Shown: positions 1 to 64,000 of the stretch, one piece after another
Layout: the number at the start of each line of letters is the position of its first letter
How positions within the stretch are numbered: the stretch's first letter is position 1
Origin: the human T2T-CHM13v2.0 reference genome, Homo sapiens
Direction: 5' to 3' (one strand)
DNA: 64,000 nt
Assembly: GCF_009914755.1 (NCBI RefSeq)
Contig: NC_060947.1
Notes under the pieces: model-generated
Seen by the model: only the letters and a program-made list of their open reading frames with translations
What the model was told of the DNA's origin: nothing
Database searches by the model: none
Made by a program: the position numbers and the translations under genes

Positions 1-170
1 TTTTTCAGGTACCCTCTTGTGATAGGATGGTCACTATGGCAATAGTGGAGGTGCCTGTCTCCATGAATCATGGATAAGTCAGGTCAGAGTTGCAAGGATT
101 TTAGTGGAGGTAAATAGGCCTTAAACATAGTTAGAGTCAGAGGAAGGCTCATCTCTTCCTAAAGAGATCA

Positions 171-500
<330 letters not shown>

Positions 501-734
501 GGAAGAGAGAGATCATTCAGAGGGGGAAAATGGACAAGACTCCAAGGTGATACCTCATTACCACCAGCAATCTCTGTGATCCATTTGCTCATTCAAGAAT
601 CCTGCCTTGCCACATTACATCTGAGGATGTCATGTCTAGCTTCAGCCAGGACATGACTTAGGAATTTATCCTCTGTGTTTTCAAATATGCATTTAAAAAT
701 ATGTGTATATTAATTATTTTTTGTGTTACTTACA

Positions 735-922
735 CTTTCTATGTGCCAAGAACTATACTAAGGACTTTACATAGATTATCTCATTAAAATTCTTATATCA
801 GCCCTGTGAGTCATGCAAGAAATTGAAGCTCAGAAAAGATTGCCCAAGGTCACACTGTTAATAAGTGACAAAGTTGAGATTTGAAACTACGTTTATCTGA
901 CTCCAAAGCTCATGCTTATAAC
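735..922 (-). mobile_element. MIR SINE
   Basis: MIR core reverse complement: TTGCCCAAGGTCACAC..TAAGTGAC..GATTTGAA..TCTGACTCCAAAGC. Confidence 0.85.
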
Positions 923-1629
923 TATTCATTCACTTGCTCATTAATTCATTCATTTATTCATTCAAGTATTTGTTGAGACAATACGATGAGAAAGACATGG
1001 TCTAGGTATTGAGCATACAATAGGGAACATGAGTAAGACGAATAAAAAATCTCTGCTCTCATAGAAGTTTTACTCTAATGCAGAAGGCACACAATAAACT
1101 ACATAAGTAAGTAAAGTATATTATATAGTATATAAGATAATTGTAAGTGCCAAAGGGAAGAAAAGCAGACAAGTGGCAATATAATGTTTTTGGAGGGGAG
1201 GAAGTAAAAATAAGGTGGCCAGGTAAGATCTCATTAAGCAAGCGACATTTGAGCAAAACCCAGAAGTAAGAGATGGAGCAGCCATTCAGATGTCAAAGAG
1301 AAAGGTATGTAAGCAAGTGCAAAATCTCTGAGTTGGTAGCGGACTTGGTGTACTAGAGGACTAGGAAAGCAGCCTTTGTGATTGCAATGGAGCAAATGCA
1401 GGGGAGAGTAAAAGGAAATAAAGTCAGAGAGGTAATTGAACGACCAGATCATACAGAGCTTCTAGGACTTTATATCTTACTCTAAGCGAGACTGAGGTTT
1501 GACATCTGTCTTAGGTTATAACAGCATTGTCCCGATCACTAAGTAAGAATAAGCCAAAGGGAGGCATAGGCAGAAGTAGGGAGAATGGTTAGGAATCTAT
1601 TGAAATAATTCAAGCAAAAGATGATGGAG

Positions 1630-4143
1630 CTGGGTCTGGCAGTTCCTCAAGTGGTTAAACTTAAGAATTACCATATGTGACCCAGCACTTCTACTCCTAA
1701 GCATATACCCAAGAGAAATGAAAACATATGTCCACATAAAAACTTGTAAGTGAATGTTCACAGCAGCGTTATTCATAATAGCCCAAAAGTGGAAACAACC
1801 CCAATGTTCATCAGCTAAAAATGGACAAACAAAATGTAATGTATACATGCAATGGATATTTGGTCATAGAAAGTGAAGTAATGATCTATGTTACAACATC
1901 AATGTATCTGAAAAGCACTTTGCTAAATGAAAGAAGCCAGTCACAAGACCACATACTGTATAACTCCATTTATATGACCTTTCGAGAAAAGGCAAAGCTA
2001 CAGAGACAAAAGGTAGACTAGCAGTTGTTTTAGACTGGGGAGGTAGAGAGAATGGGCAACTAGGTGGGTGATAGCTAAAGGATACAGGGTTTTAAGAAGT
2101 GAAATATCTTTATAAAGGAAACTATAAAACAGTGATGAAAGAAATTGAAGAGGCTACAAAAAAAGGGGAAGATATCCCATGCTCATAAATTGGAAAGATT
2201 ATTATTGTCAAAATGTGTACACTATTCAAAGCAATATATAGATCCAATGCAATCTCTATCAAAATACCAATGACATTCTTTGGAGAAATAGAAAAAAAAT
2301 CCTAAAATTCATATGGAGCCACAAAAGTCCCTAAATAGCTAAAGAAATCTTAAGCAAAAAGAACAAAGCTGGAGGCATCACACTACCTGACTGAAAATTA
2401 TACTGCAAAGCTATAGTAACCAAAACAGCATGATACTGGCATAAAAACAGATACACGAACCAATGGAACAGCAAAGAGAACCCAGAAATAAATCTACACA
2501 CAGCCAACTCATTTTTGACAAAGGTGTCAAGAACATACATTGAGGAAAGAACCGTCTCTTTAATAAATGGTGCTAGGAAAACCGGATATCCATATGCAGG
2601 AGAATGAAACTAGGTCCCCATCTTTTACCATATACAAAAATCAACTCAAAGTGCATTGAAGACTTAAATGTAAGACCTGACACTATGAAAAATACTAAAA
2701 GAAAACACTGGAGAAGTGCTACAAGAAGGACATTGATCTGGGGAAATATTTTGGGGTAAGACCTCAAAAGCACAGGTGACAAAAGCAAAAAGAGACAAAT
2801 GAGATTATGTCAAGTTAAAAGGCCTCTGCATAGCAGATGAAACAATTAATAAAGTGGAGAGACAACCTACAGAATGGGAGAAAATATTTCAAACTATCCA
2901 TCCAATAAAGAATTAATAACCAGAATATGCAAGAAACTCAAACAACTCAATAGCAACAACAACAACAAAACCGCACCATATAATCTAATTCAAAGATGGG
3001 TCAAAGAGCCGAATAGACATTTCTCAAAAGAAGACAAACAAATGGCCAACAGGTATAGTAAAAAATGTCCACATCACAAATCATCAGGGAAATGCAAGTC
3101 AAAACCACAATGAGATATCGTCTCACCCCAGTTAGAATGGCTACTATGAAAAAAACAAACAAACAAAAAAAACGACAAATGCTGGTGGTGATGCAAAGGA
3201 AGGGGAATGCTCATACACTATTGATGGGAATGTAAAGTAGCACAGCTATTATTTAAAACAGTATGTAGCTTCTATAAAAAACTAAAAATGGAACTACCAT
3301 ATGATCCAATAAACCCACTGCTAGGCATATATTCAAAAGAAACAAAATCAGTATGTTGAAGAGGTATCTGCACTTCCATGTTTATTGCAGCACTATTTAC
3401 AATAGTCAAGATATGAAATCAACCTAAATGTCCATGAATGGATGAGTGGATAAAGAAAATGTATATATACAAAATGGAATATTATTCAACCAAAAAAAGA
3501 AATTCTGTTATTTGTAGCAACATAGATGGAACTGGAGGTTATTGTATTAAGTGAAATAAGCCAGGCACAGAAAGATAGATATTACATGTTCTCACTTATT
3601 TGTGGGAGTTAAAAAAGTGTATCTCATGGTGGTAAAGAATAGGATGGTGGTTACTGGACGCTAGGAAGGGAGATGGGGAGGAGAAGATGAAGAGAAGTTG
3701 GTTAGGGGGTACACAAGTACAGTTACAAAGCAGAAATAAGTTCTAGTATTTGATAGAAAATAGGGAAATTATGGTTAGCAACAATTTATTGTATATTTCA
3801 AAATACCTAGAAGCAAGGAGTTGTAATGTTCCCAACATAAAGAAAAGATAAATGTTTGAGGTGATGAATATCCCAATTATCCTGATTTGATCCTTACATA
3901 TTGTATACATTTACCAGAATATCACATGTACTCCAAAACATTTACAAACGTGTTTTATTTTATTCTATCAATAAAAATAACTTAAAGGTGCAGGATTTCT
4001 TTTGGGGGTGATAAAAATGTTCTACAACTGATTTTGGTGATGGTTGCAAACCTCTGAATGTACTAAAAACCATTCATTTTGAATAGATAAATTGTATGGA
4101 ATGTGGATTGTATGTCAATAAGTCTGTTTTTTCTTAAAAAAAA
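1630..4143 (+). mobile_element. L1MB-type 3' end (1630-2093 and 3983-4143)
   Basis: GGCAGTTCCTCAA..CCCAAGAGAAATGAAAACATATGTCCAC 3' L1 sequence, poly(A) near 4136-4147, flanking TSD. Confidence 0.85.
2094..3982 (+). mobile_element. 5'-truncated L1MA (L1MA2-4-like)
   Basis: ORF2 C-terminal homology (e.g. ORF 2874-3113), L1MA 3' UTR, degenerate TSD TAAAGGATACAGGGTTT / TAAAGGTGCAGGATTT. Confidence 0.9.
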
Positions 4144-5118
4144 AAAAGATGATAGAGGGTTAGGCTGTAGCGGAAATAGTAGCAGTGGTGAAAAGCAGTT
4201 GGGCTATGGATATGTTTTGAAGGCAAAGTAGAAAGGGTTTGCTGACATGCTGAATGTGGAGTGAGAAAGAGAAGAATCAAGGATGAGTCAAGTTTTCTTC
4301 AGTTGAGCAACTTGAAGCGTGGAATTGCCATTAATTGATATTGGGAAGTCCATGAGAGGACAAGGTTTTTTGGGGTAGAGATGGAGTTCATTTATAGATA
4401 TGTTAAATTTGAGATACTCATTAGACATCCAAGTAAAGAGTCAAGTAGAAAGTCAGAATTATAAGTCTGGTGTTCATAGGAAAGGTCCAGGCTGGAGATA
4501 CAAATTTAAGAGCCAACAGCATAAAGTTAGTATTTGTCTATGGTGTGTGTGTAATTATGCTATATTGTCTCCCGTGTATGGTGGCTCTTCTGTAGTCACT
4601 CTAGAACGTCTAAATCAGCGCATTAAGGGAGACTAGATCTTGGGAGTATGTTAGTATGTTTTTGAAGAAACAAATCAGTTTCAGTCTTGTGAATGATGCC
4701 ATTCATAAGGTGTGGATGTATCATTGAGGCACTGCATATGCCAAAGGGAATCATTAAATAGTTTAAACCTGTAAAGATCTAAAAATCTGACTTTCATTCA
4801 TTTCCTTTGTGATTTAGAGAGGATCATGTTCTCCTCCCTAGGTTCAGGATTATGAATACTCAGTCCCCTGAGGTATTATGAAACTCTGGGCCTGAGCACA
4901 AAGTTCATGATCCTTTATTATTACTGCTTTGATATTCTCAGCATTTCAGCACATCCTCAACTTTATTCTCTCCTTTTTCATAAAAAGTACTAGGATTTGG
5001 AAAGGGGAGGTAGAGAGTCTCATTCATAGGTTTTCTTTAAATATTATGAGACTATAGATTGGTGGTTGCCAGGATGCTATACTACCTTATAAAGGAGGGC
5101 TATAATATCTTAGAAAGG

Positions 5119-5771
5119 GTGTAGACCCCAGACAGAGGGAAGTGCAGTGGGAGCTCACTCCTCTCTGTTCCAAGGACATCTCTGGAGAACTGCACTGCCT
5201 GGCTAGGTGGATGCTGTGGTCACACTGGGTGACATGTGGTCACAGTTTACAACAAAAAGCTGAGGTAGCTGGAGGTCTAGAAGCCCAGAACCCATGAATG
5301 ACAAGAGTTTAGAACTAGGTAAGACTAATTAAAAGCAGATATGTTGGATTAAGGAAAGTTCTAGCCACTCAATATAGTCTATAAACTGTATGCTTCATGA
5401 GGACAGGGACTGGGTCTTAGCCATTTTTATATTAGTGAACTTCTTCTGTCAGGTGGCTAAGGTAAGTCCAGCCTAGGAGTGTTAGCCAAGTGAGCCAGTG
5501 CTGGGGTTGGAGTCATGAGAAGCAGAGTACATCTGTCTTCCTCACCCCAAGATAATCAGAAACATTAATGAGCCAAAGCAGAGAATTCAAATTATGAAGC
5601 ACAGAAGGTCAAGCAAAGCAAATTAAGTACAAATTTTAATCACAAAAGGAAATAATGAAACTCAAACGAAGAAAGAGTGTCCAAAGTCAGGATGGTACTG
5701 ACCTGGCAAACTTGTGCCAATCGTAGCATCCAACCTAGGCCCCCAGGACACCATCATTTGGGTCTGTCACA
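5119..5771 (-). mobile_element. Putative Gypsy-type LTR (MamGypLTR-like)
   Basis: On the minus strand a purine tract GGAGCTGGAGAGTGAA is followed by TGTGACA at 5771; candidate end ..TCTACA at 5119; WVPVEKL (chromodomain-end-like) lies upstream at ~5890-5911. Confidence 0.4.
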
Positions 5772-5979
5772 TTCACTCTCCAGCTCCTACCTATCTGGGG
5801 AAGAATACTAAGCCCAACAGTAAACATTTAATATGGAAGAAAAATTATAGGAGCCCATCTTTCATTGTAGCAATGTATGGGAAATCATTAAGCTTTTCCA
5901 CTGGAACCCAAACCAAGTCTGTCCTTTTCGTGAGTGGTTCATTAAGAGTGTAGTGAGGGTTGATAAATGGAATTCAGAA

Positions 5980-6730
5980 TGAAGGTGCCTAATGATCTCC
6001 AAGAGCTACTTAAGAAGTTTGCTAGGCACAAAGGGACTAAGAACTTTCTGATGCTCAATGTATTTATACCCACACCTGGTGCTGAAGAGGAACTACATAA
6101 GAAACCACATATAGCATACCATGTTAAGAGCTCTGATAAAGGATGCTGTTACAGGGTGCTGATGAGTGGAGTGGGGCAGGCCCAGAAGTGAGAGTGATCA
6201 CTTCTCCTTAGGGAGGCCAGGCAGCTTTATTAAGTGTTGAACTGAGTCTTGAAACACAAGTAACTGTTCTACAGATAGTGGGAGCAATATGAGTAAAGGT
6301 GAGAATAACGGCCCAGAAGGCCATCAGCATTGTTGGAGGGACTGAAGATGGGGGCCAAATCATAGAGCAGTGCTTTTCAAACTGCAGCTTGGAACTCATT
6401 GCAAGTGAAATAAATCTGGTGAGTCATGGCCAAAATTTTATTAAATGATATGAACTATAAAAGAATAGAAAATATAATGCATTGAGTATAGTAAGGGTAA
6501 ACTTTTAAAAAAAAAATTTTTAGCTCTGTAAATACATATTTGTATAGATGAGTACTGGGTTGCGAAGTGAAATATATTATGTACTGTGGGTAACAGCCAA
6601 AAAAAGTTTGAAACCCACTGTCAAAGAGGGCTTTGTCAGCCCTGCTAATACTTTTGGACATTTTCCTGTAGGCCATGGCAAGCTATTGAAGGATTTTAAG
6701 TAAGGTAATGGCATTATCCAATTTGTGTTT
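5980..6730 (-). mobile_element. Old L2 fragment interrupted by MER112
   Basis: L2 motifs TGAACTGAGTCTTGAA and CTATTGAAGGATTTTAAG..ATTTGTGTTT. Confidence 0.65.
6368..6620. mobile_element. MER112-like hAT-Charlie MITE
   Basis: TIRs CAGTGCTTTTCAAAC / GTTTGAAACCCACTG; 8-bp TSD TCATAGAG / TCAAAGAG. Confidence 0.85.
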
Positions 6731-6882
6731 CATCAAAAAGTTTAACCATCTTAGATTAAATTAGCCATGGAAAAGGTTTTAGAATCAAATTTAGTAAAGA
6801 TAGACAGCTGATCTTTTCAAAATGAAATGTTCAAAATAATTTAATCTATATCTCACAAGGAAGACACTTCAACTTGTACATA

Positions 6883-7355
6883 TTCATTTATTTGACAAAT
6901 ATTTTTAGAGTGCATATCATGTGTCAGGCACTGTGCTAGGCACTGAGGACACAATCAATGGTGAACAAAATTAACACCATCGCCACCTTCATGGAGTTCA
7001 GTCTAGTGAAAAAGACAGTAAAGAAAAAACCTGAATGAGTATGATGTGTTACAGAAAAAAGTACAGGGAGCTAGAGGCAGAATACTGGAGGAAGGGTACA
7101 GGAGGAAATAATGATTTCAACTGTGTGGTTAGGGTTAGGCTCTCTGAGGAAGTAGTCTTTAAGCTGAGACCTTATGGATAAATAGGAGTTAGAAACCAAG
7201 TGTGTGGGGAAAGAGTATCTCTGGTAGAGAACAGCAAGTGCAAAGGCCTGCAGGCAAGAAGGGAGCTTGGCATGTTCAAGAACAGAAAGGAGACCACTGT
7301 GGCTGGAGTGTGATGACCAAATGGTAAGAGCAGAGATCTAAGGACCAGGAAGGCC
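6883..7355 (-). mobile_element. L2 LINE 3' fragment
   Basis: TTCATTTATTTGACAAATATT..TGTCAGGCACTGTGCTAGGCACTGAGGACACA..AAGTGCAAAGGCCTG. Confidence 0.85.
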
Positions 7356-7493
7356 ATTGTGTGATATTTGATGTAGGTGAAAGGCAGGCTAAAACTTTGG
7401 GGGAATTGGCTTGCATTGGGTTACTTACTAGGGCTTCTGGCACAGGCACACTAGGGGCAGTTAAAAGGACTAATGTGTAAAGAACACCATTCC

Positions 7494-7824
<331 letters not shown>

Positions 7825-8652
7825 AAAGAACACCATTCCATCTTTACAGGCTCCTGCTCCAAGTGGAGTGAACCATTTTTCCTTGGAGATTTGCCTAGAG
7901 GAACGTTCTAAAGTGTCTGGGAGGATTCCAGAAATGAAAATGTGCCTCTGCAAACCGTTATGGCATGCCGTGCACTGCACAACCCCAAGGGTATCATTCA
8001 GGTTGTTTGATTGTTTCTGGGGCCTTTACAACTTCCTGGGTGTCAATATTTAGACCTTTCCTTGAACCCACCACCACTTGCGTAATAAACTCACGTTTTT
8101 GAACTCGGGTTGTTGACTTCTTGCTGTGATGCTAGCAGTAAGGCAAGACTGGTTGGATGTGCATAGAGGAGGTCTGCTTGAACTGGAAGAGCTTTGAGTT
8201 GGCAACTTCTGCCACGTCAGAGTCCCCAGTAGTAACCTTCCAGATTGTAGAATAAATGAGTAGAGAATGGTGGATGAAAGTGGACCATCTGTTATGGTCC
8301 ATTCAGATGTCCTTCCTGGTGGTTTAGTACGAATTGGTATTCTTCTTCTAACAATACATTAAAAAGTGAAGTTTTGTGGAGTAGCCTCTAGTTCCTATAG
8401 AGATCTTCTGGCTCCAGTGAGTTTGGGAGAATAGCAGTGGAAACTCTGGCTGCAGAGAAAGAAGCTGTTTTGAGAAATGGACTGCAGTGCTTTTAGTGCA
8501 TCTCAGTTGTGCTGAGATAAGATCAGCTGTGTTTTGGAAGGAGATGTGTTTTGGAAGTGCATCTCCGTTGTTCTTAGTGCATCTCCGTTGTGCTGAGATA
8601 AGATCAGTTGTGTTTTGGAAGGAGATGTAGCAGAAGAGGTACTCCTCTAAAA

Positions 8653-8869
8653 TAGTAGTTCTCAACCAGGAGTGCACTTAAATCCAGGACACATTTGGGA
8701 ATGCCTGGGGGCATTTGTGGTTGACTCAAATGGGAGGGAAGAGTGCTACTGGAATCTACTGGGTAAAGGCCAGGGATGCTGGTATATGTCCTACAATCCA
8801 CATGACAGGCCTCTACATAAAATAATTTTCTGGCCCAAATGTCAATACTGCCTCAGTTGAGAAATCCTG
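8653..8869 (+). mobile_element. MER20 hAT-Charlie MITE
   Basis: TAGTAGTTCTCAACC..GGCCAGGGATGCTG..GTTGAGAAATCCTG; perfect TSD CTCTAAAA at 8645-8652 and 8870-8877. Confidence 0.92.
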
Positions 8870-9854
8870 CTCTAAAATCTGATTTGTATGCTGGATGTTG
8901 TCACCGGTCTACTGGAATTAGACTGCACACAGTTCAAAATGGAGTAGCAAGTAGCACACGACCAAAATAAGCAAAAACTTGGAGGTTCAGCTTATATTCA
9001 TGGTGATCATGAATATAAGCTGAAAAAAAAATAGAATGACTTATCTGGTGTAGGGTGATTTTTTGACTTTACCTTTTATGCTCCAGGTTGCAGTGGTCTG
9101 ACAGCAGAACAATATGAGGTGGCCTTGGTGGACAAACAGCACTGATTCCAGAAGAAGCTTCCTAGAGAAATAAGTATAGAGATGGAAGTAACTAAGTTCT
9201 TCTGAAACAGGATGGCTCCCACTGCAATGAAAAAGGCATTGGTTTTGTCTGTCTAGGTTCAGGGAAGAATGGTCAGAATAGGAGAGTGTATACAAAAGGT
9301 CAGGATACAGATACATTTACAGACACATTTCTCTCCTGAGTGATGATTTTGGTTAGCTAGGCAGTCACAGTGAAGAAGGAAGGATTGAACCTTTGCTAAT
9401 ACCCAATAAATTCCAAGGAATGACTAGATGGCTTAGATTGTCTTAAGTGAGTGCAAGTCTAGCAAGGCTAACACATGTAACTTGACCCCTGACATCAGGG
9501 GAGAACTTTGGCTAAGTAACTCTTGACTCAAGAGTTAGACCTCATGGCTTTTAAATGAATACCTCTCCTAGTTGGTCTGAAGGCTGGATAGTTGAGAATG
9601 TCATCCAGCTAGACAATAAACTTCTGTCCAGGTAGTGGTGTGGAATACTGGTTATTTATTAATGGAGAATGACTAGATATTACGAAGGCCAAAGGGCAGG
9701 GTAGTGTATTCGGTTTAGCTGGGAGATTTTCGTAGGCTATTGTCCATTTCTTAACTTTCCTACCACAGATTAAATTGTAGACAACAATTTTTAAATCAAA
9801 GTAGTCGTGGAAGAGGCCAAGCCTTGAGATATTTTTCTTCAAGTGTGTATTGAA

Positions 9855-11690
9855 TTTGCATACATTGACAATGAACAATCTAAAAGGAAGTTAAAAAACA
9901 ATTCTATTTACAAAAACATCAAAAAAGATAAAATGCTTAGGAATAAATTTAACCAAGAGCAAGATTTATACTCTGAAAACATTGTTGTAGAAAATTAAAG
10001 AAAACCTAAATAAATGGAAGACATTCTGTGTTCATGTAATGGAAGGCTTAATATTGTTAGATGGCAGTACTCCCCAAAGTGATATACAGATTCAGCGCAA
10101 TCCCTATCAAAACCCCAACAGTCTTTTTTTTTGCACAAATGTAAAAGCTGATTCTCAAATTCATATGAAATTGTAAGGAACCTCAAGTAGCCCATAAATC
10201 TTTAAAAAAAAGTACAAAGTTGGAGAACTCACACTCCTGACTTCAAAACTCATTACAAAGATATAGTAATCAAAACAGAGTGGTACTGGCAAAAAGACAG
10301 ACATATAGATCAATGGAATAGAATTGAGCACCCAGAAATAAACCCCTCCGTCTATGGTCAATTGATTTTTTAGAAAGATGTCAAGATCATTCAGTACAGA
10401 AAGAATAGTCTCTTTACAAATGGTACCGAGACAACTAGATATCTACATGCAAAATAATGAAGCTGGATCTTTATCTTATACCATATACAAAAATTAACTC
10501 AAAATGGATCAAAGACCTAAATATAAGAGCTACAACTACAAAACTCTTAGAAAACATAGTGGACATGAATCCTTCATGTCCCTGAATTTGGCAATGGTTT
10601 CTTAGCTATAATACCAAAAGCACAAGCAATGAAAGAAAAAATGGATAAACAGGACTTTATCAAAATTAAAAACTTTTTGTGCATCAAAGCATACTGTAAA
10701 CAGAGTGAAAAGACATACCACAGAATACGAAAAAGTATTTGCAAATCATATATCTGATAAAGTTCTCCTATCCAGAATATATAAAGAAATCTAGCAACTC
10801 AACAACAAAAGGCAAACAACCCATTAAATGAAAGATTCAAACAATTTGCATAGATATATCTCAGAAGAAGATATGCAAATGGCCAAAAAGCTCATGAAAA
10901 GTTGTTCAATGGTGTTATTAAGGACATAAAAATCATAACCACAATGAGATACCACGTCATACTCACTAGGTGACTATAATATAATAAAATAGAAAACAAA
11001 AATTGTTGGTGAGGATATAAAAAACTGGAATCCTCATTCATTGCTGGTGAAAGTGTAAAATAGTGCAACCACTCTTGAAAACAGTCTGGCAGTTCCTCAG
11101 TAAGTTTAACATGGAATTACCATATGACCGAGCAATTCCATCCCTATGTGTGTACCCAAAAGAATTGAAAGTAGGTACTATAACAAATACGTGCACACAA
11201 ATGGTCATAAAAGCACTATTCACCATAGCAACAAGGTGAAAATGACCCAAATGCCCACGAGCAGATGAGTGGATAAACGAATTGTGGCATATTCATGCAA
11301 TAAAACTTTATTTCACCATGAAAAGGAATGAAGTGCTGATCCATGCTACAACTTGGATGACACTTTAAAATATTATCTTAAGTGAAAGAAGCTACCCACA
11401 AAAGCTACATATTGTATGATTCATAATTTCATTTATATGATATATCTAAAGTAAGCAAATCCACAGAGACAGAAAACAGATTAGCATTAGCCAGGGGCTG
11501 GAGGAGGGATGATGGGAAATGATTGTTTAATATGTGTGTAATTTCTATTTGGGGTGATGAAAATATTATGGGAATAGGTAGTACGGTTGCACAACATTGT
11601 CAGTGCAGTTAGTGCCACACATTGTAGGCCTTCAAATGGTTACTTTTGTAAAGTTTTGTGTGTGTTTTACCACAATAAAAAATAAAAACT
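9855..11690 (+). mobile_element. 5'-truncated L1MB
   Basis: ORF2 3' homology, L1MB 3' UTR ending TTACCACAATAAAAAATAAAAA. Confidence 0.9.
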
Positions 11691-11774
11691 AAGCAGAGCA
11701 TTGTGTCTTCTTTGGTGGAGGTGGAGGAATTGATGACTCTCCCATCACATCATCATCATCATCATCACAGTAAT

Positions 11775-12270
11775 AATAGTAATTATTACAATTATGCAAA
11801 TAGCTGGCACTTATTGAGCATATATTATGTGCCAGAAACTATGATAACCATGTTTCTATGCTTAATTAATCTCCCCAACAATTCTATTAGTACCTTGATT
11901 TAATGGGTAAAGAAAAGGGCTCAGAGGTTAGTTTGCCAAAAGTTACACAGGTAACAAATGGAAGACATAGAATCTGAATCCAGGTCTGTCTGACTGCAGC
12001 ACCTGCACCCTTATCTGTAAGCATTAGAGAACCAAGCTAGATAGCTAGTAAGACCCTGAGTGATTTATATGCATTGTTTCATATAATTCTCATAGCAACA
12101 TTATGAGATAGACACAATGGTTATTATCAGCTCCATTTTACAGAAGGAAATTGAGGCAGAGAGTGTCATACAGCTAATAAGGGAGAGTGTCACACAGCTA
12201 ATGAGAGACCGAGCTAGGATTTGAACTCTGGTGTAATTGACCCCAAAACTTCTGTGCTTAACCGTCAAGC
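11775..12270 (-). mobile_element. Two adjacent MIR SINEs (~11775-12020, ~12040-12270)
   Basis: TTTATTGAGCA..TATGTGCCAG and CCATTTTACAGA..GAAATTGAGGCAGAG..GGATTTGAAC motifs. Confidence 0.8.
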
Positions 12271-12799
12271 TATATAGTGTCAGTTGCCCTGTATTGATAG
12301 AAGGCCTAGGTTTTTGGCTTTGAGATGGATATGGGTACTGGATAGGTACCTTGGCTGCAGAGGCAGGTCTGCTTTCCTGAGTATAATTACTCCTGGGATC
12401 TGGGCCCAGGATTGACAGATGGCATAGGGCCCACAAGAAGGGTGGACATTATAAAGGGAAGAATATGGCTTTTTGAGAAAGTAGCTTAAAGTTGTAGGCT
12501 GCTAGCACCAAAAACCTTGTTGACCAAGGATAAAGATGGAGAGTAAATAAAATGTAGGTTTTGCTGTTGATCCTGGTGAACAACATTTAAAAGCCACTGT
12601 CATAGAGGCCTTGGGAGCTGTGCTAACTCATTTGGACAATTTCCTGTAAACAAGGATGAGCTATTGAAAGATTTAAGCAGAGTAGTGGCATGATCTAATT
12701 TGTGTTTCGTGAAAAGTTTTATCATACTTGATAAAAATTGGGACATGTCTTTTGATGTGCTCCCCACTATTCACATTTATATGAGATTGCACATCAGAG

Positions 12800-13998
12800 A
12801 GTTTCTGTCATTGTTATGCCCTCACAGGGCAGCTGGAGGCCTAGGTCATCAACTTACAGATGGTGGAGATGGCAGCCATGCTCTAGGTACATGAAGAAAT
12901 AGTGCAGACAAACTGTACTACAAGCACAGCCCCACATCCTCAATGGGATCCAGGAGGAAGCTACACAAAGTCCCTGGTTCCAGTGGTTTCTGCAGGACAG
13001 ATTATGGTACCCATGAGCATGTGTGTGAGAGTCATCTCATATTCCTAGGCTAGATACTGGGGCAATAATGCTTCTCATCTCTGTTTTAAGAAGGTTTAGC
13101 CTACAGCTAGTAACTGGAAATGATATTCTCTAGCATTACCAGGTTACTAAACATGAATGAGTCTTAATCAAAGCTGGAGCCCAAAATACAAAGGTAGGCA
13201 GAAAATGGGCCAAGATAGGAGATTTGCAGAAGTGGAAGGGAGCCAAATCTGGAAGAATTTTCCTTCATTTAGGGACTCAGTAGCAGCCTTGTATGCAGTG
13301 CCCATGGCCTTGGGTATGATCATACTGGCCACATTTAGAGGGGGTGCATATTAAAGTTGGCCATGATGTGTCGGATTCCCCTCCTATGCTGCAAGCCTGG
13401 CTAGGCATGTAGAAAGGACAGAGTATGGTTTAGAGCATGGGCTCCGGAGTCAAATGAATCTGGACTGGAATCTGTGTCTCTGTCTACCAGTGTGTTCTTG
13501 GCAAGTCACTTAACCTTAGTGAGCCTCACATTTTTTAGCTATAAGAAACTCTCAAGGAGTAAATAAGATAACAAACATAAAATGTTTAGCACAACGCCTG
13601 ATACCTAGTAACAGCTCAATAAATGTTTCCTCTCCTTCTCCTCCTACTTTTCTTCTTTCTTATTGTTATTATTGTACTGAATGCAGTTCAGGGGAAGTTA
13701 TTTGGAGCACTGTCCTGAGGAAATTCCTATTCAGAGCCATCAGGAAAGTCCAAAATCAAGTTGCTAATCCACATAAGTCTAAACCAAAAGAGGGGGTAAA
13801 CGTATGAATTTGAGGGAGATGGACAAAGAATGAGATCTGCAAGAGAGGTTGTGTACCCTGAGCGAATGAGCTGGGAATGAGGCCTGGAGTAACAACTGTG
13901 CCAGAATGCAGGTGACTTCAGTGGCTTTTTATCCAGTGCCCATGACCCCTGTCATGGTATTTTTAGAAGCATTAACATAGACAATAACAGAGTAGACA
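12800..13998 (-). mobile_element. Putative 3' LTR of Gypsy remnant A (left boundary uncertain; MIR inside)
   Basis: Minus strand: polypurine GAAGGGAATAG immediately followed by TGTC at 13998, directly after the chromodomain-like segment. Confidence 0.4.
13410..13670 (+). mobile_element. MIR SINE
   Basis: AGAGCATGGGCTCCGGAGTCA..TTGGCAAGTCACTTAACCT..GCTCAATAAATGTT. Confidence 0.85.
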
Positions 13999-14517
13999 CT
14001 ATTCCCTTCTAGACTCCTTCTGACAGGTAGAGGATCCCAGGATTTTCCTGTATTTGCCTCATAAACTCTGGCCTGTTGCTGACCAGAGGTAGATTCCCAA
14101 GGCCAGTCTTTTGGCTGTTACCCTATCAACAAGCCAGGTATAGGTCTTATCATACTATCAACATGAACCCGATACCTTCCCTTTCTGTAATAGTGGTTTT
14201 CATTCTAGGCCGTCTGTGAAGGACACTGAAGTGCCAAATGGAAGACTAGATCATAGTGGGACAGGTGTAGCAGTAAACATGTCTAGAACAGGTTGGATAT
14301 TCGCCAAAAGGCATGGAATAGGAAGGCTGCTGGTGTCAGAGACCTGCAGAGTTGATGATAGATATCTTAAAAGTCTCAAGCAGTGATCCCTGTGATCCCT
14401 GATCTTCCATGGTGCATATGTGCCCAGAGAAGACCCAGAAGTTGTCTTCCATATCAGGTTTTCCATTGTCTTGGCCCTACTCCATACCCAGTACTAGGAG
14501 GTCTATCCTTTGTACTG

Positions 14518-14813
14518 TTCTTTTTCCTTGAGACAGGTTCTTGTTCTTTCACCCAGGCTGGAGTGCAGTGGCAATCATGGCTCACTGCAGCTTCAAACTC
14601 CTGGGCTCACATGATCTTCCTGCCTCAGCCTCCCGAGTAGCTGGGACTACAGCACACACCACCACACCTGGCTAATTTTTAAAATATTTTTTTGTGGAGA
14701 GACAGGATCTCACTATGTTGTCCGGGGTGGTCTTGAACTCTTGGGCTCAAGCGATTCTCCCACCTTAGCCTCCCAAAGTGTTAGAATTACAGTGTGAGCC
14801 ACCGTGCCTGGCC
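14518..14813 (-). mobile_element. AluJ SINE
   Basis: Reverse Alu with CTCCTGGGCTCA AluJ diagnostics in both arms. Confidence 0.93.
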
Positions 14814-15194
14814 TTTGTCTTTGACCCACCAGAAAGTGCCCTAGGTAACTTTCTAGGCATCCTGAAGCTCCCCTTGCAGGGCAAAAGCTAATTACAAGGA
14901 TGTCCGTGATGGTAGAAGTGAAATAAGTGTGAAGGCTAAGACTATAGTTACTGTGAAAGGAAGTGTTTCCAAAGCAGTATTACAGTGAGATGACATAGGA
15001 AACTTCTGCCATGGTAAAGTAGGTGGATCAGTCATTTGGCTGGTAGGCGGTAAAGCCACAGAGAAATTCTTCTGGCATTGGAATGATGAAACTTTTACTT
15101 AGTCTGTAGATGGATGGTACACTGATGGATGAAACTGGGCCAGATGGCTGGGAAGTCCACAGGGGCTAAGGATCTTGTAAGATAATTAAGGTTG

Positions 15195-15700
15195 TGGTGG
15201 TCTCTGCCTAACTTTACATCTTCATTTCCTATCAGTCTCCCACTCATTCACCATAATCCTGCCTCTTCTTTCTGTTCCTGAAACCTAGGCCCTTTCCTAC
15301 TGTTGGACCTTTGCACTTGCTCTTCCTTCTGCCTGGAATGTTTTTTTTGCATAGCTTGTGCCTTTTCATAGTGTACATCTTACCTCAAAGAACTCTTTCC
15401 TGATCACTTTGTCTAGAGTTGTCTCTTACTAATTAATGTCTTTAAAATTACCCTATTAATTTACTTGGTGGAATTTATCAACATTTGCAGATTTATTTAT
15501 TTATGTATTATTCCTCCCATTCCCAGATTATAACATCCATGTGGTCCAGGACATTGTCATTCCTTTTCAGCAGTGTTTCCACAGTACTGAAATGGTAGGT
15601 ACTTAATACATATTTATTTGAACAAATGAATGCATGGCATTCATTTATTTGAACAAATGAATGCATGGCATTTATTTATTTGAACAAATGAATGCATTAT
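15195..15700 (+). mobile_element. L2 LINE 3' end
   Basis: GGACCTTTGCACTTGCTCTTCCTTCTGCCTGGAATG..ACTTAATACATATTTATTTGAACAAATGAATG. Confidence 0.85.
15611..15697. repeat. 31-bp tandem repeat, ~2.8 copies
   Basis: Unit TATTTATTTGAACAAATGAATGCATGGCATT starting at 15611, 15642, 15673. Confidence 0.9.
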
Positions 15701-16860
15701 GAGTGGAAGTCAGAGTCAGGATCTAATATGACAATTTTTTGTTAGAACACCCACCCAGCACTATCACAAAGATGATTTTGTGGCTATGGCAAAGGCCAGG
15801 TTGGAAATCAACTTGAGTGAGATGGTGTCCCAGGAACAGTGTGGTGTCAGGAGTAGGTGAAACTAATCTTTGGGTTGCCCAGATCTATCTTTGACCTGGA
15901 TACAGGTGCCAGAGTTTGCAGTGTACTGGAGCATATCATATCAGCTGCCAGGTTGCCCATAGGCCCTGTATTTAAGGTTTGGAATGAGCTATGGTGGACA
16001 GCTGGAGTAATGTCAGGATGTGGGCATTCCTCTCCACCCAAGGCCATGGAGACAGAATACTCAGATCACCTCTGCTGGCTGTGGCTGTGTCCTGATAACC
16101 ACAAAATTCCATGTTACATAGTGTGCCTAGAAGTTAAACCAGAAGTAAGCAGCAACGACTGTGTATCAGTTGCTCTAGACCTCAGTGATCTGAGTATTCT
16201 GTCATCATGTTCTGGGATCCTTGAGGAAGTAACAACATGCTTCTGAGAGAGCTTTGTTGGTCAGTAGCCTTCGTTTTCAAAAAAAAAAAAAAAAAACATT
16301 GATGATGTCTTGGTGACTCAGACACAACAGAAGTGAGCACTGGTGTTTGGGATTCACCTGTGATAGAATGGCTCCCCCAAAATAATGCTGGAGGAATCAC
16401 CTTTGCTAGGATATTGCCTAGTTGGATAGACTAGAATCTGAGCAGAGGTAAACAGAGTCTTTATGGCCATGGCTATGATGGAAGATTAGAGGATCCCATT
16501 CTCCTCAGGTAAAAATCTACCTTTTACAATATCGTGGCAGAAAAATGGTGGATAAATGTTCAGCAGCACTTGGTGAACCTCAGGCTTCTAAGGGCATCTT
16601 TGATTAGCCTAAGGAGGTACTACTCCTAGGTGGTTAGCATATTAGTCAGACAAGAGTTAGTTTGAGAATTCTACCTCTGAACTTTGGAATCTGCACTTTT
16701 TACTGTGGGTTCAAGATGATACCACTACAGGTAGTTATGAACATGCCAGACCATGCTTTTTGTTTTGTTTTATTTTTGAAAGCAGGTGTGAAAATAAAAT
16801 AGGATGTCATCCAGGTAGAGAACAGACTATCTGTGCAGGAGGTCACATAGATGTTGATCA

Positions 16861-17066
16861 TTAAAATAATAATGACTAACATTTATTGAGCACTTATTAT
16901 GAACCCAATCCTCTTTTTACCCCTATTCTATAGGTTAGCAAACTCAGAACCTGAAAGGATAGCTAATTTACCCAAAGATCACACAAGTACTAATTGGAAG
17001 AGCTGAGATTTAAACTAAGGTAGTGAGACTATAGAGCCCATGCTCTGAACACCTATGCTAAACCAC
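16861..17066 (-). mobile_element. MIR SINE
   Basis: AACATTTATTGAGCACTTA..CCCAAAGATCACACA..AGAGCCCATGCTCTGAAC. Confidence 0.85.
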
Positions 17067-17723
17067 TGTCAAATGCTATGCTGTCTTCCATTCCACTAGG
17101 ATTTAGAAGATATTCAAGATTGCTCAGGCCAAATAATACTACAGCAGATTTACTTTGGCTGAAGTGCAACCTCTACTTGTCACCCCCCAGGAAATGAACA
17201 ACTGTAGGGCCCCAGAGGTTCCATTTCATAGTGATACCTCACATAGCTTGTCCCAGAGATTTGAATTGAGCATGAACAGGCAGTGGTGATCATGTTGAGA
17301 TCACTGGCATCCAAGCAAGGGTAGAACTCTTCATTTATCAAAGTTAAAAAGAAATCAGGAGTGTCATCAAGGGAAGTGAATGAAGCACTGCAGAAAATTA
17401 GTGTCTTACTCTTGGGCTCTAAGACACAATATGTGAACTGAGCAGTAACCTGAACCTTGGAGTCCAAGGTGACTGGAACAGCTAGACTTCTGCGTAATGT
17501 CAGTTTCCCTACTCACTGCAAGAAAACCCCTCATGATGGACAGTGTTCCATGTGATCCAGGACTGAGGGGCACAGGAGGAACATGATAACTGTATCATTT
17601 TGTTATAAATGGGAAATCCTGATTTTTCCAGATGATAACCACTTTGAAGACTTTTACCCAGGAAAGGGTGAGGGCCCAGCGGAAAGGTGGAGGTGGACCC
17701 TGTGTAATGGACTGCACAAACCT

Positions 17724-18101
17724 TATATTAGTCTATTCTCACACTGCTATAGAGAACTACCTGAGACTGGGTAATTTATGAAGAAAAGAGGTTTTAATTG
17801 ACTCACAGTTCTGCAGGTTATACAGGAAACATGGTTGGGGAGGCCTTGGAAACTTACAGTGGAAGGGCAAAGGGGAAGCAAGTACCTTCTTTACATGGAG
17901 GAGCAGGAGACAGAGTGAAGAGGGAAGTGCCATACACTTTTTAACAACCAGATCTCATGAGAACTCATTCACTATTATGAGAACAGCAAGGGGAAAATCT
18001 GACCCCATGATCAAATTACCTCCCACCAGGTCCCTCCCTCAACATTGACAATTATAATTCCACATGAGATTTGTGTGGGGACACAGAGCCAAACCATATT
18101 A
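17724..18101 (-). mobile_element. MSTA-like MaLR solo LTR
   Basis: TATTAGTCTATTCTCACACTGCTAT..CCAAACCATATTA; 5-bp TSD AACCT / AGCCT. Confidence 0.9.
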
Positions 18102-18194
18102 AGCCTCTTGGCGCTTTCTCCCATTTCCAGCTTGATGGCATGGCTCCATGTTTACTGATCCCTTTCACAAGTAGTGCCTGTCAAATATATCAGT

Positions 18195-18447
18195 TATTAA
18201 TAGTAATAAGAGATAGCATGTTTTTATTACTTACTATGTGCCAAGCACTGTGCTGAGCATTTTACATGGAGTATTTCATTTAAGCCTCATGACTACTTAT
18301 AATGCCTGTTCTATTAGTATTCCTATTCTAAAGATAAGAAAAATTAAGCACAGAGAAGTTAGATGATTTGCCTCAGGTCACAGAAAAGATAACAGAGCCA
18401 GTAACAATCCCAAGTGGACTAAATCCAGAACCTGCCCTCTTAACTAC
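18195..18447 (-). mobile_element. MIR SINE
   Basis: TTACTATGTGCCAAGCACTGTGCTGAGC..GCACAGAGAAGTTA..AGGTCACAG. Confidence 0.85.
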
Positions 18448-18461
18448 TAGGATGGAAGCAA

Positions 18462-18826
18462 TTATTCTTGCCTCAAGGCTCCTACATTTGCTGTTCCTTT
18501 TGCTTGAAACAATTTCCTCCAGATTGTCACAGAAATGCCTCCTTCTCATCATTCAAATCTCAACTTAAATGTCACTCTATCAGAGAGGCCTTTCCTGATC
18601 ACTCAATCTAAAATAGCTGTCCCCACTCTATGTCTGTCACATGACTACATGAAATCATGTTATTTATATTTTTGTATTTGTTTATTTTTATCTTCTCGAC
18701 CCCAACCAGAATGAAAACCTTGTAAATGTGGGGATTTTTGTCTGTTTTTATCAGAGCTAAATTACCAGCACCTAAAACAGTGACTGGTACATGAAAGGAA
18801 GCAGGTAGGCATTTGTGGACTGACTG
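18462..18826 (+). mobile_element. L2 LINE 3' end
   Basis: CTTAAATGTCAC..CAGAGAGGCCTTTCCTGATCAC..CCAGCACCTAAAACAGTGACTGGTACAT. Confidence 0.85.
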
Positions 18827-19023
18827 GTATCACTATGTCATCTCAGATCAGGGGGGCTTTGCGTTGGGAGGTGGGGACTTCAAAGCCTTTACCTAGAGAT
18901 AGAAGCCCATTTGCTACTGTGAGTTCACATTCAATAGCACTTGGGCCTGTATATTCTATGCTGTTGGGCTCAATGTGTCTTTGACGGAAGAGGGCAATGA
19001 CACTGTAGGTCAGGACACAAGGA

Positions 19024-19464
19024 TTATGGTGTCATGGTACATGTTTAACTATCAGCTCTTCAAAAGGAGAAGCCCTGATTTGTAGTGTTTGCTGATTTTC
19101 ATGGTATAATTATTCCCAGCATAATTCAAACCATCATGCTTCAAGCTGCCCACATGGTATCACTGAATATGGAATTGGGAAGAGATATACAGTAGTACAC
19201 CATTATATGCTATTTCCACCCTACATATACAAAAGCCATAAATAACATCAACAGCATAGATGATGATAACAAAATAAAATAGTTAACAAGTGATAAATTT
19301 TGAGTATTATCTTTGTTTTTTATATAATTTAATTAGAAGTTTATATTATTTAATTTTTAATAATGGCTGTGTTTAATAATTTTATTAAAAATTAAATAAT
19401 ATTATGAACCCATTAACATTTGGCTCTTGTGAGCCAGTACAAGCCAGCTCCAGTACACATGACT
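19024..19464 (-). mobile_element. MER63B-like hAT-Blackjack element
   Basis: AAGCCCTGATTTGTAGTGTTTGC..AATAATGGCTGTGTTTAA..GAGCCAGTACAAGCCAGCTCCAG. Confidence 0.85.
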
Positions 19465-19869
19465 GGACCAGCACCTCTGGAAAATAGGCACAGGTGCTTT
19501 CCCAGCCTTTGGAAACATACACTCCACAGTTGTCAATGAATGATGTGTGCAGGCAGCTGATTTTAGTGTGAGTTGGAGGGGCAATGTCAACAGCTGCAGT
19601 GGAAAATGCAGGTGGACTGTTAATAGGTCTGCCAGTTTTGCAGTTCTCAGGGGCTTGGGATCTGTACCCTTGAGATCATCTCAGAACTGTGTGTGTGAGG
19701 AAAATCATTTCATTCCAGCCCCATGCCAAGAACTGAAAATCACTAACATAGCAGAAATCCATTGCTCAGAAAAGATCATCCCAGATGGAATTGCTAAGCA
19801 CATGTTGGCTCTTGTGAGGGATGTACTATTGAGCTATAGCAAGAGAATTGCCCACATTTGTGTGTTAAT

Positions 19870-20108
19870 AGGCAACATAATGTAGTGGTTAAGAGAATGA
19901 GATCTAGAGGCAGATTGCTTGGGTCACCATCTTGATTCTGCTGCTTACTGGCTGTGTGAACTTAGGCAAGTTACTTAATATTTTTATGCCTCAGTGTCCT
20001 CATCTTTAAAATGGGTATATAATAGTACCCATTTTTGGGTTAATGTGATGATTAAATTAGTTAATATGTGATAGATGGTGAATGCTATGTTAGCATGCTA
20101 TCATTTTT
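19870..20108 (+). mobile_element. MIR SINE
   Basis: GTAGTGGTTAAGAG..CTGTGTGAACTTAGGCAAGTTACTTAA..CCTCATCTTTAAAATGGG. Confidence 0.88.
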
Positions 20109-20640
20109 GTTATCTGCCTGTCAAGAGATCAGAAATGTAACATGCCCAACCTTCCCCTACATTCCTGGAGCAGAATGTCTTCAATGGAAAGTAGGACTAC
20201 CACTAGGAATCATCAGTGATTTTCTGCAGGATTGGGAGTTTTGCAAGCAACAACTAAGGTTTGGATACTGAAACTCCACAGTTCCAATGCTGGGCTGTCA
20301 CTTGGCAGAGTGTCTAAATATACCACTGCCACAGTCCTCCTCTGTGAAATGCAAATAGAAGCCCCCAGGAGTCAAGTGGACTCTAAAGCTTGTCTGACAC
20401 CCTGCCTGTGATAAGTTGAGTCACAAAGGTTACTGTAGCTCTGATCAGAGGGATGTCCCTTATGCCTGGGCAAGCTGAAGAAGTGGGATGCCTCCTGCTC
20501 CTTGATGTGATATTTGGAATCAAAGAGCAGCTCCCTGAAGCAACTTCCTTAATAAGTGCAAGTTCAGAAAAAAGGAAAATATCTGTGCCAGGCCAGAAAG
20601 CCAAAGGAGACTTGTAAAAAATGGGAAGGTAAGGTACAAG

Positions 20641-21048
20641 CAGGGATTTGCTGGTCAATGTGTAATAACTGGCTCTACAGGCAGGGGAAAACCAGTGTGT
20701 GGCAATTTCTTTCATGTTAATATTTCTATTATGTGACATCATATTTCTATTATGTGAATTTCACATAATTTCTATTATGTGAATTTCACATAATTTCTAT
20801 TATGTGAATTTCACATAATTTCTATTATGTGAATTTCACATAATTTCTATTATGTGAATTTCACATAATTTCTATTATGGGAAATTCACATAATTTCTAT
20901 TATGTGAATTTCACATAATTTCTATTATGTGAATTTCACATAATTTCTATTATGTGAATTTCTATTTAATGTGGCATCACTGAATACAGAGTTGGGAAAA
21001 GATGCACACTTTCAGCTCTCATGAACCAGTTGTAGCAAGCTCCAGCCA
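20641..21048 (-). mobile_element. MER63A-like element carrying an internal minisatellite
   Basis: CAGGGATTTGCTGGTCAATGTGTAATAACTGGCTCT at left, GTGGCATCACTGAATACAGAGTTGGGAAAAGATGCACAC..GCTCCAGC at right. Confidence 0.75.
20743..20963. repeat. 25-bp palindromic minisatellite, ~9 copies
   Basis: Unit ATTATGTGAA-T-TTCACATAAT-TTCT; TATGTGAATT recurs every 25 bp from 20751 to 20951, one variant copy at 20876. Confidence 0.97.
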
Positions 21049-21510
21049 ATAAAAATAGTCTAAAAGCAGCCAAAGGGAAGAGATGTTAGAAGCTCATAAT
21101 AGGGAATAAAGCTTATCCTAACTTTTGATTCTTAAGACAAGTAACTGCAGTAACATGGGCATGCAAGAAGCTTTTAAAGGAAATGAGAATTGAGTGAGCA
21201 ACTACATTTTCTGCAACACATTCTATTTACCAACTTGAGTAATCGGGGCAGTTGTTGAGGGATAGCTCAGATGAAACAGAGAATGGTGAAATATGCAAGG
21301 GAGGACACAGAGTAGAAATGCCACCAAACTGACTGTCTCTTTTATTTTTAAGGGTATCAACTAGGCATCCTTCATTTGAGAGCGGAGGCAGGCAGAGGAG
21401 CACCCCCTGAGGCTGAGAAAAGGGCCAGCAGCATTCTAGTTATCGTCGTAGACACACTAGGGTGGTGGAGTGGTGGTGCTTCTGTTTATTTTTCAAGAAC
21501 AAAAAACATG

Positions 21511-22183
21511 ATTTTTTTTTTAACTTTTATGTCAAGTTCAGGAGTACAAGTACGACTTTGTCACATAGGTAAACTTGTGTCATGGGGTTTGTTGTGTAGT
21601 TTATTTCATCACTCAGGTGTTAATCCTAGTACCCGTTAGTTATTTTTCCTGATCCTCTCCCTCCTCCCACTCTCCACCCTCTGAAAGGCCCCAGTGTGTG
21701 TTATTCCCATCTATGTGTCCATGTGTTCTCATCATTTAGCTCCCATTTATAAGTGAGAACATGTGGTATTTTGTTTTCTGTTCTTGTGTTAGTTTGCTAA
21801 ATATAATGGCCTCCATTTCCATCCATGTTTCTTCAAAGGACATGATGCCATTATTTTTTATGGCTGCATAGTATTCCATGGTGTATATGTACCATATTTT
21901 CTTTATCCAGTCTATCATTGATGGGCATTTAAGTTGATTACATGTCTTTGCTACTGTGAATAGGGCTGCAATGAACATAGGCATGCATATGTCTCTATAA
22001 TACAATGATTTATATTCCTTTGGGTATATACCCAGTAATGGGACTGCTGGGTCGAATGATATTTCTTTCTTTAGATCTTTGAGGAATAACCACACAGTCT
22101 TCCACAATGGCTGAATTAATTTATTCTCACACCAACAGAGTATAAACGTTCCTTTTTCTTCACAACCTCACCAGCATCTGTTG
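21511..22183 (-). mobile_element. L1PA13-like 3' fragment
   Basis: ORF 21736-22107 is the L1 ORF2 C-terminus (WKTVW.FLKDL..PFDPA.PLLGIYP-type); older L1PA 3' UTR and poly(T). Confidence 0.92.
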
Positions 22184-22659
22184 ATTGGCCTGGATATCCT
22201 TTAGGTTCTGTTTAGCCATTAGAGTAATGGAAGTACTAAATGGAAAACTGAAAAACTGTTTTCTCTGGAAGGGTTCTGCCTCTTGGAGGAGTGCAGTGGC
22301 TGACTCTGTGTGAATCCCACTTTAATAGGTTGGTAAAAAATGTACCTACTGTACATAAGAGGTGTAGCACAGAGTGATGCTTCCAAGTCCAAGAGTCCAT
22401 TTAAAGGACCCACCATAACATCCATCTGCAGATGGTGACAGGTAGATGCAAATGTGGAGGGCTTTGACAGCATTCTCCAAAGCGGGGATACAAACATGAC
22501 TTTCTCATGAGAGATCAGTGGATGTCACATTCTTGGAAATGGAGAATTTCCTTGATGATTTTGGCAGCAATGTTTGATACAACTGGAGTATTATTTCAAA
22601 GGCAGTAATATGCTACTTGAATAGTGGTGTTCTTAATCACTAGAATTATCCCCTAGAAT

Positions 22660-25600
22660 TGACATCAGCAAAATGGCAGACTAAGAAGTCCCAGCCTATA
22701 TCCCGCCTGCCAAAATAATGATTAACAACTACCCACTGATGAAAATATCTCTGGCAAAACTCTAGAGTACAATGAAAAAGCTGCAGCAACCTAGTGGAAC
22801 ACAAAAACAAAGGATGTTGGCATAGAAAAGTATAAGAAGCATTTTACCAGCATCAGCCTATTCCCCAGCTCAGCATAGCTTGGTGCAAAGATGGATTCCC
22901 TCAGCTGCAACTTCACCTTGTGGAAGAAAAAGAAGAGCAGGAAGACCCAAGGAGTCTTCACCAACAAGGACTCCAACAGTCTTTGACAATGCTAACTCCA
23001 GCTGGTGGAGCTGTTTGAAATTCATGCCACTGTGAACCCTGTGACTGGAGCTGTGACACCTTTTCCCTGCTATAGCACCACTGTGTGCACACCCATGCCC
23101 TGGGCCATGGCATGGTCACTGCTACACACACACTCATCTCTCAGGCCTTGGTGGTGCTGCTGTTGCACACACAACTGTGCTCAATACTCCAGCACCAAAA
23201 GGGATCACCTTGGTCATAACTAATGTTGATGGGAAAAAAAGGAGAGCAGGAGCACCCCAGCAGTCTTCCCTAGCAAGGATTCTAGCAGATCTTTCCACCA
23301 TCATGGACACACACATCTTTCACTGCCAAGTACTTCTGTTGTCTTTGCCAACAGTGACTTCAGCTGACAGATTGGTCTGGAATTTATGCCACTGTTTCCT
23401 TCTGGAGCTAGACCCACTACACTCTACCTAGCTCATGCCCTTGCACTCACCTGTAAGTGAAAGTCTTTCCCCACTGAAGGTTGTTCATGAAGTCTTAAAG
23501 AGGTGACTGCTTTTTCCAATGTGCAGATATCAACACAAGATTATAAGGAACACAAATAACAGTGGAAACATGACACCACCAAAGAAACACAATAAATTTT
23601 GAATAACTAATCCTCCCCAAATGGAGATGTATAAATTGCCTAACAAAGAAGTCAAAATAATAGTTTTCATAGAAGCTCGGTAAAATACATGAAAACACAG
23701 ATGGGAAACTTAACAAAGTCATGAAAGCAATACATGAAGAAATTAAGAAGTTCAACAAAGAGATTGAAATCGTAGAAAAACAACAGAAATTCTGGAGCTG
23801 AAGAATACGATGAATGAAATAAAAATGCAACAGAAAGTAGATTCACTCTAGCAGGAGAATGTATGAACTTGAAAACAGGTCATTTAAAATTACCCAGTCA
23901 GAGAAGAAAAAAGAAAAAAAAATTAAAAAGAGTGAAGAAAGCTTATGGGACTTATGGGACAACCATCAAGCAAACCAATATTTATGTTATGGAATTTTTA
24001 GAAGCATCAGAGAGAGAGAAAGAAGAGAAAACTTATTTAAAGAAATAATGACAGAAAATTTCCCAAATCTTGGGAGGGAAATAGGCATCCAGATTCATTA
24101 GGTATAATGCATCTCAGAAAGGATCAACAAAAAGAGTACTACATGGAGGCATATTAAAATCAATTGTCAAAAGTCAAGGACAAAAATAGAATTCTGAAAG
24201 CAACAAGAGAAAAGTGACACATAACATATGAGGGAAAACTGCCTAAGCCCATCAGCAAAACTTTTATATGGGGAGAGAGTGGCATGATATATTCAAAATA
24301 GTGAAAGAACAAACTGTCAACCAAGAATACTATATCAGCAAATTTGTCCTTTAAAAATGAAGACGAGATCATCTTTACCACACAAACAAAAACTAAGGGA
24401 GTTTATCACCATTAGACTGCCTTAAAAGAAATGCTTAGGGGGTTCTCCAAATTGAAAAGAAAATATGCTAAACAGCAATGCAAAAGCATATGAAAGCATA
24501 AATTTCACTGGTAAGGGTAAACACATAGATAAATACTGAATAATGTAGCACTGTAATGGTGATGTACAAATAACTTTTAATATAAAAGTTAAAATAAGCC
24601 AAATTTTAATGGATACTCAATATAAAAAGAAGCAAACTCTGACTACAAATCACAAAGTTGTGGGGAGTAAAAGAGTAGAGTTTTTGAATGCGATTGAAGT
24701 TAAATTTTTTATCAACTTAAAATAACTACAAATATAAGATACTTTATACAAGGCTTGAGCTAACCACAAAGAAAAAAAAGCTTATAATGAATATGCAAAA
24801 GATAAAGAAAACAGAATCAAAGCAAATCACTACTAAAAATTATTAAATATCAATGAAAGACAGCAAGAGAGGCAGAGAGGAACAAAATAACTACAAAACA
24901 GACAGAAAAAAATTAATAAAATGGCAATAGTAAATCTGCACCTATCAATAATTTTTTTCTTTCCAACTTTTAGGTTCAGGTGGTACATGTGCAGATTTGT
25001 TATATGGGTAAAGTGTGCATCATGGAAGATTGGTGTACAGACATTTTGTCACCTAGGTAATAAGCATAGTACCTCATAGGTAATTTTTCGATTTTCACCC
25101 TCTCCCCCACCCTCCACCTTCAAGAAGGTCCTGGGGTCTATTGTTCCCTTCTTTGTATCCATGTGTACTTAATATTTAGCTCCCACTTAACAGTGAGAAC
25201 ATGTATTTGTTTTTTTTCTTCTCACATTAATTCACTTTGGATAATGGTCTCCAGCTCCACCTAAGTTATTGCAAATGACATTATTTCATTCCATTTTTAT
25301 GGCTGTGTAGTATTCCATGGTGTATATGTACCACTTTTTTTTATTCAGTCCACCATTGATGGACATCTAGTTTCATTCCATGTCTTTGCTATTGTGAAAA
25401 GTACTGTGATGAACATACACATGCATGACTCTTTATGGTAGAACAATTTATATTCCTTTGGGTATATACCCAGTAATGGGATTGCCATGTTGAATGATAG
25501 TTCTAAGTTCTTTGAGAGATCTCCAGACTCCTTTCCACAGTGGCTGAACTAATTTACGTTCCCACCAATAGCGTATAAGCATTCCCTTTTCTCCACAACC

Positions 25601-28305
25601 TCACCAGCAACTGTAATTTTTTGACTTTTTATTAATAGCCATTTTGACTGGTGTGAGATAATCTCTTATTATGGTTTTGATTTGCACTTCTCTAATGATA
25701 TGTGATGTTTATCATTTTTTCATATTCTTGTTGGCCACTTGTCATGTCTTCTTTTGAGAAATGTCTGTTTGTGTCCCTTGCCCAATTTTAATGGGGTTGT
25801 TTGGTTTTTGCTTGTAAATTTGTTTAAATCCCTTACAGATTCTGGATATTAGACCCTTGTTGAATGCATAGTTTGCAAATATTTTCTCCCATTCTGTAGG
25901 TTGTTTGTTTACTCTGTTGATAGTTTCTTTTGCTGTGCAAAAGCTCTTTAGTTTAATTAGGCCCCAATTTGTCAACTTTTGGTTTTTTTATAATTGCTTT
26001 TGGCATCTTCGTCGTGAAATCTTTGCCAAGGCCTATATCTAGAATGTTATTTCCTAGGTTTTCTTCTAGGGTTTTTAAAATTTTTGGTTTTATATTTAAG
26101 TCTTTAATCCATGTTGAGTTGATTTTTGTATATGGTGAAAGAAAGGGGTGCAGTTTCATTCTTCTGCATGTGGCTAGCCTGTTACCCCAGAAACATTCAT
26201 TGAATAGAGTGTCCTTTCCCATGTTTATTATTGTTGACTCTGTCAAAGATCAGATGATTGTTGGTGTGTGGCTTTATTTCTGGGTTCTCTAATCTGTTCC
26301 TTTGGTTTATGTGTCTGTTTTTGTGCCAGTACCATGCTATTTTGGTTACTGTAGCCTTGTATATATAGTATAGCTGGAAGTCTGGTAGAGTGTGATGCCC
26401 CTGGCTTTTTTTTTCTTAGGATTGATTTGGCTATTTGGACCCTTTTTTGGTTCCATATAAATTTTAGAATAGTTTTACCGAATTCTGTGGAAAATGTCAT
26501 TGGTAGTTTGATAGGAATAGCACTGAATCTGTACATTGCTTTGGGCAGTATGGACATTTTAACAATATTGATTCATCTTATCCATGAGCATGGAATGTTT
26601 TTCCATTTGTTTCTGCCATCTCTGATTTCTTTCAGCAGTGTTTTAAGAATATCATTGTAGAGATCTTTGACTTCCCTGGTTAGCTGTATTCCTGGGTATT
26701 TTAGTTTTTTTGTGGCTATTGTGAATCAAGTTGCATTCTTGATTTGGCTCTCAGCCTGAGTGTTGTTGGTGTAATAAGATGCTACTGAATTTCGCACATT
26801 GATTTTGCATCCTGAAACTTTGCTGAAGTTGTTTATCAGACCTATAAGCTTTTGGGCAGATACTATGGGGTTTTTTAAGTATGAAATTATATTGTCTGTG
26901 AAGAGAGATAGTTTCTCTTCCTCTCTTACTATTTGGATGCCTAGTATTTCATTCTCTTGCCTAATTGCTCTGGCTAAGACTTCCAGTACTATGTTGATTA
27001 TGAGGGGTGAGAAAGGGCATCCTTGTCTTGTTCTGGTTCTCAAGGGTAATGCTTCCAACTTTTGCCTATGCAGTATGATGTTGGCTGTGGGTTTCTCATA
27101 GATGGCTCTTATTATTTTCAAGTATGTTTGTTCAAATAAATGCCTAGTTTGTTCAGGGCTTTAAACATGAAGGGATGTTAAATTTTATCCAAAGTCTTTT
27201 CTACATCTATTGAGATAATCACGTGGCTTTTGTTTTTCATTCTATTTATTTGATGAATCACACTTGTTGATTTGCATGTGTTGAACCAACCTTATATCCC
27301 AGGAGTAAAGCCTTGTATCCCAGGAGTAAATATCTTAGTGGATTAGCTTTTGATATGGTGCTAGATTTGGTTTGCTAGCATTTTGCTGAGGATTTTTGCA
27401 TCTATGTTCATCAGGGATATCAGCCTGATGTTTTCCATTTTCTTGCATCTCTGCCAGGTTTTGGTATCAGAATAATGCTTGCCTCATAGAATGAGTTAGG
27501 AAGGAGTCCTTCCTCCTCAATTTTTTGTAATAGTTTCAGTAGGATTGGTATCAGCTCTTCTTTACGTGTCTGGTAGATTTCGACTGTGAATCCAACTGGT
27601 CCAGGACTTTTTCTGGTTGGTAGGCTTTTTATTCCTGTTTTGTTTCAGTAAACTCACTTCTGGATATATAGCCAAAGGAAATGATTTAGTATGTATAAGA
27701 TACATCAGTTCCATGTTCATCGAACCATTATTCACAATAGCCAAGACTTGGAACCATCCTATGTGTCCATGGACAGATGAATGGTAGAGAAAATATCATG
27801 TATATATACACAATGGAATCTTATTTAACCTTAAACAAAAGGAAATCCTGCCATTTGTGATGACATCGATGAACCTGGAGGACATTATATGCTAAGTGAA
27901 ATAAGCCAGGCTCAGAAAGACAAATGCTGCATGATATCACTTATATGTGGAATGCAAACAAGTTGAACTCATAAAAATAGAGATTAGAATGGTGGTTGCT
28001 AGAAGATGGGAGAGGGAGAAATGGGAAGATGTTGGTCACAGTGTACAAAGTTTCAGGTATGCAAGATGAATAAGTTATTGAGCTCAAACATACAGCAATG
28101 TGAATATAGTTAGCAATACATTATTGCATACTTGAAATTTGTTAAGAGAATAGATCTTCAGAAAATAGGAACTATATAAGGTGATGTATATGGTAAATAA
28201 CTTGATTGTGGTGATTATTTCACAATGTATATCAAAACATTAAGTCATGCACACTAAACATATAAAATTTTATGTCAATTATACCTCAATAAAGATGGAA
28301 ACATA
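22660..28305 (+). mobile_element. Old L1MA-type element: 5' UTR/ORF1 (22660-24951) and 3' end (27645-28305), most of ORF2 absent
   Basis: GACATCAGCAAAATGGCAGACTA 5' start, ORF1 homology (SLWDLWD, LFKEIMTENFPNL), L1MA 3' UTR ending ATACCTCAATAAAG. Confidence 0.85.
24952..27640 (-). mobile_element. 5'-truncated L1PA15/16-like element
   Basis: Multiple minus-strand ORF2 fragments (e.g. 26726-27121 [10 protein letters not shown]) and matching 3' UTR. Confidence 0.92.
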
Positions 28306-28923
28306 TATACAATCCCAGTTTAATGATGAGGACTTACAATAAGCTGGCTTCTACAGCAAAGGGTACTAGTGGCAACTCAAAATTGTCTTGGGCTGCAGGT
28401 GCAGCTGGATAAAATCTTCATTCATATATCCATTAAATACCGAGAGTATACTATGACACAAATACGGAAGCAGGTGCTACTGCTCTCAACTTTACAATAA
28501 CACAACAGAGTGTATGAATGGCAAAATATTAGGCCCAGCCAATCCCATGGGTAGCACCTTTTCTCCAGCTGTTTTATATAGTGGGCCATCTCCCACCCAT
28601 TGTTTTAGTAGTTGTTGTAGCTGCAGTGAAAAGGTGTTGGCGGGTGACAAAATAACATCATGCAAAAGTTTCTGAATCCCCAAAAGATTGAGAGACTTGG
28701 GCACATTTTCTATCCATTATACAGTGCACTTGAGGTTTTCCTAGAACCAGGCCTTCTGTGCAAGCTCTTTTAGTTGCTTAGGAAGCAGAATTCACTTGTA
28801 AGTGGAACTATTTAATGTACTCTCTCTTTCTTTCTTGACTGAATCAGCAGATTACGGTGCTGAAATTTTTGACAGATAAGGAGTGTCCACATGTTTCTCA
28901 CTGTTTTCAGGAATTCCCTGTAA

Positions 28924-29280
<357 letters not shown>

Positions 29281-29323
29281 CTGAACAGTACATTTCTAGA
29301 TTGCAGGAGATGCTTCTGCCAGA

Positions 29324-29853
29324 TGTGACAAGGTATGTGGCTTGTGCAGACCTTCATACAAATCAATGATTCTATATACCTAACTAATATCCCCTGTCAG
29401 GTAAGAGGGAGACTTTAGCACCAGCCCTGGGTTGGGGTGCAGTGTCAGTGAGTATAGACTAGGCACAAGAGTCTGTCAAAGCTTGCCCATGGTGGAAGGC
29501 TATGTCTGAAACATGTGTGGGTGATCCAACGAATCTAAAGATTGAAACAAAGTGCAGGCATATAGATGGTTCACTTGAGTTGTCAATCCAAGGAAGACTA
29601 CAGAATGGATAATTCAGGAATAAAGGGAACCAAACAAGAATGATAGGGTATCAAGCAGATGGTAGGAGTCAGAACCTGAAAGAAATTTCCTGCGCTAACT
29701 GACTGCAGCTGCTTGTGTGAAGGGCCCATAGCCTCACGTGTGGAAAAGAAGGAGCTAATAAGAGCAACTCCACTACACTGACCTTGTCTCCTCTCAGATC
29801 TCCTCTGCCAGGCAGGACAGGGCAGGGTTGGATTTCCCCTCATACAATTGACA
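29324..29853 (-). mobile_element. Putative old LTR (Gypsy-type?)
   Basis: ~530 bp bounded by TGTGACA.. and ..TGACA (TG..CA termini), lying within the gag-like region of remnant B. Confidence 0.35.
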
Positions 29854-30473
29854 AAAAGGCTTACCTCATTCTAGTACTTTTTGGAAACCCAAGCCAGTTT
29901 CCCACAACCAGTTTTCCAGCCTGTACCTTTCTCAGTGCCTCATTCATTAAACAGATATTTATTGAGTACCTGCTACAACTGGGACTGCAGCTGAGCACAA
30001 CATCCTTGAGATCCTTTTTATCCACAATAGTAGTTTAGTTGTGGTGGCAGAGCAGGACTTTGATGTCTCAGACAGAGTAAGATACAATGGAAGATGAAAT
30101 AAATGCAGAACACAGGGAGGCTTGATTGGGAAGGCCATGGAGTTAGCTAGCAACCTCAGTTACCTTAAATATTCTCAGATAATGGTCCTGAAGGTTTTGA
30201 CAAGAGCAGATAATGGACATATGCTAGGAAAAGATCCAGCCGGAAGCTCCAATTTGTGTGCCTAACCTTAATACCTGGTACCCTTTGAAATGCTCTTTGA
30301 ATTAGCCCCATTTTTGTGTGTAGGAGGACATCCTGCAGGTGCTTCTAAGGGTCTTGTAGTTCTCACAGGTACTGCCTGGCTCAGGAATGTCCATGGTTCT
30401 GCGAGTAAAAGGGGACAGATTGTATTATTGGTAAATTTAAAAATGCTCGTTGTCAGTTCTTTTCAAATATCTA

Positions 30474-31016
30474 GTATGTTGGTCTTGGTCTTATATTACC
30501 TTCCGATTATTCCTTGCTCTTTTCCTGATCTGCCCTGTGTCACAGGAAAACTGTTCTCTACAAACTCCATTTCCCAGATTCTCATATTGGTGGGTTTCCA
30601 GTTAAGTTCAGCTAATAGAAAGCACTGATGCAAGAGTAGAAGAGGGGTGTTGTGCCTAGGGGTGGGGACTGAGAAGACAGGATATTTCTTCTCTGTCCTA
30701 TCTGTCACTAGTGATCTCTTTGGCAGCAGGCATGTCTCTTCCATGGCTTCAGATTCCATCAGTCAGTACTACCCTGATTCCAGCTTCCATTCAGTGATCC
30801 TGGACCTTGGGCTCCGGTAAGCCTGTCTCTTCCCTTCATCCCTCCAGCCTAGGGATGGTAGAAGTTTCTTGGATCTTCAGGTTAGGCTTACCTTATCATT
30901 TTTTGCTGGCTTTTCAGTTCTTCTATTACCCATGTAACCAGTTATCTCTATTAAAGTCTTCTCATTCTAAACACTTGAGTGTTTTTCCTTTTCCTGATTA
31001 GACACTGATGAATACA
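30474..31016 (+). mobile_element. LTR33-family ERVL solo LTR
   Basis: CATTTCCCAG..TTCCAGTTAAGTTCAGCTAATAG..GCACTG, CAGCCTAGGGATGGTAG, CTATTAAA..CCTGATTAGACACTGATGAATACA. Confidence 0.75.
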
Positions 31017-31299
31017 CTTGATTAATATAATTTATTTGAAAATAAGTATAGATAGTCAAAATAGTAAAATGATCTAGTGGACATGGACCTGAAAAGCTGG
31101 AAACTGTGTCCTCAAAACCATAGTAGGGTTGAAAGCAAATATGTAGTCCATGGAGGCAGAAGACTTCATTAAAAGGGGCTAAAATGCATTCTCTAGATGG
31201 GGATAATATAGGGCATTTTGTGTGGCATTCTCCACTACCAGTAGGGCATGGCACCCATGATGAAGGGAGAAACTTGGAAATGAAATGTGGGGTGATGAT

Positions 31300-31930
31300 T
31301 ACATAGAGTTATCTGGTGGTCAGAAAGATGTTGTAGGAGATACAAATCCACCAAAGACTAAGATGTTTGCTAATTCTAGGTGGTATCATGGCACAGATGA
31401 AGATCTGGGATCCCAGCCTCTCTGGCTGGGATGGACAGTAAAACAGGTATCCTCAACATTCTGTGCCTTCCTTCCAGGGGTGCTCCTCACTAGCTCTGAT
31501 TTTCAGACACATTTTAATGAGAGCATCTTCTCAATGCTCATGCCAAGCCAACTTCATTGGCTATAGCTGAGACGGAATGACTGCAAAATTATCAGGCCAA
31601 ATAATTTCTCCATGTGGAGTTGCATCATATACCTATGGACACTATGGCTTTTGGAAAGATAAATCTATTAGGCAGTTTTTGCATGGGCTAAGCTTCCAGA
31701 TTTCACAGAGCTGCTACAGACTTAATATTCTTTGTACACTCTCATGGAATACACAGAATCCTCAATCTATTACCTTCAAGACCAAATTGACCAGTTAATA
31801 TAATCTGGGCCCATATTTCTAGAGGATCAGGAGGTAGAGGGGCAGAGATAACAAGCTGAGCTCATCCTGGGACTTAATAACTGTCAGTACTATCTGGAGA
31901 ATTCCAGGGACCACTAGGTGTTTCAGGTGG
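31300..31930 (+). mobile_element. Sushi-like Gypsy gag remnant E
   Basis: FCAFL, WKDKSIRQFLHGLSFQI (ORF 31577-31798; cf. WNDxALxxQFxxGLSxxI), IDQL, degenerate zinc knuckle CQYY..H near 31882-31915. Confidence 0.5.
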
Positions 31931-32199
31931 TCTTAGAGAGGGACCTTCCACCCATTGTCCACAAACAATTTGCCTAGCATTGTATGTATTTCATTGTTGG
32001 ACAGAACATGGTATCCAGAAAACTGACCACAGAACTTGACAACTTTTATTTCTCAAGGTCGGGTCAGGGATGGTGTTGTTATAGATAGTCTTGGACTGGT
32101 TTAACTAGGGAGTACAAAGTACAAGTGAAGTCAGTTTAGGAGAGCTGAACAGGATGTTTTCCAGGTTAATTTTCTTCTTTCTAAGAGGTCAAACAAGGT

Positions 32200-34050
32200 G
32201 TAACAGAAAAACAGAGAGCCAAATCATGAATGAACTCCCATTCACAATTGCTACAAAGATAGTAAAATACCTAGGAATACAACTTACAGGGATGAGAAGG
32301 ACCTCATCAAGGAGAACTACAAACCATTGCACAACGAAATGAAAGAGGACACAAAAAAAGGAAGAACATTCCATGCTCATGGGCAGGAAGAATCAATATT
32401 GTGAAAATGTCCATACTGCCCAAAGTAATTTATAGATTCAATGTTATCCCCATCAAGCTACCACTGGCTTTCTTCACAGAATTGGAGAAAACGACCTTAA
32501 ACTTCATATGGAACCAAAAAAGAGCCCGCAAAGCCAAGGCAATCCTAAGCAAAAGGAACAAAGGTGGAGGCATCATGCTGCCTGATTTCAAACTATACTA
32601 CAAGGCTATAGTAATCAAAACAGCATAGTACTGGTACCAAAACAGATATATAGACCAATGGAACAGAACAGAGGCCTCAGAAATAATACCACACATCTAC
32701 AACCATCTGATCTTTGACAAACCTTATGAAAACAAGCAATCAGGAAAGGATTCCCTATTTAATAAATGGTGCTGGGAAAAGCAGCTAGCCCTATGCAGAA
32801 AGCTGAAACTGGATTCCTTCCTTACATGCTATACAAAAATTAACTCAAGATGGATTAAAGGCTTAAACGTAAGACCTAAAACCATAAAAACCCTAGAAGA
32901 AAACCTAGGCAATACCATTCAGGACACAGGCATGGGCAAAGACTTCATGATTAAAACACCAAAAGCAAAGGCAACAAAAGCCAAAATTGACAAATAAAAT
33001 CTAATTCAACTAAAAAGCTTCTTCACAGCAAAAGAAACTATCATCAGAGTGAACAGGCAACCTACAGAATGGGAGAAAATTTTTGCAATCTATCCATCTG
33101 ACAAAGAGCTAATATCCAGAATCTACAAAGAACGTAAACAAATTTACAAGAAAAAAACAACCCCATCAAAAAATGGTCAAAGGATGTGAACAGACGCTTC
33201 TCAAAAGAAGACACCTATGCAGCCAACAAACTTATGAAAAAATGCTTATCATCACTGGTCATTAGAGAAATGCAAATCAAAACCACAACGAGATACCATC
33301 TCATGCCAGCTAGAATGGCAACCATTAAAAAGTCAGGAAACAATAGGTGCTGGAGAGGATGTGGAGAAATAGGAATGCTTTTACACTGTTGGTGGGAGTG
33401 TAAATTAATTCAACCATTGTGGAAGACAGTGTGGTGATTCCTCAAGGATCTAGAACCGGAAATACCATTTGACCCAGCAATCCCATTACTGGGTATATAC
33501 CCGAAGTTTATAAATCATTCTACTATAAAGACACATGCACAGGTATGTTTATTGCAGCACTGTTCACAATAGCAAAGTCGTAACCAACCCAAATGCCCAT
33601 CTATGATAGACTGGATAAAGAAAATGTGGCACATATACACCATGGAATACTATGCAGCCATAAAATAGGATGAGCTTATGTCCTTTGCAAGGACATAGAT
33701 GAAACTGGAAACCATCATTCTCAGCAAAGTAACACAAGAAGAGAAAACCAAACACCGCATGTTCTCACTCATAACTGGGAATTGAACAATAAGAACACAT
33801 GGACCCAGGGAGGGGAACATCACACACTGGGGCCTGTTGGGGGGTCGGGGGCTGGGGGAGGGATAGCATTAGGAGAAATACCTAATGTAAATGACAAATT
33901 GATTAGTGTAGCAAACCAACATGGCACATGTATACCTATGTAACAAACCTGCACATTGTGCACAAATACCCCAGAACTTAAAGTATAATAATAATTAAAA
34001 AAGAATATTTGACCTATAAAAAGTAAAAAAACAAAAGAAAGAAAAAAGAA
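32200..34050 (+). mobile_element. 5'-truncated L1PA7/8-like element
   Basis: Well-preserved ORF2 C-terminal fragments, 3' UTR ending AACTTAAAGTATAATAATAA and A-rich tail. Confidence 0.95.
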
Positions 34051-34059
34051 AATGGCTGG

Positions 34060-34422
34060 TGTATTAGTCTGTTTTCACACTTCTGTAAAGACTGAGTAGT
34101 TAATGAAGAAAAAAAGGTTTAATTGGCTCACAGTTCTGCATGGCTGGGAAAGCCTCAGGAAAATTATAATCATAGCAGAAGGCAAAGGAGAAGCAAGGTC
34201 CTTCTTTACAGAGTAGTAGAAGAGAGAGAGAGAGAGCAAGGGGGGAACTGCCAAACCCTTTTAAACCATCAGATCTCAAGAGAACTCACTCACTATTATG
34301 AGAACAGCATGCAGAAAACCACCCCCATGATCCAGTCACCTCCCACCAGGTCCCTCCCTTGACACATGGGGATTACAATTCAAGATGAGATTTGGGTGGG
34401 GACACAGTGCCAAACCATATCC
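34060..34422 (-). mobile_element. MSTA/THE1-type MaLR solo LTR
   Basis: TGTATTAGTCTGTTTTCACAC..GAGATTTGGGTGGGGACACAG..CCAAACCATATC. Confidence 0.9.
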
Positions 34423-34868
34423 GTTGAGATACTTCAAAGATAAAGAGTTATCACACTATTCTCAAGTGGACACAGACATACTTGGAAAGCTATTTATTCC
34501 TTTATTCTACAGGTATTTACTGGGTGCCTAATATGAAGCTACTTTAGAAGATAAAGGATTGGGGGGAATGGGAATAAACACGGAGACTATAGTAGTGTTA
34601 GTATAAGCAGAGCTCCCTTGGAGTGGCAAATTAGGGAGGCCAATCTTGCTATCAAAGAGAGATGTTTAGGTTCCTTCCTACAGAAATAGTGAAAGTTCTG
34701 AGGAACCCTATTTCAGAAAATTTTATTGCAGCATTACCAAGAGACTTCAGGTGCAGAAACCAGATGAATCACACATTACACTCACACCATCATACCCAAT
34801 TATCTACGGCTCATCATTTACGTAACCTATGGCCAGAGATAATTCATCTAGTAGGTCCTGAAAAATAG

Positions 34869-35240
34869 TGTGCTAATCATTTACGGCTTGCCTCCTCGAC
34901 ATCTGTTTTCTCTCCTTCTAATGACACCTGAGTTTTGTTTGAAGATCCACCCCTACCCTACAACACATACATATGGTTTAGGTGATTCTCAAACCATGGA
35001 TTCCAAGTATAATTATAGAACCTGAGCCTAAATCAATACATCTCATTTCCATAAGCATAAATATTGGTTCAAGACTGTGTCTATGACCATATCTTGAACC
35101 CAAACTGTGTGTGAATTTGGCTGATAATATTGGGAAATTGACACTTTTCCTCACTCCTCACTCCTGGTTTAAATATGGAAGAATGGGCAGTAGATGGTTC
35201 TACAAGTTATTTTCTTATCATGAGAGAAAATCTGTAGCAA
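34869..35240 (+). mobile_element. MLT1 (J/K-like) LTR fragment
   Basis: CTTCTAATGACACCTGAGTTTTGTTTGAAGATCCACCCCT..ATTGGTTCAAG..ATGACC pattern. Confidence 0.5.
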
Positions 35241-35314
35241 CTAGGTTCTACTACCTCAAGCTGCACTGTCTACTATGTGGCCACTAGCCATGTGTGGCTA
35301 TTTAAATTTAAATA

Positions 35315-38300
35315 GGACTTCTGATACTGGGGTTACTATAACTCAAAATGAAGTAACAGAGACTACTTCATTCATTCTATTTAACCAACAAAAAAACAAA
35401 AACACAAACCGAATATAAAAAACAAAAGTTTTTAAGACACCAGATACTAGGCCCTAAAAGATGATGATCCTTGAGATATGAGAAATAACTGAGGTAAGCG
35501 TTATAATAACCTGGCTTAATGCTTTGAGAAAGTTTCTAGGACATGGCATGGAAAGAGAATCAGGCAGAGTGTGGTAGAATTCCTGAGTTGAAGAGATGAA
35601 GCTGAAAGTCCAGGAAACCAAGATAGCTAGAATACCCAGGAAACCATAACAGAGAGGAGAGATCCCACTAATCAATATCCCTAGGATCAGAGAGTCCCTC
35701 TCCTTGAGAATGTAGCAGAGTACTGAGCAGCACATCCTGGTAAGGATATCACCCAAGGCCTGGGGGGAGAATCATCCAAAATAATTAGAGAAAAGAGTGT
35801 CCAAAAAGAGTAAAAAGCATACAGGGCCAGGAACCATGCCTTTTTCTACCAGCCAGAGTGGAAAAAATTCATAATTCATGGGACATCAGGTAGAATACTC
35901 AGGAAGGTCTAGCCTCAGTAGTGGAGAATAATTATCCCTATACTGAGCACTGCTCCAGACCCACCTAACAAATAATAAAAGAATGACTGGAAAAATCAAA
36001 CTGTTTCCAAATAGCAGCTATACCCAGGAAGAAAGAACCAGATTATTTATAGGAATACCCAGTGTATTACCTCATAAAACACCCAGCACTCTATGAAGTA
36101 AAATGTACAGTATCTGATGTCCAATTAAAGAATACCAGATGAGAAAAGAGACAGGAAAACATTTTCATTAATGAAAATAATAATCATTTATTTGAGAATA
36201 ACCCAGAACCGACACATATATTAGAATTAGCAGAAGACAACATTAAATAAAATACTATAACTGTATTCCATGTGTTCAAAAAGTTAAATAGAAACATGAA
36301 AGATATAGAAAAGATACAAATATTACTTTTAGACATGAAAACTACAATGTGCAGGATAAAAATACATTGAATGATAAATGGCAGATTAGACATTGCAAAA
36401 GAAACAATCCGTGAACTTTAGGTTGAAGAGATAGCGATGGAAACTGTCCAAAGTGAAACACAGAGAGAAAAATAGAATAAAAAAAATGAAAACAGCATCA
36501 GTGAGCTATCGGACAACTTCATACATTTTAATTTATGAGTAATTGGAGTCCCTGAAGAAGAAGAAAAAGGAAGGTGAGCAAGGAAAATATTTGAAGAAAT
36601 GATGGTCAAAACTTTTCCAAATTTGATAAAAATGATATATTACAAAACAAAGAAGCACAGCATACCACATGCACAAGAGACAAGAGAAAAATGATACCAG
36701 GTCACATCATAATTAACTTGCTCAATACCAATGATAAAGAGAAAATCTTAAAAGCAGCCAAAGGTAAAAGATGCATAATGTGCCGAGGAAGCAGGATAAT
36801 AATGATGGTAGATTTCTGATTGGGAACAATGTAAGAGAGAAGAGTAGAACAATATCTTTACAATACTGAAAGAATAAAACCTGTCAATTTAGAATTATCT
36901 AGAATTCTATGTCCAGCAGAATTATCTTTCAAAAATTGGTGACACCAGATGGAAATACAGCTGCACGGAAAGGAATGAAAAGAAACACAAATCGTTACCA
37001 GATGGGTAAATATATGAATGTTCTAAAATTATTTAAATTACTTTAAAGGATAATGGAGTGTTTATATAAAATAATGATATATTAAAGTAACAATATGTTG
37101 TGGGTTTTTACAACATATGTATAAGGTGTGTGATGGAAATAGCATAAAGGCAAGGAAGGGGGAAATGATAGTGTACTATTGTAAGGCTTTTATATGTGAA
37201 GTCGTATAATGTCACTTGAAAGTAGACTGTTATGAGCTAATGCTTTATGTTATAAGCCCTAAAACAAACATTAACAAAACAAAGAATTATACCCAACGAG
37301 CCAACAAAGGAAAGTAGAATCACCAAAATACATACAATTAACTCAAAATCAGAAAGAAATAAAGGAGAAAAAGGAACAAAAAATAAATGAGACAAATAGA
37401 AAACAAATAGCAAGATGACAGAGTTCAACCTAATCATATTATCATGTAAAAGGATGAATAAAGATATATGTTGCCAACCCTATTAAAAAAAAAGCCTCTC
37501 TGGACCATAAAACAAGTGCAAGTAAATTGGAAATGATTCAAATTTACACAAAGTATGTTCTCTGATCACAATGCAATTAAATTAAAAATCAGTAACAGAA
37601 AGTTCTCTGGAAAATCTCTAAATATTAGAAAACTAAATAAAACACTTCAAAATAACCCATGGCTAAAAATACAAGAATTCAAAAGGGAAATAAGAAAGTA
37701 TTTTTACTGAATGAAAATGGAAACACAAAGACAAATACTACATGATCTCACTTACATGTGAAGTGTAAAAAAGTCTAACTAATAGAAATAGAGAATAAAA
37801 TGGTGGTTGCCAGAGGCTGAGAAGTAGGTGATTGGGAGATGTCAGACAAAGGACACAAAATTTCAGTTAGATGGGATGAATAAGTTCACAAGATCTCTTG
37901 TACGTCATGGTCACTACAATCAATAACAATATATTGTATATTTGAAAATTGTGAAAAGAGTCGATTTTAGCATTTTCATCACAAAAAATGATAAATATGC
38001 GAGGTAATGCATTTGTTAAATAACTTGACTTAGCCATTCCACAATGTGTACATATATCAAAACATCATGTTGAACACAATAAGTGCATACAATTTATATT
38101 GGTCAATTAAAACCAACAAATAAATGCGAAAAAAAGAGAATGAAAACACAACATATGAGAATCTGTGGGGTGCCACCAAAGTGGTACCTAAGGGGACAAT
38201 TTAAAATTCTAAATGCCTAGTTAGGAAGAAAAGAAAAATTTTAAGTCAAAACTAAAAAGGGGAAAAAAGTTAAACAAAAAGTAATGAGAAAAAAAGAAAT

Positions 38301-39050
38301 AACGAACAACAGAGAAGAAAACATTGCAACTGAAAACAGAAATTCAATTTTAAAAAGCAATAACATAGAAGCATAATCATAAAAGAGCACATTAATAGAT
38401 TGGGCTTCATCAAAGCTAAAAACTTTTGCTCTTCAAAACGTGCTACTAAGGAAATGAAAAGACAAACCACATCCTGGAGGAAATATTTGCAATATATATG
38501 TGTATCTGACAAAGGAATGCTATTCAGAATATAAAAAGAATATTTACAACTCGAATAAGAAGACAAATAAACCAATTTAAAAATAAGCAAAGAGTTTAAC
38601 AAACACTATAACAAAGAAAATATACAATTGGCTATTAAGCATATGAAAAAGTGCTCAAAATTATTTGTCCTAAGGGACATACAAATTAAGTCAACACTGA
38701 GCTGTCACTACACCCACTAGAATGGTTAAAATTTAGAAGACTGATAATACCAAATGTTGATGAGAATGTGGAGCAAGTGAAATTCTCATGCATTCCTGGT
38801 AGGGATATAAATAGTATAGCCATTTTATAAAGAAGTTTGGTAATTTTTTATAAAGTTAAACATATGTGTACCAACTGACCATAATTCCACTCATAAGTAT
38901 TTATCTAAGAGGAGTAAAAAGGATATATCCATACAAATACTTGTACATGAATGTTCATAGCAGCTTTATTTATAAAAGCCCCAAACTGGAAATAACTCCA
39001 ATGTCTACTAATAGGTAACTGTCAAAATAAACTGTAGCATATGCATACAG
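35315..39050 (+). mobile_element. Old, internally deleted L1M (L1MC/MD/ME-type)
   Basis: ORF1-like GTAATTGGAGTCCCTGAAG..TTTCCAAATTTGAT, endonuclease-like TTCTCTGATCACAATGCAATTAAA, and ORF2 3' segments. Confidence 0.8.
37729..38135 (+). mobile_element. L1MA5-7-like 3' UTR inserted in the older L1
   Basis: L1MA 3' UTR; TSD GAAAATGGAAACACAA / GAGAATGAAAACACAA. Confidence 0.85.
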
Positions 39051-39292
39051 TATCATTAAGTTAATCAACACTCTGTGTATTAGTCTGCTCTCATGCTACT
39101 GTGAAGAAATACCCGAGGCTGGGTAATTTATAAAGGAAAATGGTTTAATTGACTTACAGTTCTGCACAGCTGGGGAGGCCTCTGGAAACTTACAATCATG
39201 GTGGAAGGGGAAATAAACACATCCTTCTTCACATGGCTGCAGGAGAGAGAAGTGCAAAGCAAAGACGAGAAAAGCTTCTTATAAAACCATCA

Positions 39293-39590
<298 letters not shown>

Positions 39591-40516
39591 AAAAGCATCA
39601 CATCTTGTGAGAACTCACTCACTAGCATGAGAACAGCATGGGGGAACCATCCCCATCATCTAATTACCTCCCACAGTTCCCTGCCATGTCATGTGAGGAT
39701 TATGGGAACTACAATTCAAGATGAGATTTGGATGGAGACCCAGCCAAACCATATCATTCTACACTTGACCCCTCCCAAGTCTCATGTCCTCACATTCCCA
39801 AACACAATCATGCCTTCCCAATAATCTCCCGAAATCTTAACTCATTCCAACATTAACCCAAAAGTCCAAGTGCAAAGTTTCATCTGAGACAAGGCAAGTC
39901 CCTTCCACCTGTGAGCCTATAAAATCAAAAGCAAGTTAGTTACTTCCTAGATGTATTGGGAGTATAGGCATGGGGTAAATACATGCATTCCAAATGGGAG
40001 AAATTGGCCAATACAAAGGAGCTACAGGCCCCATGCAAGTTTGAAATCCAATGAAGCAGTAATTAAATCTCAAAACCCAGAAATAATCTCCCTTCACTCC
40101 ATGCCTCACATCCAGGTCACAATGATGCAAGAGGTGGGCTCCTACAGCCTTGGGCAACTCCATTCCTATGGTTTTGCAGGATACAGCCCCACTCCTGGCT
40201 GCTTTCATGGGCTGGCATTGAGTGTCTGTGGCTTTTCCAGGCATACAGTGCAAGCTGTGGGTGGATCTACTATTCTGGGGTCAAGAGGATGGTGGCCCTC
40301 TTCTCACAGCTCCACTAGGCAGTGCCCGGTGGGCACTCTGTGTGGGGATTCCAACCCTGCATTTCCCTTCTGCACTGCCCTAGCAGAGGTTCTTCATGAG
40401 GGCTCCACCCCTGCAGCAAACATCTGTCTGAATATCCAGGCATTTCCATACATCCTCTGAAATCTAGGCAGAGGTTCCCAAACCTCAATTATTTATTTTT
40501 TTGTTTGTTTAATTTT

Positions 40517-46600
<6,084 letters not shown>

Positions 46601-46602
46601 CT

Positions 46603-46912
46603 GTTTTCTTTGTTTATTTTTATTTTTGGGATGAGCTTTCATTCTTGTTGCCCAGGCTGGAGTGCAGTGGTGTGGTCTTGGGCTCACTGCAACCTCTCCC
46701 TCCCAGGCTCAAGCAGTTCTCCTGCCTCAGCCTCATGAGTAGTTGGGATTACAGGCACCCAGCGCCACACCCAGCTAATTTTTTGTATTTTTAGTAGAGA
46801 CTGGGTTTCATCATGTTGGTCAGGCTGGTCTCAAACTCCTGACCTCAGGTGATCCACCCATCTCAGCCTCCCACAGTGCAGGGATTACAGATGTGAGCCA
46901 TCATGCCCAGCC
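46603..46912 (-). mobile_element. AluS SINE
   Basis: Reverse Alu dimer with CTCCTGACCTCAGGTGATCC. Confidence 0.95.
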
Positions 46913-49894
46913 TCAATTCTTGACTTCTGTGCACCCACAGGCCCAACACTATATGTAAGCTGCCAAGGCTTGGGGCTTCCATCCTCTGAAGCAACAGCCT
47001 GAGCTATACATTGGCCCCTTTTAGCCATGGCTGGAATGCAGGACACAAAGCAGCAATACCCTGGGCCCCACCCATGAAACCATTTTTTCCTCCTAGGTCT
47101 CCAGGCCTGTGATGGGAGGTGCTGCCATGAAGACCTCTGACATGCTCTGGAGACATTTTCCCCATTGTCTTGGTGATTAACATTTGGCTTTTCATTACTT
47201 ATGCAAATTTCTGCAGCTACCTTGAATTTCTCCTCAGAAAATGGGTTTTTCTTTTCTATCACATTGTCAGGCTACAAATTTTCTGAACTTTTATGCTCTG
47301 TGTCCCTTTTAAACATAAGTTCCAGTTCCAAACTATATATTTGTGAATGCATAAAGCTGAATGCTTTTAAAAGCACCCTAGTCACCTCTTGAATGCTTTG
47401 CTGCTTAGACATTTCTTCCACCAGATACCCTATATCATCTGTCTCAAGTTCAAAGTTCCACAGATCTCTAGGGCAGGGGCAAAATGCTGCCATTCTGTTT
47501 ACTAAAGTGTAGCAAGAGTCACATTTATTTCTGTTCCCAACAAGTTCCTCATCTCCATCTGAGCTACCTCAGCCTGGACTTCATTGTCCATATCACTCTC
47601 AGCATTTTGGGTCAAAACTATTAAACAGATCTCTAGGAAGTTCCAAACTTTCTCACATCTGTCTTCTTCTAAGTCCTCCAAACTGTTCCAAACTCTGCCT
47701 GTTACCCAGTTCCAAAGTCACTTCCACATTTCTGGGTGTCTTTATAGCAGCACCCCACTCTCTGCAGTACCAATTTACTGTATCAGTCCATTCTCATGCT
47801 GCTATAAAGAACTGCCTGAAACTGGGCAATTTATAAAGGAAAGAGGTTTAATTGACTCACAGTTCTGCATGGCTGGTGAGGCCTCAGGAAATTTACAATC
47901 ACGGCAGAAGGGGAAGCAAGCATGCCCTTCATGTGGCAGCAGGAGAGAGAACTGAAACAAGGAAAAGCTTCTTATAAAACCATCAAGTCTCCTGAAAACT
48001 CACTATCACAAGAACAGCATGGGGGAACCACCCCCATAATCACCTCCCAAGAGGTCCCTCCCCCAACACATGGGGATTACAATTCAGATTACAATTCAAG
48101 ATGGGATTTGGGTGGGGACACAGAGCCAGATCATATCACTGCAGCATTTGGTCTCTATCAGTTTGTGCACACCCACCCTATCTTCTACCTTTCCCTTATA
48201 TTTCTTGCCTGTGAAGCTTCTATTCTTCTCTCCCAACAACAACTCACACACACACACACACACAATTAGTCCTGACATCCCCAAATAATAGGTTCTTATT
48301 GACCCCACAAGCTCTAAAACTGGGTCTTCAAGGAAGAATTTTTACTCAAATCCTTCTTTTTTGGGAGGTGCAATGGGGAGACAATCTGTGCCTGGTCCAG
48401 CTAAGACGCTAGTCATTCATTTGGCCAGGATTGGGTTTGATAGTGCAGGGCTAAAGTGAAAGAGGAATGTTCCTATCATAGCAAATCTAGGGGCCCAAGA
48501 GCTGGAGGGGCAGATAAGCCAACATCCACTGGGAAGAGCTGAAGCTTTAATGCCAGGGGGATCAGGCCCAATGCTTAGCAGAAATCAAGACAGTAGTTCC
48601 AGCAAAAGTTCAGAACTGAGTGATGGTGGAATTAGAAGAAGAACAAGGTCCAAGATGAGTAAGTAGAATTATAGAGTGATTTCTAGGTACGCTAGCAGGA
48701 GTTTGTGGGTTGCCTTTATTGACAAGTGGGAAGACAGTGAATGGATGAGTTAGGCTGTCTTAAAGGGCTGTGCAGAAGGAAGACAAGAGACCAAAGAGGT
48801 GCCAGGAGAAATGTTGTAGGTACTCCCCTTCTGCCAGGCACACACAAGGAAGCCCTTACCCTTATTTGCAAGGGAGTTTGGTTGTAGGGGAGAGTGAGAA
48901 GAGTTTGATTACCTTGGCTCTGACTTTTAAACAAACCTAACTCACTCACATTCCAATCACCAGCCAGACTATAAAATCAAGGCTCAATCACCAAAGACCA
49001 TTTGCACCAATCACTAGTCACTACCCCTCCATCTCTGATCATGTTTCAACCAACATTTTTTCTTAATCTCATCTCAATCTAATTTTAAACCCTTGCTCTC
49101 TTTACCTGATCAATCCTAACTTTGATCCTTTGGACTTGGTGTTTGTAGTTATCAACCACTTGGTGGGCATCTCAGTCAGATTATCTCCAAATTCCCTTGT
49201 GCATATTTGGTTGGGGGTGATTTCAACAAGTGGGAGTTCTAATCCTACTCAGGAAGTTCAGGCAAGTGCCTAAGGGATAATACCAGCCATCAGGTTTAAG
49301 GACAAGATGTAATGTTCTAAATAGAAGATAAGACAAGGAGTTTGGAGCCAAGGACAAGTTTGGAAGTGAAACATAAGACAGGTCATGGAAAAGCCCTTCA
49401 CAATGTGGGCAGTGAAAAATGCAGGCATGCAAGATGTCCTTATTTATTGAGTGTTAATTTATTGAGTGCACCCTTCCTACTCACATTGCAAACTGCTTCC
49501 AGAAATCTGGAGTCACAATTTGGACCACGGCTGTATACAGCTTTTAACCATTGCTCCTTTGCAAAATGTGACTCCAGCACATAGTGTAAAAAGCCTTCCA
49601 TGACCTGTCCTTTGTCACCTTTTTCTTTACATTTCATAAATTTCACTCTATTCTCCAGTAACACTGAACTTTTTGATGTCCATCCACCACCCCAATTTTG
49701 TTTCTTCTTTATGTAACTTTACAAAGGTTCCTTTGCCTGCCTGGAATGATCTGGCCACCTGTTTGCCTGACATGTTCTTATTCTTCAATTCTTGGCAGGA
49801 GCATCTTCTCTGTAAGACCCTTTATGCCTACTTCCTATGCAGAGTGGATTATGCTTTCCTTTGTGTCACCATTCTTTAATGACACAGGTAAGCA

Positions 49895-50315
49895 TGACAT
49901 TTAGAAGATAGAAGATAGAATCTGTAGGCCTTGATGATTAAGTAGATGGTAGGGGTGTTGGACAGGTAGGAGTCAAGGATGGTCCTAAGTTTTTGCTTAG
50001 GCAGTTGAGTGGATGGCAGGCCATTCACTAACCTAGCAAACACTGAAGCAAGAGCAGATTATAGGCATGATGAGTTCAGTTTTGAATATGTTGAGTTGAA
50101 GCTCTTTAGGAGACATCCAAGCGGTGTAGCTATCAAGTAGGCAGTTGAATATACTTGTGTAGAATATAGGAGAGAGACCTCACCTAGAAAATATGCAATA
50201 TGCATTTTGGAGTCTTTAGTATATAGATCTCATGAAAGTGGATGAAATTCCTCAGGAAGACTGTGTAGAGTGAGAAGAATAGAGACCCATGAATTGCCAA
50301 CACTTAAGGGGCCAA
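49895..50315 (-). mobile_element. L2 LINE fragment
   Basis: GGAGTCAAGGATG..TGAGTTCAGTTTTGAATATGTTGAGTT..GACATCCAAG. Confidence 0.85.
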
Positions 50316-50330
50316 AGAAGAAAGGCTTCT

Positions 50331-54677
<4,347 letters not shown>

Positions 54678-54814
54678 AGAAGAAAGGCTTCTTACATGCA
54701 GAATATGTTAGGGGTAAGGGGCAAGCCAAAAGGAGACTATATGACTTAAATTTGGGCTTTACATCTAGAAAGTAAGAAGTAGTCTCTATTGTGTGTATAA
54801 AAAGCCCGAGGAAG

Positions 54815-55085
54815 TGCAGTATATGGTTCCTCTTATATGAGGTACTTAGAGTAGTCGAATTCATAGAGATAGGAAGTAGGATGATGTTGCCAGGGGCTAG
54901 AAGGAGGGGAGAATGGGGAGTTGTTGTTTAATGTGTACAGAGTTTCCATTTTGTAAGATGAAAAAAGTTCTAGAGATTGATGGCACAAGAATGTGAATGT
55001 ACTTAACACTATTGAACTAGACACTTAAAATGGTTAAGATAGTATATTTTACATAATGTGTATTTTATCACAATTTTAAAAAATT
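54815..55085 (+). mobile_element. L1MB 3' UTR fragment
   Basis: CTTATATGAGGTACTTAGAGTAGTC..TGTTGTTTAATGTGTACAGAGTTTC..TTTTATCACAATTT. Confidence 0.85.
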
Positions 55086-55099
55086 CCAAAGAAGAAAGA

Positions 55100-56450
55100 A
55101 TCTCAACCTAGACTAAGAATGAAGGAGATTACGGCTTTCTTCTCCTTTCCTCAATAGTTATTTAAACACCCAAGAACGCTATATAGTCCTTTCTCACCCC
55201 ACAGAATCATATATCCCATCTCCTCTTGCTGTTGGGAACATAATTCTAATAAACTGTGTTTATTAGAATTCATTGTTTAAAAATCCTTCCAGCTATTGAC
55301 TACAGTCTAACAGTGAAATAAAATGGCCTTCCATTTCAACTGATTAATACAGATTTCCTCACCACCTGAGAATGTTTTTTCAAGATATGAACCTTGCTAT
55401 TCTCAGGAGTATTCGTTTCCCTATGGTATTTTCCTGTTTTATAGACAGCAGTCTGTGTTTTCTGCTACAGTAAGCACATGCAGAAGTGGTTGAGTTACAT
55501 AGGCCCTGGAAGTCTGAGGCTTCTGTGGATATTAGCAAAATGCCAATCACTCATCCCTGGGCTCCAAAGACAATAACAAAAGAGAGTGAAATTGACTTTG
55601 TAAGAGCTGGACCAAATTGTCGCCTGAATGGTTCCCAGGGAGAATTTGCCATTAAATGAGGATTATTTTGTTCCCTATGAAGTAAGGAGATGTAGGATAT
55701 ATAAAGAGACTGGGTAGCAAGGTGAGGTGAATAAGGTATGAGCAGGATGTTTTTGAATGTGAATGCAGCACCATTTCTGAGCACAAATAATCTTTGCATC
55801 TCCCACTGCAAGATCACAATTCATTGTTTCTCAGTAACTATTGACTGGGTCCTAGACACCCAGATCAGCACCAGGTGCTGTGAGGAATACTGATATAGAC
55901 ATCTGATCAGTCCTACTCTCAATAGCCTTATTGTCTAATTGGGGAATAATCCAGGGCAGATTTCAAAATATTCACTTTTTCTAAATCTCAAATACATTAG
56001 CTGTTCTTTGAAGTCAAAAAGAGAAGAGACTCATGTGGATTGGGAGAGATGGGCCTGGAGCAGGGCATGCAGAAGATTAAATAGGTTGTCTTCTCCCAAG
56101 AGCACCTGTTGTGGGGGCAAGTGGGAGCTGAAATCCATTCTTCACCCCTATTTTTTCAAGCTGTGTTCTGGCTCACTGCATGAACCCTGAAGAAGGGGTG
56201 TGTTTCTCCTGGTTTGTCTTCCCAGCAGGTCTGCCTTTTTTTTTTTGGATTGCTGCATCAGGGGTGCCTTTTGTAATTCAGCCAATGATGCCATATGTGC
56301 TGGTGGAGACCCTGCCTGGAGATAGATGATCACATTGTTCAGGGCCAGTGCTAGGAAGATCATGTATCTGCTGTCCAGATGAAGATTGGGGTGCATACTT
56401 AGGGTTCCCAAAGGCAGCCTTTCTACCACTAGGACTTCATTTTGACATAG
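55100..56450 (+). mobile_element. Possible Gypsy integrase/chromodomain remnant H
   Basis: Weak but ordered motifs: WEHNS, KMAFHF, YGI, THP, GEFAI (~55639-55653), ILHPYF, PDEDW. Confidence 0.35.
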
Positions 56451-56879
56451 TGAATAGTAGCATGTCAATAAGTTGCTTTTGTTTTCAAGCTAGTCCACAG
56501 AACATCTTTTGTGTATGACAAAAAGACTCCATTCTAGGTGGGCAAACTACAAAGTGGCCTTTTCTAGTAACCTGGCAAGGGTAACAAAGGTTTTGTTGTT
56601 GTTCCAATGTGTTCCCTGTTCCAACTTGGCTGGGTGCATTTGTGGAATGTAAGAAATGCACATCTATCTGTGTTGGCCCTGGCTAGCCTGTAGCCAAAAG
56701 TGCGGATACTGAGACTTTTCCAGCCTTATTTTTAACCATTTAAGATACTCCAGAAAGAAGCTTAAGAATGTTAAGTTTCCTTCTCTACTTCTGAGTACAT
56801 TGTTAGCATCAGATATGAAGGTAGGGCCAGGCTTCTGGAAAGCACATAGAAAAGAGCTCCCTCGGTTTAGATGGTAGGG

Positions 56880-57122
56880 AGGAATGGCATAACAGTAACA
56901 TGGCTAGACTCTACAGTATTACTGGCCAGTGTTCAAATCCCACATCCACTGCCTGCTATCTATCTGTATAAGCTTGGGATCATTACTTTATCATCCACTA
57001 AGCCTCATTTTCCTCCTCTGTACAATGGGGATAAAGTCTCGCAGTGTTGTTCTGAGGATGAAAAATTACAACATATAAAATGACTGACATGTAGTAAGCT
57101 CTTGATAAATGCTAGCTGCTTT
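56880..57122 (+). mobile_element. MIR SINE
   Basis: GTTCAAATCCC..AAGCCTCATTTTCCTCCTCTGTACAATGGGGATAA..ATAAATGCTAGCTG. Confidence 0.8.
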
Positions 57123-58124
57123 TATTTCCCTGCAATTTCTTCAAATATCACATAATAAGGCACCACCACTTTTACAATGGATGGTATACTTTCATCCCAG
57201 GAGAACCCAGGAACTGACAGGCAGAGGCTAGGGAGAACTCTGTGTCACAGCCTCAAACAGGACTTTCTCTCACTTCAGTTAACACATGCCATGTGGCAGG
57301 TGGTGGGGCGAGGAAGATTCAATAGCAGCCCTCCTTCAGCAATGGGAGAGATGCGATTGTCACTTGGCTTGGCAGAAACCTCACTCTTCTCCTTCCAGGC
57401 AAGAGTCTCCTCACTTGATAGGCATTTACTCTAGCAAAGAAATGGTGGCAAGCTGATTTCCAGATGTTCTCCTAGGTTGGGTATGAGTCACATGTCGGAT
57501 CTTATTTCAACAGCACAGTCTGCTAACTCTGGAGAGTTGAGGGTTGTTTTTTTTTTTTTTCCTTTTGCTCTTCAGAAAAGTATTCCTTACTGAAAAATGA
57601 AAGCTCTCTATTTGTGTCAACAGGGCTAGCTTTCAGCAAAACTGAGAGTTAGGTGAGAAGTGTGTCTTTGGCTGCTTTTCATTTTCCCTTTCCATTTCTC
57701 TTCCCTCTGCATTCCCAGATCCCATGGTTTATTCCCACAAGGCCTTAATCTTTTTTCACTTTTTAATTTTTTAATGTAAGATACAAGTTTATAAATTTTA
57801 AGGTGTTGCCCTTTAAGATCTATTTTCCCAAATAAACTTGGCAGCTATTGGGAGATAGGATCTATGTGTGTCCAAGAATTCCCCTGGGGCTTGGGAGGTC
57901 TCTCAGATGATTCTAGATATTGCCCATTCTGCCAAACCCATTTGAGGTTTGGACTCCCACAGCAAATGCCATCAAAGGCCTTCCAGCTTGCTGCCTGACT
58001 CCAGTCCCTGACCCTACTCTGTGTTGTATTTTTTTAATTCAAATGCAGTGGGTCAAAAGAAACCAGAAAAGTCAAAGAAATCACCAACTGTAAGACCTGA
58101 GTGGGAGCTGTTTGTTAATTAGGA

Positions 58125-58330
58125 TTTAATGAGCAATTACTATGAATCAGGAAATGTCCTTGGCACTTTCCCACTCCTAACCTCATTTAACACTTCCAGT
58201 ACCCCTAGGAGGCGAGTATTTCCATCCTGATTTTATAGGTGAGGAAACTGTGGCTCAGTGCAGTCTTGTCACTTACACAGCTACTAAGCAGCACAGCTTA
58301 TGTCTGAAGCCCTAATCTATACTCTGGGCC
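58125..58330 (-). mobile_element. MIR SINE
   Basis: CTCATTTAA..ATTTTATAGGTGAGGAAACTGTGGCTCAG. Confidence 0.8.
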
Positions 58331-58574
58331 AATGGACATGAGCCAGAGCCGGGAGTAATTACTTCCCTGTATCTTTATAAAATGCCTATTAATCATCCTA
58401 TTCATGAACACTTCATGGATAGCTACTCTATGCCAGGCACTGTGCTATGGACTGGATGTACTACTTGAATAACTAGAGTTGGCCTAGAGTGACCAACTCA
58501 CCCAGTTTGCTTGAAATGTGGCATTTTGAGTGCTAAAACCAGGGTTGCACCTTCAAGTTACTTACAGTAACATT

Positions 58575-58733
58575 CCTTCCCATCTCTGCTTCAGTGATGC
58601 TATGCTGATAAACTGAAATTTGCCATGGTGGGAGTGTTTATTTTGCATAAATCACTAAACACTACAAATCAGGGCTTTTTTTTTTTCACTTTCCCAGGAA
58701 AGCTGATTATAAGCATTTATCAGCACACCACCA
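58575..58733 (+). mobile_element. MER63-family fragment
   Basis: GCCATGGTGGGAGTGTTTA..CTACAAATCAGGGCTTTT..CATTTATCAGCACACCAC. Confidence 0.8.
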
Positions 58734-58791
58734 TTTACAGTCTAGTAAGAAATTCATCCAAGTAGATAAGCAGTATTTATATTTAAAATAG

Positions 58792-59204
58792 TGATACAGT
58801 CTGGATGTTTGTCCCCTCCAAATCGCATGTTGAAATGTGATCTCCAGTGCTGGAGGTGGGGCCTAATAGAAGATGTTTGGGTTATGGGGATGGATCCCTT
58901 ATGAATGGCTTAGTGCCATCCTCACAGTAATGAGTTCTCAGTCTAATAGTTCATGTGAGAGGTGGTTGTTTAAAAGAACCTAGCACCTCCCTCCCTCTCT
59001 CGTTAGTTCTCTCACCATGTAATAGGCTGGCTCCTCCTTTGTCCTCTGCCATGATTGGAAGGTTCCTAAGGCCCTTACCAGTAGCAGATTCCAGCACCAT
59101 ACCTCCTGTACAGCCTTCAGAACTGTGAACCAAAGTAAACATCTTTTCTTTATAAATTACCCAGTCTCAGGTATTTCTTCATAGCAATGCAAAATGGACA
59201 AACA
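58792..59204 (+). mobile_element. MSTB-like MaLR solo LTR
   Basis: TGATACAGTCTGGATGTTTGTCCCCTCCAAATC..TTTATAAATTACCCAGTCTCAGGTATTTCTTCATAGCAATGCAAAATGGAC. Confidence 0.92.
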
Positions 59205-59221
59205 GAGTATCTCATGCACTA

Positions 59222-59458
59222 TAATGACAAAAGCTAATGTGTTGAGAACTAATGATGTACTAGGCACTATTTTGTGTGCTTTAGATAGATTTAGTCTTTA
59301 CAACAACCCTAAGAAGTAAGAACTATTGTTATCTCCATTTTGCAGCTGAAGAAACTGAAGCTTAGAGAGTTTAAGTAAGTTGCCCAAAGTCATACAACTA
59401 ATAAAGTAGTAAAGCCAGGACTCAAACATCAGTGTGTCTTATTCCAAATCTGTACTCG
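59222..59458 (-). mobile_element. MIR SINE
   Basis: CCATTTTGCAG..GAAACTGAAGCTTAGAGAGTTTAAGTAAGTTGCCCAAAGTCATACA. Confidence 0.88.
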
Positions 59459-60704
59459 AGGTAGCCTATGGTGACAGATTTCAGGATGAACAGCATAGTC
59501 GTGGCTGCTGCAGGTGGGCCGTTGAGACAAAGAGGAAATGGGTCAGTTTTGTGAGGTGGTGTTGTAACACACATAAACACACACAACTTAAAACAGTGTA
59601 GGGGATACACTAAGTGTTATATTGTTTGCTGCCATTATTGTTACTATGGTTGTGTTGTGGCCCTGAGGAAAGCGAGTCAGAGTTGAAGTGCATAACAGTG
59701 ACATAGGGCAGTTGGGCCTTTCCCTACTGGTACTCAAGTGTGGCTGTAGGAGCATGCTGAAGACAGCTGGTTTGAAAGTGAGGCCAGAAGGTCATGCTAG
59801 TTGTGTTTAGGGCTTTCAATCTGCTACTGAGATCTACTGGAGTAGCCTTTGTGGCCTGAAGTTGTATCTTTCTGACTCAAGAATATTAAAATCCATTATG
59901 GAAAAGACTTATAGAGAAGTCCTCTGTCACTGTAAGAGCTCCAAGGCCATTCCCCAAAGCTCTTGACTTGCTATTTAATCCAGGTTATCTCTAATAACAA
60001 GAATGGGCCAAGACAACCTCAAATTTCTTAGGCCAGAGGTTTTACTCTCTCCTAATTTAGTTTCTCAAGGATAATTCTTCTTGGTCCTTGGCATCTTCTG
60101 ATTGGAAAATCACATGCCACACATCCCCCCTCATCCCACTCTTATTACTTGGAAAATCCATGTTCTCTGCCTTACCTCTGCATTCTGCTGCCAGGGTTGT
60201 TTGTACCCTCTAGGGTCTAACTCATCTGTCGTGTGAATACCTGGGCCAAGAGCTGTTCTGGAGCATAGAGGAAGAATGGCTGCAGCCTTCTCATGAATGT
60301 GGTTGGGAGATCATTCCAGTACTCAAGGCTAATTTTTCTGCAAGCATGTACCCATTAGAGTCCAACATCTAGGCTTTCTGAACATTTGTAGAAGCTACTT
60401 TGTAGGAGGAATTCACCATGCCCCCAAACTCCCCCCACAAAAGCCCTGATACTCCTTGTGAGGAAAAAAACAAAAGAAAACAAAACAGGATGCTATATCC
60501 CTGCTGGGATTTCTGTGGCTGCAATATGCTTACTCCTTTGATTGCTGACCTCTCAGAACACAGGGCTGACCTCTGATAGGCCTACAACTTTGACATAGAG
60601 AGCAAGAAATGGAGGCTGACTTTCCACGTGGGTCTCGACCAGTCTGAATGTGCTGTTCACTTTTGGGCCTATGTGATGCCTGATACCTCGTGTGTACAGC
60701 TCGG

Positions 60705-60958
60705 TAGTTGACAGCATGGATTCCAGAGTAGACTGTGGATTCAAATCCTGGCTCCACCACTTCCCAGCTTTGCATCCTTGGGGAGACTACTTAATTTTCT
60801 GTGCTGTCATTTTAGCAACTATAAAATAAAGATAATTGTAATAATGATAAATATGATTATTATGAGGGATAAACATGATAATCCATGTGAACTTCTAGAA
60901 TAATACCTAAGCATATAGTAAGCACTCAATTAATGTTAGCTAGTATTATTACTCTTAT
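60705..60958 (+). mobile_element. MIR SINE
   Basis: GGATTCAAATCCTGGCTCCACCACTT..GTAAGCACTCAATTAATGTTAGCTA. Confidence 0.88.
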
Positions 60959-60967
60959 TATCTTCAG

Positions 60968-61335
60968 CAGGGGTCAACAAACTGTTTCTTCTATGAATGG
61001 CCAGATCGTAAATATTTTAGGCTCTGCAGGCCAAGAGCAAATGCAAGGATATTATGTAGGTGCCTATATAATAATAAGGAAAACAAATTTCTACACATTT
61101 TTATCAATACAGTTCCAAAAATAATAATGACCGAGTAGAATCTATGGGTCTACTAATGATAAAAGTGGATTTTTTTGGAATAACATTTCATTTAATTGGG
61201 TTTCAAACTTAATATTCCTTATCATTAAATTGGTTGCAAAGATTTAATCAGTTAAAACCATTCTTAACTTGTGAGCCAAACAAAAACAGACAATGGCTTG
61301 ATGTGGGTCTATGAGCCATAGTTTGCTGACCCCTG
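60968..61335. mobile_element. MER58 (MER58D-like) hAT-Charlie MITE
   Basis: TIRs CAGGGGTCAACAAACT / AGTTTGCTGACCCCTG; partial TSD ATCTT. Confidence 0.9.
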
Positions 61336-62344
61336 ATCTTATACAACCTTGATGACAAAAGGTTTGTAATCTACTTGGAGGATATCCTAATTTATTCCCA
61401 TCATCTGAGGATATCCTAATTTATTCCCATTATCCCATTATCACAAGAACACCAAGTCCAGGCAGTTCTGAGCCATTTGAAGCAGCACTACCTCTGGGCA
61501 GACATTGAAAAGCCCAGAGGTGGCTTTCTTGAACCAAGGCACAGCCACCCAAGATGTGTCCATGTTGCCTGATAAAGTACTGGCCGTATCAGATTGGGAA
61601 CCCCAGGTCAATCAGAGTGGTCTGTTAATATGTGATGTTTGTGGAGCATCCCTGCTACTTTTCACCCTATATCACCACACTTACTAACCTCCAGGCTGAC
61701 ATTATCAAGAGGAAAAAAAGGATTTATTTTGTTCACATCATAGCTTATCCTTCTAGCAGCTAAAGCCACTTTTAATCCTTGCCTCTTAGGTCTAGATAAC
61801 CCCATAGCACTGAAACGAATGCCATCAAAAATAACTATAGAAGCCTACCTAACTTGAGGACCATGGCTACATCACTGTCATTTTTTGTGCCTGTTTCCCT
61901 GGGAAGGAAATATCCCTGCCTGTGTACTACCAACTTTGTGTAGCTGTAGAGGTCACTGGCCACCAAGGCTAACCTAGAAATGCAGAGATGTTGCTTCAAG
62001 GGACTCCAGTCCCCATGACTTGTAGTCACAGACGACCACAGACTAGAGCAGCTAAGAGATCCAACAGCTCAGCTTTACAAAATGAAGAGGGTCATCTTCT
62101 TTGAGCAGTTCAGCCTCTCCATTGTGGGTGTAGTAGGCCACATTTTGAACTATTTCCATCTGTTATTGATTATATATCAGGCTTCAGGATGGCTGGGAGG
62201 ATACTCTGCCTTTACAAGCTGAGTCAATGCCCTTTCTAATGTCTTCTGCTCATGCTGTGGTCAAAGGCACCCTATAAAACTTATTTGTGTGTATGCTACA
62301 TAGCTCAAGGAATACTCCCAGGGTCCTCCTCTATCCTCTTTTTA

Positions 62345-62580
62345 ACAAAAACAACTAACATTCATAGATAACTTACTAAGTGCTAGACACTATACAAAGC
62401 ATTTTATAGAGATTACCATATTTAATCTTCACAAGCACCCTGTGATCTATGGGATCTTTTTAATCTCTATTTTTATAGATGAGGAAATTGTGGAATAAAA
62501 AGTTTAGCAGTTCATCCAAACTGTCAGCTAAATAAGTGGCTGAGGCAGAATTCAAACCAGGTTTAAATAACTCGCTCAAG
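62345..62580 (-). mobile_element. MIR SINE
   Basis: TTTAATCTTCACAA..TTTATAGATGAGGAAATTG..GAATTCAAACCAGG. Confidence 0.85.
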
Positions 62581-63014
62581 GCAACTCAACTTGTATATAA
62601 TGGAATCAAGTTGTAACCAGGCCCTTTCAAGCTTTTAAGTAATTTTGCCACTTTCTGCTCTGTTGCCTGGATTATAAATTCTCTTGCTCTACCCAGCCCA
62701 TTTGGACTGGCATTTAGATTTAATTGTTTGACTGGCTTTGGTTTCAGTTTCTCCCCAGAATTTTGCCTTTTGGATTGCCCGCCTCTGTTCCACACCCCGC
62801 AGGCTGCAGTCCAGCTCTGCCCTATCTCTTCACCAATGGAAGTTTTAGTGATAGTATACTCCAGTCTAAAACCAATGTCTTAGAGCTCCAACTGTCTGGG
62901 AGGAGAAATTCAACATTATCTCAGAAAAAAAACTTGACTAAGGGAGAGATATGGAGGCAGACCCACCCTGGTAGATTCTGCAGGAGACCTTCTGGGTTAT
63001 ATGGTCCCAAGTAA

Positions 63015-63222
63015 AATAATAACATTAATCCTATGCTCTAAGTACAGGGATAAATACTTGACACTAATTGTTTCATTTAAATCTTCATAATAATCCTTTG
63101 AGGTTAGTACTATTTTGATCTCTAAGATATTAGGAAACAAATGTTTACATAAATTAAGTGACTTATCTAATGTTGAAGAGCTGGGTTTTGGATTCAGATC
63201 TCTCTGACCGTAAGTCCTACAT
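63015..63222 (-). mobile_element. MIR SINE
   Basis: TTTCATTTAAATCTTCATAATAATCCTTTGAGG..TTAAGTGACTT..GAGCTGGG. Confidence 0.7.
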
Positions 63223-63229
63223 CACTAAA

Positions 63230-64000
63230 CTCTACAATTAGCAGATACAATCCAAAGCAGGCTGCAAATGGATGCCTACTTGTAGCAGCACTTGGATGAG
63301 ATCCAGGCCCATGCAGTGAGAGCTCTGAAAGGCCGAGAATGTCAGAGTTGCCTACAATATGAGAGTGGATTCTCATATTTCCCAGCTGGAAAGGCTCAAA
63401 CACAAGTAATTCTCTTGTGCTATGATCCCACCGTGCTGGCCACTGTGATTCATTCAAGTCAAAACCTTGAACATGGTCTTTTTAGCAGTGGCTCCATCTC
63501 TGATACAACATCTCTAATGAGTCATCATTTATGATAGCTGCTTCCAAGTCATGGAGTAAACAAGTAGATCCAAGAGCCTTCCATATCCACTTCAGATTAC
63601 TGAACACCTGAGGAATACCATCTCACAGTGAACTATTTCTAGTATATTCCCTTTTAATGACCCCACACATTCCTGGCAGTGGCAGATGTCTTGAAAAAAA
63701 TGTATCATTCATTGTATACTCAGCCTATCTACTCCAACTGTGGTTATTTTGTTTATCAAAAGAATCTTCTGGTACCAAATTATCCGCCTATGTGATTTCT
63801 GATTATTACCTGCAATTATCATTCTGATTTTAAAGGGCACTGTTCAAGGCCCTTCACATTAGTATCCATTTGTCAACTTCCTACCACTAGTAGACACAAA
63901 GGTCAGATTGGAGATATCAACCAAGTACTCACTTGAGGAGTAAATCTCCTATTTCACCTTTTACTAATAACACACTGGTTTCCTCTCCTTACTATACAGA
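63230..64000 (+). mobile_element. Possible Gypsy protease/RT N-terminal remnant G
   Basis: LADT..MDAYL, AVRALKGR (cf. VxALDGR), VILFIKR..IRLC near 63742-63793. Confidence 0.4.

What the first reader, a model, noticed from the sequence alone, without database searches (positions are those of the whole stretch)
59470..63010. Remnant F: all domains of a sushi-like element still readable in order
Seen: gag, zinc knuckle, PEG10-like protease tail (LVLGIF*LENHMPHI cf. VVLGVRWLSTHDPNI), RT, RNase H, deleted integrase, GPF and chromodomain-like region within 3.5 kb, interrupted only by two MIRs and a MER58. Inference: best template here for reconstructing the extinct element; stops throughout argue for a fossil and not a domesticated gene, but the orthologue could be better preserved in other lineages.
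Basis: partly seen in the sequence, partly recalled or inferred. Interest (0 to 1): 0.7.

Follow-up and report, generated by a model that had tools for sequence, protein, structure and literature searches.

The report
Fossil chromovirus retrotransposon on human X
This stretch of the human X chromosome is the broken remains of a jumping gene, likely of the family from which mammals took the placenta genes PEG10 and RTL1; it runs about 2.5 kb further than first reported, keeps its integrase region, lies among several similar relics, and likely does nothing today.

Summary
Supported against shuffled and reversed controls: protease tail (60060-60200), RT (about 60330-60715 and 61336-61646, split by a MIR plus a MER58-like element) and RNase H (to about 62130). 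Not supported: gag and zinc knuckle (z at most 0.9) and the GPF motif at 62620 (z about 0). The chromodomain at 62830-63000 is borderline (z 2.5). The integrase is not deleted: it lies at 63232-65084, followed by a GPF/SH3 region at 65199-65332 (z about 6-7), beyond the window. One colinear element of about 60.06-65.5 kb explains this, with 440 unexplained bases at 62580-63020. It has 19 stops and 17 frameshifts in 849 aligned codons, and no LTR pair was found. RT is nearest to fish and fungal chromoviruses, not ERVs. Three short ORFs from other genomes match it: two run into the same MIR, so those copies are broken too. At least three more such fossils lie within 85 kb, and one sits beside RTL9. 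No Pfam hit, and no paper on the locus found in my searches. A new member of a known kind.

The parts
59440..60050 (+).
   Evidence: z at most 0.9; protease N-half z -0.1
60060..60200 (+). Aspartic protease C-terminal tail and following linker, PEG10-like
   Evidence: 16 of 48 identical to PEG10 ORF2; 0 of 200 nulls; weak with the profiles
60200..60715 (+). Pre-RT linker and RT N-terminal half (to fish reference residue 333), broken
   Evidence: outside ORF P0222 covering it matches the fish RT at E 2.6e-5
60716..60955 (.). MIR-like SINE inserted inside the RT (name recalled; ends approximate)
   Evidence: 12 other local copies; the same junction in P0222 and P0224
60968..61335 (.). MER58-like hAT DNA transposon (name recalled), 16-nt terminal inverted repeats, imperfect 8-nt flanking duplication
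61336..61646 (+). RT C-terminal half (resumes at fish residue 334), active-site motif altered, small tandem duplication near 61380-61440
61647..62345 (+). RT connection, RNase H (best part 61953-62126) and linker, broken
62345..62580 (.). MIR-like SINE (name recalled; ends approximate)
   Evidence: 14 other local copies
62580..63020 (.).
63020..63230 (.). MIR-like SINE (name recalled; ends approximate)
   Evidence: 9 other local copies
63232..63996 (+). The element continues past the window end (locus L043, window places): integrase C-terminal part 64980-65084, GPF/SH3 region 65199-65332, possible chromodomain start to 65473 (weak)
   Evidence: rve z 6.2 and 5.4; H2C2 alone z 0.6; 0 of 100 nulls; beyond the window: GPF z 7.4; SH3 z 6.4 and 5.7; chromo core z 1.9-2.0
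63997..64000 (.). First bases of a TA-flanked element with imperfect terminal inverted repeats (Tc1/mariner type, recalled) holding an Alu; it runs on to window place 64977, past the window end, and splits the integrase

Best explanation
This is a heavily broken + strand pol region of a Ty3/gypsy retrotransposon, likely a single chromovirus (sushi-like) insertion spanning about 60.06-65.5 kb that likely died before the placental mammals spread and likely has no function now. Shown: protease tail, RT, RNase H, integrase and GPF/SH3 remnants in canonical order, cut by three MIR-like SINEs, two DNA transposons and one unexplained 440-nt piece. Inferred from the family: the live element was transcribed, packaged in Gag particles, reverse-transcribed and inserted by its integrase, with a C-terminal chromodomain steering insertion into silent chromatin (recalled), which would explain why several relatives lie close together here. 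Inferred: a MIR landed in the RT early, and the copy has decayed neutrally since; gag and LTRs have decayed below detection or were lost.
For: An automated chain alignment of a chromovirus Pol profile over 59800-65700 scores 69.5 bits (25 reversed controls: max 27.2; 28 real flank tile-strands: max 24.2), links RT, integrase core, integrase end and GPF in order, and skips 62580-63020. In a 154-kb two-strand block scan the top hits for RT C-half, both integrase blocks and GPF all fall in this element, in order. The RT stops at fish residue 333 before the MIR/MER58 insert and resumes at 334. Between fish residues 850 (63930) and 878 (64995) the spacing left after discounting the TA-flanked insert is 81 nt, 27 codons. 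The part after the third MIR starts in the RNase H-integrase linker, roughly where the part before the second MIR ends. RT C-half z is 5-19 against the nearest chromovirus proteins and at most 1.4 against 12 human loci, mostly ERV pol; tree places it with fish sushi-like Pol and RTL1. 19 stops and 17 frameshifts in 849 codons; longest stop-free + frame in the element's own sequence 111 codons.
Against: No Pfam match. Human RTL proteins give no tblastn hit here at E < 0.5. The 440-nt piece does not fit one element and has a borderline chromodomain-plus-tail score (z 2.5), spaced from its GPF-like motif about as in the fish protein. The downstream chromodomain is not significant alone (z 0.8; 1.9-2.0). 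Integrase zinc finger not significant alone. Tree support near the fossil is low (69 and 51). In pairwise tests RNase H is significant with only 1 of 23 Pol references (fish copy 1; one ERV frame reached z 3.2). Only one vertebrate chromovirus record (two copies) was available, and the mixed profile uses it as its frame.
Confidence: 0.8

Rival explanations
1. Two elements: one with its integrase deleted that ends in GPF plus chromodomain at about 63000, followed by a separate 5'-truncated copy holding integrase and GPF.
For: Chromodomain-plus-tail score at 62829-62999 (0 of 100 nulls; 0 of 150 and 1 of 150); 8 of 17 identity to a fish tail; a GPF tripeptide at 62620 with near-correct spacing; the region holds many copies.
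Against: GPF/SH3 at that site z -0.1 and -0.7; combined GPF plus chromo z 1.8 against 5.6 downstream; core alone and tail alone not significant; one borderline result among about 50 targeted tests; the two halves abut in Pol coordinates, which two elements would do only by coincidence. A nested 3' fragment of another copy inside the single element remains possible.
Confidence: 0.12
2. A once-domesticated RTL-like gene, lost in humans but intact in other mammals.
For: P0222 keeps about 95 RT codons open; RTL9 lies about 0.47 Mb away and RTL4 about 1.5 Mb away (open frames in L040 and L042; names from position, recalled).
Against: P0222 and P0224 read into the same MIR inside the RT and change frame at different places; P0223 is 64 aa. 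Only 4 related short ORFs among 6 hits in 1.84 billion representatives, one being the human piece itself. No gene annotated (hub table). Published T2T capsid survey found no new intact gene (10.1101/2023.09.17.558119, section 5).
Confidence: 0.04
3. A fossil of another LTR lineage (ERV, or a non-chromovirus gypsy such as the family behind MamGyp-int).
For: MamGyp-int and X1-X4_LR are gypsy internal sequences known in human (PMC5753468, passages); their sequences could not be compared here.
Against: ERV frames score at null level (some cover the segment only partly); GPF/SH3 of Tf2-1 type present; tree separates it from ERVs and from more distant gypsy proteins.
Confidence: 0.03
4. Chance resemblance in old intergenic DNA.
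For: No Pfam hit; each piece is only 16-36% identical to the fish reference.
Against: Scores far above reversed, shuffled and real-flank nulls, in colinear order; independent support from P0222.
Confidence: 0.01

Closest known systems
Vertebrate chromoviruses (sushi-like Ty3/gypsy, Metaviridae); reference here P0102, a catfish record
   Same: Order protease-RT-RNase H-integrase-GPF/SH3; RT 34% identical over 187 columns; sister in the tree (support 69).
   Different: Dead; gag, LTRs and a clear chromodomain not detectable. Sushi-ichi itself was not available for comparison.
RTL/SIRH domesticated genes (PEG10, RTL1, RTL3, RTL4, RTL9)
   Same: Same lineage by tree (weak support); protease tail best matched by PEG10 ORF2; same Xq neighbourhood as RTL9 and RTL4.
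   Different: No open frame, no capsid; keeps integrase and GPF remnants. RTL1 matches the RT less well than fish or fungal Pol (z 1.4-4.4).
Human gypsy repeats in Repbase: MamGyp-int, X1_LR to X4_LR (PMC5753468)
   Same: Ancient gypsy internal-region relics in the human genome.
   Different: Identity with any of them untested; this copy has no BLAST-level relative elsewhere in the genome (low sensitivity).

Membership tests
Metaviridae (Ty3/gypsy) | pol order protease-RT-RNase H-integrase (PMC3670739, introduction passage) | tested here: met
Metaviridae (Ty3/gypsy) | RT groups with Ty3/gypsy, not retroviruses | tested here: met
Metaviridae (Ty3/gypsy) | gag upstream of pol | tested here: inconclusive
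   no signal at 57500-58800 or 59440-59900; decay or loss cannot be told apart
Metaviridae (Ty3/gypsy) | flanking LTR pair | tested here: inconclusive
   no direct match between 55.5-60 kb and 65.05-68.8 kb tiles; age may hide it
Chromovirus clade (sushi-like) | RT clade membership | tested here: met
   nearest sequences all chromovirus Pol; local support low, 69 and 51
Chromovirus clade (sushi-like) | GPF/GPY (SH3_Tf2-1) region after the integrase core | tested here: met
   65199-65332, z 7.4, 6.4 and 5.7
Chromovirus clade (sushi-like) | C-terminal chromodomain | tested here: inconclusive
RTL/SIRH domesticated gene | long open frame with capsid domain | tested here: not met
RTL/SIRH domesticated gene | purifying selection across placental orthologues | not testable with these tools
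   no mammalian genomes held; only three unnamed short ORFs, two running into the MIR
MamGyp-int / X_LR repeat families | DNA match to the Repbase or Dfam consensus | not testable with these tools
   no repeat library held
Endogenous retrovirus | RT closest to retroviral RT | tested here: not met

The most novel reading that the evidence does not exclude
[quoted passage not shown] An undescribed graveyard of four to eight independent pol fossils survives there, with integrase and GPF regions that the RTL genes lost, and RTL9 and RTL4 are the tamed survivors of that same local pile-up, not copies moved in later.
Probability: 0.3. Interest if true: 0.55.

Novelty: new member of a known kind. Interest (0 to 1): 0.32.

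Why it matters
Mammals have no active Metaviridae, and only rare fragmented fossils are reported (PMC3670739, section 14). The RTL/SIRH progenitor is known from proxies in other vertebrates, and the domesticated genes dropped the chromodomain (10.1101/2023.09.17.558119, section 9); one review argued for an extinct retrovirus as source (PMC10604271, passages). A non-domesticated copy in the human genome with RT, RNase H, integrase and GPF in chromovirus order is direct evidence that such an element was in the mammalian ancestor's germ line. If the local cluster is exceptional genome-wide, it bears on why most RTL genes are X-linked and whether they arose from separate insertions. The fossil itself is likely inert, so the interest is evolutionary and moderate.

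Tried and rejected
Pfam scans of whole frames and pieces: no relevant family. PDB sequence search: only chance antibody hits, E at least 0.21. Word-based protein search with a fossil frame: 0 of 7993 candidates. tblastn with human RTL proteins: nothing here. First gag model wrongly held a non-gag sequence and was rebuilt without it; no gag either way. An integrase zinc-finger end at 62270-62340 seen by eye: not significant. A DNA match of 62580-63020 to the LDOC1 locus is a gappy alignment to an Alu: rejected. No DNA match of that piece to the 3' ends of other copies. Identity values are inflated by lenient scoring and were not used. Apparent pol remnants in the RTL3, RTL5, PEG10 and RTL1 3' regions were not tested further. 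Genome-wide searches with the fish protein were saturated by ERV-like hits and did not list this fossil; the SH3 family search gave 4 weak hits, none here: how common such fossils are genome-wide stays open. LTR pair not found.

Full report
Approach. Standard tools saw nothing: no relevant Pfam family in 3 whole frames, 18 pieces or 11 further fossil pieces, no credible PDB hit, 0 of 7993 word-search candidates, and no tblastn hit in the finding from human RTL frames. I therefore collected chromovirus-type Pol proteins through RTL1, built a profile from 116 of 121 of them (five over 1520 aa left out) and a second profile of 39 rows framed on a catfish record, P0102 (its domains mapped), and ran a frameshift-aware aligner over the window plus 60 kb upstream and 30 kb downstream. 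Controls were reversed, shuffled and real flanking DNA. Places over 64000 or under 1 are window places outside the window.

What is there. Plain hmmsearch already gives RT at 61339-61512 (E 2e-5) and integrase at 63789-63896 (E 0.001), with no hit of 4 bits or more on reversed DNA. Frameshift-aware scores are 49.1 bits for RT (61336-61622) and 38.2 for the integrase core (63707-63930), against a control maximum of 25.8. The fish Pol aligns from 60132 to 60715 (residues 110-333) and resumes at 61336 (residue 334) across the MIR and MER58-like inserts. Targeted tests support the PEG10-like protease tail, both RT halves and RNase H, with the limits that the protease is clear only against PEG10 and RNase H leans on the fish reference.

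Gag and zinc knuckle: five tests in 59440-59900 and two further upstream give z at most 0.9, while the model scores a broken capsid elsewhere at 79.9 bits. GPF at 62620: 46 of 100 nulls reach it, whereas 65199-65332 is reached by 0 of 100 (z 7.4) and by 0 of 150 in two more null sets. The integrase is present: the linker-to-core stretch aligns at 63232-63993 (0 of 100 nulls; the same linker-zinc model in 62560-63035 is reached by 90 of 100), is cut by a TA-flanked inverted-repeat element at 63997-64977, and continues at 64995-65084 with 81 nt, 27 codons, left between the anchors. An unguided chain alignment scores 69.5 bits (null maximum 27.2 of 25) and joins RT, integrase and GPF while skipping 62580-63020. 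That 440-nt piece between two MIRs is single-copy and unexplained. The downstream chromodomain is also weak alone (z 0.8-2.0).

Lineage. The RT C-half scores z 5-19 against fish and the nearest fungal chromovirus proteins, 1.4-4.4 against five RTL1 proteins, and at most 1.4 against 12 human loci that are mostly ERV pol, some covering the segment only partly. In an RT tree of 38 rows the fossil and P0222 join the two fish copies (support 69), then RTL1 (51), apart from ERVs (five short locus frames left out). It is a chromovirus-type Metaviridae fossil; closeness to sushi-ichi itself was not tested.

Dead or alive. Five segments give 19 stops and 17 frameshifts in 849 codons; the RT active-site motif is altered and two integrase catalytic positions appear lost, one in a weakly aligned part. 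A full search of 1.84 billion representatives with the RT N-part gave 6 hits: the human piece, three short related ORFs and two unrelated repeats. P0222 is open over about 95 RT codons and matches the fish RT at E 2.6e-5, but starts in another frame and ends in the MIR; P0224 also reads into the MIR. They look like orthologues from other genomes (inference; the records are unnamed), so the MIR break predates their split from humans. MIR and MER58 ages, about the time of or before the placental radiation, are recalled. No LTR pair was found.

Surroundings. Three more stretches exceed the chain null, all on the - strand: 5023-8 (50.4), 16844-14995 (38.8), 75957-75700 (39.7); 9839-9679 (26.9) and 21354-21265 (23.1) do not clearly; 0 of 28 flank tile-strands exceed 24.2. 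The finding has DNA-level matches to some (16843-16164, E 4e-8). Breaks are not shared in the five pairs compared, and the copies at 76 kb and 16 kb differ most at third codon positions (43, 45 and 25 of 81; difference 0.23 against a null maximum 0.21), while the finding and the 16-kb copy show no such pattern in RT. This favours separate insertions of related subfamilies over duplication of a dead copy, weakly. An RT fragment also lies about 210 nt before the RTL9 frame on the opposite strand (score 9.1, null maximum 0.2 of 100).

Literature. Seen as passages or named sections: PMC5753468 (passages: human gypsy traces MamGyp-int, X1-X4_LR); 10.1101/2023.09.17.558119 (abstract, sections 5 and 9, passages; no mention of CHRDL1 or PAK3; supplements closed and may list capsid fragments); PMC3670739 (passages, section 14); PMC10604271 and PMC12839241 (passages). 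Searches for CHRDL1 + PAK3 + retrotransposon gave 0 papers and Xq23 + gypsy + retrotransposon 2, neither on this locus by title and abstract start; searches listed none either. Older subscription papers and repeat databases were not searchable, so the locus may already be annotated there.

Verdict. Observation partly confirmed; a dead chromovirus pol of about 5.5 kb, most likely one element (0.8), in a small local cluster. New member of a known kind, interest 0.32.

Noticed in passing
L040:4064-4230, - strand (chrX 108,898,063-108,898,229): Chromovirus-type RT fragment about 210 nt before the RTL9 open frame, opposite strand; score 9.1 against null max 0.2; DNA match to the finding E 0.006.
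   Followed up: partly
window 16865-14254, - strand: Second pol fossil: RT, RNase H start, integrase zinc finger and core end, GPF-like DNA match at 14414-14254; possible capsid piece at 19830-19585 (z 2.6).
   Followed up: partly
window 5023-4628 and 114-8, - strand: RT and RNase H fossil, chain score 50.4; no insert at the place where the finding has its MIR.
   Followed up: partly
window place 76999-75700, - strand (beyond the window, L044): RNase H and integrase zinc-finger fossil, 39.7 bits.
   Followed up: partly
window 9839-8456, 22390-21256, 31471-31144 (- strand); -5075 to -6450 (- strand); 72356-72451 (+ strand): Weaker pol-like pieces near or below the null; may be further copies.
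   Followed up: partly
window 58793-59205: Multi-copy LTR just upstream (MST/MaLR type, recalled), unrelated to the fossil.
   Followed up: no
L020 (chr15, G000:C15:69118632-69118841): Gypsy-like RNase H fossil with stops, 47 bits with the Pol profile; lineage not determined.
   Followed up: no
L015 (G000:C18:5400521-5400762): Broken RTL-type capsid (DUF4939) on chr18; used only as a positive control.
   Followed up: no
window 20743-20967: Tandem repeat of 25-nt units, 94-100% alike.
   Followed up: no
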